From positions 20,489-84,488 of the forward strand of contig JAVCBW010000034.1 of NCBI GenBank assembly GCA_037917675.1: DNA of 64,000 bases, in the 5' to 3' direction. Numbering within the stretch: position 1 is the first letter of the stretch; each line of letters begins with the position of its first letter. A program made the position numbers and the translations under genes. Positions 1 to 64,000 of the stretch are shown here, in pieces. The notes beneath the pieces are model-generated. The model worked only from the letters and a program-made list of their open reading frames with translations, did not search any database and had not been told where the DNA came from. The stretch is from Thermoproteota archaeon (lineage in GTDB: Archaea > Korarchaeota > Korarchaeia > B14-G2).

Positions 1-489
1 GTGGAGGGCTTCAAGCTAGATGTCATAGAGTCACCTGGCCACGCCTATCATCATGTCTGCTACTTCATACCTGACATGAAGGTGCTGTTCTCAGGAGATG
101 CAGCTGGAATAAGGCTTCCTAAAGCTGAAGCCGTAGCTCCAACCACACCTCCACCATTCCGCCTTGACCTGGAGCTCAAGACCCTAGATAAGCTAGCTTC
201 TCTCTCACCAGAGTACATATGCTACACACACTTTGGAGCATATCCTGGTGCAGTAGAGAAGATCCTAGAGTATAGGAGTCAGCTTGAGCTCTGGTATACA
301 GCTGTAAGAGAGATGCTAGACAGGGAAGCTAGCCTAGATGACATGTTCAGTGAGCTGGAGAAAAGAGACTCTAGGCTGAGCAGGATCCTTGAAGCTTACC
401 CACAGGAGTTCATCAGGCAGCTCCTATACTCGAGTCTAGTAGGCATGATGCAGTATGCTATAGGAGAGAGCTTAAGCTCTGAAGCATAG
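1..489 (+). CDS. MBL-fold metallo-hydrolase, C-terminal part (5' end outside window)
   Basis: ORF open at window start; SPGHAYHH and SGDAAG motifs resemble metallo-beta-lactamase-fold metal ligands. Confidence 0.55.
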   Translation: MEGFKLDVIESPGHAYHHVCYFIPDMKVLFSGDAAGIRLPKAEAVAPTTPPPFRLDLELKTLDKLASLSPEYICYTHFGAYPGAVEKILEYRSQLELWYTAVREMLDREASLDDMFSELEKRDSRLSRILEAYPQEFIRQLLYSSLVGMMQYAIGESLSSEA

Positions 490-1605
490 CATCTTCACCT
501 GAAGCCCTCCATAGGGTAGTGCTCTCCTCTCAGCTAGCTCCATGTGTCTGCCTAGCTCCTCCTCGAGGACTCCTGCCACCCCTGCCTCAGATATGATGCA
601 CACTACTTCATGGACACACTCTGCTAGAGCATCTGAGAGCCTCCTATAGAGCTCAGCTATCCTGCCTCTCCTCCCAGACCTATACCCGAATGGCGGGTTA
701 GATAGAGCATACTCGACACTATACCTCCTATAGACCTCTAGGAAGTCTCCTACTGTGAAGTCTATGGTGTGGACTCCAGCTCTAGCTGCATTGAGGACAG
801 CTCCCTGGATGTGCTTGGGGCTGACATCTACACCATAGAGCTCTGGGCTACACCTCCTAGACATACGCTCCCTGAGCTTAGCCAGCTCCTCTCTGACATC
901 AAGCTCCGAGAAGGGCTTTAGCCTGGCTAGAGGATAGCTCCTCCTAAAGCTTCCAGGAGGTATCCCGAGAGCCATCATCCCAGCCTCAATCAGTATGGTC
1001 CCACTCCCACACATTGGGTCTAGGAGGCTCTTCTCGCAAGTCCACTCTGAGAGCCTCAGCATACAGGATGCTAGCACAGGGTTGAGTGGAGCAGGGTGGT
1101 TATACACCCTATATCCTCTCTTGTGAAGTGACGCTCCACTTGTATCGACACCAAAGTAGAAGAGGTCATCGATCACATAGCATCTGACAACAACATCTGG
1201 GTTGCTCAAGTCCACCTTAATCCTCCTGTCAAAGTAGTCTACGATAGCCTGCCCAGCTACCCTATTCACGTCAATGGAGGTGTAGCTGTGCTCGCCGTGC
1301 CTAGCGGTCCTCACAGCAAACGTAGAGCTCTCATCGAAGAGCTCACGCCACTCAAAGCTCCTCACCGCCCTATAGATCTCATCAAGTCCCTCTCTGCCAA
1401 GTGAAACCCTACTGCAGCCACCATACACTAGGACTCTAAGCAGGGTCCTACAGCCTAAGTTCAGTGTCAGGAATTCTCTTGGAGAGCATCTGAAGACAGC
1501 TCTCCCACGCCCAACAACCCTGAGCTCTCTTCCACCTAGCAGCTCAGCTATCTCACTAGCTGCAATGTCCTCAAGCCCCCAAAAGCATATGGCGAGAGCC
1601 TCCAT
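472..1605 (-). CDS. THUMP-domain SAM-dependent RNA (guanine-N2) methyltransferase, Trm14/RlmL-like
   Basis: 377-aa ORF; N-terminal THUMP-like region, SAM motif I DPMCGSGTILIEA, catalytic motif NPPFG. Confidence 0.75.
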   Translation of the reverse strand: MEALAICFWGLEDIAASEIAELLGGRELRVVGRGRAVFRCSPREFLTLNLGCRTLLRVLVYGGCSRVSLGREGLDEIYRAVRSFEWRELFDESSTFAVRTARHGEHSYTSIDVNRVAGQAIVDYFDRRIKVDLSNPDVVVRCYVIDDLFYFGVDTSGASLHKRGYRVYNHPAPLNPVLASCMLRLSEWTCEKSLLDPMCGSGTILIEAGMMALGIPPGSFRRSYPLARLKPFSELDVREELAKLRERMSRRCSPELYGVDVSPKHIQGAVLNAARAGVHTIDFTVGDFLEVYRRYSVEYALSNPPFGYRSGRRGRIAELYRRLSDALAECVHEVVCIISEAGVAGVLEEELGRHMELAERRALPYGGLQVKMLCFRA

Positions 1606-1926
1606 CCACTACCCACCATAGAGCTGCCTGTAGCTACACCCCTACTAGGCAGCTACACTACTGCCTTAGGAAGCTGATAAACCAGACGGTATCTAGATGC
1701 CAGCTACCAGAAGCAAGCTGAAGCTCTAGCTGATGACGAGCATCCTCGAAGCTATCTGGAGCTTAGCATAGAGCTGAGACAGGATGCATGATAGATGTAG
1801 CTGTCATGCTTCAGGCCATATGCCTCATCAGCCTAGCTAGGGGCTATCTACAGCTTATAGCCTCAGCACTGCTCTGAACGAGCTCTATGCTAGATGGGAG
1901 CTATGAGTATACGCCTTGTGAAACCG

Positions 1927-1934
1927 TTAAATAT
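1927..1934 (+). promoter_or_regulatory. TATA-like box (TTAAATAT) upstream of candidate ncRNA
   Basis: AT-rich octamer in an otherwise G+C-rich region; the 1956-1991 hairpin starts about 26 nt downstream of its centre. Confidence 0.35.
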
Positions 1935-1946
1935 TTGGTGAATGTT

Positions 1947-2094
1947 GGTGGGTGTGAAGGCCGTCTGGTCGCTAAGCGACCATCAGGCTTCAACCTTCAG
2001 ATGTGGGGCGCAGGAGGTTCCCTCGAAGGGGGTGAGACCACTATGGTCGATGTAAACCAAGGCAGATGTCCACTCACCAACGCAGACACCCGCC
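1947..2094 (+). ncRNA. Candidate structured non-coding RNA, class unknown
   Basis: Hand-folded helices: hairpin 1956-1991; GGTGAG 2031-2036 / CTCACC 2073-2078; GGTGGGTGT 1947-1955 / ACACCCGCC 2086-2094. The overlapping 94-aa ORF uses CGN Arg codons atypical for this window. Confidence 0.3.
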
Positions 2095-2129
2095 GAACCC
2101 ATGCTGCCTCCTCTCAGCTTATGGTGGAG

Positions 2130-2139
2130 CTTTTAAGAC
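2130..2139 (+). promoter_or_regulatory. TATA-like box (CTTTTAAGAC) for coaBC; its T4 run could also end the upstream RNA
   Basis: Centre lies about 33 nt upstream of the TTG start at 2168, implying a very short leader. Confidence 0.4.
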
Positions 2140-2167
2140 AGCTTCTGCCATGCTATGTGGTGGTTGA

Positions 2168-3406
2168 TTGAGCCACCTTAAGGGGATTACTGGAAGCTTG
2201 AGCAGGAGGCTTGAAGGCAGGAGGATTGTCCTCTGTATAACTGGGAGTGTAGCTGCTATGGAGGCTCCTAGGCTTGCAAGGGAGCTTATGAGGCATGGTG
2301 CTGACGTGAATGTAGTGATGTCTAATGCTGCTTGCAAGCTTATCGGCCCAGATCTAATGGAGTGGGCTACTGGTAACCCTGTCATCACAGAGCTCACTGG
2401 GAGGCTAGAGCATGTTGAGCTTGCTGGAGACTGGGAGGGTAAGGCTGACTTGGTGCTGGTATATCCTGCTACAGCTAACACAATAAGCAAGATAGCTCAT
2501 GGAGTAGATGACACACCTGTTACAACAGTTGTTTCCACTGCACTAGGATCTGGGATCCCTGTGCTCGTTGCTCCAGCCATGCACCACTCCATGTACAGGA
2601 ACCCCTTTGTAGCTGAGAGCTTAAGGAGGCTCTCTGAGGGGGGTGTGAGGGTCATCCAGCCTAGGATAGAGGAGGGGAAGGCTAAGGTCGCTAGCGTAGA
2701 TGAGGCTGTAGAGGAGGTCCTAAGAGAGCTTTCCCCAAGAGACTATGGTGGTGTTAGAGCTATTGTGACTGCTGGCCCGACAGTAGAGTGCATCGACTCA
2801 GTGCGTGTAGTCACGAACATGAGCTCTGGCATGATGGGTATTGAGCTAGCTAAGGAGCTATATAGGCGTGGTGCTGAGGTCAAGCTTATCTATGGCCCAG
2901 GGACAGTTCAGCCTCCAAGCTGGATAGAGACCATAAGGGTTATGTCAGCTCAGGACATGCTTCAGGCGGTCAGATCTGAGCTATCTAGCCGGGAGTATAG
3001 CCTCTTCATAGGGGCTGCTGCAGTCTCAGACTATGCTCCAGAGGAGACTCTGCCAGGTAAGCTCTCTACCAGAGAGGTCAGAGAGCTTACTCTCAAGCTT
3101 GTCCAGACACCTAAGATACTTGAGGCTGTCAGGGAGGCTAGCAGTAGCATAAGGATAGTTGCGTTTAAGGCTGAGTTCGGAGTGAGTAGAGATGTGCTCG
3201 TGGAGAGGGCGAGAAGGAAGCTGAGGGAGCTGGGTGCAGAGATGGTTGTCGCAAACGACCTAGCTAAGCCAGGGGCAGGCTTCAGGTCTGAGACAAACCA
3301 GGCCATAATAGTAGACAAGACAGGAGCTGTAGTAGAGCTGCCTCTGATGCCTAAGAGTGAGCTGGCTAAGGCAATCCTAGACCACCTAGCTTCACTAGGA
3401 TGGTAG
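2168..3406 (+). CDS. coaBC: Bifunctional phosphopantothenoylcysteine decarboxylase / phosphopantothenate-cysteine ligase
   Basis: 412 aa; flavoprotein N-domain (RIVLCITGSVAA, PAMHHSMY); CoaB domain (VTAGPTVECIDSVRVVTNMSSGMMG, AAAVSDY). Confidence 0.85.
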   Translation: MSHLKGITGSLSRRLEGRRIVLCITGSVAAMEAPRLARELMRHGADVNVVMSNAACKLIGPDLMEWATGNPVITELTGRLEHVELAGDWEGKADLVLVYPATANTISKIAHGVDDTPVTTVVSTALGSGIPVLVAPAMHHSMYRNPFVAESLRRLSEGGVRVIQPRIEEGKAKVASVDEAVEEVLRELSPRDYGGVRAIVTAGPTVECIDSVRVVTNMSSGMMGIELAKELYRRGAEVKLIYGPGTVQPPSWIETIRVMSAQDMLQAVRSELSSREYSLFIGAAAVSDYAPEETLPGKLSTREVRELTLKLVQTPKILEAVREASSSIRIVAFKAEFGVSRDVLVERARRKLRELGAEMVVANDLAKPGAGFRSETNQAIIVDKTGAVVELPLMPKSELAKAILDHLASLGW

Positions 3407-3407
3407 C

Positions 3408-4097
3408 ATGTGCACCATAGTAGCTCTGCTCTCAGATGGAGAGCTGCTCTTCCTGGAGAACAGAGACATACCAGATGAGAGGTTCATTGGAGACATGCCA
3501 GCTATGCTGAGAGGAGTAGCTGCGTTATTCGACTTGAGGTCGAGTGGCATAGTATGTGGCTATAGCCTAAGGTCTAAGGTGTATGGTGGAGTTGTAAATG
3601 TGCTAGGCTATGAGGCTCCGAAGTCACGTGGTGTACTTCTCCTCAAGACTCTGGTGAAGGCAAGCTCTCTAAGCGATGCCTTAAGCTACATGACTAGGGA
3701 GCTTGAGACAGGAGAGTATAGCTCAGCAGTCTACCTGATAGGTGACATGAGCTCGATGCTGAGAGTCGAGAGCTATGGTAGGAAGGTCTACATAGAGGAG
3801 CTAGACAACACAGCCATAGTGACAAACATATTCCACAGCCTGAGAGACGGCTTGTACCTGGAGGCTTCAGCAGCAAGAGAGGCAGCTGTAAGAGAGTTCC
3901 TACATCATAGGAGCCCTCTCTCACTAGGAGGCATCATGCAGCTAGCAAGGCTCCACAGAGGGCTGGGCTCAGTCTGCAGGCATGGGGTTAAGCACACTGT
4001 CTCAAGCATGATATTCAAGGCTTCTCAAGAGGGGTTTGAAGCATACTACTGCCGTAGCCAGCCATGTAGGTTCCAGTACTCTAAGGTGTGCTTCTAG
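3408..4097 (+). CDS. NRDE/TANGO2-family (Ntn-hydrolase-like) protein
   Basis: Starts Met-Cys (MCTIVALL) followed by an ENRD motif, as in the NRDE/TANGO2 family (from memory); ATG lies 1 nt after the coaBC stop. Confidence 0.5.
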   Translation: MCTIVALLSDGELLFLENRDIPDERFIGDMPAMLRGVAALFDLRSSGIVCGYSLRSKVYGGVVNVLGYEAPKSRGVLLLKTLVKASSLSDALSYMTRELETGEYSSAVYLIGDMSSMLRVESYGRKVYIEELDNTAIVTNIFHSLRDGLYLEASAAREAAVREFLHHRSPLSLGGIMQLARLHRGLGSVCRHGVKHTVSSMIFKASQEGFEAYYCRSQPCRFQYSKVCF

Positions 4098-4123
4098 CCT
4101 AGCATGGAGATGCTTTAGCTAGG

Positions 4124-4900
4124 CTAGCTTGGCTGACGCCTCTCTGGCAGCTTGCAGAAGACTCTCTCTCCTCTCTTAGCGACCTCTACTCCAGCTCTCT
4201 TCAAGCTCTCTTGGACATGAGGGTATAGGACTAGAGTCTCAAACTCGACTTCAGCTAGCTTGCTGCTGATCTCACTCAGCTTTCTGATGAGAGATGCCAG
4301 CTTCCTCTCATCTATGAACTCTAGCATCACTGCTGCGTTACATGACATCCCTTCTCTGACCAGGTTCTCTAGCGCCCTGAGCTGGAGGCTGAACGCCTCT
4401 CTTCCAGCTCCAGTTAGGGCCTCGAAGTCTTCTGGTGTAGCTCCCTTGAGGCTTACTCTCACGTGGGTGAAGTCTCTCGCTTCGCTGGCAAGCTCCTCTG
4501 CATATGCTCTCGAGGACCCGAGCACTATGCCATTTGTTTCAAGTATGAATATCCTCCCTCTCCTGCTATGCTTCAGCTCTCTCAGGACTCCCATGAGGTG
4601 TGTCCAGCCTAGTGTAGGCTCATTTCCACTTATCCTGAGCAGCATGTATCCTCGGCTTTCAGCTATCGAGGTGAGCTTCCCTGCGACTTGCCTTGGGCTG
4701 TAGAACCTGCCTACTGTCTTGAAGCTGTCTCTTGGCTTGGCGCTCCAGCAGAATATGCACCTTAGATTGCAGCCTACACAGTCTGCTGTCGCTATGCCGC
4801 CATAGAATGGAGCTGGCCTGAACCTATAGTACTTTCTCTCCTCTCCTCTGAGGACATGCTCCTCTATAGCCCTACCGTGCTTAAGGGGGTCGAAGGGCAA
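4124..4900 (-). CDS. Radical SAM protein (small, no SPASM region)
   Basis: 258 aa; CNLRCIFC is a CxxxCxxC motif preceded by GGIATADCVG; last gene of the aor operon. Confidence 0.75.
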   Translation of the reverse strand: MPFDPLKHGRAIEEHVLRGEERKYYRFRPAPFYGGIATADCVGCNLRCIFCWSAKPRDSFKTVGRFYSPRQVAGKLTSIAESRGYMLLRISGNEPTLGWTHLMGVLRELKHSRRGRIFILETNGIVLGSSRAYAEELASEARDFTHVRVSLKGATPEDFEALTGAGREAFSLQLRALENLVREGMSCNAAVMLEFIDERKLASLIRKLSEISSKLAEVEFETLVLYPHVQESLKRAGVEVAKRGERVFCKLPERRQPS

Positions 4901-4924
4901 TAGACCACCAAAAATTGGAGTGGG

Positions 4925-6085
4925 CTAGAAGTCTACTCTCCTCCCCTCATACATGTACTTGAGGAGCCTCCTGTAGTCTTCGTGAGATGGTATTCTAGGG
5001 TTGACTGTGGTTCCACTTGAAGATGCTGCTAGCTTGACGAGCTTGTCCATGTTCTCCTCAAGCTCTCTCTCTGACACCCCGCTTTCAGCTAGAGTCGATG
5101 GAAGCCTCAGCTCGCTGAGTAGCCTCCTGACTTCGTCAGCTAGCTTGAGCCCAGCTTCCCTCTTGCTCACGTAGCTTAGCCTGAGGTGGTGTGCTATGTC
5201 CTCAAGCCTATCCTCTGCCTCAGGTAGGTCATACTCTATGGTGTAAGGTAGGCATACTCCAACTATCTCTCCATGTGGGATCTTGAAGACTCCTCCTATC
5301 GCATGAGCTAAGGCGTGAGCTACACCTATCATGGAGTTACTGAATGCTAGCCCAGCTATAGTAGCTGCATTATGCATCTTCTCTCTAGCTTCCATGTCAT
5401 CTGGGTTCCTGTATGCCCTTGGCAGGTAGCTGAAGACTAGCTCTATAGCTTTCAGAGCTAAGCCATCTGTGAAGTCGTTTGCCCACTGGCTCACATATGC
5501 CTCTATGGCATGTGCTAGGACATCCATGCCTGTTGCAGCAGTGAGCTTTGGAGGCATGCTCCTAGCTAGCCTTGGGTCTACTATAGCTATGTCTGGGATC
5601 AGCTCATGGTGTGCTAGCTCCATCTTCCTGTGCTCAGCTGGGTCAGTTATCACAGCAGCCCAAGTTGCTTCCGAGCCTGTCCCACTGGTAGTAGGTATGG
5701 CTATGAGCCTAGCTTTCTCTCTCAGCTTGAGCTCAGCTAGCGGAGCTATCTCCTCTATGCTGAGCTCTGGGTTCTCGTATAGCGCCCATATGGCTTTAGC
5801 TGTGTCTATGCATGAGCCTCCTCCCACAGCTACTATGAGGTCTGGCTGCACTCTCCTAGCGGCTTCAAGCCCTCTAGCAACGCAAGACGTTGTAGGCTCA
5901 GCTTCTACTCCATCATAGAGCTCGACTTCAACTCCAGCTTCCCTAAGCTTCTCAGCTATGCTCTCTGCTGCAAGCCTCCTTAGCACCCTATCTGTCACTA
6001 TGAGAGCCTGTCTTCCCCTGATCTCGCTCAGGTAGTCTAGTGCATCCTCTCCGAACACTACCTTAGGGGAGATGAAGTACCACAA
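4925..6085 (-). CDS. Iron-containing alcohol dehydrogenase
   Basis: 386 aa; VGGGSCIDTAKA and HALAHAIGG motifs of the Fe-ADH family. Confidence 0.85.
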   Translation of the reverse strand: MWYFISPKVVFGEDALDYLSEIRGRQALIVTDRVLRRLAAESIAEKLREAGVEVELYDGVEAEPTTSCVARGLEAARRVQPDLIVAVGGGSCIDTAKAIWALYENPELSIEEIAPLAELKLREKARLIAIPTTSGTGSEATWAAVITDPAEHRKMELAHHELIPDIAIVDPRLARSMPPKLTAATGMDVLAHAIEAYVSQWANDFTDGLALKAIELVFSYLPRAYRNPDDMEAREKMHNAATIAGLAFSNSMIGVAHALAHAIGGVFKIPHGEIVGVCLPYTIEYDLPEAEDRLEDIAHHLRLSYVSKREAGLKLADEVRRLLSELRLPSTLAESGVSERELEENMDKLVKLAASSSGTTVNPRIPSHEDYRRLLKYMYEGRRVDF

Positions 6086-6096
6086 GCTCTCAGCCG

Positions 6097-6522
6097 CTAG
6101 ATGAACTCTGTTGGAACCTTGCTTGCTGTCTCAACGAGCAGCTTAGCTGCCTTCGTATACCTCATGACCTTAGCCATGTTCCCCTTCAGCTTGAACTTCC
6201 TGGTCAGCAGGCCCTTGATAGGGTCTATCTCGCCTCTGATGAGCTTCTTCCAGTTGGAGTAAGGCCCCTCGTAAACGAACTCTGTCTTAACCTCACTTCG
6301 GCTTGAGACCATCCTAGCATCTCTACACTTCCCATGATAGAGGTCTACATAGAAGCAGTACTCTCTGTCAAGCCCCTCATCTGGAGTTATCACGAAGAGG
6401 AAGTCGCCCTCCCAGTCTCTAGCTGCCTCCTCATACTCCCTGTTCCTGTTAAGCTCCTCCTTGAACGCCTTAATCCACTCTTCACTAGGGAACTTGTACC
6501 TCATGCTCAACATGCTCACCAT
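6097..6522 (-). CDS. SCP2 (sterol-carrier-protein-2 fold) domain protein
   Basis: 141 aa; C-terminal KFKLKGNMAKVMRYTKAAKLL pattern typical of the SCP2 fold. Confidence 0.6.
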   Translation of the reverse strand: MVSMLSMRYKFPSEEWIKAFKEELNRNREYEEAARDWEGDFLFVITPDEGLDREYCFYVDLYHGKCRDARMVSSRSEVKTEFVYEGPYSNWKKLIRGEIDPIKGLLTRKFKLKGNMAKVMRYTKAAKLLVETASKVPTEFI

Positions 6523-6533
6523 AACCCTCTACC

Positions 6534-8390
6534 CTAGGTGGTTGATAACGCTGACCCAGATGACCAAATGTCTCCAGCTACATCCTCGAGCCCAAGCTCA
6601 GCTAGAGTCTTCCTGAGGGGCTTCCCTGTCTTAGGATCCCACCCTCTAGCATCATAGAGCTCTCTGAGCTGCCTGCTCAGGTCTGGCACATGCCCCTGTG
6701 TGCCTCCCTCTCTCAGAGGCTCCATGACGACCTTAGGTAGCCTATCGTTTGCAGCAGTGTCTCCGAGCTTCATGTTGAAGCACCTCTTCAGGTCGAATAT
6801 CCTCCTCCCAGCCTTCATGAGCTCCTCTATGCTGTAGCTCCAGCCTGTAGCATAGGAGAGCATCTCAGCTGTCAGCTTCACAGGTATGTTCGCGAACTGG
6901 CACATTATCAGAGAGTTATAGACGCTCCTGAGATCCTGACACCTAGCTGCCACATACCCCTTACCCTCATTTAGGAACCTGTCTCCTGATGTTATCCCAA
7001 CCTCAGGGAAGTCTTGGCCTAAGTCAACTAGCCAGACGTCACCTTGGAGGTGGCATGCGCCTCTAGGTGACGTAGCATAGCATACTGCCTGCCCTAGGAA
7101 CGCTCTGGGATCATGCATCGGTATCTCAAGCCCTCTGACATGGGCAGCATACTCCTCCATCCCATACCTGGCAGCAAGCTCCTTGACTCCTCTGGCAAGA
7201 TGCCTTCCAAACCCTTCTCCTCTAGCTGTCATCTCTATGAGCTTGTGGACAGCCTCGACATCACCCCAGTTGAGCTCGAATCCGACCTCCTCTCTTGTGA
7301 TAGCTCCCCTCTCATAGAGGAACATGGCGAAGCCTATTGTAACCCCCATGCTTATGGTGTCTAGCCCATAGAGGTTGCAGAGGTAGTTTGCGTAGGCGAT
7401 CCCCTCTAGGTCTGATATGAGGAGCAGAGACCCCAGGGATGCTACAGTCTCATATTCTGGGCCATCTGTCTCTGGAGTCTGGTACCTACCTGAGAGCTTG
7501 ACTACCCTACCACACCCTATTGGGCAGCCATAGCATGCTCTTCTCCCTACTAGGATCGTGGAAGCCATGGCTATGCCGCTTATCTTGTCGACTTCCTTGA
7601 AAAAGCCTCCAGTGAAGTACTTGGTAGGCATGTCTCCTATCTCCTGCCCCATCTCAGCATACCCTGATGTCCCAAGCTCCCTATACATGGAGGTCGTCAA
7701 AAGCTCAAGCAGCTGCTGCCTAGCTTCGCCTACAGCCTTCCTGAACCCAGCTGGGTCAGCTGCCTCCACTCTAAGAGAGCCTGAGACAGCTATAGCCTTC
7801 AGGTTCTTGCTCCCCATCAAGGCTCCAAGCCCACACCTAGCTGCCATACGCCCCTTGTCATTGGCTACTCCAGCTATCCTGACGAGGTTCTCTCCAGCAG
7901 GCCCAATGCAGGCTACACTAACCTTCTCACCTAAGTCCTTTGATATGGCCTCCTGTGTCTCGAAGGTTGTAGCTCCCTTGAGCCCCTCACAGCTCCTGAT
8001 CTCACACTCACCGTCCCTGACATACAGGTAGCTGAGCTCTCTGGCTCTCCCAACTATGAGTAAGCCATCTACTCCAGCCTTCTTCAGCCTAGCTCCAAAA
8101 GCTCCTCCAGCATTAGCTTCACCCCATAACCCAGTCTGAGGGCTTCTGCCACAGACTACATGCCTGCCACACGCTGGAGCTTGAGTCCCTACTAGAGGCC
8201 CAGCCATGAAGACAAGTGGGCTAGCTGAGTGCAGTGGATCCATGCTCCCATCGACCATGCCATAGATCAGCCTACAGGCAAGCCCGCTTCCACCAATGAA
8301 CTCCTTAACCCACCTCTCATCCAGCTCCTTGAGCTCAGCTCTCCTCTCAGAGAGGTCTACAGCCAGGATCCTACACCAAGCTGAAGTCAA
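6534..8390 (-). CDS. aor: Tungsten-type aldehyde:ferredoxin oxidoreductase
   Basis: 618 aa; N-terminal RILAVDLS, [4Fe-4S] ligand motif CYGCPIGC, length and overall pattern of the AOR family. Confidence 0.9.
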   Translation of the reverse strand: MTSAWCRILAVDLSERRAELKELDERWVKEFIGGSGLACRLIYGMVDGSMDPLHSASPLVFMAGPLVGTQAPACGRHVVCGRSPQTGLWGEANAGGAFGARLKKAGVDGLLIVGRARELSYLYVRDGECEIRSCEGLKGATTFETQEAISKDLGEKVSVACIGPAGENLVRIAGVANDKGRMAARCGLGALMGSKNLKAIAVSGSLRVEAADPAGFRKAVGEARQQLLELLTTSMYRELGTSGYAEMGQEIGDMPTKYFTGGFFKEVDKISGIAMASTILVGRRACYGCPIGCGRVVKLSGRYQTPETDGPEYETVASLGSLLLISDLEGIAYANYLCNLYGLDTISMGVTIGFAMFLYERGAITREEVGFELNWGDVEAVHKLIEMTARGEGFGRHLARGVKELAARYGMEEYAAHVRGLEIPMHDPRAFLGQAVCYATSPRGACHLQGDVWLVDLGQDFPEVGITSGDRFLNEGKGYVAARCQDLRSVYNSLIMCQFANIPVKLTAEMLSYATGWSYSIEELMKAGRRIFDLKRCFNMKLGDTAANDRLPKVVMEPLREGGTQGHVPDLSRQLRELYDARGWDPKTGKPLRKTLAELGLEDVAGDIWSSGSALSTT

Positions 8391-8785
8391 GGAACCACCA
8401 TACCCTACAATGCTACAGCTGTATTAAGCTACTATGCTAAACAGAGCCCTGGCAGCTTCTCTCGAATCTCTTCTTAAGCTATGCTCCTCTCGCTGGGCTG
8501 CGTTCTTCAGGCAGCCTGGTGCCAGAAGCCTACAGATAGACCTATACTCTCCAAGATGGCTGTGAGGTAGCCGCCAGAACAGAGCTAGAGTCAGGATCTA
8601 GCTCCATGCCTTCAGTGTAGCCTCTGTGGTGCAATCATGTAGCTCTCAGCGAAGCACTGATGCTAGATGGCGTGTTGAGAAGGATCTATGAAGGAGGCTA
8701 TAGCCAAAGTAGCCTAGGTAGCATATGCTAGCAGTAACCGACAAGTTAAAAGCGTATGTAGCCTGTGACTTTAAGGTGACACTAC

Positions 8786-9415
8786 ATGAAAGCTTCTCTC
8801 GCTGCTGTCGTTCTCATAGCTATAGCTGTAGCTGCATACGCCCTCTACTCATACACTGGTGCTCCTGAAGCTGCTATGAAGCCTGAAAAGAGCCTCAGTG
8901 GCAAGAGGGTTCTCTTCATAGTGTCTTTCAGAGATTTCAGGGATGAGGAGCTTGAGGTTCCGCTAGCTCACCTGAAGAAGCTTGGTGCTGAAGCCTATGT
9001 TGCCAGCACACAGAGGGGTATAGCGAAGGGCATGCTAGGCATGATTGTTGAAGTCAACTTAACACTAAGTGAGGTCGATGTAGGTGAGTTTGATGCAGTT
9101 GTATTCATTGGTGGAAGTGGGACGCCGAAGTACCTCTGGGGGAACCGTGAGGCAGCTAGGATAGCTAGGGAAGCCTATGAGAGAGGGAAGGTTGTTGCTG
9201 CAATATGTCTTGCTCCAGGCGTGCTAGCTGAGGCAGGTATATTGGAGGGGAAGCGTGCTACAGCGTATCCTGCAGCAAGGCAGATGCTCATAGAGCATGG
9301 AGCAGAGTATGTCAGAGCTAAGGTGGTTGTGGAGGGAAATGTGGTGACAGCATCAGGGCCTGAGGCAGCTGAGGAGTTTGCTGAGGCGATAGCAGACCTC
9401 CTCTCTAGAGGGTGA
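8786..9415 (+). CDS. DJ-1/PfpI family protein with N-terminal membrane anchor or signal
   Basis: 209 aa; hydrophobic N-terminus MKASLAAVVLIAIAVAAYALY; nucleophile-elbow AAICLAPGVL. Confidence 0.8.
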   Translation: MKASLAAVVLIAIAVAAYALYSYTGAPEAAMKPEKSLSGKRVLFIVSFRDFRDEELEVPLAHLKKLGAEAYVASTQRGIAKGMLGMIVEVNLTLSEVDVGEFDAVVFIGGSGTPKYLWGNREAARIAREAYERGKVVAAICLAPGVLAEAGILEGKRATAYPAARQMLIEHGAEYVRAKVVVEGNVVTASGPEAAEEFAEAIADLLSRG

Positions 9416-9424
9416 TATGGTAGC

Positions 9425-10600
9425 ATGCTAGACTCTGTCATAGTCAGGTTTGGCCCAGAGATAGGTGTGAAGAGCAGCAGAGTTAGGCTTAGAATGGAGA
9501 GGAGAGTCTGCAGCCACATACTGAGGGCTCTTGAGCACTATAAGCTAGAGGTCGATGGTACAGAGTACACTTCTGGGAGGCTATACCTGTACTCTAAGGT
9601 GGCTGAGGAGGTAGCTGAGAAGGCAGCTAGAGTCTTTGGGGTGTCATCAGCTTCACCAGCTAAGGCTACATCTTCTAGCCTAAGTGAGATAGCTGATGTA
9701 GCTGTCAAGCTAGCTTCACCTGTGCTCACTGAGGGAGCTCGGTTTGCTGTCTCATGTAGGAGGGTGGGAGACCACCCATATACCAGCGGAGACGTGTGCA
9801 GCAAGGTTGGGGAAGCTATACTAGAGTCTCTAGGAGATAGGCTTGTGAGAGTCGACTTAGATAACCCTGATGTCACAGTTGGTGTCGAGGTGAGAGGAGA
9901 CAAGGCCTTCGTCTACACGAGAGTCTTGAGGGGGCCAGGAGGCTTCCCAGCCGGCTCACAGGGGAAGTCGGTTTGCTTGCTCAGTGGAGGCATAGACTCA
10001 CCTGTAGCATGCTGGCTAGTCATGAGGAGAGGGAGCCTACCAGTCTTCCTCACATTCGACAACACACCCTATGGTGGAGAGGAGCTTATTGAGAGGGCGC
10101 TAGAGTGTGCCAGAGTCCTCATGACCTGGATCATAGGCTTCAAGACGAGAGCATATGTAGTCCCACATGGGCAGCTACTAGAGAAGTTGATTGAGGGCGC
10201 ACCAAGATACCTGACATGCATACTATGTAAGAGAGCTATGCTCAGGGTAGCTGAGAAGATCGCTGCCAGAGAGCGTGCTCACGCGATAGTCACAGGTGAG
10301 AGCCTAGGGGAGCAGGCAAGCCAGACCATATGGAACCTCAAGGCCATATCTCAGGCTGTATGCAGCTTCCCAGTGCTGAGGCCTCTGATAGGCTTCGATA
10401 AGCCTGAGACAGATGAGCTGGCTAGGAGGATAGGCACATATGAGATAACAGCTAGGAAGGCAGCTGGCTGCAAGGCTGCACCAAGCAAGCCTGCTACAAG
10501 AGCTAAGCTAAGCGATGTGGCTGCAGCTGAGGAGGAGCTGAGCCTGCCAGCCATGGCCTCTGAGCTCCTCAGCAAAGCTAGGGTCGTGGAGCTCCCATAG
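9425..10600 (+). CDS. thiI: tRNA 4-thiouridine synthase (THUMP + PP-loop ATPase)
   Basis: 391 aa; PP-loop LLSGGIDSPVA; THUMP-like N-half; no rhodanese domain. Confidence 0.85.
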   Translation: MLDSVIVRFGPEIGVKSSRVRLRMERRVCSHILRALEHYKLEVDGTEYTSGRLYLYSKVAEEVAEKAARVFGVSSASPAKATSSSLSEIADVAVKLASPVLTEGARFAVSCRRVGDHPYTSGDVCSKVGEAILESLGDRLVRVDLDNPDVTVGVEVRGDKAFVYTRVLRGPGGFPAGSQGKSVCLLSGGIDSPVACWLVMRRGSLPVFLTFDNTPYGGEELIERALECARVLMTWIIGFKTRAYVVPHGQLLEKLIEGAPRYLTCILCKRAMLRVAEKIAARERAHAIVTGESLGEQASQTIWNLKAISQAVCSFPVLRPLIGFDKPETDELARRIGTYEITARKAAGCKAAPSKPATRAKLSDVAAAEEELSLPAMASELLSKARVVELP

Positions 10601-10608
10601 GTGCATGC

Positions 10609-11664
10609 ATGAGGCTGAAGCCTAGGAGCTGCTGGGTTGCTACAGGAGAGCGTGAGGCAGCTGAGGCAGCTGAGAGAGCTGGGCTGGAGCTGAGGCCTGA
10701 CGCAGAGCTGCTGGTAGTCTGTGGGGGAGACGGAACATTTGCTTCAGTAGCTAGCAGAGAGGACAGGCCTCTCCTCTTCGTCAGGAAGAGAGGGAGCATA
10801 GGGGCGCTAGCTCAGGTATCCATGAGCTCTCTAGAAGCAGCCTTGAGGAAGATAGCTAGAGAGGGCTGCTGGCTAGCTGAGATGATGAGGTTAGAGTGTA
10901 GTGGCATAGTAGCCTTCAGCGACATATATGTGACTCACAGGACAGGTGAGAGGAGCATAAGGTATAGGGTTGAGGTTGAGGGGCGAGAGCAGGTGGTCAC
11001 AGGCTCAGGCGTCATATTCTCGACGCCCCAGGGCTCATCAGGATACACCTCCTCAGCTGGAGGGCCACAGGTCAAGATACCTAGGATAGTTGTAACACAC
11101 ATATGCCCATATAGGGCCTCTAAGCTAGAGGACAGGATGATAAGGCTAGAGGAGAGGTGGCATATAGCTCAGCCAGACTCGACGGTGAAGTTCACACTCC
11201 TCCATCCTAGTGAGGCAAGCTTGCATGCTGATGGCAAGCTAATCAGGGTGGTTGAGGCTGGTGAGGAGCTCACAGTCAGGGGAGCTAAGCCAGCTAAGGT
11301 GGCTGCCTTGAGCCCAGTTGAGCCACGTAACGTGCTGCTGGCAGCAGTCTTAGAGGGCAGGAGAGGCTTTGCTGTGGTCAGGAGGAGAGGCCTCCTAGAG
11401 CTCCCCTCAGCAGAGTATAGGGGACTGGAGTCAGCTGAGGAGCTGGCCTCTAGCTTAGGCTGCAGCCTAGTAGCTTGCAGGGAGTTCTATCATCATGCTG
11501 AGCAGGAAGCATACTATGTTGCCTGCCTCCTTGAAGCCAGAGGCTCTCCAAGCCATAGGCTATGGGCTTCCCCAAGGGCTCTGCCTCCATCAGCATTCGC
11601 GAGGTGGAGCTGGAGATCCCTATACGAGTACTACAGGTGGAGAGGCAAGGTCATAGGAGAGTAG
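10609..11664 (+). CDS. nadK: NAD kinase with about 100-aa C-terminal extension
   Basis: VVCGGDGTF and GVIFSTPQGSSGYTSSAGGP motifs; 351 aa versus about 250-280 typical. Confidence 0.7.
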   Translation: MRLKPRSCWVATGEREAAEAAERAGLELRPDAELLVVCGGDGTFASVASREDRPLLFVRKRGSIGALAQVSMSSLEAALRKIAREGCWLAEMMRLECSGIVAFSDIYVTHRTGERSIRYRVEVEGREQVVTGSGVIFSTPQGSSGYTSSAGGPQVKIPRIVVTHICPYRASKLEDRMIRLEERWHIAQPDSTVKFTLLHPSEASLHADGKLIRVVEAGEELTVRGAKPAKVAALSPVEPRNVLLAAVLEGRRGFAVVRRRGLLELPSAEYRGLESAEELASSLGCSLVACREFYHHAEQEAYYVACLLEARGSPSHRLWASPRALPPSAFARWSWRSLYEYYRWRGKVIGE

Positions 11665-11665
11665 C

Positions 11666-13270
11666 TTGCTCACGCTCATAGTTGACGCGCTAGCCTCAGG
11701 GAGAGGCTGGAGAGCTTCAGCTAGAGACGCTATAGGAGCAGGCCCAAGAGCTATAGCTGGAGTCCTCGAGAGGCATGGGCTAGAGTGCAGGATAGCTAGA
11801 GCTGAGGAAGCACTGAGAGAAAGGAGGCTCCTCATGAATGCAGGCGTCATCTTGGCTTCAGCTATGACCATGGACATCGAAGCTCTTAGGAGGCTCTCAT
11901 ATGCTGTGAAGCTCAAGAGCCCTGAGACCCCCATGGTGGCTGGAGGGCCAGCTGCATCAGACCCATATGCTCTCCTCTCGAGGACCCTGTTCGACATAGC
12001 TGTAATAGGAGAGGGAGAGAAGACCCTAGAGGAGCTCCTGAGCATAGGGCTCTCAAGGGGAGCCATACCAGACCCAGACGACCTCAAGTCTGTAAGGGGG
12101 CTGGCATATAGGTGGAGAGGCAGAGTTGTAGTCACAGAGCAGAGGCCTCTGATGTCAGGGGGAGAGCTAGACTCCTATAGGCCGTCAGTGAGGAGGGTAG
12201 CTGACTACCCACACTACTTTGCTGCCAGAGTGTATGTTGAGGTTGTGAGAGGGTGTAGTAACTTCAAGAGGACGTCTCTGAAGCTGAGGAGTGGCTTAGA
12301 GTGCACTGGCTGCAACAGGTGTAGCAGTGGGAGCTTAGCTGAGAGGCTGAGCTGCCCAGCTGGGATAAGGCCAGGATGCGGGTACTGCTCAGTCCCATCG
12401 CTACATGGGCCACCTAGGTCGAGGAGCATCGAGTCCATAACATCAGAGGTCAGGGAGCTCATAGCTCTCGGAGTACATAGGATCGTACTTAGCGCACCAG
12501 ACTTCCTAGACTACATGAGAGAAAAGCTTGTAGAGCCTGAGCCTCTGACAGACCCTAGGAGCCCAGAGCCAAACTACAGTGCCATAGAGGAGCTGCTAGC
12601 TTCCCTGAGGAGCATCGCAGAGGAGTCAGGCGCATACATCATGGTAGAGAACATAAAGCCTTCTCTATTCACTGAGAGAGCTGCTAGGATCCTAGCAGAG
12701 TACCTTCCTGGGACTCCAGTGCACATAGGCTGTGAGACAGGAGACCCAGCTCACTCTAGGATGCTAGGCAGGCCATCAGCTCCATCTGAGGCTCTTGAGG
12801 CAGCTAGGAGGGCAGCGAGACACGGCTTGAGGCCCTACGTGTACTTCATACATGGCCTGCCAGCACAGACACGTGAGACAGTTGAGAGGACAGTGGAGCT
12901 CATAGAGAAGCTTGATGAAGCTGGGGTTGAGAAGGTCACAGTCTATAGGTTTAAGCCTCTCCCGATGTCAGCTTTCGAGCATGAGCCTCCAGGTAGGCCT
13001 GCCTCCAGAGACCCACTGAGCTACAGGATAGTTGAAGCAGCTAGGCAGCTGAACACAAGGAGGAAGATGAGGCTAGTAGGCAAGAGGATGAAGGTCATAG
13101 TTGCAGAGCCACATCCTAGGCACAGGAGATATGCCTATGCATACCCGCTGGAGGATGGGCCAGCAGTGCTGCTAGTAGATGGAGCTGCCATGATAGCTAG
13201 CGTGGTTGAAGCTAAGGTGACTAGAGTCCTTTCAGATAGGCTTGTTGAAGCTGAGGTCTCTGGTAGCTGA
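11666..13270 (+). CDS. Radical SAM protein with B12-binding-like N-domain and TRAM-like C-terminus
   Basis: 534 aa; VEVVRGC...GCGYC cluster motif interrupted by a Cys-rich insert; C-terminal beta-rich KVIVAE...AKVTRVL. Confidence 0.6.
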   Translation: MLTLIVDALASGRGWRASARDAIGAGPRAIAGVLERHGLECRIARAEEALRERRLLMNAGVILASAMTMDIEALRRLSYAVKLKSPETPMVAGGPAASDPYALLSRTLFDIAVIGEGEKTLEELLSIGLSRGAIPDPDDLKSVRGLAYRWRGRVVVTEQRPLMSGGELDSYRPSVRRVADYPHYFAARVYVEVVRGCSNFKRTSLKLRSGLECTGCNRCSSGSLAERLSCPAGIRPGCGYCSVPSLHGPPRSRSIESITSEVRELIALGVHRIVLSAPDFLDYMREKLVEPEPLTDPRSPEPNYSAIEELLASLRSIAEESGAYIMVENIKPSLFTERAARILAEYLPGTPVHIGCETGDPAHSRMLGRPSAPSEALEAARRAARHGLRPYVYFIHGLPAQTRETVERTVELIEKLDEAGVEKVTVYRFKPLPMSAFEHEPPGRPASRDPLSYRIVEAARQLNTRRKMRLVGKRMKVIVAEPHPRHRRYAYAYPLEDGPAVLLVDGAAMIASVVEAKVTRVLSDRLVEAEVSGS

Positions 13271-13294
13271 AGCCAGCTGCCTCACGATGAAATC

Positions 13295-13302
13295 TTTAAA
13301 TA
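13295..13302 (+). promoter_or_regulatory. TATA-like box (TTTAAATA)
   Basis: Centre lies about 24 nt upstream of ATG 13322, favouring a leaderless start there rather than at 13313. Confidence 0.4.
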
Positions 13303-13321
13303 CTTCTGTGCCATGGCACAC

Positions 13322-13684
13322 ATGGTGCTCAGGTTGAAGATAGCTCTAGCATGTAGGAGCAAGAAGGGGTTAAGCAGCCAGCTCTCAGATGTCTTCGCTA
13401 GGTCAGCCTACTTCACGCTCGTCAAGTTAGAAGGCTGTGAGCCTAGGGAAGTCGAGGTCATCGAGAACCCGTACCTAAGCCTCAAGCATGGCATAGGCCC
13501 ACTGATATGTGTCATGCTCAAGAAGGAAGGTGTAGAAGCTGTTGTAGCAGGAGACTTCGGCCCGACAGTCAAGCAGCTCCTGAGGGAGCTTGACATAAGG
13601 CCAGTAAGGGTGAGAGCTGGCCTGAAGGTCTCTGAGGCAATCAAGGAGGTCTGCAGCATGCTACAGGCTAGAAGCTCAGCATAG
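13322..13684 (+). CDS. NifX/NifB-type (dinitrogenase FeMo-cofactor-binding fold) small protein
   Basis: About 120 aa; pattern FARSAYFTLVKLEG...VEAVVAGDFGP typical of this fold; ORF opens at 13313. Confidence 0.6.
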   Translation: MVLRLKIALACRSKKGLSSQLSDVFARSAYFTLVKLEGCEPREVEVIENPYLSLKHGIGPLICVMLKKEGVEAVVAGDFGPTVKQLLRELDIRPVRVRAGLKVSEAIKEVCSMLQARSSA

Positions 13685-13742
13685 GCTTAAAGCATGCTGC
13701 TAGCGTACACAACTGTTATTAATCTCAGCATAGCTCAGGAGG

Positions 13743-14600
13743 GTGGTGTCAGAGATGCGAGAGCAGGCTGCTGAGCGCAGAGAGCTACCTGTGAGGCGTG
13801 AGCAGCCTAAAGGGACTGAGCTGGCTGGCATGAAGGACGTGAAGCATAAGATATCTGTGATGTCAGGGAAGGGAGGAGTAGGTAAGACTACTGTAGCAGT
13901 GAACCTGGCTTTCACACTAGCCTGGAAGGGCTACTCAACTGGGATCCTAGATGCAGACATACATGGGCCTGATGTCCCAAAGATGCTGGGTCTCGAGGGA
14001 GAGCATCCTATAGTAACGAACTCTGGCATCCTACCTGTCCCAGGGCCACTTAACATAAAGGTCATGTCAATGGAGCTCCTCCTAGTGGACTCAAGCACCC
14101 CAGTGATATGGAGAGGGCCTCTGAAGATGCGTGCAATAGAGCAGTTCCTCAGCGAGGTGCTATGGGGCTACCTAGACTTCCTGATAATAGATCTCCCACC
14201 TGGAACAGGAGATGAGCCTCTTAGCATAATGCAGCTCATACCAGACATGAGCGGCGTGATCATAGTGACAACACCACAGGAGGTCGCCTTGCTAGATGTG
14301 AGGAAGGCTATCAACATGGCTAAGAAGCTAAACGTCAGGGTCCTCGGCATAATAGAGAACATGTCTGGCTTCACCTGCCCAAAGTGCGGTGAGACAACGT
14401 ACATATTCGGTGTAGGTGGAGGAGAGAAGGCTGCTAGAGAGCTAGGCATCCCCTTCCTAGGGAGGCTCCCAATAGACGTGAGGGTCAGAGAGGTGAGTGA
14501 CGAGGGCAAGCCCTTCGTACTGGAGCACAGAGAGAGCGAGGTGAGCAAGTCCTTCATGGAGGTCGTTGAGAAGATAGAGAGGGCCCTCGGGCTAGCCTAG
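13743..14600 (+). CDS. apbC: Mrp/NBP35 (ApbC) Fe-S cluster carrier ATPase
   Basis: Deviant Walker [16 protein letters not shown] motif; alternative starts at ATG 13755 and 13830. Confidence 0.85.
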
Positions 14601-14988
14601 CTACCTTAGAGAGGTACCTTGAGAGCTTAACGTCCTCTGCCTCAACCCTATAGAGCCTCCCCTTATAGACGACGTAGTGTAGAGCCTCAAACCCCCCGAT
14701 CAGCTTCCTCACCTCCTCGACAAGCATGTGTAGCTGGACACAGTGTGGTGAGCCATCTACACTCAAGGCTACAACCTCGCTCAGATTAGATGCTCTGGCA
14801 GCGCAAGCAAGCTTGTAGGCTACCATGTTATAGTGCTCTCTCTCAAGGCAGACTGATGCAGCAAACCTGCCTTCTGAGAGAGCTCTAAGGTGCTCTGGCC
14901 ACTCCACCTCTATGCAGGAGCCATAGAGGAGCAGCTTACCCAGCTCCCTGAGCCTCCTCGAGCCCACGTTCGTCTCCATGAACTCCAT
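14554..14988 (-). CDS. Hypothetical 144-aa protein with 4 Cys, fifth gene of the hdr operon
   Basis: ATG shares 1 nt with the hdrB stop; no recognisable family; 3' end overlaps the converging apbC by 47 nt. Confidence 0.4.
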
Positions 14989-15860
14989 TACCCCAGCCTC
15001 TCAAGCACCTTCTCAACTGGGCTAGAGTTCAGGTCGAGCCCAAGCTCCTCCTCACTGAGCTCTAGCGCAAGCCCAACTAGCTGAGTAGCATAGAGCACTG
15101 GCATAGACAGGGGCTTGCCTACAGCAGCTGCAGCAGCCTTCTGGCTTTGATCAAGCATCTTCATACAGTGTGGGCATGGTGTCACAATGAGGTCAGCTCC
15201 CCTCTCCTGTACTGCAGCGATCTTCTCTCCTGCAAGGGTGAGTGCAGCCTCCCTCCTAGTGTATACTAGGATTCCTCCACAGCAGCTGAGCTTCTCAGGA
15301 TAGTCTATTGGCTCTCCTCCAATAGCCTCGACTATGGCTTCTATTCTCCCTGGGCTCTCAGAGTGGTCTGGCCTAGGCATGTCACTTGGCCTCAAGGTCT
15401 GGCAGCCATAGTGTGCAGCCACCTTGAGGCCACTGATCCCTCTTCTCTCAGCTAGCTTACCTGACTCAGCTGCCTCAGCTAGCACAGTCAGTATGCTGAC
15501 TGCTCTAGCTCTGCCAGCATACCTCAGCCCCTCCTGGCCTAGCAGCTCCAGGACCTTGCTCCTGAGCTCTCTGCTATGCTCCAGCACCCTTCTAGCCTCT
15601 GAGATGTGGAAGTCGCAGACGCTACATAGCGTGAGCAGGCTCCCACCCTGCTCCTCAGCTAGAGCTAGGTTCCTAGCTGACAGGTAGAGCCAGGCAAGCA
15701 TGCTCGCGCTTCTCACAGGCATGCCGCAGCAGGAGAGGCCCTCAGCCTCCCTATAGGGTATCTCAAGCGCCTCAAGCACCCGCCTAGCTGAGAGCTCACA
15801 TGCATAGAGCTCTGTTGAAGCTAGGCACCCAGGGTAGATCACAAGCTCCAGCTCACCCAC
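14988..15860 (-). CDS. hdrB: Heterodisulfide reductase subunit B
   Basis: 290 aa; two CCG-domain signatures (LSCCGMP, LSCCGG). Confidence 0.85.
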   Translation of the reverse strand: MGELELVIYPGCLASTELYACELSARRVLEALEIPYREAEGLSCCGMPVRSASMLAWLYLSARNLALAEEQGGSLLTLCSVCDFHISEARRVLEHSRELRSKVLELLGQEGLRYAGRARAVSILTVLAEAAESGKLAERRGISGLKVAAHYGCQTLRPSDMPRPDHSESPGRIEAIVEAIGGEPIDYPEKLSCCGGILVYTRREAALTLAGEKIAAVQERGADLIVTPCPHCMKMLDQSQKAAAAAVGKPLSMPVLYATQLVGLALELSEEELGLDLNSSPVEKVLERLG

Positions 15861-16395
15861 CTAAGACCACCTCCAGCGTGCTCATCAAGGCCTCAGCGAA
15901 CGCATCCATCCTCCTAGGCCTAGAGGCAGGAGGGAGCCCTAGCTTCTCTCTCGTGTACCTCCTCCCACTCCTCCCAACAGCCTCTCTAGGCTCCTGTATG
16001 AGCCCAGTGTCCAGTATGGACATCACCATCTTAGAGAGCTCCTCAGGCAGCTCAGCTCCCCTAGACACCGCGATGGACCTCAGCTTCAGTATTATGTCTA
16101 CTGGAGAAACGCTCTGGGGGCATCTCTCTCTACACTGCAGGCACTGGGCACATGCCCATATTATCTCTGACCCAGCTAGCTCCTCTATGAAGCCGTCTCT
16201 AGCTAGAGCAGCGATCTCATGTGGCTTCAGCTCAAGCAGCCTCATTGAGGTGCATCCTCCACTACATCTGCCACAGAGGTAGCAGTAGTCTGGTGTGCTC
16301 AGCCCAAGCTCAAGCAGCTCCCTATAGACTTCCCTCTTGAGCTCAGGCTTCTCTTCAGCTAGGGTAAGCAGGTCTACTAGAGCCATGTTAGCCAC
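15853..16395 (-). CDS. hdrC: Heterodisulfide reductase subunit C
   Basis: 180 aa; two ferredoxin-type motifs CYLCGRCSGGC and CAQCLQCRERCP. Confidence 0.8.
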   Translation of the reverse strand: MANMALVDLLTLAEEKPELKREVYRELLELGLSTPDYCYLCGRCSGGCTSMRLLELKPHEIAALARDGFIEELAGSEIIWACAQCLQCRERCPQSVSPVDIILKLRSIAVSRGAELPEELSKMVMSILDTGLIQEPREAVGRSGRRYTREKLGLPPASRPRRMDAFAEALMSTLEVVLGG

Positions 16396-16789
16396 CTCTC
16401 AGAGGCCCAAGCTCCCTGAGCTCCTCAGTGAACATCCTTACCACCTCAGCGAACTTCTGGCCCTCAGAGGCTGAGATCCACTCCAGCCTGAGTCTTTCAG
16501 ACTCTATCCCGAGCTCAGGGAGGAGCTTCCTGACGAGTAGGAACCTCCTCAAAGCCTTCATGTTCCCAGCCATGTAGTGGCAGTCTCCAGGGTGGCAGCC
16601 TGCTATCAGAACTCCATCTGCTCCATGCTTGAATGCTGCAAGCACTAAGCTTGCGTCGACTCTGCCAGTACACATCACTCTGACTATCCGCACGCTAGGA
16701 GGATACTCTATCCTAGAGGTGCCAGCTAGGTCTGCTCCAGCATAGCTGCACCAGTTACAGCAGAAGGCTATGATCAAAGGCTCCTTCAA
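16388..16789 (-). CDS. mvhD: MvhD-type (methyl-viologen-reducing hydrogenase delta subunit-like) protein
   Basis: 133 aa; AFCCNWCSYAGADLAG signature. Confidence 0.8.
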   Translation of the reverse strand: MKEPLIIAFCCNWCSYAGADLAGTSRIEYPPSVRIVRVMCTGRVDASLVLAAFKHGADGVLIAGCHPGDCHYMAGNMKALRRFLLVRKLLPELGIESERLRLEWISASEGQKFAEVVRMFTEELRELGPLRGG

Positions 16790-18762
16790 GCTCTCACCTC
16801 AGCTAAGGCTTCAACCTGCCTGTGGAGCTGCTCGTCTGTGAAGCCAAGCTGCTGTATGGCTCCACTTGGGCAGGCTGCTGCACAGGCTCCACACCCTCTA
16901 CAGAGGGCTGGAGTAACCTCAGCGACAGTCCTCCCCTCCTTCTCAGTGAGGCTTATCGCATTATAGCTACAAGTCTCAACACAGACCCCACAGCCACCAC
17001 AGAGTTCAGTGTCGACTGTAACTATGTGGGGTGGGAGCTCGACTACCCCAGCTGACATCAGTGATACTGCCTGAGCTGCAGCTGCGCCAGCTTGAGCTAC
17101 AGTGTCAGGTATGTCCTTTGGGCCCTGCGCGGACCCTGCTAGGAACACTCCTGAGACAGCTGTCTCAACAGGCCTCAGCTTCGGGTGTAGCTCAAGCAGG
17201 AAGCCATCTGGGCCAGCTGGAAGCTTCAGCTTCTCCCTTATCTCAGCTGTCCCATCACTTGGGACCACACCGTTCTCTAGGATCACGAGGTCTACTGTGA
17301 CCCTATATGGCCTAGCTGTCCCAGTGTCCCATATGTCGAATGTCAGAGTGCCATCTGGGTTCTCTCTGATCTCACCTGGCTTCCCCCTTATGACCACAAC
17401 ATTCCCTAGGCTTCTGACCTTCCTATAGAACTCCTCGAATCCCTTGCCAAAGGACCTCATGTCCATGAAGCACAGGACTATCTCAGCTTCTGGATTGCTG
17501 CCATGCACATAGTAGGCATGCTTAAGCCCACACATGCAGCCTATCCTACAGCAGTATGGGAGGTGCTTCTCGTCTCTGGAGCCTACACAGAGGAGTATAG
17601 CTACCCTCCTAGGAGGCTTCCCATCTGATGGCCTCAGGATCCTTCCTGCTGTAGGACCTCCAGCTGAGGAGAGCCTCTCTAGCTCTAGGCCTGTTATGAC
17701 GTTCCTGAACCTGCCGTAGCCATACTCTGGGATCTCCCTTGGGTCTAGCAGCTTGAAGCCTGTAGCTACGACTACTGCTCCAACCTCTACCTCCTCTACT
17801 CTGTCTTCCTGCTTGAAGTCTATGGCTTCAGCTGGGCAAACCTTCTCACATACTCTACAGACCTCCTTCGTGAAGTAGAGGCAGTGCTCTCTGTCTATGA
17901 CAGGCCTCCTTGGGACAGCTTGAGGGAACTGGAAGTATATTGCAGTCCTATATCCTAGGCCCTCATTGAACTCGTCTGGGATCTTCTTGACAGGACACTT
18001 CTCAGTGCAAAGCCCGCAGCCAACACACTTGCTCCAGTCTACGTATGCTGCTTTCCTCCTCACCTTAACCTTGAAGTCTCCAACATAGCCTTCTATGCTC
18101 TCAACCTCAGAGTATGTCATCAGCTCTATGTTAGGGTGGCTTGCAGCCTCAGCCATCAATGGAGTTAGGATGCACTGTGAGCAGTCTAGAGTTGGAAACG
18201 TCTTATCAAGCTTAGCCATGTGCCCTCCTATGCTAGGCTGCCTCTCAACAAGATAGACTTTGAACCCAGCATTAGCTATGTCGAGTGCAGCTCTTATCCC
18301 AGCTATCCCCCCTCCTATCACGAGAGCTGCAGGCTTGACTGCGACCTTCTGGGTCTCTATGGGCTCTAGGAGGGATGCTTTCGCTACCGCGCCAGCTATG
18401 AGCGCCTTGGCCTTCTCCAGGGCCTTCTCTGGCTCTGAGCTATGGACCCATGTGACATGCTCTCTTATGTTAGCGAACTCGAGGAGGTGAGGGTTTACCC
18501 CAGCCTTCTCAAGGACCCTCTGAAATGTCTGCTCATGCATCTTTGGGCTGCAGGCTGCTATCACAACCCTGTTCACTCCAAGCTCCTTTATGTCCTTGGC
18601 TACCAGCTCCTGCCCTGGGGAAGAGCACATGTAAGGATAGTCTCTAGCAACCACTACCCCAGGGAGCTTCGAGGCATACTCTGCTAGCTTAGAGACATCT
18701 ATGACTCCAGCTATGTTCTTGCCGCAGTGGCATATGTAGACGCCGACTCTAGCCTCGCTCAT
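16786..18762 (-). CDS. hdrA: Heterodisulfide reductase subunit A (FAD, multiple 4Fe-4S)
   Basis: GGGIAGI dinucleotide fold; CVGCGLCTEKCP, CGGCGVCVETC and CRGCGACAAACP motifs. ORF opens at 18783, but ATG 18762 (MSEARVGVYICHCG) fits the TATA at 18793. Confidence 0.9.
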   Translation of the reverse strand: MSEARVGVYICHCGKNIAGVIDVSKLAEYASKLPGVVVARDYPYMCSSPGQELVAKDIKELGVNRVVIAACSPKMHEQTFQRVLEKAGVNPHLLEFANIREHVTWVHSSEPEKALEKAKALIAGAVAKASLLEPIETQKVAVKPAALVIGGGIAGIRAALDIANAGFKVYLVERQPSIGGHMAKLDKTFPTLDCSQCILTPLMAEAASHPNIELMTYSEVESIEGYVGDFKVKVRRKAAYVDWSKCVGCGLCTEKCPVKKIPDEFNEGLGYRTAIYFQFPQAVPRRPVIDREHCLYFTKEVCRVCEKVCPAEAIDFKQEDRVEEVEVGAVVVATGFKLLDPREIPEYGYGRFRNVITGLELERLSSAGGPTAGRILRPSDGKPPRRVAILLCVGSRDEKHLPYCCRIGCMCGLKHAYYVHGSNPEAEIVLCFMDMRSFGKGFEEFYRKVRSLGNVVVIRGKPGEIRENPDGTLTFDIWDTGTARPYRVTVDLVILENGVVPSDGTAEIREKLKLPAGPDGFLLELHPKLRPVETAVSGVFLAGSAQGPKDIPDTVAQAGAAAAQAVSLMSAGVVELPPHIVTVDTELCGGCGVCVETCSYNAISLTEKEGRTVAEVTPALCRGCGACAAACPSGAIQQLGFTDEQLHRQVEALAEVRA

Positions 18763-18792
18763 AAGCTGCCCTAACCGCCTCACTAGCCCACG

Positions 18793-18800
18793 TTTTTAAA
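18793..18800 (-). promoter_or_regulatory. TATA box (minus-strand TTTAAAAA) of the hdr operon, flanked by a 5-bp inverted repeat
   Basis: CCCAC (18787-18791) / GTGGG (18802-18806) bracket the AT-rich box; centre lies about 34 nt from ATG 18762. Confidence 0.45.
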
Positions 18801-18825
18801 GGTGGGCTACTCCAGCCTATCTGCT

Positions 18826-20202
18826 TTAAGCTAGCTTATGCCTCCCTCCGATCTCTGAGACTGCTCTAGCTGAGAGCTCCAAGCCGAGTCTAGCAGCATC
18901 CTCGACATCACAGCCGCCCAGGAGCCCTATGGCAAGCCCAGCTGAGAAGGCGTCTCCAGCTCCAGTCGTGTCTCTTGCTGTAACGCTATCTGCTAGCAGC
19001 TCTATACACCTGTCCTCTCTCAGGATCAGACACCCCCTGCTACCGAGGGTGACTACAGCAGCTCCACAGCCCTCTCTAACCAGCTGCATGAGCTTGCTCC
19101 TCCAGCCTTCAATAGAGCTAGCTGACTCTATGTTCAGTATGAAGACATCAGCTAGCTTAGCTATCTCAAGAGCCTGCCTGCCTCTGATCTTGATCATGGG
19201 AAGCCCAGGCCTATAGACCACAGTCTTCCCTCTGTCCCTGGCATATCCTGCTATTACGCGAGCTATCTCCGTGTAGACCTCTCCGACATAGACTAGCTTG
19301 CTCTCCTCAACCCTCTCCCAGCTGACCTCGCTAGGAGAGCTCAGTGAGAGGGATGTCTCCTCTCTAGCTGGAAGAACCACCTGCTTACATCCGTCTCTAG
19401 CCACTAGCACTATTGTTCTAGCTGTCTCAGCCTCCTCTGAGACTACTATGCTGCTCAAGTCTACACCTAGCTCAGCTAGCCTAGCCATAGCTATGAGAGC
19501 AGCCTCGTCAGCACCGACCTTCGCTATGAGAGCTGTTGCAACCTCCATCTGAGCTAGAGCTGCAGCTACATTAGCTGCCATCCCACCTGGGAGAACTATG
19601 GTGTCTAGTGTGAAGTATGTTTCGTCTCTCAGAGGGAGCTCCTCAGCTGGCACCTCATAGTCTACTGCTATAGAGCCGAAGACAGCTGCCTCTATGCTCT
19701 TCCTAGTGGATGCAGCTAGGCTGCTCAGATATGACTTGAGGAAGGACTTCAGTATGAGCTTTGGGCTGACCTTGTAGTCGACACAGAACCTAGCTACGCT
19801 CTCAGCATATAGCTTGAAGAGCTCCACTGAGAGCTCTCTGACATACTCGTCTTCAGCTAGCCTCGGAGGTGAGAGGAGCATCGAGATCCAGGCTCCAAGC
19901 TTCGTGAGCCTATACCTCCTGACCCACACCCTCTTTCCCTTGGACTCAACTCTCCCAGTAGACTCCTCTAGTAGCCCTGCTCTGACCAGCTCCCTAAGCC
20001 TCTTCACCACAGTCTTGTCTGACTTCCTCCCCTTAAAGGTGTCTACTATCTCCTGCTGCCTCACAAAGCCCCTTAGCGGCATGAGTCTAAGGATCTCCAT
20101 CGCGTCCTCTGAGCCGAATGCTGACAGCAGGATCCTAGCCTGCTCATTCAGCTTGACTGGTAGCGGAAGTATGTAGGGCCATATGCTGCTCAAGCAAGCC
20201 AC
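18826..20202 (-). CDS. Winged-helix DNA-binding domain fused to a PfkB/ribokinase-family sugar kinase
   Basis: 458 aa; N-terminal wHTH-like region (VVKRLRELVRAGLLEE); C-terminal PfkB signature DTTGAGDAFSAG. Confidence 0.75.
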   Translation of the reverse strand: MACLSSIWPYILPLPVKLNEQARILLSAFGSEDAMEILRLMPLRGFVRQQEIVDTFKGRKSDKTVVKRLRELVRAGLLEESTGRVESKGKRVWVRRYRLTKLGAWISMLLSPPRLAEDEYVRELSVELFKLYAESVARFCVDYKVSPKLILKSFLKSYLSSLAASTRKSIEAAVFGSIAVDYEVPAEELPLRDETYFTLDTIVLPGGMAANVAAALAQMEVATALIAKVGADEAALIAMARLAELGVDLSSIVVSEEAETARTIVLVARDGCKQVVLPAREETSLSLSSPSEVSWERVEESKLVYVGEVYTEIARVIAGYARDRGKTVVYRPGLPMIKIRGRQALEIAKLADVFILNIESASSIEGWRSKLMQLVREGCGAAVVTLGSRGCLILREDRCIELLADSVTARDTTGAGDAFSAGLAIGLLGGCDVEDAARLGLELSARAVSEIGGRHKLA

Positions 20203-20305
20203 CTGCCAGGCTATTGGGCTGATGCAAGCTCCTCTTTAAACTGTGTGGTATGCCGTCTAGCAGCTGGAACCTCAGGAAGAAGGCTTTCCACCGCTTCCAG
20301 GCAAG

Positions 20306-20312
20306 TTTAAAA
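20306..20312 (+). promoter_or_regulatory. TATA-like box (TTTAAAA)
   Basis: Centre lies about 35 nt upstream of the GTG start at 20344. Confidence 0.35.
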
Positions 20313-20343
20313 CGCTAGAGCGGAGAGCTAGCCTGGTGGTCTT

Positions 20344-21078
20344 GTGCCTGCACCCTCATCTAGACACCTAGCTCTCATAGCTGTCTTGGCGGCAGTCTAT
20401 GCCATGGCATCTATGCTCCCAGGCATACCTGTGATCGGTGGAGGAGGTAAAGGCAGAATAGAGCTAGCAGCCTTCCTTGGGCCAGTCTACGGGATGCTGA
20501 TAGGCCCATTCACAGGCTTTGCTGCAGCGTGGCTTGGAGCTCTAGTAAGCTGGGTTCTACCACCTGGGTCTTCAGGCCCATGGGGGCTTGCCACAACTCT
20601 CTGCCCAGCTATGGGAGCTCTAGTCTCAGGGCTAGCTGTCACCCAGAGGGTCGGCAGGATGAGAGGCTGGACTCTAGCTTCAGCTGTCCTAGGAGCTCTG
20701 CTAGCTGGCTGGTACATGACAGCAGTAGGGAGGATAGCCTACTGGTATCCTCTGCTCCAGTGGGCTGGGCTCATCATGATCTTAGCTTCAGGTAGGTGGC
20801 TCCCAAAGCTATATGATGGGAAGTCTATGCCTGCTGCAGCTGTGCTAGCAGGCTATGCTGGCATAGTCTCAGACCACATGGTCGGTAACCTGCTCTTCAT
20901 AGAGCTCGGAAGCCCACTCCTAGGGGTCTCCATGGCACCTGAGAAGATGGCTGCCCTCTTCAAGGCTGTACTACCCATCTCAGCAGCAGAGAGGATGACC
21001 ATGCTCCTGCTCCTAGCGGTCATAGGTGTTCCAGTGATCTATGCTGTCAGGTCTTCAGGTGTCCTCAAACGCAGCTAA
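20344..21078 (+). CDS. Polytopic membrane protein (possibly ECF-type S component)
   Basis: 244 aa, multiple hydrophobic spans, Gly-rich loop; family assignment is a guess. Confidence 0.45.
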   Translation: MPAPSSRHLALIAVLAAVYAMASMLPGIPVIGGGGKGRIELAAFLGPVYGMLIGPFTGFAAAWLGALVSWVLPPGSSGPWGLATTLCPAMGALVSGLAVTQRVGRMRGWTLASAVLGALLAGWYMTAVGRIAYWYPLLQWAGLIMILASGRWLPKLYDGKSMPAAAVLAGYAGIVSDHMVGNLLFIELGSPLLGVSMAPEKMAALFKAVLPISAAERMTMLLLLAVIGVPVIYAVRSSGVLKRS

Positions 21079-21091
21079 ACAAAAATGCTGA

Positions 21092-22159
21092 GTGAGCCCC
21101 CTTCTCTCAGGTGGGTGCTTGAGTAGAGTCCTACTCAGCTTCAGAAGCTATGCTCTAGCTGAGAGGGAGGAGAGGCTGGAGGCTGAGGTTACGAGAGAGC
21201 TGGCCCTAAGCCTCTATAGTAAGATGGTGCTCTCTAGGGTCCTTGAAGAAGAGCTCAAGAGGAGGTATGAGAGCTTTGAGATGAGAGGTGAGCTCCACCT
21301 CAGCCGAGGCCAGGAGGCTATCCCAGCTGGAGTATGTGAGCTCCTATCTGACAGAGACTTCGTCTCAGCTACTCATAGGTGCATAGCTCATGCTGTATGT
21401 AAGGGGCTGCCACTAGAGGGTATCATAGCAGAGCTGTATGGGAGGGCTTCAGGAGTCTGTAAGGGTAAGGGAGGCCCAATGCATCTTGCGAGCAGCAGCA
21501 AGAGGTTTCTGGCAACAGGCATAGTTGGAGGAGGGATCCCTATTGCTGTGGGAGCTGCGTTAGCCTTCAAGACACTCAGGGAGGACAGCGTTGCAGTAGC
21601 CTTCTTCGGAGACGGAGCTGCAAACCAGGGTACATTCCATGAGTCCCTCAACCTAGCCTCCATATACAGGCTTCCAGTAGTCTTCGTCATCGAGGACAAC
21701 CAGTATGCCTTCAGTACGAGGAGAAGTGAGTCGACTGCTATAGAGGACAACGCTATTAGAGCTCTAGGCTACAGGATGCCAGGCCTAGTTGTAGATGGGA
21801 ATGATGCTATAGCAGTGTATGCAGCAGCAAGGTGGGCTATAGAGAGAGCTAGGAGGGGAGGGGGGCCAGCTCTGCTGGACTGCAAGACATATAGGCTGTC
21901 ACCTCACCTCGAGGTAATAGACACAGAGGAGTATAGGCCTGGAGGAGAGAGGGAGAGGTGGGAGAGGCTTGACCCAGTCAGGAGGCTAGAGGAGAAGGCG
22001 GTAGGGCTGAAGCTGGCGTCAAGCGAGGACTTCGAGCAGATATGGTCTGAGTCTAGGGAGCTGGTCGAAGAAGCATTCAGGAGGGCTCTGAGCTCCCCTC
22101 TACCGAGCCAAGAGGAGGCTTTCTGCGACTTGTTCTCAGGTGAGTGCTATGCCACGTGA
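21092..22159 (+). CDS. 2-oxoacid dehydrogenase E1 component, alpha subunit (TPP-dependent)
   Basis: 355 aa; TPP motif FFGDGAANQGTFHESLNLA. Confidence 0.85.
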   Translation: MSPLLSGGCLSRVLLSFRSYALAEREERLEAEVTRELALSLYSKMVLSRVLEEELKRRYESFEMRGELHLSRGQEAIPAGVCELLSDRDFVSATHRCIAHAVCKGLPLEGIIAELYGRASGVCKGKGGPMHLASSSKRFLATGIVGGGIPIAVGAALAFKTLREDSVAVAFFGDGAANQGTFHESLNLASIYRLPVVFVIEDNQYAFSTRRSESTAIEDNAIRALGYRMPGLVVDGNDAIAVYAAARWAIERARRGGGPALLDCKTYRLSPHLEVIDTEEYRPGGERERWERLDPVRRLEEKAVGLKLASSEDFEQIWSESRELVEEAFRRALSSPLPSQEEAFCDLFSGECYAT

Positions 22160-23156
22160 GATAGCTATGTGGGAGGCCATAAACGAGGCCATGAGGCAGG
22201 AGATGGAGAGAGATAGCAGGGTGATAGTGCTAGGAGAGGATGTAGGCAAGATGGGTGGGGTCTTCTGGTGTACTCAAGGCCTCCTAGAGCAGTTCGGGAG
22301 CTCCAGGGTAATAGATACACCGATAAGCGAGGCTGGGTTCATGGGGATGGCTATCGGAGCAGCACTGATAGGGCTGAGGCCTATAGTAGAGCTCCAGCTC
22401 ATAGACTTCTTCGGGGTGGCTTGGGACCAGATATACAACCACCTGGCTAAGATCAGGTACATGTCTGGAGGCCAGTTTAAGCTGCCAGTTGTGATAAGAG
22501 CTCCGATAGGAGGAGGCTACGGTGGCGCAGCACAGCACTCCCAGGTCCTGTACTCCATATTTGCTCACATCCCAGGGCTGAAGGTTGTAGCTCCATCAAA
22601 CCCATATGACGCTAAGGGCCTGCTGATCTCAGCTATAAGATGCGATGACCCAGTCGTGTTCCTAGAGCATAAGCTCCTATATGGCCTATTCTATCTCCCA
22701 CCAGGCTCCTTTGGAGAGGTACCTGAGGGCTCATATGAGCTCCCACTTGGGGAAGCTAGAGTGGCAGCTGAGGGAGACGATATCACGATAGTCGGGGTAG
22801 CATACACAGCATACATAGCTGAGAAGGCAGCTGAAGCTCTCAGAGAGCAGGATGTGAGCGCTGAGGTCATAGACCTAAGGACTCTAGTGCCACTAGACAA
22901 GCAGGCGCTCAGGAGGTCAGTGAGGAAGACAGGGAGGCTCCTCGTAGTAGATGAAGACTACCTCCCTTATGGGCTGACAGGTGAGGTCATAGCTACTGTA
23001 GCAGAGGACGCTGAGTCCTTTAGAGCGCTTAAGGCTCCTCCAGCTAGAATAGGGAACCCAGGTGTCCCAGTACCTTTCTCGGAGCCTCTGGAGCAAGCTG
23101 TTCTCCCATCCCAAGATAAGGTTGTAAGGGAAGCTCTAAAGGTGGTGAGGGGCTGA
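22149..23156 (+). CDS. 2-oxoacid dehydrogenase E1 component, beta subunit
   Basis: N-terminus MPREIAMWEAINEAM...VIVLGEDVG...DTPISE typical of E1 beta; overlaps the E1 alpha stop by 11 nt. Confidence 0.85.
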   Translation: MPREIAMWEAINEAMRQEMERDSRVIVLGEDVGKMGGVFWCTQGLLEQFGSSRVIDTPISEAGFMGMAIGAALIGLRPIVELQLIDFFGVAWDQIYNHLAKIRYMSGGQFKLPVVIRAPIGGGYGGAAQHSQVLYSIFAHIPGLKVVAPSNPYDAKGLLISAIRCDDPVVFLEHKLLYGLFYLPPGSFGEVPEGSYELPLGEARVAAEGDDITIVGVAYTAYIAEKAAEALREQDVSAEVIDLRTLVPLDKQALRRSVRKTGRLLVVDEDYLPYGLTGEVIATVAEDAESFRALKAPPARIGNPGVPVPFSEPLEQAVLPSQDKVVREALKVVRG

Positions 23157-23601
23157 GGGTAGCTGTCTCCCTAGCAGGCTAGCTTCATTGACGGCACATA
23201 GCTCTGCATGCTGTCAGAGTGCTGTTTAATCGCGGGCTCTGTGAGAGCAGCAGAGAGCTGAAGCTTGAGGATTGTAGCTCTAGATGTTATGTCGAGAACA
23301 TAACCGGCATATAGCTGAGAGAGGGGAGTCTTCCCCTCACGCTCGGGAAGCATGGTGTCTGGCTTCTATCTCTATGGGAGAAGCACTCGGAGGTGGGTTC
23401 TAGCCTTAGAAAGCCTCTTAGCTACATGGGATAGAGCTTTAGATGCTGCTGCAGCCACAGCTAGAAACAGGGAGATTAATAGCATTGCAAGAGGTATCGC
23501 TATAGCTGTGCCATCCATTAACTTTCACCACGTAGCTCTCGCTGGAGCTCAGCGCATATAAAAACTTTGGCTGGCAGTAGTCTCACTGGTATAGGGCACA
23601 T

Positions 23602-24162
23602 GTGGGTGGTGAGAGGTTGAAGGCAGATGTTGGAGACTACTTCCACAGGCTCCTACACCCTAGTCTCACAGTACTCTTGGTCTCAAAGAGCAGGGGGAAG
23701 GTCAATGTGATGGCATGTAGCTGGATAACTCCTGTAAGCGAGGATCCTCCTCTGGTAGCTGTAGCTGTAGGCAGAGAGTCTCTAACTAACCAGCTGATAA
23801 GAGAGTCAAGAGAGTTCACTGTGAACATCCCTCCAGCATCTATGCTGAGTCAGGTCTGGAAGGCTGGCACTACAAGTGGCAGGAGGGTTGATAAGGTCAG
23901 AGAGCTGGGCCTGAGGCTTTCAGACCCCAGGGCAGTGTCTACTCCAGTGATAGAGGGGTGTATGGCAAGCCTAGAGTGTGTGGTGGTCAGAGAGGTTGAG
24001 GCAGGAGAGTGTACTCTATTCATAGGAGAGGTGAAAGCTGCCTATGCTGACAGAAGCCTCTTCAAGAGAGGCTTATGGGATCTGAGCAAGACAGATCTGC
24101 TACTCCACTTAGGGTCAAGGTACTTCACAGTCCCACGTGAGAGGCTTCAGCCTCCAAGGTAG
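23602..24162 (+). CDS. Flavin reductase-like FMN-binding domain protein
   Basis: 186 aa; VNVMACSWITPVSEDPPLVAVAV pattern of the flavin reductase-like fold. Confidence 0.7.
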   Translation: MGGERLKADVGDYFHRLLHPSLTVLLVSKSRGKVNVMACSWITPVSEDPPLVAVAVGRESLTNQLIRESREFTVNIPPASMLSQVWKAGTTSGRRVDKVRELGLRLSDPRAVSTPVIEGCMASLECVVVREVEAGECTLFIGEVKAAYADRSLFKRGLWDLSKTDLLLHLGSRYFTVPRERLQPPR

Positions 24163-24498
24163 CTACTCCCCAAGCCTGATGACTCCCATGTCATCTAGGA
24201 AGTCTAGTATGCCATCAGCTACAGCTAGAGCCTTGACCCAGAGGCTAGCTTCGCTTGCTGCTGCAACAAGGATGCAGCAGGGGAAGTGCTCTAGGTAGGG
24301 TGCTTTTAGGAGCCTTTTTCCAGCAGCCTCAGCTACATCCTTCATGATGAAGGCTATGAACGTGGCTGCTAGAGCCACGTCATGCCCTGAAAGCTTAGAT
24401 ACGTAGAGCACCCATGCTGGAAGCCATATCAGGTACCAGACCACCCTCCCAGGCCCTCTATTCTTAGCTAAGAGCTTCTTAATCCTCACCATCCACAC
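24163..24498 (-). CDS. Small membrane protein, unknown function
   Basis: 111 aa with 2-3 hydrophobic spans; start overlaps the ccdA stop by 1 nt. Confidence 0.4.
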   Translation of the reverse strand: MWMVRIKKLLAKNRGPGRVVWYLIWLPAWVLYVSKLSGHDVALAATFIAFIMKDVAEAAGKRLLKAPYLEHFPCCILVAAASEASLWVKALAVADGILDFLDDMGVIRLGE

Positions 24499-25139
24499 TA
24501 TATGACCCCCTGAGCATGAGCTATCATATAGGCTCCTACAGCAACTAGAGTTGACCCAGCAACATGCTCCATGTATCTGCTTAGCTTAGCAAGCTTAGCT
24601 GTAACCGGCTTCCTTTCAGCTATCCCACCGACTATGAGGAATGGGAGACCTGCTCCAAGACTGAATGATAGCATGTATAGTGCAGCATTGAGCAGGTCAG
24701 CTGAGGCAGCCATAGCTACAGCTGAGATGATCACAGGGCCAGCGCATGGCGCACCGATCAAGGCGAAGGCTAGCCCTATCATAAATGCCCCCAGAACTCC
24801 CTCTTTAGCTTCAGGCTGCCAGCCTAGCCTGTAGAAGATTTGTTTAAGTGGGCTGAGCACCACAGTGCCCATCAGGACTAGTAGAGCTCCTGAGGCTGTA
24901 GCTAGCCTGCTATACTCTGCTATGAGCATGTGGCTCACATAGGATGCCAGCACCCCATAGGCTGTGAAGCTAGCTATTATCCCAAGCATGCAGGCTGCTC
25001 CAGCCAAGAGCCCTCTTCTGCCACGTGATGCAGCTAGGTAGGTGACGAATGTAGGCAGCACTGGGAAGAGGCATCCAGAGAAGGCTACGGAGACCCCCAT
25101 TATGAATGCAGCAGGAAGCTCTGCAGCCTGCAAGCTCAC
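24498..25139 (-). CDS. ccdA: CcdA/DsbD-family thiol-disulfide electron transporter
   Basis: 213 aa polytopic; conserved Cys contexts CLFPVLP and APCAGP. Confidence 0.8.
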   Translation of the reverse strand: MSLQAAELPAAFIMGVSVAFSGCLFPVLPTFVTYLAASRGRRGLLAGAACMLGIIASFTAYGVLASYVSHMLIAEYSRLATASGALLVLMGTVVLSPLKQIFYRLGWQPEAKEGVLGAFMIGLAFALIGAPCAGPVIISAVAMAASADLLNAALYMLSFSLGAGLPFLIVGGIAERKPVTAKLAKLSRYMEHVAGSTLVAVGAYMIAHAQGVI

Positions 25140-25732
25140 CTCCTCTTAGCTAGAGCTATAGCAGCTGCTGCAGCAGCTAAGACAGCTAGAGATAGGGCAG
25201 CTGGCAGCAGCCTAGAGCCTCCAGCTTCCTCTGCTGCCGTGGTTTCCTCTGGAAGCTGCCCTATTAGCCTAGAGACCTCCCTGGACACCACGTCTGTGCT
25301 TGTAAGCCCCACGTGGAACCATGCAATAACACCCTCTCTGTCTACTAGCACTAGAGTCGGTATAGCTTTGACACCATATGCTGAGCCAGCTGCCCCCTCT
25401 GGGTCTACTAGGACTATCCACGTCATCCCTCTGCTCTCAGCGAACTCCCTGACCTTCTCTATGCTCTCACCGAGGTCCACGGAGATTATCACGAAGTCCT
25501 CTGGCGGGTACATCCCCCTGAGCTCAGCTAGCCTAGGTATCATCGACCTGCATGGCCCACACCAGGTGGCGAAGAAGTCTAGGAGGACTACCTTCCCTCT
25601 GAAGCTGCTTAGAGCATACTCCTCTCCATCTATCCCCTCTAGCTTGAAGTCAGGTGCCTTAGAGCCTACTTCAGGCTGGCAGGCTGCTAGGGCTCCAGCA
25701 GCTGCCATCAGGGCTAGAGATGCTGCCAGCAT
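25136..25732 (-). CDS. TlpA/ResA-like extracytoplasmic thioredoxin with lipobox-like N-terminus and C-terminal anchor
   Basis: WCGPC active site; start set at ATG 25732 (MLAASLALMAAAGALAAC) because the longer ORF overlaps the upstream gene. Confidence 0.75.
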   Translation of the reverse strand: MLAASLALMAAAGALAACQPEVGSKAPDFKLEGIDGEEYALSSFRGKVVLLDFFATWCGPCRSMIPRLAELRGMYPPEDFVIISVDLGESIEKVREFAESRGMTWIVLVDPEGAAGSAYGVKAIPTLVLVDREGVIAWFHVGLTSTDVVSREVSRLIGQLPEETTAAEEAGGSRLLPAALSLAVLAAAAAAIALAKRR

Positions 25733-25799
25733 AGCCTTCAAGCCAGCACCAGCAGCAGGCTGGTGTACATGGTTAAAAGGTTTCTGGCAGCTATAGGCT

Positions 25800-26582
25800 C
25801 TAAGTGGTGTCACCACACACGCAGAAGGCTTCGTTAAGCAGGTCATAAACCTCTCTCAGCCCCTCTCCTGTTACAGCTGAAGCTAGCGCCACCCTGCTTG
25901 CTGCCCTATACTTCACGAGCACCCCAGCTATCTCAGCTGCCATCTCTGCGATGACTCCGCCTGAATCAGACTGCACAGCTTCCATAGCCTCACTCTCATC
26001 CATCTCCTCAACCATCCTCTTCAGGAGGACCCTCCTGTCATCTGGAAGCACATCCACCTTGTTCAGCACAGCTACCATTGGAGCTTCAAGCCTCAGCTCA
26101 ACTGCCTTAGCTAGAGCTAGCGTCAGCACTGTCTCAGCTAAGGTTGATGGGAGAGCTGCATCTATCAGGAAAGCCCCTGCTACCCTAGCGTTCTCCTGGA
26201 GGTAAGAGACAAGCCTAGGCCCAGCCTCCCTGAAGGCGAATATCTCAAGCTGCCCAGGAGTGTCTATCAGCGTGACTCCAGCACCTGAGCTCCAAAGTGG
26301 AGCAAGAAGCTCATCTGCTGTCTCAGCTATCCTCTCGACAGCTCTGACCTGAGCGCTATTAGGCCCAAGCCCCTCCTCCTTCATGATGCTCCTGACTGTG
26401 AAGTGCTCTCTGATGTCGTAGTCTGGCTTATAGGGTAGGTACTCTGCTCCAGGATCCAGGTTGACTGCTAGGTGGCTCTCACCTATCTCAGCTAGCAGCT
26501 TGCTGAGTGCAGAAACCATCGTGGACTTACCTGCTCCAGCTGTGCCAAGCAGTAGGACGCATAGCATAGCCACCGCTATCAT
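25800..26582 (-). CDS. GPN-loop GTPase
   Basis: 260 aa; P-loop GTAGAGKST and the eponymous GPN motif (EGLGPNSAQ). Confidence 0.8.
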   Translation of the reverse strand: MIAVAMLCVLLLGTAGAGKSTMVSALSKLLAEIGESHLAVNLDPGAEYLPYKPDYDIREHFTVRSIMKEEGLGPNSAQVRAVERIAETADELLAPLWSSGAGVTLIDTPGQLEIFAFREAGPRLVSYLQENARVAGAFLIDAALPSTLAETVLTLALAKAVELRLEAPMVAVLNKVDVLPDDRRVLLKRMVEEMDESEAMEAVQSDSGGVIAEMAAEIAGVLVKYRAASRVALASAVTGEGLREVYDLLNEAFCVCGDTT

Positions 26583-26609
26583 GTTATAGCCTCGACAGGC
26601 TTATTAACA

Positions 26610-26619
26610 CTTATATTTA
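26610..26619. promoter_or_regulatory. AT-rich TATA region between divergent genes (CTTATATTTA)
   Basis: Lies about 25-33 nt from both the GTG at 26640 (+) and the ATG at 26582 (-). Confidence 0.4.
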
Positions 26620-26639
26620 CCTGACCTTATGTCAGCATA

Positions 26640-27356
26640 GTGGTGAGAGGTATGGTGCCTCCGATAATCATGCAGATATGGCAGATGCTGGTAAGCTGGG
26701 TTCCAAGGCTGATAGCTGTCATCATAATACTGCTGGTAGGCTGGATCATAGGGAGGCTGCTAGGCAAGGGTATCTCAAGGGTGCTTGACAAGGTGGGGCT
26801 AGATGATGCTCTGAGGAAGACCATATTAGGGAAGGCTATAGAGAAGTCTGGGATGAGCATAGTAGGCTTCTTCGACTTGATAGTGAGGCTCTTCGTCTAC
26901 CTTGTAGCGATATTCGCTGCAGTAGACTACCTGGGCATAGAGGTCCTCAGCGCGTACATGAAGGCTGTAGTAGAGTACCTGCCAAGCCTGCTAGCTGGCA
27001 TCTTTGTGATCATAGTAGGCTTCATAGTCTCAGACTTCATAGGGGACACGCTGGCTGCAGTAGGCAAGGAGGCTGAAGTAGCCTATGCCTCGCTGTTCGC
27101 TACAGGCCTGAAGTTCTTCCTCTACTTCATAATAATAGTCATAGGCCTCCAGATGATGAAGATCGACGTGAGCATAATATACCTGTTCGCTAAGGCAGCA
27201 GCTTGGGGTGCTGCAGTAGGCATCGGAGCAGGCTTAGGCATAGCAGTCGGGTGGGGCTTCAAGGACTATGTAGCCAGGAAGGCAGAAGAGTGGACTAAGA
27301 CTCTATCAGAGGCGGCAAAGAAGGCAGAGGAGGGTGTTGGCAAGAAGGCTACTTGA
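26640..27356 (+). CDS. Polytopic membrane protein with repeated TM-helix modules
   Basis: 238 aa; repeated hydrophobic helix followed by basic/GL motifs; charged C-terminal tail. Confidence 0.45.
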
Positions 27357-29070
27357 GCATGGGCATTCTGATTCCCTCCTTTTTTACAGTCTGGATTGCC
27401 TTCTCATAGCCTGCGTCAGCATGCCTTACGACACCTATACCAGGGTCTACTGTAAAGACTCTGAGAGCTCTCTCCTCAGACTTCTCTGTACCATCTAAGA
27501 CTAGGCTGAAGCCTGCATGTATGCTGTAGCCTATGCCTACTCCTCCACCATGGTGGACTGCGACCCATGTTGCGCCAGCTGCTGTGTTCAAGAGAGCATT
27601 GAGTATAGGCCAGTCTGCTACAGCATCTGAGCCATCCTTCATCCCCTCAGTCTCTCTCATCGGTGAGGCTACGCTGCCAGAGTCAAGGTGGTCTCTACCG
27701 ACCCATATAGGCCCAGCTAGCTCCCCTCTCCTTACCATGTCATTTATCATCTTGCCGAACCTAGCTCTCTCACCGAAGCCAAGCCAGCAGACCCTAGCTG
27801 GGAGCCCCTGGAACCTCACGTGCCTCCTAGCCTTCTCAATCCACCTACACAGCCTCTTGTTGTAGCTGAACTCACTTAGTATCGTGTCGTCGAGAGCATA
27901 TATGTCCTTTGGCTCACCAACTAGGCTAGTCCACCTGAATGGTCCTCTACCCTCCTCGAACATAGGCCTTATGAAGGCTTGGACGAACCCTGGGAATGCA
28001 AATGCCTCAGCATACCCTGCCTCATAAGCCATTCTCCTGATGTTGTTCCCGTACTCGAAGACGACACTGCCCTTCTTAGCGAACTCAACCATTGCTTCAA
28101 CATGCTTCCTCATCGACGCTAGAGCTCTCCTGACATACTCTCGTGGGTCGCTTTGCCTCAGCCTAGCAGCCTCCTCAACTGAAAGGCCTTCTGGGATGTA
28201 TCCGCTAAGCGGGTCATGGGCTGCAGTCTGGTCTGTCACGACATCTGGTATCACACCTCTCCTGAGGAGCTCAGGGAATACTGTGGCAGCGTTGCCTAGA
28301 AGCCCTATGCTCAATGGCCTCCTCTTCTCCTTCGCTTCCAGAGCCATGTCTATAGCCTTGTCGAGGTCATCTGTCCACGTGTCTAGGAAGCCATGCCTGA
28401 TTCTCCTCTCAATCATCCTCCTGTCGACTTCAACTATCAGCCCAACGCCTCCATTCATCGTTATCGCTAGTGGCTGAGCTCCACCCATCTCACCTAAGCC
28501 AGCTGTCAAGACAAGTCTCCCCTCGAGGCTTCCTCCAAAGTACATGTCTGCAGCATACCCGAATGTCTCATAGGTGCCCTGAAGTATCCCCTGTGTCCCT
28601 ATGTAGTTCCAGCAGCCAGCTGTCATCTGCCCGAACATTATCAGCCCCCTCCTCTCAAGCTCCCAGAAGTGCTCCCAGGTAGCCCACTTAGGCACGAGCA
28701 GAGCGTTGGCAAAAAGTATCCTAGGAGCCATCTCATGGGTCTTGAACACAGCTACAGGCTTCCCACTCTGGATTACAAGGGTCTCATCAGGCTCCATGGT
28801 GAGCAGCGTGTCTACTATGGCCTCAAAGCACTCCCAGTTCCTAGCTGCCTTCCCAGTCCCACCGTACACAATGAGGTTCTTAGGGTCCTTAGCTACCTCA
28901 GGGTCAAGTACATTGAATAGCATTCGTAGAGCTCCCTCAATCTGCCAGCTCTTACAGTGGAGCTCAGCTCCCTTGATCACATGAACCTCTCTCTTCTCAG
29001 GGTTATAGTAGCCTTTATCAACCAGAACCTTAAGAGGCCTCGCCTCAACAGCTAAAGCTCTCTCACTCAA
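27349..29070 (-). CDS. hutU: Urocanate hydratase
   Basis: 573 aa; [24 protein letters not shown] and overall urocanase pattern. Confidence 0.9.
27380..27385 (+). terminator. Oligo-T (T6) candidate archaeal terminator
   Basis: TTTTTT lies 24 nt after the stop of the 26640-27356 gene, inside the hutU 3' coding region on the other strand. Confidence 0.35.
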
Positions 29071-29719
29071 GCTTACACCAGTCTACAACCATGCCAGCAC
29101 TTAAAAACATAGCTGGCAGAGCTACAAAGCTTAAAGCAGGAGCTGGCCTACAGCTGGCATGCTCAAGGTCACAGGAGAGAAGCTCCCAATCTGATGGAGA
29201 GGGTACTTGTAGAGAGCGAAGCTGACGGAACCCATCCTATCTCCTTCGCTTGTGGAGGGATCTTCTACACATAGCTCACTTAAGCTCTCACTCATCAGCT
29301 AGCCCTGCTATCTTAGAGGTCAGAGCTGGCTAGGCTCCTCAACACTATGGCTTGCATCAGCTCTAGCAGATGAGAGAGTAGATGGCATGTTTACTCTATA
29401 GGAGCCGATGAGAGGAGGCTGAGAAGGCTCCCGAGAGCCTTAAGCAGATGGGGCTAGCAGGCTACATGGAGGTGGTGCCCAGAGATGTGAGAGCTGCTAT
29501 AAGAGGCCTCCACCTACTACTCAACTTAGCCTTCATAGGTGGAGGGAAAGAGGAGTACAGCGCCCATCTACGACTCCTGTCAGCTAGGCTCAGGAGGGGG
29601 TCTGCTGGCTCACAGCGTGATATCACCACACATGAGCTAGCAGGCTTTCTCAGGGAGATGACAGAGGCACGCTGCTGGATGACGACGATACTACCAGCTG
29701 GCCAAGCAGGCATAAGCTG

Positions 29720-31522
29720 TCAATCAAAGCCTACTGAGCTCTTCGCTACACGTAGGATGTCAGGGAGTGCTTCTCTAACCTTAGCTATGTCTCTGTAGTA
29801 GGGGCGGTCTTCCCTTATCGGGAGGCCTATCAGCCTCCCTATATGGCTGTAGGCTGCTCCTGTCCCTGCTCCGAGGCTGCTGGCGCTCAGCTCTGCTGCC
29901 TCCAGCCTCAGCGATATAGCCTGAGAAGCGTTTAGCAGCTCTATTGCAAGCACCGTCTTCGCGTTCTCTAGGATCTCTCTAGCCTTCAAGGCTGCAGTCA
30001 TGCTCATACTCACATAGTCCTCCTGGTTGGCTGATGTCGGTATGGTGTCTGCTGAGGCAGGGTGTGCTAGCACCTTGCTCTCTGATGCTAGTGCTGCAGC
30101 AGTATACTGTGTTATCATGAGCCCAGACATCAAGCCGCCTCCCTCTATGAGGAATGGTGGCAGCCCCCTGTTTAAGGTAGGGTCAAGTAGCCTGAATGTC
30201 CTCCTCTCTGAGATCATGCTCACATATGTCAAGGCTATTGCTAGCGTGTCTAATGCGAGAGCTAGAGGCTGCCCATGGAAGTTTGCTCCAGAGATGACCT
30301 CCATGCTCTCTGGGAGGACCAGAGGGTTATCGCTTACAGAGTTTATCTCGACTTCAACTATCTTCCTAGCGAACTCTATGGCCTCTCTCAGCGCGCCATG
30401 CACGACTGGAGCACACCTTATCGAGTAGGCGTCTTGTACTCGCCCTAGCTCAGCTCTCGTGAAGTCCATGTCTGAGAGGATCTTCTTAGCCTCGCTAGCA
30501 GAGCACATGGCTAGCAGCCTATTCTCTCCTTCAGCATGGACTCTGATCCCTGCTTTAATGGATATGGCTTCAGCTAGCTTAGCTGAGCTCACACCTAAGG
30601 CTGAAAGCAGCCTCCTACTCACCTCAAGCTTAGCTCCACCAGGAGCCTCCTCGAGCTCAGTGAGCTCAGCTAAGCTGAGCCCCATCCTCCTCAGCATAGG
30701 ATCTGAGCTTGCCCCTACAAGCCTGCTTCCAGCTAGGAACGCTCTAGCTAGCCTAGCGCTCTCCACCTGCCCGCTATGCGGCCTGAGCTCATGTAGCCTG
30801 CTGTCAAGGTGGTCTGTTGGCGAGAGGAGGGCCTCCATGGTCATCGCAAGCGCTAGGTCAGCTAGCTCAGCTAGAGCCTGGCTCTCATGGAGTAGGAGGC
30901 ATGCTAAGCCTGCTGTAGCCTGCGTCCCATTGTTGAGTGCAAGCCCCTCCTTGTAGCTGAGCTCAAGAGGGCCGCCGACCTCTCTCAGAGCACTCTTCAG
31001 CTCCTCTCCTCGGACTCTCCTACCTCTCCAGTAGGCTTCCCCCTCCCCTATCAGAGCTAAGGCCATGTGGGATAGAGGAGCTAAGTCTCCACTTGCTCCA
31101 ACAGACCCCCTCTCAGGGACAACTGGAACCAGATCCCTGTTGAGGGCTTCGGCTAAAACCTCTAGCACATGATACCTGACACCAGAGTAGCCTCTAGCAA
31201 GAGTGTTTAGCCTCACTAGCATCATTGCTCGAACAACCTCTCTAGGAAGCTCTCTCCCAACACCAGCTGAGTGGCTGAGGATCATGTTCCTCTGGAGCAA
31301 GCTAGCCTCCCTAGAGCTGACCCTGCTTTCAGCAAGAGCACCAAAGCCTGTTGTAACCCCATATACGACAGCTCCCCCCTCAACTAGCTCAACTAAAGCC
31401 TTCCACGCCTCCTCAACCCTCTCCCGCACCCCCTCAGCTATCTTGACCTCAGCTCTCCCATAAGCAACATCTACGACATCTCTGATGGTTAAGCCCTCTC
31501 CACTCACAACCACAGCCCTCAA
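29720..31522 (-). CDS. hutH: Histidine ammonia-lyase (MIO enzyme) with about 85-aa internal insertion
   Basis: 600 aa; MIO-forming GASGDLAPLSH; NNGTQ; VQDAYSIRCAPVVHG; TTG start. Confidence 0.85.
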   Translation of the reverse strand: MRAVVVSGEGLTIRDVVDVAYGRAEVKIAEGVRERVEEAWKALVELVEGGAVVYGVTTGFGALAESRVSSREASLLQRNMILSHSAGVGRELPREVVRAMMLVRLNTLARGYSGVRYHVLEVLAEALNRDLVPVVPERGSVGASGDLAPLSHMALALIGEGEAYWRGRRVRGEELKSALREVGGPLELSYKEGLALNNGTQATAGLACLLLHESQALAELADLALAMTMEALLSPTDHLDSRLHELRPHSGQVESARLARAFLAGSRLVGASSDPMLRRMGLSLAELTELEEAPGGAKLEVSRRLLSALGVSSAKLAEAISIKAGIRVHAEGENRLLAMCSASEAKKILSDMDFTRAELGRVQDAYSIRCAPVVHGALREAIEFARKIVEVEINSVSDNPLVLPESMEVISGANFHGQPLALALDTLAIALTYVSMISERRTFRLLDPTLNRGLPPFLIEGGGLMSGLMITQYTAAALASESKVLAHPASADTIPTSANQEDYVSMSMTAALKAREILENAKTVLAIELLNASQAISLRLEAAELSASSLGAGTGAAYSHIGRLIGLPIREDRPYYRDIAKVREALPDILRVAKSSVGFD

Positions 31523-31758
31523 AACACCACCAAAAACCCTCTATCACAGCACCTTATAACTGAGGCCCTAGCTCCAGCATCCATGTTAGCTTTAGCATCA
31601 GCCATAGCTCACACTAAAGCTGATGGCAGAAGGCATGGGGAGTACTCTCCATAACTGCATGTAAGCTATGCTGCACCCTTAGCCTCAACTGTAACCTGAG
31701 CATCCAGAGGCCTTATATAGTGCCCTAGGACGCTAAAGAGACGTGGACGAGAAGCTAC

Positions 31759-32345
31759 GTGTGTCGCCACCCCTCAGCTGAGGGATCAGAGTGGAAGCTG
31801 ATAGCTCCATGTGGCCTCTACTGTGGTGAGTGCACAGCCTTCCTCAATGGAGAGTGTAGTGGATGTAGAGCTGGTGTTGGGCTAGCTAAGGAGTATAGGA
31901 GGCTTTGCAAGATTGCCAAGTGCTCTGAGAGGAAGGGTATCCAGGTCTGCATAGACTGTGATGAGTTCCATGTAGGCTCTTTGAGCTCTTCAAGTCTGAG
32001 GATCTAGAGTCTAGTGCTTGGCTCCTAGATGTGTGGGTTAACATGAAGCAGGTCAGGAAGCTAGGGATATCAGAGTTCCTGAGCAGGAGGAGAAGCCGGG
32101 TTGAGGAGAGGAAAGCTTGTGCTAGGAGCATGGGAGTCAGCTTCTGTGACGAGTGTGAAGACTGGCCATGCGACCTGCTAAAGAGGCCTGTACTAGCCCC
32201 CATGGACCTCAAGCTGTTCGAAAGGCTCATGGGGGCACGAGGAGCCCTAGCTGAGCAGAGCTACGAGGTATACCCAACATTTCCAGCGTGTAGGAGCATC
32301 ATGGAGGTAGCCTGCCATGCCAGCTCTCTGAGCTCATCTCCATAG
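31759..32345 (+). pseudogene. DUF3795-like Cys-rich protein, reading frame broken by an apparent 1-nt deletion
   Basis: ORF 31759-32007 (CGLYCGECTAF...CIDCDEF) continues in the -1 frame as PCRLFELF... into ORF 32031-32345 (CDECEDWPC); break at the CC run 31968-31969. Confidence 0.5.
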
Positions 32346-32516
32346 CTCACTTACACCATAGCCTCTCAGAGGCCTGCGAGGCCATCTCGCAGCTACAGCT
32401 GCTGATCACAGGGCCTCAGCAATGTGGGTCGAGACAGCAGACACTAGCAGCATGCTTGAGTTAGGTGCCGAGTGGGTCCTCTGAAGCCTTTAAGCTGCTT
32501 TGGTAGCCTAGAAAAA

Positions 32517-32527
32517 TTTTAATTATA
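32517..32527 (+). promoter_or_regulatory. TATA box (TTTTAATTATA) of tRNA-His
   Basis: Centre lies about 27 nt upstream of the first tRNA nucleotide (G-1 at 32549). Confidence 0.55.
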
Positions 32528-32548
32528 GCTTAAGCTAGGTCTAGTTGC

Positions 32549-32636
32549 GGCCGGGGTGAGGTAGCCTGGTTAGCCTGGGGGCCTGTGGAGCCCCAAGCCC
32601 GGGTTCAAGGCTATAGAGAGAGTCCCGGCCCCGGCC
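32549..32636 (+). tRNA. tRNA-His (anticodon GTG) with encoded G-1 and a roughly 13-nt intron in the T-loop
   Basis: Hand-folded cloverleaf. Acceptor 32550-56/32629-35; D-arm with A14 and G18G19. Anticodon stem GGGGC/GCCCC with loop CTGTGGA. T-stem CCGGG 32599-603 / CCCGG 32624-28 encloses 20 nt instead of 7. G-1 (32549) sits opposite discriminator C (32636). Confidence 0.8.
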
Positions 32637-33047
32637 CATGCTGCTAGCTGCCTCCCAAGCTTAGCTGAGCACTTAGATCTACCTCATGCAGCTACCATAG
32701 CTATGACACCGCTAGTGGCGCTAAGATATGGGGTTAGAGGTGGTTTTCAGGCTGAACTCGCTTCAGAGGCTGTCAGCCTACTAGGCATCTAGCCTCTATC
32801 ACAAGCTGCTTGGAGAGGGAGCTATAGCCCTAGTCAGCACCTTGCTTCAGCTTCCAAAGAGCTACCTTGGTCTGCAGGCTGGGGTGTAGTATTGAGAGGT
32901 GAGCTGAGGTAGCGTAGGAGATGGTGCTTCAGCTGAGGAGTATTAGCTGAGTGCTTTCATAGGTCAGCTCCAGAGTGGGCTTAGGCTGCTCTAGCAGCTC
33001 ATGCAGCGTGTATATGGCTTTTGCTGTTGCTTGGCTCAGCTGGCAAC

Positions 33048-33057
33048 CTTTAAATAA
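33048..33057 (+). promoter_or_regulatory. TATA-like box (CTTTAAATAA) about 170 nt upstream of hisS
   Basis: Only TTTAAA-type box between tRNA-His and hisS; implies a leader of about 140 nt. Confidence 0.3.
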
Positions 33058-33220
33058 GCTGCCTGAAGCCTCCAGGTGGGGTTGGTATGCTGCCAGCTTC
33101 TAGAAGGTTTTCCCTCTCAGCTGTAGTAGCCTCTAGTCTAGGAGGTTTTTGGGTTCATAGCTGACGGAGGCTGCCAGAGGAGGTTTCTGCAGTCAGGGAG
33201 CCTAGCTTGGAGGTGTCTGT

Positions 33221-34843
33221 TTGAGCAGGGTGTTTAAGGCTCCACGTGGAACTAGGGACTTTACCCCAGAGGAGATGGCTAAGCGTAGCTATGTTGAGAG
33301 GGTCATCAGGAGGGTCTTTGAGAGCTATGGGTTCCAGCAGGTTCAGACACCGATCTTCGAGGCATTCGCCCTCTTCGCTCTGAGGTCTGGTGAGGAGATA
33401 AGGAGCAAGATGTTTGTCTTCACAGTAGACGGAGAGGAGATGGCTCTGAGGCCAGAGGTGACGGCAGCAGTCTGCAGGATGGTCTCCTCAGGTGAGCTAG
33501 ACCTGTCTAAGAAGCCTCTCCGCCTATACTACATAGGGCAGTGCTACCGCTATGAGGAGCCTCAGGCAGGCAGGTATAGGGAGTTCTGGCAGGCTGGAGT
33601 AGAGCTCATGGGCTCACCTAACCCTGAGGCTGACGCTGAGGTCATAGCTCTAGCTGTAGACGTGGTGAGGAACCTCGGGATAAGAGGCTTCGAGCTGAGA
33701 GTCGGAGACATGCGTGTCATGAGAGGCCTCCTAAGCGAATCAGGTGTGCCAGAGGAGGCTCAGAACAGGGTGATAAGCTCTCTGGATGTGCTGGAGAGCA
33801 GCATAGAGAAGCTCTCGCTCTACGCTGACAGGCTCAGAGGCAGCGGAGAGCTTGCTAGAGAGGAGCTAGCTGACCTGGGCAGGAGGCTTGATGAGCTCAG
33901 AGCATGGAAGGAAGAGGAGTATAGGAAGATGTCCTCTGGAGAAAGCGAGCTGCCAGCTAGCTTAGAGCCTCTCCTGGAAGTCGACCCCCTAGTATACAGG
34001 GTGAGGGAGCTATATGAGAGTGGCAGGAGAGAGGAGCTAGCTGAGCTCATAGAGAAGTCGATCCGAGAGCTCAAGGAAGCCCAGAAGGCAATGTGGGTCT
34101 ACTATGGAGTAGAGTATGAAGATGGAGTGGAGGTGAAGAGAGCTAAGCTGAGCACCAGCACAGCTGAGGCTCTCCTCAAGATGATGGACCTACATGGCCC
34201 AAGAGACAGCGTGCTAGATGCTGCCAAAAGCATACTCTCCAGCTATCCCTCAGCTCTAAGAGCCTTAGACGCATACAGAGAGGTCCTAGACCTGCTCCCA
34301 CACCATGGGGTAGAGGAGTATGTTGCTGACCTCAGCATAGCTAGAGGCCTAGAGTACTATACTGGGATAGTCTTCGAGATCCACTGCCCATACCTAGGCG
34401 CTCAGAAGCAGGTCTGTGGAGGAGGACGCTATGACAAGCTCGTAGAGGAGTTCGGTGGCCCGAGCATGCCAGCTACAGGGTTCGCCTTAGGATTCGATAG
34501 GCTAGTCTTAGCTATGGAGAAGTCTGGTGTGAGGTTTCCGCCACAGAGGAGAGCAGATGTCTATGTGGCTGCACTCTCAGCTAACATAGTCCCATATGCC
34601 ATAGAAGTCTCCAGGAAGCTCAGGGAGGCAGGGGTAAGAGTAGAGATGGACACTATGAGGAGAAGCATCAGGGAGGCGCTTTCCTTTGCATCCAAGATGG
34701 AGATGCCGTTCGTAGCGATCATAGGTGAGAGGGAAGCTGCTGAACACAAGGTCACCTTGAGGATCATGGGTGAGAGAAGGCAGGTCACACTCACCCCAGA
34801 GGATGCAGCTAGCCTAGTAGCTAGCAGGGTGGGATCACGGTAG
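33221..34843 (+). CDS. hisS: Histidyl-tRNA synthetase with enlarged insertion domain
   Basis: 540 aa; KAPRGTRDF, motif 2 YRYEEPQAGRYREFWQ, RGLEYYTG, GGGRYD; TTG start preceded by GGAGGTG. Confidence 0.9.
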   Translation: MSRVFKAPRGTRDFTPEEMAKRSYVERVIRRVFESYGFQQVQTPIFEAFALFALRSGEEIRSKMFVFTVDGEEMALRPEVTAAVCRMVSSGELDLSKKPLRLYYIGQCYRYEEPQAGRYREFWQAGVELMGSPNPEADAEVIALAVDVVRNLGIRGFELRVGDMRVMRGLLSESGVPEEAQNRVISSLDVLESSIEKLSLYADRLRGSGELAREELADLGRRLDELRAWKEEEYRKMSSGESELPASLEPLLEVDPLVYRVRELYESGRREELAELIEKSIRELKEAQKAMWVYYGVEYEDGVEVKRAKLSTSTAEALLKMMDLHGPRDSVLDAAKSILSSYPSALRALDAYREVLDLLPHHGVEEYVADLSIARGLEYYTGIVFEIHCPYLGAQKQVCGGGRYDKLVEEFGGPSMPATGFALGFDRLVLAMEKSGVRFPPQRRADVYVAALSANIVPYAIEVSRKLREAGVRVEMDTMRRSIREALSFASKMEMPFVAIIGEREAAEHKVTLRIMGERRQVTLTPEDAASLVASRVGSR

Positions 34844-36030
34844 TGAATATAGCTGTAGTAGGGGAGGCAAGCTGTGGCAAGTCGATGCTCATAGGAGCTC
34901 TCCTCCATAGCCTCAGAGAGGTCCCAGATGGGTTCGTGGAGAGGCTCAGGAGAGAGTCTAAGGCTGTGTCTGGAGAGGACAGGGCCTACGCCTACCTGCT
35001 AGACAAGAGCATGGAGGAGAGGAGGCTAGGCCATACGCTTGAGGTTAAAGCCTGCAAGCCACTAGAGCTCCATGGCACCTCAGTTAGGCTAGCTGACACA
35101 CCTGGCCTCGAGAGAGGTGCTCACGGACTCATGTCAGCGTTGATGCAGGCTGATGCAGTCTTAGCTGTAGCAGACCCGACATCACATTCTATAGCTAAGC
35201 TAGAGGACTCTCTCATGACAGCAGCTCTCCTCTCAGTAGACCAGTGTATAGCTGCTATATCCAAGATGGATGCTGTAGGCTACTCAAAGCATGCATATGA
35301 GTCTACAGCACTGAAGATCGAGAGGGCAGCTGATTCAGCTGGCATAGTCCTCAAGGCTATAGTCCCAGTGTCAGCTAGGGAGCTCGAGAACATAGCTGAG
35401 CCAGGAGGGAGGATGAGCTGGTATAGCGGCCCAACGCTAGCTGAAGCTCTAGCTGAGCTGAGAGAGCCAGAGAGGCACCTAAGCCTCCCAATGAGGCTCC
35501 CAGTCCAGAGGTACTATGAGAGGCCAAATGTGATAGCAGGTGTGATCGCTACAGGTGTAGCTAAGGTAGGCATGGAGATCGTGCTAGCTCCATCAGGTGC
35601 CAGAGGGGTAGCTGAATCCATTGAGTCATGGGGCACTAGGCTAGAGGAAGCTGAGGCAGGTGAGGATGTTGGAGTCAAGCTCAGGGGGGTAGCGAGATAC
35701 CAGGTGAAGAGAGGCTTCCTAGCTGGGCCAGCTGACAGCCCACCTAAGTCAGCTAGAGAGCTCACTGCCAGAGTGCGTGTCAAGGTGCCTGAGGCCATCA
35801 GGCCTAAGAGGTCTCTGATGGCATATGTCCACCAGGCTAGAGCTCAGTGTAGGATTCTAGAGGCAAGCCATGAAGGAGAACACACTCTGCTCAAGCTTAG
35901 AGTAGAGGATCCACGCCCACTTCCAGTAGACGAGCATATGCCTGTAGTCAGCAGGATAGCTCTCAGAGCCCAGCTGAAGGAGTCATCTAAGACTGTAGCT
36001 GGAGGAGTCTGCACTGAGGTGGCAGAGTGA
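34843..36030 (+). CDS. Divergent EF-Tu/EF1A/SelB-like translational GTPase paralogue
   Basis: 395 aa; G1 GEASCGKS, G3 DTPGL, G4 SKMD, G5 VSA; domain II-like GVIATGVAKVGMEIVLAP; GTG start overlaps the hisS stop (TAGTG). Confidence 0.7.
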   Translation: MNIAVVGEASCGKSMLIGALLHSLREVPDGFVERLRRESKAVSGEDRAYAYLLDKSMEERRLGHTLEVKACKPLELHGTSVRLADTPGLERGAHGLMSALMQADAVLAVADPTSHSIAKLEDSLMTAALLSVDQCIAAISKMDAVGYSKHAYESTALKIERAADSAGIVLKAIVPVSARELENIAEPGGRMSWYSGPTLAEALAELREPERHLSLPMRLPVQRYYERPNVIAGVIATGVAKVGMEIVLAPSGARGVAESIESWGTRLEEAEAGEDVGVKLRGVARYQVKRGFLAGPADSPPKSARELTARVRVKVPEAIRPKRSLMAYVHQARAQCRILEASHEGEHTLLKLRVEDPRPLPVDEHMPVVSRIALRAQLKESSKTVAGGVCTEVAE

Positions 36031-36357
36031 AGGCTACGCTGAAAGCCTACACCTACATGGAGCTCATGAGGTGGTGTTGGATCAGCCCCTAGAGCACAGA
36101 TGGCTCCATTAGAAGGTCTGCTGGCAGAGGATTCGTGGCGAGGCTGAGAATATAGCTAGAAGCCTCCAGATAAGAGATTCGTCAGCTCTAGCAGAGCTCA
36201 CCTCAGCAGGGTCAGCCATAACGCCAGCTCTCTAGAGGAGGGTGAGAAAGCATACAGGATAGCAGAGCGCTCAGCGAGCAGCCACATGTGATAGCTTCCA
36301 TGCAGATGAGGCCTAAGCTGAGTAGCATGGGGTGCTGAGGGCTGCATCCAGCTTGCT

Positions 36358-36948
36358 CTAGAGCAGCCTAGCAGGCCTCCTGAGCTTCGGCTCAACAGGC
36401 TTATATGGATAGGGTTCTCCTAGCCTATCTAAGCTAGCAAGCTCACTGACGTCTCTTCTAGGCGTAGCGCTTGGCTTCTCAGCTGGGTAGCCAACCGAGA
36501 TTATCGCTACTGGTATGAGAGGGCGTTTCGCGCCAACAGCTTCAAGAACAGCTTCATCGCTAAAGGCTCCAACCCAGCATGTGCCGAGCCCAAGGCTTGT
36601 GGCAGCCAGCATGGCGAACGTAGCAGCTATCGTAGCATCCTGGATGCAGTAGAGCACTTCACCACGGCGCCCATATCTCACTCTAGACCTCTCAGGGTTA
36701 GCTAGGAAAACGAGGTCGACTGGAGCTTCAGCTATAAACCACTGCCCGAGAGCAGCTCTAGCCAGCTTAGCTCTAACACTCTTATCTCTCACGACAACTA
36801 TCTCATAGGCCTGTAGGTCTCCAGCAGAGGGCGCTGAGTTAGCTGCCTCCAATATGAAGCTGACAGCTTCATCAGAGACTTCCCTATCAGAGTATGATCT
36901 GACAGACCTCCTAGATGCAAGCACATCCACAAACTCCAAGCACATCAC
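36358..36948 (-). CDS. Nitroreductase-family FMN oxidoreductase
   Basis: 196 aa; RRSVRSY N-terminal motif and family-typical length. Confidence 0.8.
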   Translation of the reverse strand: MMCLEFVDVLASRRSVRSYSDREVSDEAVSFILEAANSAPSAGDLQAYEIVVVRDKSVRAKLARAALGQWFIAEAPVDLVFLANPERSRVRYGRRGEVLYCIQDATIAATFAMLAATSLGLGTCWVGAFSDEAVLEAVGAKRPLIPVAIISVGYPAEKPSATPRRDVSELASLDRLGEPYPYKPVEPKLRRPARLL

Positions 36949-37183
36949 CTACAGCCCACAGCAGGTCTCCAGCTGACAGAGGCTACCACCTGGGTAGGAG
37001 CCTCAAAGTCAGACTCTAGCCCCCTTATAAGCATTCCCTACAGGCGCTACATGCAGCTGACACCCAGGCAGCATCTCAGCTGGAAGATAGGCAGCTGCTA
37101 AGATCGCTGCAGCTCTAGCCTGCTGGCTGCATCTAAGCTAACGTTTTAATGTGTAGCCCTCATGTGATCTCCTGCGGTGTCGT

Positions 37184-39319
37184 GTGCTCATGAGGATGCT
37201 GAAGCTTAGGGTCGCTGAAGCTAGGCCTGAAGACGTCTATAGGAAGCTTGCCAGGCTAAGCCACAAGTCTATGGTTGAGCTCAATGCTGCCAACGGCGAC
37301 TTCATCGAGCTATCCTCACCTAGGGGCGCTGTAGTATGCCAGGCTTGGCATGACCCTGAGGATGAGAGCTCTGACCTAATCAGAGTCGATGGGCATGTGA
37401 GGCAGCAGGCTGGAGTCCGCTTAGGAGAGCATATATCAGTCAGGAAGGTAGATGTCCCTCCTGCCTCAAGGGTCGTGCTAGCTCCAGTCGATCAGGTTGG
37501 CTTCGACCTTGAGCTGGTAAGCTACCTTAAGAAGCAGCTCCTAGGCAGGCCTCTCTCACGTGGCGAGCTCATAGTCATACCTGTATTAGCAGCTGAGCTC
37601 AGGTTCCTCGTTGTCTCAGCACACCCATCTCACACTGTCTACGTAGCAAGCGAGACGAGGCTAGTGATCCGTGGAGCTCCAGCTGAAGCTGTGAGAGGCA
37701 TCCCAAGGGTCACATGGGAGGACATAGGTGGCTTGGAGGAGGCTAAGGCGAAGATAAGGGAGGTCGTTGAGCTACCCATAAGGTACCCTGAGCTCTTCAG
37801 ACACCTTGGTATAGAGCCTCCTAAGGGTGTGCTCCTCTATGGGCCACCTGGCACAGGGAAGACCCTGCTAGCTAAGGCTCTAGCGAACGAGGTTGGAGCA
37901 TACTTCATATCCATCAATGGCCCAGAGATCATGAGCAAGTTCTATGGTGAGTCTGAGGCCAGGCTCAGGGAGATATTTAGGGAAGCAGAGGAGAACGCGC
38001 CCTCAATAGTCTTCATAGACGAGATAGACGCCATAGCTCCTAGAAGAGAGGATGTCACAGGTGAGCTTGAGAAGAGAGTTGTAGCTCAGCTTCTAGCTCT
38101 CATGGATGGCTTGAAGGAGAGAGGGAGAGTCATTGTGATAGCTGCTACAAACAGGGTCAGTGGAGTAGACCCTGCACTAAGGAGGCCAGGTAGGTTCGAT
38201 AGAGAGATAGAGACCCACCTACCAGATAGGAGGGAGAGGCTTGAGATACTCAAGATACACACCAGGAGCATGCCTCTAGCCCCATCTGTCAGGCTGGATG
38301 AGATAGCTGAGGCTACACACGGCTACACTGGAGCAGACCTAGCTGCGCTAGCTAGAGAGGCTGCCATGAACGCTCTAAGGAGGGTTCTCCCAGGAACTGA
38401 CCTCAGCTCCCTCAAGGTCACAAGAGAGCTTCTCAGCAAGCTCAAGGTTGAGATGCAGGACTTCCTTGAGGCAATGAAGCACATCCAGCCAACCCTGCTG
38501 AGAGAGGTCTATGTTGAGGTGCCTGAAGTCCACTGGAGCGACATAGGCGGGCTAAGGTCTGTCAAGCAGGTCTTAAAAGAGTCTGTTGAAGCCCCACTAA
38601 GGTACCCTGAGGTCTTCAAGGAGATGGGTATAGAGCCTCCCAGGGGAATACTCCTCTATGGGCCACCTGGCTGCGGGAAGACCCTGCTAGCTAAGGCTGT
38701 GGCAACAGAGAGTAGGGCAAACTTCATATGCATTAGGGGCCCAGAGCTGCTGAGCAAGTGGGTAGGTGAGTCTGAGAAGGCTGTGAGAGAGGTCTTCAGG
38801 AGGGCAAGGCAGGTAGCGCCATGTGTCGTGTTCTTCGATGAGATAGATGCCATAGCTCCAGCTAGGGGGAGCTCAGACTCATCTGGCGTCACAGACAGGG
38901 TTGTCAACCAGCTTCTCACAGAGATGGATGGCATAGTCCCACTGCAGAACGTCATAGTCTTGGCAGCAACCAACAAGCCTGAGGTGCTTGACCAGGCTCT
39001 CCTCAGGCCAGGGAGGCTTGAGAAGATCCTCTATGTGCCTCCACCAGACATAGAGGCTAGAATAGAGATATTCCAGATACACACCCGGAGGATGCCTCTA
39101 GCTGAGGACATAGACTTCAAAAAGCTAGCAGAGATGACCGAGGGATACACAGGTGCAGACATAGCTGCAGTGTGTAGAGAGGCTGCGATGATAGCTATAA
39201 GAGGAGAATACAAGCTTAAACCTGTGGAGATGGAGCATTTCACCCAGGCGATAAGGGTGGTTCCTCCATCTCTCAGCAGCAAGCCATGGCTCCAGCAGCA
39301 AGCATGCAGCCAGCTCTAA
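37184..39319 (+). CDS. cdc48: CDC48/VCP-type AAA+ ATPase (two AAA domains)
   Basis: 711 aa; N-domain LKLRVAEA; Walker [14 protein letters not shown] and [13 protein letters not shown]; two DEID Walker B boxes. Confidence 0.9.
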
Positions 39320-39530
39320 AGCCGGTCGCGTAGCTGATGCTGGGTGTGCTGCTGAGGCATCTAGCACCAACTGGGCTAACTCGAGGAAAAATTTAATTTA
39401 AGTCCTGCTGCCCCTGCATGATGGTGTCCTCCTTTGAAGCATACCCTCCTAGCTTTGCTGCATGCCACTCTCCTAGAGGGCTCTACTGCCATAGCTACCC
39501 TGCTCCTCAGGAAGGCTAGAGGATGACACC

Positions 39531-40166
39531 ATGATACCTACTATCCTCAAGCTAACTGTAGCATCAGAGGCTATAGCCTCTCTGCTCAGCTTTCTGATAG
39601 GGTACTATGCTCTCAGAGCATATAAGGTCACTGAGCTGAAGGGGATGCTCTACCTGAATGTAGGCTTCACCCTGCTTGGAGCTGGCATGCTATTCAGAGC
39701 TCTGTCAAGCATATACATCCTGACCCTCGCATCGAGGGGTGCTGCTGCAGCTGCCAGAGCTGCAATCAGAGTTACGTCAATAGCCTACATGGCTGTCAAG
39801 CTGGCAGCATATGCTATGCTCGCAACCATGTATAGCAGGCAGCCTAAAGCCTCTAGCGTCTCCATGTCAGCTCTCATCTTCCAGCCTAGAAGGCAGGTAG
39901 CTGCCCTAGTCTACAACATCTATCTTGAGCTAGCTGCCATACCAGTGCTCACATATATCTCAGCTCAATCTCTGATGAACTTCCTCTACTCTAGAAGCAG
40001 GGAGAGCCTACTGGTCACCATTGGGTTCACGCTGCTGCTAGCAAGCCACGTGCTTGCCCTGCTCATCCCTCTAGCAGCAGCATTCTATATGCTATCAGTT
40101 CTAGCTCAGCTCTCAGCTCTAGTCTCCATGCTAGCTATGCTCCTGGCGGTGAGATCCAGTGGCTAA
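39531..40166 (+). CDS. Polytopic membrane protein, unknown function
   Basis: 211 aa, about 6 hydrophobic spans; overlaps the next gene by 8 nt. Confidence 0.45.
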   Translation: MIPTILKLTVASEAIASLLSFLIGYYALRAYKVTELKGMLYLNVGFTLLGAGMLFRALSSIYILTLASRGAAAAARAAIRVTSIAYMAVKLAAYAMLATMYSRQPKASSVSMSALIFQPRRQVAALVYNIYLELAAIPVLTYISAQSLMNFLYSRSRESLLVTIGFTLLLASHVLALLIPLAAAFYMLSVLAQLSALVSMLAMLLAVRSSG

Positions 40167-40434
40167 GAAGTACAGGTCTAGGATGCAGATATATGCTGAC
40201 ATACTAGCTGAACTAGAGCATGGGGAAGCTTCAATAACTCAGCTACTCTATAGAGCAAACCTATCTCATGCAAGGCTAGTCAAGTACCTCAATAGCCTAG
40301 TGGACTCAGGGCTAGTGAGGAAGCTGGAGTCAGAGGGTGCTGTCAGATATGTGCTCACATCCAAGGGGCTAAAGTTCCTACAGGAGTATAGGAGGTTCAT
40401 CAAGTTTGCTAAGGCCTTTGGGATCGAAGTTTAG
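40159..40434 (+). CDS. Small winged-helix DNA-binding protein
   Basis: 91 aa; RSRMQIYADILAEL...ITQLLYRANLSHARLVKYLNSLVDSGLV pattern of archaeal wHTH proteins. Confidence 0.6.
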   Translation: MAKKYRSRMQIYADILAELEHGEASITQLLYRANLSHARLVKYLNSLVDSGLVRKLESEGAVRYVLTSKGLKFLQEYRRFIKFAKAFGIEV

Positions 40435-40576
40435 CCTGAGAGGCTGCTGCCTCTAGGTCTATAGCATGCCTAGCTCCGCCTTCCTGCTCTCCTTGGTGAG
40501 GCGGCTACGCTAGCAGGAGCCTAGCAGCATCCTCCACTGGTCTAGAGGCTGCTTCTACAGCTTGATCTGGGAGATC

Positions 40577-41380
40577 CTAGACGCCAACCCTGATAGCTCC
40601 CTCTCCCTTAGCTATACTGAAGCTCACCCACTTAGTGAGGTGTCTGACGCCACTCATCCTCCTCACTCTAACCTGCTTAGATAAGATCCCCATCTTCATG
40701 GCATTTGGGTCGAATCTCAAGTCTATTATGCCATCTGTGAAGCACTCCATTATGCTCCTGTAGTTGTCGAATACTCCGAAGTGCATCGTGTAGAAGACTG
40801 GGACTATCAGCCCCTTACAGAGGTCTGCTCTCAGCTCCTTCATGGACTCAAGCAGGACAGCAGGGTCTACTCTCGTTAGGAACTCTGTGATGGAGTCTAA
40901 GACGACGGCTCCCCTCTCAGCCATCCCCCTGCTTTCAGCTTCAGCTATGACAGCTCTCCAGACATCCTCTGGCCTCCCCGGCTTGCTCAGGTAGACTGTG
41001 TTACCTGATATAGCTTCCCTGAGCCTGCTTACTGAGGGGCTGAGCTTCACCTCTCTTAGCCTCTCCTCTATCCTATAGGAGAAGCAGTCTAGGAGTACAA
41101 GCCCTCCCTCCAGAGACCTAGCTAGGTCAAAGCCTAGTGCAAGGATCCTCTGGGCAGCTGAGAGCGCTGTGTCTTCCATGCAGACCATGATAGCTGGCTC
41201 ACCTCGCTGTGTGAACCTGTAAGCGATCTCTGTCACGATCGCACTCTTCCCTGTACCCGGCTCCCCCTCAACTGATATCAGGGAGCTTCTCAAGACCCCC
41301 TCTGGGAGGAGCTCATCTAGCACAGAGACTCCAAGCTTGACAGCTTGCATGCTACCTCTTCCTGACCATCTTGCTTCCAC
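40577..41380 (-). CDS. KaiC/RecA-superfamily single-domain ATPase
   Basis: 267 aa; Walker A GEPGTGKS; Walker B-like VVLDS. Confidence 0.7.
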   Translation of the reverse strand: MEARWSGRGSMQAVKLGVSVLDELLPEGVLRSSLISVEGEPGTGKSAIVTEIAYRFTQRGEPAIMVCMEDTALSAAQRILALGFDLARSLEGGLVLLDCFSYRIEERLREVKLSPSVSRLREAISGNTVYLSKPGRPEDVWRAVIAEAESRGMAERGAVVLDSITEFLTRVDPAVLLESMKELRADLCKGLIVPVFYTMHFGVFDNYRSIMECFTDGIIDLRFDPNAMKMGILSKQVRVRRMSGVRHLTKWVSFSIAKGEGAIRVGV

Positions 41381-41536
41381 ACCTAGGGCAGCTCACTGTA
41401 TAGCATGGAACCCCACGCTCATGTGGAACCGTATACCCACAGCTTGGGCAGATACACTCTCCACCAGGCCCAAGCCCATAGCCTCCCATCCTGCCTCTAC
41501 GCCTACCCCACCCAGCCAAGCTGCCACCTGAAGCTG

Positions 41537-41866
41537 CTAGGCATACATCAGGAGCTCAACAGCCTCCCTTTTACCCTTCCTCTCTCTAGCCCAGTCTCTG
41601 ACGAGCCAGTCGATGAGCTCCTCAAGCCACCTCCTACAGTCGTCCTCCTCAAGGCACTCCCTAAGCTTGCTCTCGAGCTCACTGCATAGCTCAGGGTCAT
41701 CTGGGTCGCTGACATAGCCTACAGGCGTCATATGGCGGCCAAGCTCCCTGACAAGATAGTAGTCAAGCTCCTCTCTCTCCTGATCACTCAACTCCCCGAT
41801 GGCTCTCTCAATGGCCATGTCAATGATACCCTTAATCAATCTGAGTGCATGTCTACTCAATCTCAC
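41537..41866 (-). CDS. Acidic hypothetical protein (109 aa)
   Basis: ORF with host-like codon usage and a TATA-like box at about 41890-41905; no family recognised. Confidence 0.35.
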   Translation of the reverse strand: MRLSRHALRLIKGIIDMAIERAIGELSDQEREELDYYLVRELGRHMTPVGYVSDPDDPELCSELESKLRECLEEDDCRRWLEELIDWLVRDWARERKGKREAVELLMYA

Positions 41867-41961
41867 ACCTAGCTTCTAGCTGCCATAGGATATCTTAAAT
41901 CTTGCCTACGTGGAGGCCATAGCTCAGAGCAGGTTACAGGCATCCGTGTATGCCACCAAAG

Positions 41962-41969
41962 CTTTAAAT
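41962..41969 (+). promoter_or_regulatory. TATA-like box (CTTTAAAT) of the suf operon
   Basis: Centre lies about 35 nt upstream of ATG 42001. Confidence 0.45.
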
Positions 41970-42000
41970 CTCATGACTGAAGCCTCCTAGTGGTGTCTAG

Positions 42001-42726
42001 ATGGCTGTACTTGAGGTCTCAGAGCTTACAGTCGAGGTCGGTGGCCGCACTGTAGTAGAGGACGTGAGCTTCAGGGTTAGAGGCGGAGAACTCCATGTCC
42101 TGCTAGGCCCAAATGGGAGTGGTAAGACTTCCATAATAAACGCCATAATAGGGATCCCAGGCTACAGGGTTGTTAAGGGATCTATTAAGCTGGATGGGGT
42201 AGACGTAGCCAGAATGCCTATAGATGAGAGAGCTAAGCTAGGTATCGGAGTCATGTTCCAGAGGCCACCTAGCATAAGAGGAGTGAAGCTAGGTGAGCTA
42301 GCTGCCAGAGTGGCTCAGATACATGGCAGCAGCCCTCCTAGCATAGACCTGAACATATCTAGCTTGCTAGGTAGAGAGCTCAACATAGGCTTCAGTGGAG
42401 GAGAGGTGAAGAGAAGCGAGCTCTACCTGCTGCTCTCTCAGAGGCCTAAGATAGCGCTGCTAGATGAGCCTGACAGCGGAGTAGACGTGGAGAACCTTGC
42501 TCTCATAGGTAAGGCTATAAATAGCCTCCTGGAAGCTGGAGCTGGAGTCCTCGTGGTAACACACCTAGGCTACATAATGAGGCACATCACAACGAAGACG
42601 AAGGCCTATGTCCTAATAGATGGCAGGATAACATGCACAGGAGACCCAGACAAGATCCTAAGCGACATCTTGAAGAAGGGATTCGACTGGTGCCGTGAGT
42701 GTGAGGCTCCACTAGAGAACTGCTGA
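42001..42726 (+). CDS. sufC: Fe-S cluster assembly ATPase SufC
   Basis: 241 aa; Walker A GPNGSGKTS, ABC signature FSGGEVKR, Walker B LLDEPDSG. Confidence 0.9.
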   Translation: MAVLEVSELTVEVGGRTVVEDVSFRVRGGELHVLLGPNGSGKTSIINAIIGIPGYRVVKGSIKLDGVDVARMPIDERAKLGIGVMFQRPPSIRGVKLGELAARVAQIHGSSPPSIDLNISSLLGRELNIGFSGGEVKRSELYLLLSQRPKIALLDEPDSGVDVENLALIGKAINSLLEAGAGVLVVTHLGYIMRHITTKTKAYVLIDGRITCTGDPDKILSDILKKGFDWCRECEAPLENC

Positions 42727-42735
42727 GGCGAAACC

Positions 42736-43935
42736 TTGATAGCTGAGAGAGCGAGGAAGGCCTTAGATAAGCCCTCTAAGTATGGCCCTGACATAGACCT
42801 AAAGTCACTTGAGATACCAAAGGGAGCCATAGACATCCGGTCAAGAGAGGAGGTGGCAGAAGAGTACTCAAGGGAAGCAGAGAAGGTTGGAGTAGACCTG
42901 AGACGGAGAGGAGGATACGTCCAGGTAGATGAGAGGGTGGTCTTCAAGCTCACAAGAGACTGGATGAAGAAGCATGGTGTGCTCCTCATGAGCATGAGGG
43001 AAGCCATAGAGGAGCTCAGCTGGGCTAAAGACTACTACTGGAAGGCTGTTCCAGTAGACGCTGACAAGTATACTGCTACAGTAGAGCTCGCGGAGGCACA
43101 GGGCTACTTCATCTACGTCCCTCCAGGTATCAGAGTAAAGGCCCCAGTGCAGACTTGCCTCCTCCTATATAGGAGTGGCATAGCTCAGCCAGTACATAAC
43201 ATAGTAGTTGTGGAGGAGGGTAGTGAGCTCCACCTGCTGACAGGCTGTGCGTCAGCAGCACATGAGGGGGCGCATCTCAGCGTCTCAGAGTTCTATGTCA
43301 AGAGGAATGCGAAGCTGACCTTCACCATGATACACAGCTGGTCAACAGGCTTAGATGTGAGGCCTAGGACAGGAGTGGTCATAGAGGAGGGTGGAGAGTA
43401 CATAAGCACCTACCTGACACTAGCTCCAGTACGCTCACTTCAGTCCTATCCTATAGCATATCTGAAAGCTGATGCCAAGTGTAGGATGAACACGATCATA
43501 GTGGCCAAGGAGAGGTCGATCATGGACCTAGGAGGGAAGCTCGTCTTTAGAGGAGAGGGAGCAGGAGGAGAGGTTGTGTCTAGGGCTGTAGCGAGAGACG
43601 AGGCCAAAGTATATGCTAGAGGAGCTCTAGTAGGGGAGAAGCCTGGTGTGAGAGGGCATCTGGAGTGCAGTGGCCTGATACTCTCCACAAAAGCTAGGAT
43701 ACTAGCTGCCCCAGAGCTAGATGGGAGGGTGGCTGGAGTAGAGCTCACTCACGAGGCTGCAGTAGGGAAGATAGCAGAGGAGCAGATCACATACCTCATG
43801 GCGAGAGGCTTCACAAGAGAAGAAGCGACATCAATCATAGTGAGAGGGTTCATGGAGGTCAACCTAGAGGGTATACCTCCTGAGCTTGCTACTGAAGTCA
43901 AGAAGGTCCTAGATGCTACAGCCAGAGGCCTCTAG
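42736..43935 (+). CDS. sufB: Fe-S cluster assembly scaffold, SufB/SufD family
   Basis: 399 aa; C-terminal THEAAVGKIAEEQITYLMARGFTREEA motif typical of SufB/D; TTG start. Confidence 0.8.
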   Translation: MIAERARKALDKPSKYGPDIDLKSLEIPKGAIDIRSREEVAEEYSREAEKVGVDLRRRGGYVQVDERVVFKLTRDWMKKHGVLLMSMREAIEELSWAKDYYWKAVPVDADKYTATVELAEAQGYFIYVPPGIRVKAPVQTCLLLYRSGIAQPVHNIVVVEEGSELHLLTGCASAAHEGAHLSVSEFYVKRNAKLTFTMIHSWSTGLDVRPRTGVVIEEGGEYISTYLTLAPVRSLQSYPIAYLKADAKCRMNTIIVAKERSIMDLGGKLVFRGEGAGGEVVSRAVARDEAKVYARGALVGEKPGVRGHLECSGLILSTKARILAAPELDGRVAGVELTHEAAVGKIAEEQITYLMARGFTREEATSIIVRGFMEVNLEGIPPELATEVKKVLDATARGL

Positions 43936-43939
43936 CAAC

Positions 43940-43947
43940 GTTTAAAG
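43940..43947 (+). promoter_or_regulatory. TATA-like box (GTTTAAAG)
   Basis: Centre lies about 33 nt upstream of the TTG start at 43977. Confidence 0.4.
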
Positions 43948-43976
43948 CCAGGCCAACAGGACCAGAGAGGGGCTCC

Positions 43977-44669
43977 TTGAAAGCTCTGATCCTAGCTGGA
44001 GGCTTCGGGAAGAGGCTTAGGCCTCTGACAGAGAAGCTACCTAAGCCTCTGCTCCCAGTTGCAGGTAAGCCTATACTAGAGTACCAGCTTGAGTGGCTGA
44101 GTAGGAATGGTGTGAGAGATGTAGTCCTATGCGTAGGCTATCTGAGAGAGAAGATAGAGCAGAGGCTAGGTGGAAGGTGGAGAGATATCAGGATAGAGTA
44201 CTCTGTCGAAGAGGAGCCTCTAGGCACAGGTGGAGCCCTGAAGGCAGCTAGAGAGCATGTAGCTGGCACAGAGCTGTTCATAGCCCTAAACGGGGATGTG
44301 ATCACAGACCTAGACCTCACTCCACTAGCCTCTGAGGCTAAAGATGTGCTAGGAGCCATAGCAGTAGTCCAGCTCAGGTCGCCATATGGCATAGTAGCCA
44401 TAGGCGAAGGCTCCAGGATCCTGAGGTTCATAGAGAAGCCCATCCTGAGAGAATACTGGATAAACGCTGGAGTCTACTGCCTCAAGCCTGAGGTGCTAGA
44501 CTACATGCCTGAGAGAGGAGACCTTGAGAAGACAGCCTTCCCAAGGCTAGCTGAGGAGGGCAAGCTTAAGGCAGTAAGGTACACTGGAGTATACTGGAGG
44601 AGCATAGACACATACAAGGACTTAGAGGAGGCTAGCAGAGACATAAGCGAGGGAAGGTACTCTCCCTAA
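43977..44669 (+). CDS. Sugar-1-phosphate nucleotidylyltransferase
   Basis: 230 aa; LILAGGFGKRLRPLT N-terminal signature. Confidence 0.8.
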   Translation: MKALILAGGFGKRLRPLTEKLPKPLLPVAGKPILEYQLEWLSRNGVRDVVLCVGYLREKIEQRLGGRWRDIRIEYSVEEEPLGTGGALKAAREHVAGTELFIALNGDVITDLDLTPLASEAKDVLGAIAVVQLRSPYGIVAIGEGSRILRFIEKPILREYWINAGVYCLKPEVLDYMPERGDLEKTAFPRLAEEGKLKAVRYTGVYWRSIDTYKDLEEASRDISEGRYSP

Positions 44670-45378
44670 ACCCTCGCCACAAGCCCAACACCACAATCAA
44701 TCAGCTTTCCTCTAAACCGCTCCCTAAACACGCCAGCAGCCCTCTCCCCACTGCAGTGGCATAGAGCTGCCCTCTCAACTCCTAGCTCAATAAGCCTCCC
44801 TGCTATATCCTCAAGCCTGCCTCTGTCAGCTCCAATCAGGTGGAAGCCTCCTACGAGAAGAGGTATTCTCCTAGATCCAGCAGCCTTCTCAGCTGCCTCA
44901 TCAAGCTCAACCACACCAGGGTGAGCACAGCCAGTCACAACAGCTATCCCACTTCTCGCAGCAACCACGAGTGCATGCTCTCTCATAAACCTTCCCAGCG
45001 TACCTGTAGTGTAGACTCCATTACAGATGCAGGTAGGCTCAGCACACTCAACCACACTACAGCTGAGCTCCCTTATCCTCCTCTCCACTCCCTCAGGGAA
45101 CCCAGATGAGACATACACGCTGACACCAGGATTCAGCTCAAGCACCTTCCATAGCCCATCAACATGGTCACCATGCTCATGTGATATCATAGTGGCATCA
45201 ACTCTGAGGTTAGCTCCAAGAGCTCTAGCATTATAGAGCAATATCTCTGAGCTGCCACCTGCATCAAACAGACCCTCACCCTATCTGCATCCACTAGACA
45301 GGAGAAGCCCCATGCTCCCCTAGCTCCACTTGCAAGCACCCTGCTATCATAGATCACAGTGAACTCAGCATGCTCCAC
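44666..45378 (-). pseudogene. MBL-fold metallo-hydrolase with reading frame broken by an apparent 1-nt deletion
   Basis: N-terminal ORF 45378-45187 (...LVDADRVRV) continues in another frame as LFDAGGSSEILLYNARALG...HEHGDHVDG (ORF 45241-44666); break near 45270-45272. Confidence 0.6.
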
Positions 45379-45598
45379 AGCTTCAACATCCCATGCTCTA
45401 GGAGCCTCAGCTGCCTCAGCTCCCCCTCTAAGCTTTATGGCGTGAGGAGAGCTAGCCCAGCTGCTGCGTTGAGCGGTGCCATGGAGCTATCCTCTGCAAA
45501 GCCTCCTAGCATCTGTGCCCTATCCATAGCGTGTGGTTTTCAACTGCAAGGTTGCTGCTCCATAGCTCACATGTGGTATGCTGTTTCCGAACACAATC

Positions 45599-45606
45599 TT
45601 TAAAAT
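45599..45606 (+). promoter_or_regulatory. TATA-like box (TTTAAAAT)
   Basis: Centre lies about 35 nt upstream of ATG 45638. Confidence 0.45.
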
Positions 45607-45637
45607 CTAGTGTGCAATAGCACAGAATGGTGAGAGC

Positions 45638-46112
45638 ATGGGTTGGGGTAGAGGATGGCGAGGCTGGGGCTGGTGGGGCCCCTGGCCAGGTAGAGGCCCA
45701 TTCAGCTTCCTACCACCCTGGATGAGGCCAGGATGGGTCTTTGGGAGAGGAGCATGCTGGTGGCTCTTCAGTCCATGGCTATGGACATGGTATACCCCAT
45801 ACATGTACTGGTACATGCCCTACTGGTATACAGGGTACATGCCCTACTGGTATACAGGGTACATGCCATGGTTTAGGTACTGGTGGTGGTAGCATGTGGT
45901 ACTGGCCATACTGGCTATGGGGCTACTGGAGCTGGTGGACACCATGGAGCTGGCTGAGCCCATGGTACACGCCTCCACTCTATGAGCCAGCTGAAGCCAT
46001 GAGGTACATACTTGAAGCAAGGAGGAGCATGCTAGAGCTCCAGAAGAGCATGATAGAATCTGAGCTAAGCCTCATAGAAGAGAGATTGAAGGAGCTGAAG
46101 CCCACTGGCTAA
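45638..46112 (+). CDS. Trp/Tyr-rich DUF5320-like protein; two abutting ORFs (45638-45892, 45894-46112) or one frame-shifted gene
   Basis: N-terminus MGWGRGWRGWGWWGPWPGRGP; 20 Trp in 84 aa, then TAG-C-ATG, then 10 Trp in 25 aa and a coiled-coil tail LELQKSMIESELSLIEERLKELK. Confidence 0.5.
45811..45867 (+). repeat. Perfect 24-nt tandem repeat (2.4 copies) encoding YMPYWYTG units
   Basis: GTACATGCCCTACTGGTATACAGG at 45811-45834 and 45835-45858; third copy matches for 9 nt. Confidence 0.9.
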
Positions 46113-46248
46113 GCACACACCACACCTCCATTTGAGCAGCCTAACCCTCATCCCATAGCTAAGAGGATAGCACTTAGCGAAGCTAGTATCCTAAGAGTGT
46201 GGAATACACTTGACAGTGCTAGAAGGAGACTGCGAATTCGCTAGGCAC

Positions 46249-46258
46249 ATATTTAAAC
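46249..46258 (+). promoter_or_regulatory. TATA-like box (ATATTTAAAC)
   Basis: Centre lies about 33 nt upstream of ATG 46287. Confidence 0.45.
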
Positions 46259-46286
46259 ATCCACCCACAAGCTTGAATGTGTCTTT

Positions 46287-46883
46287 ATGAGGAAGATAGC
46301 GGTCTCATCCCAGAGCTCAGGAGGGCTAGAAGACTACGTGTCCCCTGTGCTAGCTAGGTGCCCAGTCTTCACGATAGTTGATGTTGAGGATGATGAGATC
46401 AAGAGCGTCACAACCTTACAGAACCCTGCCATGTCAGCTCCAATGGGAGCTGGAATGCAGGCAGCTCAGATGCTAGCGAACCAGGGAGTAGAGGCTGTTA
46501 TAGCAGGGAGAGTAGGCCCAAACGCATGGGCAGCCCTAAACAGTCTAGGCATAAAGTTCGTACAGGCATCAGGAATCAAGGTGAAAGAGGCTATAGAGAA
46601 GTACATCAGAGGAGAGCTCCAGCCAGCTACATCACCAACCGGGAGAGGAATGAGAGCATGGGGCAGGCCACCAGCTCCATCAGCACCAGCGCCACCAGCA
46701 CCAGCTCCATCGATGCCACAGTTCCAGTATCCACAGCAGCCCTATCCTCCCATGTGGGCTCCTCCTCCGCTTCCACCTGAGATGGAGCTACAGATGCTGG
46801 AGAGCATGAAGAGGATGATAGAGGAGCACTTGAGGATAGTCAGTCAGAGGATAGAGCAGCTAAAGAGGCAGCTTAGCAGGTAG
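46287..46883 (+). CDS. NifX/NifB-type domain fused to a DUF5320-like Pro-rich and coiled-coil tail
   Basis: 198 aa; N-half RCPVFTIVDVEDDE...EAVIAGRVGPNA; C-half PTGRGMRAWGRPPAPSAPAPP...LQMLESMKRMIEEHLRIVSQRIEQLKRQL. Confidence 0.6.
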   Translation: MRKIAVSSQSSGGLEDYVSPVLARCPVFTIVDVEDDEIKSVTTLQNPAMSAPMGAGMQAAQMLANQGVEAVIAGRVGPNAWAALNSLGIKFVQASGIKVKEAIEKYIRGELQPATSPTGRGMRAWGRPPAPSAPAPPAPAPSMPQFQYPQQPYPPMWAPPPLPPEMELQMLESMKRMIEEHLRIVSQRIEQLKRQLSR

Positions 46884-46886
46884 CTG

Positions 46887-47867
46887 ATGGAGTTGAGTAC
46901 AGTATACGGGCCAGTGCAGTCTTGGAGGTTTGGGAGGTCACTTGGCATAGATGCTATCAAGCCTCCGAAGAAGTGCACCTATAGCTGCATATACTGCCAG
47001 CTCGGGAGGACAGTACACTACCTCAGGTCTCCAAGAGATCTGAAGCAGCCTGTGACGTCAGAGGAGGTTGAAGCTGAGCTCAGGAGCTATGTCACCAAGC
47101 TCAGCACAGCTGACATAGACTTCGTTACGGTCTCAGGCTGTGGTGAGCCTACACTCAACCCCATGCTCAAGGGCATCATAGAGGCTGTCAGAAGAGTGCT
47201 CCCAGGGAAGCGTATAGTAGTCCTCACGAACTCATCTCTCATGCACCTAAGAGAGGTGAGGGAGGCTCTAGGTGAAGCTGACATCACAGTAGCAAAGCTA
47301 GATGCTGGAGACGAGAAGGCATACAGGCTAGTGAACAGGCCAGCTCCAGGTATGCCTGGAGTAAGAGAGCTTGCCTCCTCCATCAGGGAGGCGAGAAGTA
47401 TGCTCAAGTGCCTGATGCTCCAGGTCATGCTCCTAGAGACCACGTGGGGCTTTTCAAATGCAAGGCCACCACACTTAGATAGCCTACTAGACTTGATACT
47501 CGACATAAGCCCAGATGTGGTTCAGCTTGAAGTCCCATATAGGCCCCCAGCTGAGCCCTATGTTAAGGTGCCGCCGAGGGAGGATGTACTTAGTGCTCAC
47601 AAAGCTCTAGTAGGCTACTTTGGAGGAGACAGAGTCTGGACTTATGGACTCCACGATGAGCGTGGCAAGCCAGTCAGGTGGCTAGCTGAGGCTAGCGAGC
47701 ACATGGTGCTGGAGCTGCTTGCTAGAAGGCCCTGTACAGTACAGGAGCTAGCTCAGTCTCTAAGTATCCCTCAAGATGAAGTTGAGCTAACCTTAAAGTC
47801 TCTCCTTGAAAGAGGGTTGATCACCTACATGGAGTCAGGTGGCCTCGTGTACTATGTTGTGAGGTGA
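46887..47867 (+). CDS. Radical SAM protein with C-terminal winged-helix-like domain
   Basis: 326 aa; CTYSCIYC is a CxxxCxxC motif after GRSLGIDAIKPP; no C-terminal Cys cluster (no SPASM); tail LARRPCTVQELAQSLSIPQDEVELTLKSLLERGLI. Confidence 0.75.
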   Translation: MELSTVYGPVQSWRFGRSLGIDAIKPPKKCTYSCIYCQLGRTVHYLRSPRDLKQPVTSEEVEAELRSYVTKLSTADIDFVTVSGCGEPTLNPMLKGIIEAVRRVLPGKRIVVLTNSSLMHLREVREALGEADITVAKLDAGDEKAYRLVNRPAPGMPGVRELASSIREARSMLKCLMLQVMLLETTWGFSNARPPHLDSLLDLILDISPDVVQLEVPYRPPAEPYVKVPPREDVLSAHKALVGYFGGDRVWTYGLHDERGKPVRWLAEASEHMVLELLARRPCTVQELAQSLSIPQDEVELTLKSLLERGLITYMESGGLVYYVVR

Positions 47868-47871
47868 GCTC

Positions 47872-48279
47872 TTGAAGGTAGCTATCCCATGCTATAGCCC
47901 AGGTGGATTAAGCTCTCAGATCTGCCCCCACTTAGGTAGGTGTGATGTCTTCACGATAGCTGAGCTCAAGGGGAGAGAAGTGAGCTGCATAGAGCTTCTG
48001 CCCAATACAGGAGCACACATGGGAGGAGGCATGAGGCCAGCTGAGCTCCTAGCTCAAGCTGGAGTCGATGCTGTGCTCTGCCGTGGAATAGGGATGAGAG
48101 CTCTAGCTCTACTGAGCTCAAAGGGGATCAAGGTCTACTACACCTCAGCTTCCACAGCTAGAGAGGCCATAGAGGAGCTCCTTGAGGGGAGAGCTAGGCA
48201 CATGGATGAGGCTCTAGCATGTCCAGGAGAGCATCACCATAGGTGGAGCCATGGAGGAGCTCGTCATAGTCAGTGGTAA
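47872..48279 (+). CDS. NifX/NifB-type small protein
   Basis: 135 aa; MKVAIPC...HLGRCDVFTIAEL...VDAVLCRGIGMRA; TTG start; 3' end overlaps the next gene by 29 nt. Confidence 0.6.
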   Translation: MKVAIPCYSPGGLSSQICPHLGRCDVFTIAELKGREVSCIELLPNTGAHMGGGMRPAELLAQAGVDAVLCRGIGMRALALLSSKGIKVYYTSASTAREAIEELLEGRARHMDEALACPGEHHHRWSHGGARHSQW

Positions 48280-49135
48280 GGGGGGTGTAGGCAAGACATC
48301 AATTGCAGCCTCACTTGCAGTGCTTCTTTCAAGGAAGCTTAAGATCATAGCAGCAGACACAGATGTTGATGCACCGAACCTAGCGATAGTGCTGGGAGCA
48401 GAGCTCAGAAGAGAGCTTGAAGTCAGGAGCTCAGAGAAGGCTGTAGTAGACGCAGGCAAGTGCACAGGCTGCGGGAAGTGCGTTGAGGTCTGCAAGTTCA
48501 GCTCAATAACCCTAGCTGAGGGCAGAGCTGTAGTAGACAAGCTGACATGTGAAGGCTGTGGAGCATGTAGCATAGTCTGCCCAGCTGATGCAGTCAGAAT
48601 AATGCAGGTGAAGACTGGGGAAGTAGGTGTAGCAGAGACAGAGTATGGATTCAAGCTTGTATCAGGACACCTGGAGATAGGTGAAGCGAACTCAGGCCAT
48701 GTTGTGACAGCAGTGAAGTGGCTTGCTAGGAGGAGAGCTGAGGAGGACGGCGCTGACCTCATCATCGTAGATGGCCCACCAGGCATAGGGTGTCCTGTGA
48801 TAGCCTCACTTGCAGCTGCATCACATGCCGTAGTCGTCTCAGAGCCTACTCCAGCTGGAGCATGGAGCTTAACCAGGCTAATCCAAGTGATCAACCACTT
48901 CAAGATACCATTCATGCTGGTAGTCAACAAGTGGAGCCTAAGCCTCCAGTATGCTACAGCCCTAGAGGCTTTAGCTAAGCAAAGTGGTGGAGAGCCTGTT
49001 GCTAGGATCCCTGTAGACTACACGATAGCTGAGGCTATGGCGTTGAGGAAGCCTGTAGTAGCCTACAGGCCGGAGGCAGAGTCTTCGAAGGCCATAGCTA
49101 AGCTAGCTGACGTGATCCTAGAGAGGCTGAGCTGA
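48251..49135 (+). CDS. MinD/ParA-type P-loop ATPase with inserted 2x[4Fe-4S] ferredoxin domain
   Basis: Deviant Walker [11 protein letters not shown]; CTGCGKCVEVC and CEGCGACSIVCP. Confidence 0.8.
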   Translation: MEELVIVSGKGGVGKTSIAASLAVLLSRKLKIIAADTDVDAPNLAIVLGAELRRELEVRSSEKAVVDAGKCTGCGKCVEVCKFSSITLAEGRAVVDKLTCEGCGACSIVCPADAVRIMQVKTGEVGVAETEYGFKLVSGHLEIGEANSGHVVTAVKWLARRRAEEDGADLIIVDGPPGIGCPVIASLAAASHAVVVSEPTPAGAWSLTRLIQVINHFKIPFMLVVNKWSLSLQYATALEALAKQSGGEPVARIPVDYTIAEAMALRKPVVAYRPEAESSKAIAKLADVILERLS

Positions 49136-50064
49136 TGCCTAGGATAGCAGTGACAGGAGGTAAGGGAGGTACAGGGAAGACGACTATAGCAGTCAACATA
49201 GCATACACTCTAGCCCAAATGGGTGTCAGAGCCCTCTTAATAGATGCTGACGTAGATGCACCAAGCTGCTCAAGGCTCCTAGGTGTAGCCACAGCCAGAG
49301 TGCTTGATGTCAAATCCTTCCTCCCAGCAGTAGACTCAGAGAAGTGCATGATGTGTGGCCTATGTGCACAGGCATGCAGGCCACATGCCCTAGTCCATGT
49401 CGAAGGCAGGATCCCAATGCTCTTCCCAGAGCTCTGCTCAGGCTGTGAGGCATGTAAGCTAGTATGCCCAAGCAGCGCAATCAAAGAGTCCTCGAAGCTC
49501 CTAGGCTGGGTCAACATGGCAGAAGCACATGGAATAACCCTAGTGGAGGGAGAGCTGCAGCCAACTGAGGCCAGATCCACGCTAGTCCTACTGAAGGCAA
49601 TAGAGTATGCTAGAGGCTTGAGGTCAGAGAGAGGCTATGATGTAACCATAGTAGACACAGCTCCAGGAACACACTGCAATGTGATACATGCGATAAGGGG
49701 AGCTGACCTAGCTCTAGCAGTCACTGAGCCGACGCCACTAGGTGCACATGACCTTGAGCTCATCCTCAAGCTCACAGAAAAGCTCAGGGTCAAGGCTACA
49801 GTGGTCTTAAACAGAGCAGACCTACCTGGAGGCACACCATCTGAGGTGAGAGAAGTCGCTAGAAGACATAACGCCCCTATAGTAGCTGAGATACCACTAG
49901 ACCCACTAATCCAGAGCAGCCACATCCAAGGGAAGCCTGTCCTAGAGATAGCTCCCAGCTCCAGGGCAGCAGAAGCCTTCAGAGCTCTAGCTAAGACAGC
50001 GCTAAGGCTAGCTACACCTGAGCATGAGCCACAGAGTGAGCCTCCAGCTGCTAAATGCACCTAA
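49135..50064 (+). CDS. Second MinD/ParA-type P-loop ATPase with inserted 2x[4Fe-4S] ferredoxin domain
   Basis: GGKGGTGKTT; CMMCGLCAQAC and CSGCEACKLVCP; ATG overlaps the previous stop. Confidence 0.8.
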   Translation: MPRIAVTGGKGGTGKTTIAVNIAYTLAQMGVRALLIDADVDAPSCSRLLGVATARVLDVKSFLPAVDSEKCMMCGLCAQACRPHALVHVEGRIPMLFPELCSGCEACKLVCPSSAIKESSKLLGWVNMAEAHGITLVEGELQPTEARSTLVLLKAIEYARGLRSERGYDVTIVDTAPGTHCNVIHAIRGADLALAVTEPTPLGAHDLELILKLTEKLRVKATVVLNRADLPGGTPSEVREVARRHNAPIVAEIPLDPLIQSSHIQGKPVLEIAPSSRAAEAFRALAKTALRLATPEHEPQSEPPAAKCT

Positions 50065-50240
50065 GCACCGGCTTTCTAGCTTACACACATGTACCTGATA
50101 GCTTGCCTTCTCCAGATGGGTACATTAAACCTCTTACATGAAGGCGATAGAGCTCCTAGCTTCCAGGCTGTAGTAGGCGAGTTTAGCTTAATGATTCTAC
50201 TGCCATAAAGTTAAATATTATGATGCAGGGGCTATGCATC

Positions 50241-50277
50241 AATAACCTCCCGCATCATAACCAGCTAGGAGGTTATT
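50241..50277 (+). promoter_or_regulatory. Perfect 10-bp inverted repeat hairpin sequestering the SD-like GGAGGT of hyuA
   Basis: AATAACCTCC (50241-50250) / GGAGGTTATT (50268-50277), 17-nt loop; ATG at 50282; TATA-like AAGTTAAATATTA at 50208-50220. Confidence 0.45.
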
Positions 50278-50281
50278 CTTC

Positions 50282-52363
50282 ATGTATAGGGTTGGAGTAG
50301 ACATCGGTGGAACCTTCACAGACTTAGTTGCGCTGAGTGATGATGGTGAGCTTATCAACATAAAGGTACCGAGCACACCGCTAGCTCCAGAGAAGGGTGT
50401 TGTAGAAGCCTTAGTTGAGCTTCTAGCTGAGGTCAGTCCAGATGAGATAGATGTCGTTGTCCACGCGACCACCATAGCTACGAACGCTCTCCTAGGGCAG
50501 AAGGGGCTGAGCCTCCCGAAGACAGCTCTAATAACTACAAGGGGCTTCAGAGACATCATTGAAATAGGGAGGCAGAGGAGACCTAGACTCTACGACATCT
50601 TTTTCACGAAGCCTAGGCCTCTAGTCGAGAGGAGATATAGGTATGAGGTGACAGAGAGGATAGGGCCGAGAGGAGAGGTCATAAAACCCCTGAGCACTAG
50701 CGAAGTTGAAGATGCGGTTAAGGACATGCTTAAAGAGGGTGTTGAGGCTGCTGCAATAGGATTCCTGAACTCCTATGTGAACCCAGCTCACGAGCTTGAG
50801 GCTAAGAGGGTATTGCAGGAGATGGCTCCAAGCCTACATGTGACAGCTAGCTGCGAGATTTCACCAGAATACAGGGAATATGAGAGGATCAGCACTGCTG
50901 TCGTGAACTCGGTCCTTAAGCCCATAGTGTCTCTCTACGTTAAGAGACTTGAGAGCGAGCTCAGATCTCTCGGGGTCATGGCTCCACTCTACGTAATGCA
51001 GAGCAATGGAGGAATGGCTTCTACAGGCGTCGTGTCAGAGGCTCCAGTGACAGTAGTAGAGTCAGGGCCTGCTGCTGGGGTGATAGCTGCAGCATTCTAT
51101 AGCAGAGCTCTAGGGGTGAGCAACGTCATAAGCTTCGACATGGGTGGGACGACAGCTAAGGCAGGCTCAATATTCAGAGGGACACCAGAGCAGGTGGCAG
51201 AGTATGAGGTCGCTGGAGAGATTCATAAAGGTAGAGTAGTGAAGGGAAGCGGCTATCCAGTCAGGTTTCCATTCATAGATCTAGTTGAATGCAGTGCTGG
51301 AGGAGGAACTATAGCATGGGTCGACAAGGGAGGAGCGCTGAGGGTAGGCCCAGTGAGTGCTGGAGCAGACCCTGGGCCAGCATGCTATGGGCAGGGTGGA
51401 GAGGACCCTACGATAACGGATGCAAACCTGTTGCTAGGTAGGCTTAACCCCAGGTACCTGCTAGGAGGTAGGAAGAGGATATACAGAGAGCTAGCTGAGA
51501 AGGCCTTCAGAGAGAAGATATGTGAGCTGCTTGGAGCAGACTTGACTGAGGCTGCCATTGCAGTCATCGAGCTAGCGAACACAGAGATGTCAAAGATCCT
51601 CAGGATAGTCTCAGTTGAGAGGGGATATGACCCAAGAGACTTCTCTATGATAGCATTTGGAGGAGCAGGCCCAATGCACGCCTGCGCTCTAGCTGAGGAG
51701 CTCGATGTTAAGGAGGTGGTAATCCCTCCCAACCCAGGGCTCTTCTCAGCTCTAGGCCTCCTAGCAGCAGACTTCCAGCATGACTTCACTAAAGCTGTGA
51801 TGTCTAGGGCAAGTGAGCTGGAGCCAGCTAGCGTAGAGGAGGTTTTCAGGGAGCTAGAGGAGAGAGGCTCCAGGATCCTAGAGGAGGAGGGGGTCAGCCA
51901 GAGCCAGATGTCTTTCATCAGGAAGCTAGACCTCAGATATATCGGGCAGGCATATGAGCTCACTGTGCCGGCTTCAAGTCCCTTCGACAAGAGAGCTCTA
52001 GAGCAGGTGATAGAGGCATTCCACAGGAGGCACGAGGAAGTCTATGGGTATGCTGCGAGAGAGGAGGAAGTATATGTAGTCAATGCTAGGGTTACCGCAG
52101 TAGGCATCGTGAGAAAGCCTAAGCTGAAGAGGTATGTAGCTGGAGGAAGCCAGCCGCCAGCTCAAGCTGTGATCGAGGAGAGAGAAGCCTACTTCAGTAG
52201 AGGCTATGAGAGATGCAAGGTCTATCAGAGAGAGAAGCTGAAGCCTGGGAACACGATTGAGGGACCTGCTGTGATAGAGCAGTATGACTCAACTACAGTA
52301 GTGCACCCTAGCTTCCAGGCTACAGTAGACGAGTTCAGTAATCTCGTCTTAAGGAGGTGCTGA
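50282..52363 (+). CDS. hyuA: Hydantoinase/oxoprolinase family, A subunit
   Basis: 693 aa; N-terminal RVGVDIGGTFTDLV ASKHA-type motif and family-typical length. Confidence 0.85.
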   Translation: MYRVGVDIGGTFTDLVALSDDGELINIKVPSTPLAPEKGVVEALVELLAEVSPDEIDVVVHATTIATNALLGQKGLSLPKTALITTRGFRDIIEIGRQRRPRLYDIFFTKPRPLVERRYRYEVTERIGPRGEVIKPLSTSEVEDAVKDMLKEGVEAAAIGFLNSYVNPAHELEAKRVLQEMAPSLHVTASCEISPEYREYERISTAVVNSVLKPIVSLYVKRLESELRSLGVMAPLYVMQSNGGMASTGVVSEAPVTVVESGPAAGVIAAAFYSRALGVSNVISFDMGGTTAKAGSIFRGTPEQVAEYEVAGEIHKGRVVKGSGYPVRFPFIDLVECSAGGGTIAWVDKGGALRVGPVSAGADPGPACYGQGGEDPTITDANLLLGRLNPRYLLGGRKRIYRELAEKAFREKICELLGADLTEAAIAVIELANTEMSKILRIVSVERGYDPRDFSMIAFGGAGPMHACALAEELDVKEVVIPPNPGLFSALGLLAADFQHDFTKAVMSRASELEPASVEEVFRELEERGSRILEEEGVSQSQMSFIRKLDLRYIGQAYELTVPASSPFDKRALEQVIEAFHRRHEEVYGYAAREEEVYVVNARVTAVGIVRKPKLKRYVAGGSQPPAQAVIEEREAYFSRGYERCKVYQREKLKPGNTIEGPAVIEQYDSTTVVHPSFQATVDEFSNLVLRRC

Positions 52364-52365
52364 AC

Positions 52366-54075
52366 ATGGTCGTCGATTTAGTCACTATAGGTGTGGTCAA
52401 GGGGAAGCTGACGTATGCAGCTGAAGAAATGGGGATAGCACTCAGGAAGTCAGCTTACTCACCGAACATAAAGGAGAGAATGGACCACTCATGCGCGATA
52501 TTCGACGCCGAGAAGAGGCTTGTAGCTCAGGCAGAGCACATCCCCGTCCACCTAGGCTCCATGATCCTAGCAGTCCAGCAGGGCTTAGCAAGCTACCGTG
52601 GTGAGCTGGAGGAGGGAGACATGCTCCTCTTCAATGACCCCTACATAAGTGGTACTCACCTACCTGATATGACGCTGATTGCTCCAGTCTACTATAGAGG
52701 AGAGGTCATAGCTTATGTTGCGAATAAAGCTCACCACTCAGATGTAGGGGGGAAGGCTCCTGGAAGCATGCCAGGCGACTCAGCTGAGCTGTTCGAAGAA
52801 GGCATCATAATACCTCCAGTGAAGCTCGTTAAAGGAGGTAGGATAGACAGGGAGATAGCTGAGATCATCTTGAGCAACGTCAGGACACCAAGAGAGAGGA
52901 TGGGTGACCTGAGGGCTCAAGTTGCAGCAAACTTCCTCGGCATCAGGAGGATCATAGAGCTAGCTGAGAAGTATGGAGTAGAGAAGCTTGAGGCAGCTAT
53001 TGAGGAGATCTTGGCTCACTCAGAGCGCATGATGCGCCACGAGATAGAGAAGATACCTGATGGCGTATATAAGGCTGAAGACTACCTTGAGGACACAGGT
53101 ACATCAGATGAACCTGTCAAGATAGCTGTAGAGGTCACAGTGAGAGGAGACTCCATCAGGTTCGACTACACTGGCACTTCACTACAGGTCGATGCCCCAG
53201 TCAATGCTCCCCTTGGAGTGACTCTAGCAGGAGTCTTCTATGTTATGATCTGCATCACAGACCCTAGCATACCAGTCAATGATGGCTGCTATAGGCCTAT
53301 TGAAGTCCATGTCCCAGAGGGCACACTGCTGAACCCGAGGAGGCCTGCTGCAGTCTGCGGTGGAAACGTAGAGACATCTCAGAGGAATGTAGACACTCTC
53401 TTCAAGGCTCTAGCCCAGGCAGTTCCAGATAGGGTGTGTGCTGCAGGCTCAGGCACCATGAACAACATAAGCGTAGGGGGGGTTGACCCAAGGTCAGGTG
53501 AGCTCTGGGCTTTCTATGAGACCATAGGTGGAGGCTATGGGGCCAGACCTGGGCTAGATGGAGTCGACGGCGTACATGTCCACATGACCAACACAATGAA
53601 CACGCCGATAGAGGCTATAGAAGCCCAGTTTCCAATATTATTCCTCAGCTACAAGCTCAGAGAGGACAGTGGTGGCCCAGGGAAGTGGAGAGGTGGCTGC
53701 GGGATAGAGAGGAGCTGGAAGCTCCTAGCTCCATCAGCAACCCTCTCCATTCTAGCTGAGAGAAACAAGATGAGGCCATGGGGGCTCATGGGAGGCTTGG
53801 AGGGTGCTGCTGGAGAGCACCTCATAATAAGGGGAGGCACGGCTATGAGGCTGAAGTCTAAGTGCACGGTGAGGCTCCAGAAGGGAGATGTTCTTGTAGT
53901 GAGGACCCCAGGTGGAGGAGGCTATGGGAACCCACTTGAGAGGAGCATAGAGCTTGTCCTCAAGGATGTGAGGGATGGCCTAGTTTCACCTGAGGCAGCC
54001 CACAGGTACTACGGGGTTACAGTAGATCCTGAAACATGCCATGTCTACAGGCTACACAAGCTTCAGGGCCTTTGA
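52366..54075 (+). CDS. hyuB: Hydantoinase/oxoprolinase family, B subunit
   Basis: About 570 aa; start at ATG 52366 preceded by AGGAGGTG (52352-52359); family pattern (NDPY..GTHLPD). Confidence 0.85.
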   Translation: MVVDLVTIGVVKGKLTYAAEEMGIALRKSAYSPNIKERMDHSCAIFDAEKRLVAQAEHIPVHLGSMILAVQQGLASYRGELEEGDMLLFNDPYISGTHLPDMTLIAPVYYRGEVIAYVANKAHHSDVGGKAPGSMPGDSAELFEEGIIIPPVKLVKGGRIDREIAEIILSNVRTPRERMGDLRAQVAANFLGIRRIIELAEKYGVEKLEAAIEEILAHSERMMRHEIEKIPDGVYKAEDYLEDTGTSDEPVKIAVEVTVRGDSIRFDYTGTSLQVDAPVNAPLGVTLAGVFYVMICITDPSIPVNDGCYRPIEVHVPEGTLLNPRRPAAVCGGNVETSQRNVDTLFKALAQAVPDRVCAAGSGTMNNISVGGVDPRSGELWAFYETIGGGYGARPGLDGVDGVHVHMTNTMNTPIEAIEAQFPILFLSYKLREDSGGPGKWRGGCGIERSWKLLAPSATLSILAERNKMRPWGLMGGLEGAAGEHLIIRGGTAMRLKSKCTVRLQKGDVLVVRTPGGGGYGNPLERSIELVLKDVRDGLVSPEAAHRYYGVTVDPETCHVYRLHKLQGL

Positions 54076-54227
54076 AGCCTTGAGAAGCATTGAGCTAGAC
54101 TCGGAAGCCTGTTGTGGAAAGCACCTGGCCTCTGTGGCTACGCTAACGCCTTAAGAGTTAGGCTACATCAGTCTCAGCTGCTATAGCAGCTCAACACCCT
54201 CAGCTGCATGCTCTCTGCTGCCAGCAA

Positions 54228-54237
54228 CCTTTAAAGG
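54228..54237 (+). promoter_or_regulatory. TATA-like box (CCTTTAAAGG)
   Basis: Centre lies about 26 nt upstream of ATG 54259, predicting a leaderless mRNA. Confidence 0.45.
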
Positions 54238-54258
54238 AAAACCTGACGCTGAGCTCCC

Positions 54259-54891
54259 ATGTTACCGAGGATAGGCCTGCTTAGAGCTATAGTCGAGGGT
54301 GTGCTACAACTCATATCTGATGGAGGATATGTCGCTATCGGCTTCCTGATGGCTCTTGAAAGCGCGCTGATGCCTGTCCCCAGTGAGGTTGTAATGCCAT
54401 TCGCAGGCTACCTTGCCTATCTAGGTGTGCTCAGCCTCACTACCGCCACGATAGCTGGCTCCATCGGGAACCTGATAGGCTCTCTACTAGCCTACTATGC
54501 TGGGCTCTATGGGGGGAGGAGGTTTGTGGAGAAATATGGCCGCTACCTGATGCTGAGCAGGAGGCATCTAAGGCTTGCTGAAGAGTTTTTCTCTAGATAT
54601 GGGAGTGCTGCTGTGCTTATCTCACGTATGCTGCCAGTCATAAGGACTGTGATAGCCTTCCCAGCTGGTGTAGGGAGGATGAACCTAGCTAGGTTCTCAC
54701 TCTCCACTCTAGTTGGCTCTCTGCCATGGTGCTATGCGCTAGCCTACTCTGGCTACAGGCTAGGGCCCTACTGGAGCAAGGCTATGGAGCTCACTGAGAG
54801 CCTTGAGCTCGTCATCCTCCTAGCAGCTCCACCTGCCCTATACCTCATCTATAGGACACTGAAAGCTGGCAGTATGGAGGAGGATACTTAG
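54259..54891 (+). CDS. DedA-family membrane protein
   Basis: 210 aa; ALESALMPVPSEVVMPFAGYLA and RMLPVIRTVIAFPAG motifs. Confidence 0.75.
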   Translation: MLPRIGLLRAIVEGVLQLISDGGYVAIGFLMALESALMPVPSEVVMPFAGYLAYLGVLSLTTATIAGSIGNLIGSLLAYYAGLYGGRRFVEKYGRYLMLSRRHLRLAEEFFSRYGSAAVLISRMLPVIRTVIAFPAGVGRMNLARFSLSTLVGSLPWCYALAYSGYRLGPYWSKAMELTESLELVILLAAPPALYLIYRTLKAGSMEEDT

Positions 54892-55199
54892 GCTTAGGCG
54901 CTGCTAGTATAGTCTCCGCTTCAGGTTGAGCTGTGTCCAAGCATGATCTCACTGCTTAGCCTCTAGGTTAATCAGAGCTTTCTCTACAGCATATGTAGCT
55001 TTCTCCGCTGTCTGCCTACGCAGCCTGAAGTCTCCTAGCACAGCTCCTGGCCTCGTCTCCTCTAGGCTCCAGGTCTCTAAGTAGCTTAAGGCTGGAAGCT
55101 CTGTTGTAGGCTTGGCAGTGGAGGAAGTAGGGCTCTCCTCTCTTGACTACAGCTGACTTTAGCTCCATGATCCTTCTAGGAGGATGGAAGCTGGCTCCT

Positions 55200-55751
55200 C
55201 TAGGGGAGGCCGAGAGCAGCAAGCAAGCCTACTGAAATGAAGAGGGCTGAGGAGGCTAGCCTCAGAGGCCTCTCAGGGATCCTCTCACCGATCTTGTCTC
55301 CTATGGCTGCTGTGGCAGCTGCAGCAGTAGAGAGGGCTAGGAGAGATCCAGTGAACACAGCTAGCGGAGACCCTGTAGCTGCTGCAAACGCCATGCTAGA
55401 CAGCTGAGTTTTGTCTCCTAGCTCAGCTAGGAAGACTGATGTGAACACTGTAGCTATGGTGCCGGCTTCTCTCTTCTTCTCAGCTCTACTCCTCAAGCTG
55501 AGCACTCCAGCTGCAGTGAACATGGCTCCAGCTGCAGCTCTCACAGCTCTCTCTGGGAGCATGCATCCAGTATAGTAGCCTAGAGCTATGCTTACAGCCT
55601 GGACTAAAGCGAAGGCTGGTATGGCTCCAGCTATCGTCCTAGCTGCCCCAGCTCTCAAGCTGAAGGCCAAGACAGCTAGCTGGGTCTTGTCAGCTAGCTC
55701 AGCTACCAAGACTGCCGTGAAAACAGCTAGGAGAAGCTTCCAAGCTAGCAC
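55200..55751 (-). CDS. GDT1/TMEM165 (UPF0016) family cation transporter
   Basis: 183 aa; duplicated E-x-G-D-K-T-type motifs (ELADKTQ, ELGDKTQ). Confidence 0.8.
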   Translation of the reverse strand: MLAWKLLLAVFTAVLVAELADKTQLAVLAFSLRAGAARTIAGAIPAFALVQAVSIALGYYTGCMLPERAVRAAAGAMFTAAGVLSLRSRAEKKREAGTIATVFTSVFLAELGDKTQLSSMAFAAATGSPLAVFTGSLLALSTAAAATAAIGDKIGERIPERPLRLASSALFISVGLLAALGLP

Positions 55752-55848
55752 ATGCAGCTAGGGTCAGCCTGGTATATAAGCTAGCCTACAGCTACTATGA
55801 GCTCAATAGCCATAAGCTCGTAGATGAATGCTCACATAGCTCAGATAC

Positions 55849-55858
55849 GCTTAAATAT
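55849..55858 (+). promoter_or_regulatory. TATA-like box (GCTTAAATAT)
   Basis: Centre lies about 34 nt upstream of ATG 55888, favouring that start over GTG 55864. Confidence 0.4.
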
Positions 55859-55887
55859 GGCATGTGAGCTCAGTCAGGTGGGTAGCC

Positions 55888-56865
55888 ATGGGGCTATGGA
55901 AACTGAGGCTATCCATGTTAGGTACTCTAGCCTTGATCATAGGGATATCAACCTTGCTGTTCACAGTAGTGCTGAGCTACATAGGTACCTTAAGCCTCTT
56001 CTCACTGGCCACATTCGTGGTAGGCTTCAACCTACTCCAGTGGCTTATCGCACCATACATCATAGACATGATGTATGGTGTGAGAGAGGCTCCTAGGGAA
56101 AGCTACCCCCAGCTCTATAGGATGGTAGAGGAGATATCCTCTAGGGCAGGTGTCAGGACGCCTAGGGTGATGATAGCTAGACTACCTGTCCCAAATGCCT
56201 TCGCCTATGGGTCGCCGATAGCTGGGACGAGGGTAGCTGTCACAGAGGCTCTACTGAGCACCCTCGAGGAAGAGGAGGTAGAAGCTGTGATAGGGCATGA
56301 GCTAGGGCACATAAAGCACAGAGACATGCAGGTGATGATGTTTGCATCAGTTCTGCCAGCAATCTTCTACTACATAGGCTACAGCCTCATGCTCTCATCA
56401 TGGTATAGAGGTGGGAGAGAAGAGGAGCAGGGGCCTTCAGCTGCTCTGCTAGGCTTCCTCTTCATGGCAGTCTACTGGGTCCTGACCATGCTAGTCTTAC
56501 ACCTCAGTAGGCTCAGAGAATACTATGCTGACAGGTTCAGTGCTGAGAACGTCTATGATGGGGCAAGGAAGCTGATGGAGGCGCTAGCCAAGATAGTGGC
56601 CTTCACAGGCAGGCTTAGATCCAATCTGGCTTCAGAGGGAGCTAGAGTAGGGAGCTTTAAAGCCCTGTTCATAAGCGACCCAGATACAGCAGACAGAGAT
56701 CTCACCTACCTGAGAGGCTATATGAGAGACCAGGAGCTGGTCAAGCAGATCATGTCTAGAGGGATAACTACAGCAGAGAGAATAGCTGAGCTATTCTCAA
56801 CACACCCGAACATAGTGAAGAGGCTGAGAGCTCTACAGGAGATAGCTGGGATAGCATACGTGTAG
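55888..56865 (+). CDS. htpX: M48-family zinc metalloprotease HtpX
   Basis: HELGHIKH zinc motif, N-terminal TM helices; ORF opens at 55864. Confidence 0.8.
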   Translation: MGLWKLRLSMLGTLALIIGISTLLFTVVLSYIGTLSLFSLATFVVGFNLLQWLIAPYIIDMMYGVREAPRESYPQLYRMVEEISSRAGVRTPRVMIARLPVPNAFAYGSPIAGTRVAVTEALLSTLEEEEVEAVIGHELGHIKHRDMQVMMFASVLPAIFYYIGYSLMLSSWYRGGREEEQGPSAALLGFLFMAVYWVLTMLVLHLSRLREYYADRFSAENVYDGARKLMEALAKIVAFTGRLRSNLASEGARVGSFKALFISDPDTADRDLTYLRGYMRDQELVKQIMSRGITTAERIAELFSTHPNIVKRLRALQEIAGIAYV

Positions 56866-56872
56866 ACCAGCT

Positions 56873-57475
56873 ATGGGCTGGCTCACACCATTCTCACAGC
56901 CAGCTAAGCCAGTCCCCTGGAGGAGAATAAGGTCATGGGCATGTACTAGCTGCGGAGAGTGCTGTAGACACTTCCGTGTCCCACTGGCTCCACTAGAGTA
57001 TGCTAGGATCCTCAGAGTATTTGGGTCATGGCCTATTGAGATCAGGATAGGGAGAGCATATCTGAGGAAGAAGCCTGATGGCAGATGTGTGTTCCAGTAC
57101 AGGCTTGGTGGAGTGTGGCTCTGTGGTATCCAGAGCTTCAAGCCTCTGGCATGTAAGCTCTGGCCTATCAAGCCTCTTGAGAAGCCTAAGTATGGGAGAA
57201 GTCAGGAGGCAGCCTTCTACTCTAGGCATGGAGAGTTCTATGTCTACCTAGATCCAAGATGTCCTGGAGTGGAGCTAGGTGAGCCTACACCTAAGCTGGC
57301 TACAGCCATAGCTGAGGCTATAGACCTCATGTATAATCTAAGCAGACCTCAGAAGTACACTACATCACAGCTTGCTCCTCTTCAGGTAGCTGGAGTAGGA
57401 GTACATGGCCTTGAGCACCCTAGCACACTCCTCTATGCTCCAATACGTAGGTATCCTCATGGATTCCAGCCTTGA
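56873..57475 (+). CDS. YkgJ-type CxxCxxCC cysteine-cluster protein
   Basis: 200 aa; WACTSCGECCRHF motif; 3' 111 nt overlap the converging disrupted ACD gene. Confidence 0.55.
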   Translation: MGWLTPFSQPAKPVPWRRIRSWACTSCGECCRHFRVPLAPLEYARILRVFGSWPIEIRIGRAYLRKKPDGRCVFQYRLGGVWLCGIQSFKPLACKLWPIKPLEKPKYGRSQEAAFYSRHGEFYVYLDPRCPGVELGEPTPKLATAIAEAIDLMYNLSRPQKYTTSQLAPLQVAGVGVHGLEHPSTLLYAPIRRYPHGFQP

Positions 57476-58777
57476 TGCAGCTAGCTCAGCGCTCTCCTTG
57501 TCCCCGTGTACATAGGCCACCAGAGGCTTCCCAGCCTCCCTAGATGGCTCCATGAAGCCTCTCCTAAGCCTCTCCTCCTCTATCAGAGGCCTTGTCCACC
57601 CGCCCATGCACAGCAAGATCGCTATACAGGCATCTACACCAGGGTCCTTGAGAACTTCTCTCAGAGCAGCTTCATAGCAGCTGACGCCAACAGACTCATA
57701 GAGTGGCTCAACATCCACGAATAGGCCGACTCTAGCCCACCTAGGCATCATCTCCTCAATCCTCCTCTTGACTCCATCTGAGAGCTCAGCCACTTTGAGG
57801 CCCATGTTGGAGACAGCATCAGAGGCTAAGACTCCTCCTGCGCCAGTCATGCTCACGGCAGCTACTCTCGGCCCTCTTGGGAGAGGCTGCATGAGGAGGC
57901 CCTTAGCTATACTGAACATCTCACCCATGGAGCTTGCTCTGATGACTCCTGCCTGCAGGCTGCTGAAAACACCCTGTCATCTCCAGCTAGCGACCCCGTA
58001 TGCGTCATTGCAGCTCTAGCTCCAGCTGCAGTCCTACCTGCCTTCAAGACTATCACAGGCTTCCTAGCAGTAACCCTCTTAGCGACTTCAAGAAACTTTC
58101 TTCCATCTGAAACACTCTCTAGATAAGCTGCTATCACCTTAGTCTCATCATCTCTTCCAAGATACTCAAGAGCCTCCCACTCTGAGACATCACACTTGTT
58201 TCCAAGCCCACAGACCTTAGCTACGCCAAAGGGCTGAGTGGTGAGCATCCAGCTCAGGGTTGCACCAGCAAACAGTCCAGTCTGAGCTATGAATGAAACT
58301 CCCCCCTTTCTGAGCCCCTCCAGTGGGACAAAGCTCGTAGTGAACATGTTTGATGTGTCGAGTATCCCAGTCGTGTTAGGGCCTATTATCCTCATCCCAG
58401 CCTTCCTAGCCACCTCGAGAAGCTCCTTCTCAAGCTCCTCCCTCCTCTCCAGTTTCCTTGAAGCCTGAGCTGACCACCACAAGCCCCTTGACCCCCTTAT
58501 CAGCACATTCCCTAGCAGCCTGAGGTACTCTGTCAGCTGGGATAGCTATGATAGCCACATCGACTTCATCTGGCACATCAAGTATACTCCTATAGGCCTT
58601 GAGCCCCTGGATATAGCCTCCCTTCACATTCACAGCATAAACCCTCCCCTTATACCCTAGTGTGAGCAGGTTTCTCAGCAGGTAGTACCCAAACTTCCCC
58701 TCCTTGCCTGATGCTCCTATCACAGCTACACTCCTAGGCTCGAAGAAGAAGCCTATCCCAGGCATCAGAGCCTCCAT
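57365..58777 (-). pseudogene. ADP-forming acetyl-CoA synthetase (ACD) alpha-type subunit, broken by two frame changes
   Basis: Three consecutive ORFs (58777-58430, 58506-57907, 57928-57365) read as one protein. Motifs: SVAVIGASGKEG CoA-binding, RIIGPNTTG, MTHTGSLAG. Breaks near 58440-58442 and 57951-57953. Confidence 0.7.
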
Positions 58778-58896
58778 GGCAAAGCTATTTAAGCCATTAC
58801 ACGCATCTATAGGCTTCCCACGTTAGATCCTTGAGAGCATGCTTCTGCTGGATCCTGCAGCGTAGCTGGCTTGAGGGGCTTTGAGGGCAGGATATT

Positions 58897-58904
58897 CTTA
58901 AATA
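58897..58904 (+). promoter_or_regulatory. TATA-like box (CTTAAATA) of the C/D-box sRNA
   Basis: Centre lies about 26 nt upstream of the C box at 58927. Confidence 0.5.
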
Positions 58905-58926
58905 CAGCCTCTACAGGCGCTAGCTG

Positions 58927-58975
58927 GTGATGAAGACTGGGACAGCTGACAGGTGATGAGTTTGCCGATTACTGA
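58927..58975 (+). ncRNA. C/D-box sRNA (2'-O-methylation guide)
   Basis: GTGATGA (C, 58927-33), 12 nt, CTGA (D', 58946-49), 3 nt, GTGATGA (C', 58953-59), 12 nt, CTGA (D, 58972-75); canonical archaeal spacing. Confidence 0.85.
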
Positions 58976-58977
58976 GC

Positions 58978-59463
58978 CTACCTCATCTTACCCTCCTCAA
59001 CTGAGCTCAGTATGATCGCAACTACATCAGATACATACCTTATCACCTTGCTTACCTGCTTCTTCACAACTCTATAGCTGAGGACACCATCATAGAAGCC
59101 ATCTAGCATGAGGATCTTCTCGAGAGCAGCAAACCTCTCTGGGAGGTTGAAGGCCTCGATGATGTGGCTGTTCTCTGCTAGGCTCCAAAGCCTTTCCATT
59201 CTCTCCTTAGAAGTCTTCGGCACTCCAAGCCCATAGGCGGCGAGCAGGGCGTCTGTTGCCTTAGATATGGAAAGCCATGCATTAGCACATGCTGCTCTGA
59301 TTGATGGGGTTCTACCTCCTATGCTTGCCTTAATGTCATTTACAGCTTGGAAGACCAGGTCCACAGCCTCATGGAGGAGGCTGTAGACGACGTTAGGACC
59401 TTTCTCCATCTCCTCTTTAGCTCTAGCAAGCATTTCCTCAAGCTCTCCTGATGGGGCTGCCAA
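58978..59463 (-). CDS. All-helical hypothetical protein (possibly HEPN/PaREP1-like)
   Basis: 161-aa ORF, TTG start, with TATA-like TTTTAAGATATAT (minus strand) at about 59488-59500; family guess only. Confidence 0.35.
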   Translation of the reverse strand: MAAPSGELEEMLARAKEEMEKGPNVVYSLLHEAVDLVFQAVNDIKASIGGRTPSIRAACANAWLSISKATDALLAAYGLGVPKTSKERMERLWSLAENSHIIEAFNLPERFAALEKILMLDGFYDGVLSYRVVKKQVSKVIRYVSDVVAIILSSVEEGKMR

Positions 59464-59547
59464 CAGATCCCTGGTACCATCTAGCTCATATATCTTAAAA
59501 CCTTTAGCTAGCTACTCTAGCACCTATGTCTCTCAGCTTCTGCTTGG

Positions 59548-59561
59548 ATAAAATTTTTAAC
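59548..59561 (+). promoter_or_regulatory. AT-rich TATA region (ATAAAATTTTTAAC)
   Basis: Centre lies about 29 nt upstream of the TTG start at 59584. Confidence 0.45.
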
Positions 59562-59583
59562 GTGCTAGCATCTAGGGGATGCC

Positions 59584-59928
59584 TTGCCTGCTAAGGTAGC
59601 TCACTTCACTCAGGTTGAGGAGCAGGTCTTTGAGGAACCTTCTGCTAGAGGCCTGAAGGTCAGGTGGCTGATTACGAGAGAGGATGGGGCAGAGAACTTT
59701 GCCATGAGGCTCTTCGAGCTAGAGCCACAGGGTTACTCTCCACATCACACACACGACTGGGAGCATGAGGTATACGTGCTAGAAGGTAGGGGTGTCATCA
59801 AGATAGGTGATGTAGAGCATGAGGTTGAGCCAGGATACTTCGCCTTCATACCGCCAAACGAGCCACATAGCATAATCAACAGAGGAGATAAGCCTCTAAG
59901 GTTCCTCTGCCTCATACCATATAAGTAG
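59584..59928 (+). CDS. Cupin-domain protein
   Basis: 114 aa; cupin motif 1 HHTHDWEHEVYVLEGRG and motif 2 GYFAFIPPNEPH. Confidence 0.75.
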   Translation: MPAKVAHFTQVEEQVFEEPSARGLKVRWLITREDGAENFAMRLFELEPQGYSPHHTHDWEHEVYVLEGRGVIKIGDVEHEVEPGYFAFIPPNEPHSIINRGDKPLRFLCLIPYK

Positions 59929-61036
59929 CAGCTAATCTCCTCAGCCTCTTCAGTGCATCCAGCTTCTCTCTCTTCTTAGCGTCAGCTCTCTCGAGCGCTG
60001 TGGTCAGGAAGTCTATTGCTTCATCTAGAGCCCTCCTGTCTACAGGGAATGGCACCCCATCTTTCCCGCCGAATGCGAAGCTGAACTTAGCTGGGTCTCT
60101 CCAGCTCGCCTTCTCGCCATAGACTAGCTCAGCTATCAGAGCTAGCCCTCTAACTGTAGCAGGCCCAATCCCCCTTATCTCTATGAGCTCCTCATACCTG
60201 CTAGGCTGAAGCTGGTAGGCCTCCTCTAGAGCTCTCCAGTTTATGCTCCAAGGCATCTTCAGGTAGCTTGCTCCAGCCTCCCCTCCAGGAATCCACTTCA
60301 GAAGGGTCTTCTGACCCCCTATAAGCTCATCTATGAGCCTAGCTACCCTCCTAGGCCCCTCCCTAGCTAGGTCTAGGGAGGCCCTCCTGGCGCCCTCACT
60401 TTCACCTGCAGTCATGTCTAGCACACTCTTCCTGACCTTCTCAGCTACTATAGCTGTGTGAGGCTCTTCTGTGAAGCTTCTCAGCCTAGCTGAAAGCCAG
60501 TGGTATCTCCTAGCTGTCTTGTCAGCTGGGCTCATACCCTGCTGAACCACAGTCCACAGCCCACTTTCAGCGAAGACGAAGGCATGGTGGTAGAGCTGGT
60601 AGCCATCTTGCACACATGCGTTATCGACTTTGGCAGCAAGCCTGCTAGCCCTAGTGAGCTCGCCTGCGAGCTCCATGACACCCATCTTCCTACAGGCCTC
60701 CTCTATGTCAGCTGGAGCTCTCAAGCTAGCTTTACCCTTCCCACCACAGACTGCCACCCCATGCTCAGCTGGGTCTATAGCCTCTCTAAGTGCTGCAGTG
60801 ACTACTGTGGTGAGCCCAGAGGAGTGCCAGTCGAAGCCTAGCACACACCCTAGTGCCTGGAACCAGAATGGGTCTGCTAGCCTAGCTACAAGCTCCTCAC
60901 TACCATACTCTGAGGTCACGACAGAGACTAAAGCTCTAGCTAACTTAACCATCCTAGAGAAAAGCCACCTGGGAACCCAGCCTCCATGGAGAGGTAAGTC
61001 TGCTATCCCAGTTAAGCTCAACCCTGACCCTACCAT
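59912..61036 (-). CDS. DUF763-like protein with helix-hairpin-helix motif
   Basis: 374 aa; N-terminal IADLPLHGGWVPRWLFSRM as I recall for DUF763; HhH-like IRGIGPATVRGL. Confidence 0.55.
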   Translation of the reverse strand: MVGSGLSLTGIADLPLHGGWVPRWLFSRMVKLARALVSVVTSEYGSEELVARLADPFWFQALGCVLGFDWHSSGLTTVVTAALREAIDPAEHGVAVCGGKGKASLRAPADIEEACRKMGVMELAGELTRASRLAAKVDNACVQDGYQLYHHAFVFAESGLWTVVQQGMSPADKTARRYHWLSARLRSFTEEPHTAIVAEKVRKSVLDMTAGESEGARRASLDLAREGPRRVARLIDELIGGQKTLLKWIPGGEAGASYLKMPWSINWRALEEAYQLQPSRYEELIEIRGIGPATVRGLALIAELVYGEKASWRDPAKFSFAFGGKDGVPFPVDRRALDEAIDFLTTALERADAKKREKLDALKRLRRLAATYMV

Positions 61037-61182
61037 ATAGCTGCAGCTACAGTATAAATGTACCCACTAGCTCAGGCCTCTGGGCCACTAAGGTCATGAG
61101 CAGAAGCCCCAGCTCCAGAGGCTACATGCGCCAGCTGCTCTCTGAGCCCTCACCTCCAGCCTTCAGTTGCAGCTGCAAGCAT

Positions 61183-61192
61183 CTTTTTAAGC
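61183..61192 (+). promoter_or_regulatory. TATA-like box (CTTTTTAAGC)
   Basis: Centre lies about 27 nt upstream of ATG 61215, predicting a leaderless mRNA. Confidence 0.45.
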
Positions 61193-61214
61193 TATCTCAT
61201 CTACAGTGATCGGC

Positions 61215-62459
61215 ATGCTAGATCTCTCTCAGGTATTCAGGCAGCTTGAGCTCAAGCTAAGTGTGCTCAAGAGAGGAGTAGAGAGCTACCCTGAGCTGCT
61301 AGACAAGCTGGCTAAGGTGCTCAGCAGCCCTCTGCCAAGCAGAGATGATGTCCTATCTCTGCTAACCGGAGATAGGAGCTGCCTAGCTCTGCTAGGAGAC
61401 CTAGCTCTCCCAACTAGTGAGTGGGGTGTGCCCTCCATCCCACCCAGCTTCAGGGTTGGCGCATTCAGTGCAGGTGAGACCTGGGCTCTAGAGGCCTTAG
61501 AGGATGCAACCGTGATCGCGACAGACTCAGGGATCATCACACCAGACCACCACATCCTACCTCTCATGGCAGTCTTGAATAAGGGCTACTATGCAGCATA
61601 CTACAGGAGAGCAGGGACATCTTGCCTTGAGGGCTCTGAGTGTGAGCTTAGGGTTGGAGAGGAGCTGTACCTACAGCGTGGAGGAGAGCTGAGGCTGATG
61701 AACTGGGCTGACAGAGATGCCTGGGCATATGAAGGAGAGCTCTCCATCGCAGTCAAGGCAGCTGAGCAGGTTAAGGGCTCTAGGCCAGCAGTCCTCCTCC
61801 TAGACAGGCCTCTGTCTCTGACTTATGCCATGGACAGGAGGCACTTGGATAAAGCTAAGCTCATAGCTGTAGTGAGGAAGTGGCTTCCAAAGCTGAGAGA
61901 GGCTGAGATCATACCTGCTGGAGTCTACTTCTCAGCTGCAAGGTCCCTGTGCAACACTCTGGTTAGAGCTGTGCTGTGCTCTAAGGTGGCCTCATGCTCA
62001 AGCTGCAGATCTACATGGAGAGCTAGGGCGAGTCCTCCTCTCTGCCGTGAGGCTGTTGCAGTCAATGATTCGCTCCTCTACTCGAAGCTACTGAATCCAG
62101 GTGAGAGGTCTCCTCTCCTCAAGGCCTACAACAAGGCTACAGCAAAGACGCTGGACATACTGTTCTTCTACTTGAAGGCTGGTGAAGGCGTGCTTAGAGT
62201 GGAGATCCCAGAGTGGGCTATGGCAGAAGCTGAGCTAGTGCATAGAGTAGTGTGTGCTCAAGCTGCTCTAGCTGGAGGATACCCCTACGCCATGGTGAGA
62301 GCACATGAGAATGCTGTAGTCACTGGAAGAGAGAGGTCTGCTTTCTATGAGCTTGTAGACAGGTTCCTAGCATCCAGGGGGATAACCCCCCCTGGAGGAA
62401 GATCTCCTGGAGTCAAGCTAACTAGGAAGGCTAAGCTGAAGATGAGGACGGTGATCTGA
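61215..62459 (+). CDS. NurA-like nuclease domain protein
   Basis: About 415 aa; VIATDSGII (NurA-type Asp motif) and C-terminal GGYPYAMVRAHENAVV; ORF opens at GTG 61206. Confidence 0.55.
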   Translation: MLDLSQVFRQLELKLSVLKRGVESYPELLDKLAKVLSSPLPSRDDVLSLLTGDRSCLALLGDLALPTSEWGVPSIPPSFRVGAFSAGETWALEALEDATVIATDSGIITPDHHILPLMAVLNKGYYAAYYRRAGTSCLEGSECELRVGEELYLQRGGELRLMNWADRDAWAYEGELSIAVKAAEQVKGSRPAVLLLDRPLSLTYAMDRRHLDKAKLIAVVRKWLPKLREAEIIPAGVYFSAARSLCNTLVRAVLCSKVASCSSCRSTWRARASPPLCREAVAVNDSLLYSKLLNPGERSPLLKAYNKATAKTLDILFFYLKAGEGVLRVEIPEWAMAEAELVHRVVCAQAALAGGYPYAMVRAHENAVVTGRERSAFYELVDRFLASRGITPPGGRSPGVKLTRKAKLKMRTVI

Positions 62460-63100
62460 TGTCATACCTAGATGAGTACTCTAGGCCTGATAGAGCCTTC
62501 GGAGAAGTCTTCACCTCAACCTTCACAGAGTTCTCAGTCCAGTCATACTCTCCAGCATACTCCTCGACACCAGAGTATGGCTCCCTGATAGCTGTGAACT
62601 GCGAGACCCTACTCATAATAGGCCTTGTTTACTCTTCAGAGGTTGTCTCAGCGACGGTCGTGGCATCTCTGCCGACACCACTCAGGAAGACTAGGAGAGA
62701 GATCCAGAGCATGTACCCAGATCTAGACTCCAGGCTGAGAGACGTGTACAGAGCTGTCTCAGTAGGCTACTATGATGGAAGCATGTTCTGGCATGACAGG
62801 CCTCCGAGAAAGCCTCTGGTACACGACCTAGCTTACCTGCCAGACACTAGGCTCATAAGGGAGTTCCATGGGACCCCGCCGAAGCTAGGCTACCTGCCGC
62901 TTGTCTTCGCCTCCCTGCCAGAGAGGGAGGCTCTGATGCTGACCAGAGGTCTAGCGAGGTTCCTTGCATCCAAGTTCAGGTCTCAAGAGGAGAGGGAGCA
63001 GCTTCTGAGGAGCGGAGTAGAGTCTCTGCAGGCATGGGGCTATGACGCAGAACTGATAGTTATGGTAAGCGAGATGCTCGAGTCGATGCTAAGCATGTAG
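62459..63100 (+). CDS. Hypothetical protein with HAS-barrel-like N-terminus
   Basis: 213 aa; ATG overlaps the NurA-like stop; FGEVFTSTFTEFSVQSY...EYGSLIAV...LIIGLVYSSEVV resembles the HerA N-terminal barrel pattern. Confidence 0.4.
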   Translation: MSYLDEYSRPDRAFGEVFTSTFTEFSVQSYSPAYSSTPEYGSLIAVNCETLLIIGLVYSSEVVSATVVASLPTPLRKTRREIQSMYPDLDSRLRDVYRAVSVGYYDGSMFWHDRPPRKPLVHDLAYLPDTRLIREFHGTPPKLGYLPLVFASLPEREALMLTRGLARFLASKFRSQEEREQLLRSGVESLQAWGYDAELIVMVSEMLESMLSM

Positions 63101-63159
63101 CCGCTGCCAGCTGCAGCAAAGTTTAGTAGCCTCCTGCCATAGGCTCATGTGGTGTCTTC

Positions 63160-64000
63160 ATGGGTAAGCTTAGGGTGTTTGGTGGAAGCTTATCCTCTGG
63201 CGTCTATGCTCGTATCCCACCTGGGTCATCTTCAGAAGACTATGCCATAGGCTCCATAGTAGCTGTCAGAGGGGTTAAGAAGACCTTTCTAGCTGTGGTC
63301 GGCGACATCCATCATAGGAGCGGGGTTACTGCAGCTGAGTCCCTGAGCGGGAGCCCTGAGCCTCCAGCTCAGGCGATAGCTCAGCTTAGAGGGAGGACTC
63401 TAGGCTCCATGGTCACCCTGATACCTGTAGCCCAAGCTGACAGCAGCGGTGAGGTAGAGGAGGCCACAACGATACCAGACTACCTCACAGAGGGATCTGA
63501 GCCGACTGAGGAGGAGGTGATAAGGTTCTATGGGACACCAGACTACAAGCTGAGGTGGCCAGTAGGCTCTCCAAAGAACTCTATGGCGCAGGTTCCACTC
63601 GACATAGATGCGCTGACTAGAGGCTGCTTTGGGATATTCGGGAAGAGCGGCACAGGAAAGACCTTCCTCGGGAACCTGATTGCAGCAGCCATAGCAGTAG
63701 CGTCAAGACGCATGGAGGGCCAGCCTCCAGTAAAGCTCCTAATACTAGACATGCATAGCGAGTATGCTCTTAAAGTCAAGGATCAGCTTGGAAGAGACTA
63801 CGAGAAGGGTGTAGGGCAGGCTCTAAGAGAGGAATTCATGTCCTACACGATAGACAGGGCTCTAGAGGCTGAGCATGGCCTCAGGATGTTCACTATACCA
63901 GTCAGAGCCCTCAGGATAGACGACATAGTAGCATGTGAAAAGGCTCTAGGCTTGACACCAAGGTTCATAGAGCTGCTCCCAAGCTTAGCTAGGAGGATAG
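63160..64000 (+). CDS. HerA-like (HAS-barrel + P-loop) ATPase, N-terminal 280 aa (3' end outside window)
   Basis: Not in the ORF track (no stop before window end); I translated it by hand with no in-frame stop. N-terminal barrel-like KLRVFGG...IGSIVAVRG...FLAVVGDI; Walker A FGIFGKSGTGKTFL. Confidence 0.6.
   Translation, partial: MGKLRVFGGSLSSGVYARIPPGSSSEDYAIGSIVAVRGVKKTFLAVVGDIHHRSGVTAAESLSGSPEPPAQAIAQLRGRTLGSMVTLIPVAQADSSGEVEEATTIPDYLTEGSEPTEEEVIRFYGTPDYKLRWPVGSPKNSMAQVPLDIDALTRGCFGIFGKSGTGKTFLGNLIAAAIAVASRRMEGQPPVKLLILDMHSEYALKVKDQLGRDYEKGVGQALREEFMSYTIDRALEAEHGLRMFTIPVRALRIDDIVACEKALGLTPRFIELLPSLARRI

Follow-up and report, generated by a model that had tools for sequence, protein, structure and literature searches.

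An EF1A-like protein encoded beside a long histidyl-tRNA synthetase in archaea, most likely a GTP-binding, hydrolysis-impaired partner of HisRS or His-tRNA

Elongation factor EF1A and its relatives belong to the translational GTPases (trGTPases), which are among the best-catalogued protein families. In a 64,000-nucleotide stretch of a Korarchaeota contig (hereafter the window), the gene for a protein of this type starts on the last base of hisS, which raises the question of what an EF1A-like protein might do in such close association with a single aminoacyl-tRNA synthetase. An earlier note on this DNA had described the gene product as a degenerate EF-Tu/SelB-like GTPase, and had proposed an aminoacyl-tRNA-binding factor, possibly His-tRNA-related and GTPase-impaired, in view of its tight coupling to HisRS. 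The open reading frame is present as claimed, and its GTG start codon (34843-34845) and the TAG stop codon of hisS (34841-34843) overlap by one base (TAGTG). The features of this junction are as follows.

33221..34843, + strand: hisS, long form, 540 aa; TIGR00442 at 388 bits, cut-off 287
34827..34845, + strand: translational-coupling junction; Shine-Dalgarno-like GGGTGGGATCAC within the 3′ end of hisS, followed by TAGTG
34843..36030, + strand: EF1A-like protein (EFL), 395 aa; NCBIfam EF1A at 212 bits; member of a hisS-linked clade

Relatives likewise show a GGTG-type element together with an overlapping or near-abutting start, an arrangement by which EFL would be made in step with HisRS. The sequencing runs that hold the EFL locus are DNA only, with no RNA runs among them. 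Both EFL and HisRS are small, soluble-looking proteins, and the MAGs are of thermophile type.

Pfam, NCBIfam and an AF2 model (pLDDT 91.1, pTM 0.90) agree on the three-domain EF-Tu/EF1A architecture that had been proposed, with a G domain at residues ~1-205, domain II at ~215-300 and domain III at ~302-395. Pfam detects GTP_EFTU, and GTP_EFTU_D2 scores 28.8 bits, just below its gathering cut-off of 30.3. The best PDB match found with Foldseek is the GTP form of Aeropyrum pernix aEF1A (3vmf, TM 0.92; GDP forms, 0.47), although the closed conformation of the model is no evidence of nucleotide state. Alignments to aEF1A are full-length (E = 2.6e-50 against PDB aEF1A). With A. pernix aEF1A (PDB 3vmf, 3wxm, 4cxg), EFL thus shares the fold at ~30% full-length identity, as well as the P-loop, the Mg-binding Thr, DxPG, xKxD and SAx; it differs in being ~30 aa shorter overall and in occupying a hisS context rather than that of aEF1A.

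The affinity to SelB or to the archaeal SelB-like family aSelBL that was suggested earlier did not survive comparison with family models and a maximum-likelihood (ML) tree. Archaeal EF1A models TIGR00483 and NF008969 fit best (194 bits, cut-off 540, and 212 bits, cut-off 502), followed by CysN TIGR02034 (142 bits, cut-off 336), whereas SelB TIGR00475 reaches only 52 bits. In the tree, EFL lies inside the EF1A/CysN side and is split from the SelB-like/aIF2-gamma outgroup with support of 100/98. The paper that describes aSelBL presents it as a trGTPase paralogue of archaea whose G domain is disrupted, whose distribution is patchy and whose ligand is unknown, and the passages drawn on here mention no conserved aminoacyl-tRNA synthetase linkage (Atkinson et al. 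2011, PMC3037878). A disrupted G domain and the lack of an assigned function, both traits given for aSelBL (PMC3037878, PMC4342817), are what would recommend membership of aSelBL for EFL. Given that aSelBL is SelB-derived while EFL stands on the EF1A side, and that the closest structure is that of aEF1A, we attach next to no probability to this assignment.

Ten rows form the EFL clade (support 100/99), which joins a four-row sister clade (98/92) and is set apart from aEF1A plus CysN (98/90); CysN forms a clade of its own (100/100). The genome's aEF1A sits with other Korarchaeota aEF1As, and the idea that EFL is a recent duplicate of the lineage's aEF1A, hinted at by a shared SKMD motif, was rejected since the EFL clade falls outside all aEF1As in the tree. 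Nor is EFL the only EF1A or aIF2-gamma of this genome, a possibility on which the proposal might have foundered: a canonical aEF1A (624 bits, cut-off 540) and aIF2-gamma are present, along with a GTPBP-like protein, aEF2 and aIF5B.

If EFL is a paralogue with a role connected to HisRS, its position next to hisS should not be peculiar to this genome. Wherever the context of a clade member can be read, hisS lies directly upstream of EFL, usually overlapping it. This count comprises eight loci (the window, a congener, G023, P0011, P0012, P0013, P0015 and P0016), which cover seven of the ten clade rows, and the linked members share 25-42% identity, except for the congener at 79%. Three sister-clade members are also linked, in the orders hisS-M20-EFL, hisS-hisG-EFL and hisS-EFL-HDC-...-hisD-...-hisB. 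Labels of the MAGs that carry the family span Korarchaeota, 'Bathyarchaeota' and Odinarchaeota, and the flanking genes other than hisS vary between loci. By comparison, none of 80 ordinary HisRS control loci (52 of them extending 1.2 kb or more downstream) carries an EF1A-like gene. The conserved unit is the hisS-EFL module and not the surrounding genes. Together with the paralogue status of EFL, this linkage supports the core of the original proposal, a HisRS-linked, GTPase-impaired factor, and does so more strongly than could be seen from the letters of the window.

Of the 401 archaeal genomes sampled, some 398 lack EFL. Word-indexed searches for homologues barely registered the family, returning one close match and four more with a profile, and it came to light only in an exhaustive HMMER scan. 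A scan of genome contigs recovered the congener and otherwise ordinary aEF1A and CysN; second EF1A-like matches in two genomes (G103 and G124) were set aside, being duplicates of canonical aEF1A with no hisS beside them. For the EF1/SelB side in archaea, the 2015 census names only aEF1A, aGTPBP, aIF2-gamma, aSelB and aSelBL (PMC4342817). Our literature search turned up no relevant account of an EF1A-like/HisRS pairing, and an 'Ss-EF1A-like' entry considered as an earlier description proved to be only a model mRNA (PMC11698992). The EFL family is rare and apparently undescribed.

Off-consensus motifs, a long branch and an unusual amino-acid composition might be taken as signs that EFL is a decaying or functionless aEF1A duplicate that happens to lie beside hisS. 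However, comparison with the orthologue in the congener gives a dN/dS of 0.19-0.21 (0.09-0.15 for neighbouring genes), and so the EFL gene is not decaying. The reading frame is intact across all family members, the pairing with hisS is kept at the low identities given above and across different phylum labels, the family-specific residues are invariant, and the fold is predicted confidently. Conservation effectively refutes chance decay, whose probability we regard as very small.

The synthetase of the module is itself unusual, in that it carries an additional structural element.

33878..34279, + strand: extra helical insertion of HisRS, residues ~220-353; aligned to PDB 1wu7 in two parts, with the break at 219/354

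The insertion adds ~110 aa at a place where the closest solved HisRS has only 25 residues, is predicted to be all-helical (pLDDT 86-97 in the AF2 model), and was not found in solved HisRS structures. All three genomes of the phylum that have EFL encode a long HisRS; in the 37 without EFL, HisRS measures 426-469 aa, with residues ~190-310 missing and no insertion. The insertion was likewise found at none of the 80 control loci, and a metagenome scan with a long-HisRS alignment returned ordinary short HisRSs only, with no new family members. All 11 EFL-linked HisRSs form one clade (SH-aLRT 99), apart from the HisRSs of related genomes, and because this is a single clade, the co-occurrence of insertion and EFL represents one or few evolutionary events and not many independent ones. 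Within it, the topology mirrors that of the EFL tree, and thus HisRS and EFL co-diversify. The constant position of EFL beside an unusually long hisS suggests a partner dedicated to the charging of histidine tRNA.

Whether such a partner could work as a conventional GTPase may be judged from its G motifs, which agree with those reported in the earlier note.

34861..34884, + strand: G1/P-loop, G7-EASCGKS14; Walker-A GxxxxGKS kept, trGTPase-specific H-V-D-H replaced by E-A-S-C
35020..35046, + strand: switch I/G2, R60-RLGHTLEV68; Mg-binding Thr65 kept, gate residue Ile/Leu replaced by His64
35095..35109, + strand: G3, D85-T-P-G-L89; DxPG kept, catalytic His replaced by Leu
35260..35271, + strand: G4, S140-K-M-D143; motif shared with the genome's canonical aEF1A (AISKMD)
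35371..35379, + strand: G5, S177-A-R

The statement that every one of these motifs is off-consensus was too sweeping. It holds for the His to Leu change after DxPG, for the replacement of HVDH by EASC and for the gates (V to A and I/L to H), all of which distinguish EFL from aEF1A, but not for Walker-A, the Mg-binding Thr, DxPG or SKMD. The last of these is a lineage trait and not a sign of degeneracy, since the G4 motif of the genome's own aEF1A is identical. P-loop residues G7, G12, K13 and S14 and G3 residues D85, P87 and G88 are invariant in the EFL family alignment. Judged by its motifs, EFL keeps the predicted elements for binding a guanine nucleotide and Mg (GxxxxGKS, Thr65, DxPG, (S/N)KxD and SAx), and is without those through which the ribosomal sarcin-ricin loop (SRL) would trigger hydrolysis, with His changed to Leu, the P-loop Asp to Ser and the gate residues altered.

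A residue other than His after DxPG occurs in eight of 60 rows, all in this clade, as L, V, Y or D, which amounts to at least two losses; the 18 aEF1As compared all have His at this position. The early-branching members P0013 and P0016 and the sister clade retain the full GHVDHGKS/DxPGH/NKxD set, and the ancestral function of the family may therefore need hydrolysis and may differ from that of EFL. Members of the G023 type have lost G4 too (NLKE), and nucleotide binding may therefore not extend to the whole family.

EFL also departs from EF-Tu and aEF1A in the aminoacyl pocket of domain II.

35509..35667, + strand: domain II positions R223, W263 and D275 of the remodelled aminoacyl pocket

These three positions correspond to EF-Tu D216, F261 (T. 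aquaticus H273) and N273, which contact the aminoacyl group in EF-Tu and are Arg, Trp and Asp in the EFL family. The signature is family-specific and conserved, and it differs from that of aEF1A (D/H/N), CysN and eRF3-like rows. The domain II loop of EFL is also three residues shorter than in aEF1A, owing to a deletion after residue 226. Retention of EF-Tu E259 and R288, residues for the tRNA 3′ and 5′ ends, was rejected as evidence of tRNA binding; both are also present in CysN and eRF3-like proteins and thus do not single out tRNA binders. The EFL family does not conserve the K89/N90 pair that binds the 5′-phosphate.

The surroundings of the module in the window have a histidine theme.

~32549..32636, + strand: tRNA-His (GTG) with encoded G-1 and a ~13-nt T-loop insert; called by ARAGORN after insert removal
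29720..31522, − strand: hutH, histidine ammonia-lyase; Pfam Lyase_aromatic at 588 bits
27349..29070, − strand: hutU, urocanase; Pfam Urocanase N, Rossmann-like and C-terminal domains

ARAGORN and Rfam reported no tRNA in the unedited window, because of the T-loop insert; once this is removed, ARAGORN calls tRNA-His, which overturns the null result and bears out the placement of this gene 2.2 kb upstream of EFL. At one further locus (L050), a Lyase_aromatic gene is also found upstream of hisS.

A specialised aminoacyl pocket on an EF1A fold modelled in the closed form, linked to hisS and, in the window, to tRNA-His, would suit a ribosomal elongation factor reserved for His-tRNA(His), which would serve this tRNA as SelB serves Sec-tRNA, reading the 8-bp acceptor stem made with G-1 and delivering the tRNA to the A site. 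The complete GHVDHGKS/DxPGH/NKxD motifs of the basal members and the sister clade fit such a factor as well. Against this, EFL and most of its clade have L/V/Y/D in place of the catalytic His, with the P-loop Asp and both gates changed as well, such that neither canonical SRL-activated hydrolysis nor ribosomal release is expected; a canonical aEF1A is also encoded in the genome, and some 398 of the 401 sampled genomes do without EFL. We consider delivery to the ribosome improbable.

A different possibility is that EFL binds no tRNA and is instead a regulatory or energy-coupling G-protein subunit of histidine metabolism, with the adenylate-forming HisRS, also acting in a HisZ-like capacity, and/or the ATP-phosphoribosyltransferase HisG as its partner. 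The precedent is CysN, the GTPase subunit of the ATP sulfurylase CysDN, which is EF1A-derived, drives adenylyl transfer by the non-ribosomal, adenylate-forming enzyme CysD and is encoded beside its partner. CysN is the second-best family for EFL, hisG adjoins EFL in two relatives and a his-biosynthesis cluster does so in a third (neighbouring genes among the relatives include hisG, hisD, hisB, an HDC-like gene and an M20 peptidase), the linked HisRS scores above threshold with the HisZ model as well (280 bits, cut-off 272), and no tRNA-binding EF1A has pocket residues like those of EFL. However, hisG and hisD are found on a different contig in this genome, and hisS is the sole constant neighbour at most loci; annotated EFL neighbours are hisS and a nitroreductase, with no cysD-type gene among them. 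The EFL clade is separate from CysN, which keeps GHVDHGKS and DxPGH, has the pocket D/W-F/S and partners CysD rather than HisRS; EFL is without the catalytic His that CysN keeps, so that coupling to GTP hydrolysis is unlikely here. Moreover, the linked HisRS must serve translation, since it is the only histidyl-tRNA synthetase in the genome. A purely metabolic role is accordingly unlikely in our estimation, though less so than ribosomal delivery.

EFL is most likely a GTP-binding, hydrolysis-impaired partner of HisRS or His-tRNA. The fuller reading, in which an undescribed EF1A subfamily within a long-hisS module supplies a GTP-locked, HisRS-docked handler of His-tRNA, has in our judgment a slightly better than even chance of being correct. 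Binding of HisRS and of tRNA by EFL is suggested by gene order, co-variation and homology. EFL would hold GTP without ribosome-stimulated turnover, as a 'locked-on' pseudo-translational GTPase resembling yeast Ski7, and would dock onto HisRS, probably through the extra helical arm. The product of HisRS would then be handled by EFL, most plausibly as His-tRNA(His) held off the ribosome in the specialised pocket, with G-1 expected to give this tRNA an 8-bp acceptor stem. By chaperoning or sensing the charged tRNA, EFL could tie charging to histidine metabolism.

Precedents exist for separate parts of this scheme. Ski7 is a pseudo-GTPase of the EF1A/Hbs1 family that keeps nucleotide binding but not the catalytic His, and is regarded as an adaptor in the GTP-bound state rather than a switch activated by the ribosome. 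It is eukaryotic and Hbs1-derived and connects the exosome with the Ski complex; we know of no link between Ski7 and an aminoacyl-tRNA synthetase, and it shows no specific relation to EFL in the tree. Direct transfer of aminoacyl-tRNA from a synthetase to an EF1A-type protein is an idea associated with the Methanothermobacter LeuRS:aEF1A and mammalian ValRS:eEF1H complexes, among others. These use the general elongation factor, whereas EFL would be a dedicated, hydrolysis-impaired paralogue that shares its operon with a single synthetase carrying a matching insertion of its own.

A bolder version of this proposal, which we offer tentatively as possible but less than probable, is that EFL is the first synthetase-dedicated EF1A paralogue, GTP-locked on a purpose-built HisRS arm and specific for His-tRNA(His), whose histidyl moiety it would recognise in its Arg/Trp/Asp pocket along with the G-1 stem, so acting as a protein sensor or carrier of the charged tRNA that couples translation to histidine biosynthesis and catabolism. 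If this is true, such a protein would fill in archaea the role played in bacteria by attenuators and T-boxes. The EFL family would add a further subfamily to the trGTPases and would be a new way to organise the hand-over or sensing of aminoacyl-tRNA, and its series from full GTPase motifs to pseudo-GTPase would be useful for understanding how trGTPases lose ribosome dependence.

The EF1A-like protein analysed here (EFL) is encoded directly downstream of the HisRS gene, hisS, in the following arrangement:

~32549-32636, forward strand: tRNA-His(GTG), with an encoded G-1 and a T-loop insert of ~13 nt
33221-34843, forward strand: hisS, 540 aa, TIGR00442 at 388 bits (cut-off 287)
34843-36030, forward strand: EFL, an ORF of 395 aa

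As the earlier note had read from the sequence, the TAG stop of hisS, the sole copy in this 1.78-Mb genome, overlaps the GTG start of EFL by one base (TAGTG, 34841-34845). A GGTG-type Shine-Dalgarno element lies within the 3′ end of hisS at most hisS-EFL loci. The upstream tRNA-His gene described in that note is also present, despite the fact that neither ARAGORN nor Rfam (at gathering and E-value thresholds) reports a tRNA anywhere in the window; ARAGORN calls the gene once 11-20 nt are deleted from the region of the T-loop insert (TTCAA[GGCTATAGAGAGA]GT). This insert is probably a non-canonical archaeal intron, and the same blindness of the tools may hide other intron-bearing tRNAs of this genome. 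Just upstream of tRNA-His and hisS lie hutU (urocanase) and hutH (histidine ammonia-lyase) at 27349-31522 on the reverse strand, which give the neighbourhood a histidine theme. Two adjacent short ORFs of 82 and 104 aa (31759-32345, forward strand) both match DUF3795 and may represent one frameshift-split gene, and a GPN-loop/ATP_bind_1 family GTPase of 260 aa located ~9 kb upstream (25800-26582, reverse strand) is unrelated to the findings presented here.

The best profile matches of EFL are to archaeal EF1A, at 212 bits (cut-off 502) and 194 bits (cut-off 540), followed by CysN at 142 bits, and its closest solved structures are aEF1As (A. pernix 4cxg and 3vmf, E = 2.6e-50). An AlphaFold2 model, computed from an input alignment of 18 sequences (pLDDT 91.1, pTM 0.90), superposes on the GTP form of A. 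pernix aEF1A from its aRF1 and Pelota complexes with a TM score of 0.92 and an rmsd of 2.4 Å, versus a TM score of ~0.47 for GDP-form structures. Because a canonical aEF1A (624 bits, with GHVDHGKS and DAPGH motifs) and aIF2-gamma are encoded elsewhere in the genome, EFL is an extra paralogue and not the only orthologue of either factor. Also present in the genome are genes for a GTPBP-like protein and aIF5B and two aEF2-type genes (C57:66042-66521 and C53:82360-82776); the match to one of the latter contains an in-frame TAA, and the pair is reminiscent of EF2 paralogues reported from certain archaea (PMC6143161). Comparison with the 79% identical orthologue in the only congeneric MAG yields a dN/dS of 0.19-0.21, and the adjoining hisS, nitroreductase and CDC48 genes give 0.09-0.15. 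The EFL gene is under purifying selection, and EFL is a conserved, selected protein of the EF1A fold; that it is a functionless relic appears very improbable.

A word-indexed search for homologues recovered only the congener, and when 1.84 billion cluster representatives were scanned exhaustively with HMMER, a handful of proteins outscored ordinary aEF1As, namely P0011 (41% identity), P0012 (42%), P0013 (35%), P0015 (34%) and P0016 (31%). A very divergent member resides in G023, a genome of another family within the same class. In a maximum-likelihood tree (LG+C20, 63 rows), EFL and its relatives form a 10-row clade (support 100/99), joined by a 4-row sister clade (98/92 together). This group is separate from the clade that unites canonical aEF1A and CysN (98/90), and its exact position relative to them is less certain than its monophyly, given long branches and skewed amino-acid composition. 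The SelB or aSelBL affinity entertained in the earlier note was not borne out: the SelB profile scores 52 bits against 212 for EF1A, and the SelB-like and aIF2-gamma outgroup splits off at 100/98. Assignment of EFL to aSelBL thus retains almost no credence, and EFL also fell outside canonical aEF1A and CysN in all membership tests. By fold and descent it belongs to the EF1A family, within which it very probably represents a distinct HisRS-linked subfamily.

This census of the family combined one single-sequence exhaustive scan with profile searches of ~550 genomes. Of 401 sampled archaeal genomes, only 3 carry the family; two other genomes with double EF1A-like matches carry duplicated canonical aEF1As. 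All members derive from MAGs or metagenome contigs labelled Candidatus Korarchaeota, Bathyarchaeota ex4484_135 or Odinarchaeota, and all are named 'hypothetical protein' at source, except for one sister-clade 'elongation factor 1-alpha'. Full-text literature searches found no published description of the family, and no such archaeal subfamily is among those listed in the 2015 trGTPase census (PMC4342817).

Further EF1A paralogues were encountered in these searches. A protein of ~400 aa with canonical GHVDHGKS, DAPGH and NKMD motifs, encoded in two Korarchaeota-phylum genomes (L040, G023:C18; L042, G040:C22), falls in the CysN clade and brings the EF1A-family genes of G023 to three. The divergent, unnamed EF1A-like proteins P0019, P0020, P0021, P0032 and P0045 lie outside the aEF1A, CysN and hisS-linked clades; the P0021 gene (L056) does not adjoin hisS and has a cyclase gene downstream. 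Archaeal metagenomes appear to contain a greater diversity of uncharacterised EF1A paralogues than the published census.

The association with hisS is not specific to this genome. At all 8 loci of the EFL clade with a readable neighbourhood, hisS lies directly upstream of EFL, usually with an overlap of 1-14 nt, and linkage extends to 3 sister-clade loci.

Gene order at hisS-EFL loci
Window: hisS-EFL, TAGTG overlap
Congener: hisS-EFL-OsmC-like
G023: hisS-EFL-BtpA
P0011: hisS-EFL
P0012: Lyase_aromatic (HAL-type)-hisS-EFL-MoCF
P0013: hisS-EFL-hisG
P0015: hisS-EFL
P0016: HDC-like-hisS-EFL
Sister-clade locus 1: hisS-peptidase M20-EFL
Sister-clade locus 2: hisS-hisG-EFL
Sister-clade locus 3: hisS-EFL-HDC-like-...-hisD-...-IMPase-hisB

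Only hisS is a constant neighbour; the others vary. No EF1A-like gene occurs at any of 80 control loci encoding ordinary metagenome HisRSs (median span 411 aa; 52 with at least 1.2 kb downstream). As to the variable neighbours, the Lyase_aromatic gene on the P0012 contig (L050) precedes hisS, and matches to PF02329 (pyruvoyl histidine decarboxylase) adjoin the hisS-EFL pair on two unrelated contigs (L182, 3015-3881; L055, 1253-2194), one of them within a his-biosynthesis cluster, an odd place for a decarboxylase. The OsmC-like gene of the congener (L033, 4471-4860) overlaps the end of EFL; its remnant in the window (36027-36400, forward strand) is split over three reading frames, interrupted by stops, and is therefore a pseudogene or an assembly error.

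The partner synthetase is itself distinctive. In the 3 of 43 genomes of this GTDB phylum that carry the factor, HisRS measures 528-543 aa and aligns contiguously to the query from the window, and the 37 HisRS-bearing genomes lacking the factor encode proteins of 426-469 aa (one a cut fragment) in which query residues ~190-310 are missing. Residues 220-353 of the query correspond to just 25 residues in the closest solved HisRS, 1wu7, and AlphaFold2 confidently predicts the extra region to be an all-helical module containing two helices of ~28 residues (pLDDT 86-97). In a HisRS tree from which a gap filter had removed most insertion columns, 11 of 11 factor-linked HisRSs group in one clade (SH-aLRT 99). 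The branching order within this clade agrees for the most part with that of the factor tree, and the related Korarchaeota family has HisRSs that fall in a different clade. This pattern argues that hisS and EFL evolve together as a unit, partly decoupled from organismal lineage through either cassette transfer or ancient paralogy followed by loss, and that the co-occurrence of insertion and factor reflects few independent events. EFL appears to be translated together with this long HisRS, and the two co-evolve. The sequencing runs in which the locus was detected are DNA runs, with none from RNA.

The motifs quoted in the earlier note are all present (G7-EASCGKS14, LGHT65, D85-TPGL89, S140-KMD143 and S177-AR), but their description as uniformly off-consensus holds only in part. 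The Walker-A GxxxxGKS, the Mg-binding Thr, DxPG and xKxD survive, and the G4 sequence SKMD is no sign of degeneracy, since the canonical aEF1A of the same genome shares it. Family members show no variation in the P-loop G-x4-GKS or in D-x-P-G; they retain G5 and the Mg-binding Thr/Ser, and only the G023 type lacks NKxD. In EF-Tu and EF1A, the residue following DxPG is the catalytic His, positioned by the sarcin-ricin loop. It is His in 52 of 60 EF1-family rows compared, and all 8 exceptions (L, L, L, V, Y, Y, Y and D) belong to the EFL clade and require at least two losses; the basal member P0013 has retained the His. In the window's EFL, Ser additionally replaces the P-loop Asp, Ala the gate Val and His the gate Ile/Leu. 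This lost catalytic apparatus disfavours, for the window's protein, a role as a SelB-style dedicated elongation factor, which we regard as unlikely.

The aminoacyl pocket has also changed. In the EF-Tu ternary complex of Nissen and colleagues from 1995, Asp227, His273 and Asn285 (T. aquaticus) reportedly contact the aminoacyl ester, amino group and side-chain pocket; these correspond to E. coli EF-Tu positions 216, 261 and 273. aEF1As carry D (17/18), H (18/18) and N (18/18) at these positions, and the EFL family carries Arg (7/10; sister clade 4/4), Trp (10/10) and Asp (14/14 including the sister clade). CysN and eRF3-like rows differ again from both, and a domain II loop near the pocket is three residues shorter in the EFL family. 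Such family-specific, conserved residues indicate a pocket that is remodelled yet strongly constrained, as would be expected for a specific ligand rather than for generic aminoacyl-tRNA or no ligand. The window's EFL has kept its nucleotide-binding motifs and lost its ribosome-activation residues, and its aminoacyl pocket is re-specified. The tRNA 3′/5′-end residues E259 and R288 are kept; we rejected this as proof of tRNA binding because non-tRNA-binding relatives keep both. A possible but doubtful alternative is that EFL binds no tRNA and, in the manner of CysN, serves HisRS or HisG as a regulatory G-protein.

EFL resembles several known systems in logic. Ski7 is a GTP-binding, hydrolysis-dead relative of EF1A and offers an analogy, as do CysN, which is related to EF1A and was recruited as partner of an adenylate-forming enzyme, and the channelling complexes of aaRS and EF1A. 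It differs from all three in being a dedicated paralogue within a synthetase operon whose synthetase bears a matching insertion.

The reading that we consider somewhat better than even is that EFL is a GTP-binding, non-turnover, HisRS-docked holder or sensor of the HisRS product, tied to histidine metabolism. EFL would bind GTP without ribosome-triggered turnover, dock on HisRS, probably at the extra helical arm, and hold or sense its product off the ribosome, most plausibly His-tRNA(His). EFL would thereby couple charging to histidine metabolism, whose genes are among its neighbours: these include hutU and hutH in the window and, at the loci of relatives, HDC-like genes as well as hisG, hisD and hisB.

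Follow-up and report, generated by a model that had tools for sequence, protein, structure and literature searches.

The analysed stretch of archaeal DNA (the window, 64 kb in all) carries two adjacent open reading frames, which are very probably two separate, real genes. The upstream one, g1 (45638-45892, + strand), encodes an 84-aa cationic, hyper-aromatic protein with GW/GR-rich residues 1-15, an invariant core at residues 16-42 and a Trp/Tyr/Pro/Met tail at residues 43-84 that ends in WWW. The downstream one, g2 (45894-46112, + strand), encodes a 72-aa protein composed of an aromatic head (residues 1-30) and an amphipathic coiled-coil helix of the DUF5320 type (residues 32-68). Neither a frameshifted gene, nor a sequencing error, nor a microsatellite explains the pair. 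Genomic context makes it likely that g1/g2 are functional partners of a NifX-like/MinD-ferredoxin system. The reading that best accounts for the data as a whole, to which we give a little less than even weight, is that g1/g2 may be a translationally coupled, trans-acting analogue of the tail of IssA, acting with NifX-like proteins on Fe-S species.

The extreme composition of g1 in the original prediction was reproduced by a recount from the sequence: 20 Trp, 11 Tyr and 5 Phe among 84 residues, that is, 36 aromatic residues or 42.9%. The protein also contains 13 Gly, 11 Pro, 6 Arg and no acidic residue. By comparison, the Trp content of the long ORFs of the window is 1.05%. Nothing in the analysis contradicted the earlier remark that no characterised protein is known to have such a Trp density. 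Among relatives of g1, the 54 of aromatic type have a median of 19% Trp and 37% aromatic residues, and the window protein ranks 12th of 73 in Trp content. The composition is, therefore, a family trait, neither a chance product nor a one-off, and the absence of acidic residues and the hyper-aromatic tail are likewise traits of the whole family. The maximum Kyte-Doolittle mean over 19 residues is 0.44, with no transmembrane-like segment.

The g1 family is archaeal and occupies at least 302 species loci. Its core (WPGRGPFSFLPPWMRPGWVFGRGACWW, 45683-45763, + strand) includes a single conserved cysteine, Cys40, and follows a 27-residue consensus, WPGRGPFSxLPPWxRPGWxFGRGACWW, across archaeal phyla. 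It is common to 21 homologues, and the family alignment (A1) contains 19 invariant columns from W16 to C40, with W41 nearly invariant. Between the window and its closest orthologue (locus L006), nine of ten core substitutions are synonymous, giving a pN/pS of 0.03 in the g1 frame for the core, whereas alternative frames gave pN/pS values of at least 0.6 or no synonymous changes. This core lies outside every Pfam and NCBIfam model: the Pfam search of g1 returned no match at E values up to 1, and the NCBIfam search none for either g1 or g2. Its invariance points to contact with a specific protein or ligand, not to a loose electrostatic wrapping. AlphaFold2 produced no confident fold for g1 (22 sequences, mean pLDDT 49.6), and the protein alone is probably disordered. 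An exact-protein look-up of g1 in the gene-call collection retrieved no record, so that it is apparently uncalled or unassembled elsewhere.

The second protein has 10 Trp in its first 25 residues, as previously noted. AlphaFold2 modelled a helix at residues 32-68 with block-mean pLDDT values of ~89-99, and the coil has a heptad pattern. Its predicted resemblance to the tail of the next gene held, with 44% identity over 25 aa (E 1e-5). The g2 frame has a pN/pS of 0.27 relative to L006, here too against at least 0.6, or an absence of synonymous changes, in the alternative frames, and the exact protein has been called in two other assemblies. When g2 alone served as the query, the word index yielded no candidate homologue.

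At the junction, g1 ends in TGG TGG TGG TAG (45881-45892), followed by a C at 45893 and an ATG at 45894, as originally described; this ATG opens the +1 frame, which runs to the TAA at 46110-46112. The last Trp codons thereby form a Shine-Dalgarno (SD)-like GGTGGTGG, followed by TAG and the one spacer C (45882-45893, + strand). The original prediction had left the choice between two abutting tiny genes and one protein of about 157 aa produced by a +1 shift or a 1-nt insertion, and it is the former that stands, since the junction was reproduced and orthologue frames differ. A single protein, whether hidden by a sequencing or assembly error, broken by a recent pseudogenising insertion or made by a programmed +1 frameshift fusing the two ORFs, would account for the same composition on both sides of a 1-nt gap and for the single-chain relatives, with g1 core plus coil, of other lineages. 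It is nonetheless highly improbable. Two independent assemblies (L086 and L087), built from different sequencing runs, show exactly this junction. L006 has TAG-CA-ATG, a 2-nt gap, so the frame of g2 relative to g1 differs from that in the window, and yet other spacings occur in L038 and L048. A stop followed by a restart was found in 52 of the 58 related loci with aromatic tails, with frame offsets of 0, +1 and +2 in 18, 12 and 22 loci, respectively, which one recoding rule cannot fit. The gaps between the two genes range from -22 to +41 nt, and some loci have a double stop (TGA TAG in L001). An SD-like core lies within 18 nt of the g2 start at 46 of 49 junctions, compared to 23% in background sequence. 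Neither a conserved frame relation nor a slippery site was found at the junction among orthologues, and tRNA-Trp on UGG is not known to re-pair well on GGU after a +1 shift. Finally, the artificial fusion scored lower against the Pfam DUF5320 profile than ORF2 alone (15.2 versus 20.2 bits).

The tail of g1 is encoded in part by the perfect 24-nt duplication that had been reported (45811-45834 repeated as 45835-45858, then 9 nt of a third copy). For the element (45811-45867, + strand), which encodes YMPYWYTG twice, Tandem Repeats Finder gave a period of 24, 2.4 copies and 100% matches; an 18-nt tandem repeat is present besides. The 24-nt duplication is absent from L006, and two short-read assemblies end within it. 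These repeats, together with the TGG periodicity, are what a non-coding TGG/CCA microsatellite with open frames by chance would lead one to expect. Such an origin has a negligible probability given that substitutions are synonymous and frame-specific, that the 27-residue core is invariant over archaeal phyla, that start, SD and operator are conserved and that the exact g2 protein is called in other assemblies. A microsatellite with no conserved reading frame is contradicted by purifying selection on both ORFs, each in its own frame.

The affiliation of the pair with DUF5320 (PF17253, gathering cut-off 27 bits), a family of uncharacterised small proteins of anaerobes, stood in part: it holds for the g2 coil and by way of the single-chain relatives, and fails for the motif at the N-terminus, to which no model extends. 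The N-terminus of g1 had been likened to that of DUF5320 proteins; ORF1 has no Pfam match, and the GRG...C likeness exists by eye only. The match of g2, at 20.2 bits, aligns residues 12-68 with profile positions 50-99, and g2 thus contains the C-terminal amphipathic coiled coil that characterises the family (positions ~50-99). Fusing g1 and g2 brought no gain over the separate ORFs, and the gathering cut-off was reached by neither g1, nor g2, nor the fusion. Across the g1-family members tested, the matched span was only ~43-99, with no match to any profile position below 43. The two halves of DUF5320 do not share one chain in the window, and they are separate cistrons in 52 of 58 aromatic-type loci as well. 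Single-chain relatives, detected in Bathyarchaeia, Methanocellales and others, pass the cut-off at 28.2 bits, and some g2 genes of other loci start with MGYRWRRMYYLTGLPGW, one of them scoring 36.5 bits. DUF5320 proteins and g1/g2 have in common the C-terminal amphipathic coiled coil, an N-terminal part that is rich in G/R and has only one Cys, and the proximity of NifX-like, MinD-ferredoxin and DUF134 genes. They differ in that g1/g2 occupy two cistrons, that the linker has grown into segments with 40-50% aromatic residues and that the invariant core is unmodelled. Together, g1 and g2 appear, from their sequences, to be a split version of a DUF5320-like protein.

The region upstream of g1 contains a TATA-box-like element read from the sequence (CTTTAAAAT, 45598-45606, + strand), the putative promoter of g1-g2, and an SD-like GGTGAG (45629-45634, + strand) placed 3 nt 5' of the g1 ATG. 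Downstream of the TATA box and before the start codon lies an operator-like palindrome of the form TGTGC-N4-GCACA (TGTGCAATAGCACA, 45611-45624). A/T-rich TATA-like elements flank the operator in most related loci, and most loci also have GGTGA or GGAGGTGA ahead of the g1 start. Exact operator matches number 2 in the window, against 0.05 expected, and 45 in 80 related loci, against 0.4 in shuffles; nearly all of the latter lie no more than ~100 nt upstream of g1. The other match in the window (TGTGCCATGGCACA, 13307-13320) belongs to a second promoter and operon with the same TATA-plus-operator layout (13284-14600, + strand). This operon encodes a NifX-like protein (13313-13684, + strand; PF02579, 53 bits) and an Mrp/NBP35-type Fe-S carrier ATPase (13743-14600, + strand; PF10609, 342 bits), and it is probably part of the same regulon as g1-g2. 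No DUF134 gene was found in the 64-kb window. A scan for sigma-70 promoters and terminators, a model not applicable to an archaeon, had the operator palindrome as its sole match, and Rfam matched nothing anywhere in the window.

Downstream of the pair, the gene at 46287-46883 (+ strand) encodes a NifX-like protein (PF02579, 78.1 bits) whose Pro-rich linker leads to a coiled-coil tail of the DUF5320 type, with a weak match to that profile; it is the proposed docking partner of g2, and its arrangement with g1-g2 is syntenic in L006. It is followed on the same strand by a radical SAM protein ending in a winged helix domain according to Pfam (46887-47867), a second, single-domain NifX-like protein (47872-48279; PF02579, 79.2 bits) and two P-loop ATPases of the MinD/ParA type (48251-49135 and 49135-50064). 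These ATPases, recognised with Pfam and NCBIfam, contain 2x[4Fe-4S] ferredoxin motifs as inserts and are of the Orp3/Orp4 type described in PMC6345978. A SufBD gene is located 1.7 kb upstream of g1. We counted neighbouring genes by family within 6 kb of g1 in 80 species loci: NifX-like genes were present in 53, DUF134 in 51, MinD-ferredoxin in 42 and radical SAM in 16, the last figure indicating a loose link to g1. About one-third of the loci have no NifX-like gene within that distance. Rosetta-stone fusions join a g2-type coil, a GW/GR region and a NifX-like domain at four loci (L033, L040, L061 and L070), and a fusion of DUF134, g1 core and coil occurs at L027. In addition, of the 89 NifX-like ORFs in the neighbourhood, 28 are extended by at least 35 aa, and most of the extensions listed are G/R-rich, Pro-rich or coiled-coil. 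In the cultured Thermococcus aggregans, a homologue of g1 (CP099582.1, around 1,731,193-1,731,399) overlaps an IssA paralogue at the latter's stop and appears to be translationally coupled to it.

IssA (PF2025) of Pyrococcus furiosus is a thioferrate iron-sulfur storage protein whose W/G/R tail has been proposed to wrap thioferrate (PMC5524996). This tail is the nearest characterised analogue of g1/g2. In P. furiosus (...FGWGRGWGKGRGWGRGWGSILGYCPWTGMPSRRALRWYYGWW) it has GWGRG repeats, a single Cys and WW at its end; g1 shares these features, as well as the richness in W/G/R, the cationic and aromatic character and the predicted lack of structure. Both are associated with the NifX-like domain IPR003731/PF02579, in cis for IssA and in trans for g1, so that g1 has the combination that marks the IssA type: a W/G/R-rich, cationic, aromatic, unstructured segment linked to a NifX-like domain. 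Neither BLASTP (E 0.96) nor profile–profile comparison with hhalign (10% probability over 7 columns, covering the GWGRG motif only) could demonstrate that g1 is homologous to the IssA tail, and the analogy, therefore, stands on composition, short motifs and genomic context. Compared to the IssA tail, g1 is far richer in Trp/Tyr and poorer in Gly, and it has an invariant core, a coiled-coil partner and the form of a free-standing protein pair. By this analogy, binding of Fe-S material in the manner of the IssA tail is a possibility that we rate somewhat below even. A second system worth comparing is the ORP complex of Desulfovibrio, for which five proteins are listed (Orp3/4, Orp5/8 and MrpORP), none of them g1/g2-like (PMC6345978). 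The ORP-like neighbours found here are the two MinD-like ATPases with ferredoxin inserts, the single-domain NifX-like proteins and, elsewhere in the window, the Mrp/NBP35 carrier; matches to the NCBIfam MrpORP model reached 36-73 bits against a cut-off of 450. While the ORP cluster is regulated by sigma-54 and an enhancer-binding protein (PMC6345978), sequence features here point to an archaeal TATA promoter and a palindromic operator.

These observations can be assembled into a tentative mechanism. Expression of g1-g2 would be set by a factor binding TGTGC-N4-GCACA, probably a repressor and possibly a DUF134 protein. The two genes would form an operon whose chains are translated separately: ribosomes stopping at the TAG would restart one base on, aided by the SD-like sequence that the last Trp codons of g1 provide, and this coupling would yield roughly equal amounts of both proteins. 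The chains are envisaged to join through their aromatic segments, and the g2 coil to pair with the tail of the adjacent NifX-like protein, a coiled coil homologous to it. The assembly could then bind and wrap an inorganic Fe-S species of negative charge, which would be thioferrate-like or else a cluster that the NifX-like and MinD-ferredoxin proteins handle.

Other functions were weighed against this one. An accessory role in regulation, with g1/g2 acting as a Cys-bearing sensor or co-factor of DUF134 or as an RG-rich nucleic-acid binder that controls the Fe-S gene cluster without touching Fe-S material, is improbable, even if it would fit the rank of DUF134 as second most frequent neighbour (51 of 80 loci), its fusion to g1 core and coil in L027 and the operator's association with g1, closer than with any other gene. 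NifX-like fusions outnumber the DUF134 fusion, g1 is coupled translationally to an IssA paralogue in Thermococcus, and the window has the g1/g2 pair with no DUF134 gene in 64 kb; moreover, we know of no precedent for a 40% aromatic tail in DNA-binding co-factors. The flagging of Methanosarcina mazei DUF134 and DUF5320 proteins for an RG-rich quadruplex-binding motif (PMC7565180) counts for the regulatory role. Rather less probable is a self-associating aromatic/Arg 'sticker' scaffold, forming a condensate or a membrane-interface anchor that would concentrate or localise both the MinD-like ATPases and the NifX-like proteins with no inorganic ligand. The Arg plus Trp/Tyr composition without acidic residues and the low AlphaFold2 confidence for g1 agree with it, as does the localisation of Orp3/Orp4 relatives via amphipathic helices and of MrpORP at the poles (PMC6345978), while the lack of a transmembrane-like segment and the invariant one-Cys core, which argues for a specific contact, speak against it. 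The scaffold overlaps the IssA-tail analogy rather than excluding it.

We also considered g1 as a RiPP precursor, in which an invariant leader would be followed by a variable aromatic core peptide cross-linked by a radical SAM enzyme, as in Trp/Tyr cyclophane peptides. A conserved N-terminal part followed by a hypervariable aromatic tail, a radical SAM gene 1 kb downstream in both the window and L006 and a tail that has recently gained a tandem duplication, as core regions evolving fast typically do, would all suit a precursor. This origin is very unlikely nonetheless: radical SAM genes lie within 6 kb in just 16 of the 80 loci, against 53 for NifX-like genes and 51 for DUF134; the radical SAM protein itself matched a winged helix only, and no SPASM or peptide-recognition model, in Pfam and NCBIfam; a coiled coil replaces the aromatic tail in relatives; and no protease or exporter gene was found at 45.6-50 kb.

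The storage and movement of iron and sulfur in anaerobic archaea are poorly understood; IssA was the sole characterised Fe-S storage protein found in the literature searched, and the role of its W/G/R tail is itself model-based (PMC5524996). In its broadest form, which we regard as rather unlikely, the IssA-tail analogy would make g1/g2 the type of a hitherto undescribed class of interface between protein and mineral in anaerobic archaea. Free-standing, translationally coupled, hyper-aromatic cationic mini-proteins with up to 34% Trp would be stacked, aromatically and by coiled coil, on NifX-like scaffolds, where they would cap, template or electronically couple inorganic iron-sulfide polymers or clusters under a repressor/operator circuit spanning phyla. 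If this were true, Fe-S storage of the IssA type would be modular, multi-subunit and widespread in Thermoproteota, Bathyarchaeia, Hadarchaeota, Methanomethylicia and Thermococci. Because a segment of the IssA-tail kind is here a gene of its own, it can be deleted, tagged and restored separately, and the conserved family with the invariant core includes a cultured strain of Thermococcus aggregans with a complete genome. The analogy is also the first context-based functional hypothesis for DUF5320-like proteins; no functional characterisation of DUF5320 or DUF134 was found in the literature searched.

The g1-g2 junction provides a clear natural case of an apparent gene fission held together by translational coupling, in which the last Trp codons double as the putative ribosome-binding site of the next gene. 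The strongly conserved TGTGC-N4-GCACA operator suggests a small Fe-S related regulon over archaeal phyla and points to a transcription factor. The locus carries a warning for annotation too. A 123-aa alternative ORF (TTG at 45741 to 46112), whose first 51 codons are a +1 reading of the Trp/Tyr codons, scores 27.9 bits on DUF5320; we rejected it, as these codons lie over the g1 frame, which is the one under selection, and a stop closes the equivalent frame in L006. This wrong-frame ORF passes the Pfam cut-off, while g1 is without a gene-call record.

The pair lies on the + strand and consists of g1 (45638-45892), a cationic ORF of 84 aa with 20 Trp, 11 Tyr and 5 Phe, and g2 (ATG 45894 to 46112), an ORF of 72 aa in the +1 frame relative to g1. 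These coordinates and residue counts, taken from the original prediction, were correct on recheck; for comparison, Trp makes up 1.05% of the long ORFs of the window. A perfect 24-nt duplication (45811-45858), followed by a partial third copy, is located inside g1, and an imperfect 18-nt tandem repeat (45927-45965; 2.2 copies, 80% matches) encodes WSWWTP / WSWLSP in the head of g2. Aromatic segments in both genes seem to have grown by slippage or duplication. An exact-protein look-up found no record of the g1 product anywhere. Two independent Logan contigs, L086 (run SRR14241346) and L087 (run SRR24907187), have the same base as position 1, within the 24-nt repeat, which is the expected break point for short-read assemblies. 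The repeat seems to break such assemblies, so g1 may be missed systematically; its copy number may also be variable.

The original prediction had allowed for either two abutting genes or one protein of about 157 aa, requiring a +1 shift or carrying a 1-nt insertion. Four independent lines of evidence show that g1 and g2 are two genes. The 3' end of g1 reads TGG TGG TGG TAG, with the g2 ATG one base on, and this junction, TGGTGGTGGTAGCATGTGG, is identical in L086 and L087, which derive from two other sequencing runs. The window is archaeal. Comparison with 185,579 species genomes placed it nearest to an uncultured Thermoproteota MAG of the Guaymas Basin (L006), which is syntenic with it across the entire 5 kb of that locus. 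There, the junction is TGGTGGTAG-CA-ATG, with a 2-nt gap, so the frame of g2 with respect to g1 is not the one seen in the window; the spacing differs again in two further loci (L038 and L048). In 52 of 58 aromatic-tail relatives, there is a downstream ORF whose start lies -22 to +41 nt from the stop codon, with frame offsets of 0, +1 and +2 in 18, 12 and 22 cases, respectively, a spread across all three frames that does not fit a single recoding rule. Compared with L006, the g1 core shows nine synonymous changes and one non-synonymous change (pN/pS 0.03), and synonymous changes are all but absent from its other two frames (pN/pS 2.7 or, with none, undefined); the values are 0.27 for g2 and 0.6 and 1.6 for its other two frames. 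Junctions, frame offsets and selection therefore uphold the two abutting genes and contradict a single protein disguised by a frameshift or sequencing error. The reading of the aromatic composition as a microsatellite is likewise contradicted.

An SD-like core was found just 5' of the g2 start in 46 of 49 junctions, the background sequence value being 23%. That of the window, GGTGGTGG, is formed by the last Trp codons of g1, which may be part of the reason that a C-terminal WW is seen in 21 of 54 family members. A 123-aa ORF in the g2 frame (45741-46112, extended upstream to a TTG) was rejected as an out-of-frame artefact. It reaches 27.9 bits on the Pfam DUF5320 model (PF17253; gathering cut-off 27) because Trp/Tyr codons read out of frame are G/T/C/P-rich, making it a trap for automatic annotation.

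The g1-g2 pair is not unique to the window's genome. The g1 family, which no model in Pfam or NCBIfam covers, is present in at least 302 archaeal species genomes, including Thermoproteota, Bathyarchaeia, Hadarchaeota, Methanomethylicia, Thermococci, Methanocellales and Asgard relatives, and forms 134 clusters at 50% identity in a library of 1.84 billion proteins. Its members share the invariant core WPGRGPFSxLPPWxRPGWxFGRGACWW, which includes one cysteine. In aromatic-type members the median content is 19% for Trp and 37% for aromatic residues, and 49 of 54 lack acidic residues. AlphaFold2 gave no confident fold for g1 (mean pLDDT 49.6). In g2, an aromatic head is followed by a helix of 37 residues, predicted with confidence, which matches the coiled-coil half of DUF5320 at 20.2 bits, below the cut-off. 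Several groups, Bathyarchaeia among them, have the g1 core and a coil of this kind on one chain of ~90 aa that scores above the DUF5320 cut-off, indicating that the window pair is a split DUF5320-like protein, with the break inside an expanded aromatic linker. As a split variant the pair is real, conserved and hitherto undescribed; the family to which it belongs is uncharacterised. Other lineages carry an alternative g2 that starts with an MGYRWRRMYYLTGLPGW motif followed by coils (one such protein reaches 36.5 bits on DUF5320), and elsewhere g2 takes the form of a Met/aromatic amphipathic helix. Two g1-type genes are in tandem in L049 (3950-4156 and 4207 onward), and in L018 and L065 g1 is followed by a second, purely aromatic ORF of ~90 aa, without a coil and ending in FWW or YWW, which suggests further variants of the pair.

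Genes encoding NifX-like proteins (PF02579), DUF134 and MinD-type ATPases with ferredoxin inserts were found within 6 kb in 53, 51 and 42 of the 80 species loci, respectively. In the window, g2 is followed by a NifX-like gene whose product has a Pro-rich linker and a coil, a radical SAM gene with a winged helix, a second NifX-like gene and two MinD-ferredoxin ATPases; a SufBD-core Fe-S assembly gene (42736-43935) lies 1.7 kb upstream of g1. These component types match those of the Desulfovibrio ORP complex (PMC6345978) and are also those of the family of IssA, the thioferrate storage protein of Pyrococcus furiosus (PMC5524996). The modules are also linked by fusions: in four loci (L033, L040, L061 and L070) one polypeptide combines a g2-type coil with a GW/GR region and a NifX-like domain, DUF134 is fused to a g1 core and a coil in L027, and many loci have G/R-rich, Pro-rich and coiled-coil tails on NifX-like domains.

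A 14-bp palindrome, TGTGC-N4-GCACA (45611-45624), abuts the TATA box of g1 (45598-45606) and precedes an SD-like GGTGAG. The 80 loci contain 45 exact copies, against 0.4 in shuffles, nearly all just 5' of g1 and often as two copies flanking the TATA box, a position that suggests a repressor. The 64-kb window has only two exact copies (0.05 expected). The second, TGTGCCATGGCACA (13307-13320), lies 14 nt after a TATA (ctttaaata), the same TATA-relative position as at g1, and stands before a NifX-like gene (13313-13684) that shares an operon with an Mrp/NBP35-type Fe-S carrier ATPase (13743-14600); a B12-binding radical SAM gene (11666-13270) ends ~40 nt before this operon. The DUF134 protein is a candidate binder of the palindrome; the window itself contains no DUF134 gene. 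A different perfect palindrome, GCGAATTCGC (46229-46259), precedes the TATA-like TATTTAAACA of the NifX-like gene at 46287 by ~10 nt and is kept in L006 (around 540-575) amid intergenic sequence that has diverged.

Given their translational coupling and the existence of single-chain relatives, g1 and g2 probably function jointly and in roughly equal quantities. The g2 coil shares 44% identity over 25 residues with the terminal coil of the neighbouring NifX-like protein, making a mixed coiled coil plausible. That protein has a Pro-rich linker, as IssA does, but lacks the W/G/R segment of IssA, a chemistry that g1 could supply. The IssA tail contains GWGRG repeats and a single Cys, ends in WW, and has been proposed to wrap anionic thioferrate, with aromatic residues stacking (PMC5524996). 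From these likenesses we propose, as a testable hypothesis, that g1/g2 serves the NifX-like and MinD-ferredoxin proteins as a detachable counterpart of the IssA tail, for an Fe-S species that they handle. The likeness is one of analogy and not of homology, BLASTP and profile–profile comparison of g1 with the IssA tail both being negative, and the invariant g1 core hints at a contact more specific than loose wrapping. It is possible, alternatively, that the pair is a regulatory partner of DUF134, or a pure scaffold or condensate. The reading of g1 as a RiPP precursor is weakly supported, since only 16 of the 80 loci have a radical SAM gene close by.

A g1 homologue and an IssA paralogue occur side by side in the complete genome of a cultured organism, Thermococcus aggregans (CP099582.1; L088, 2501-3294). 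The tail of the IssA paralogue is Pro-rich and then Cys-rich (CIHYKEGKCEFW...DPACPFF), with the C-terminus WRWW, and its stop codon is overlapped by the start of the g1 homologue, which has 68 aa, ends in GYWWDW and is not followed by a g2 in this locus. A one-mismatch operator, TTTGCATATGCACA, lies upstream of the operon.
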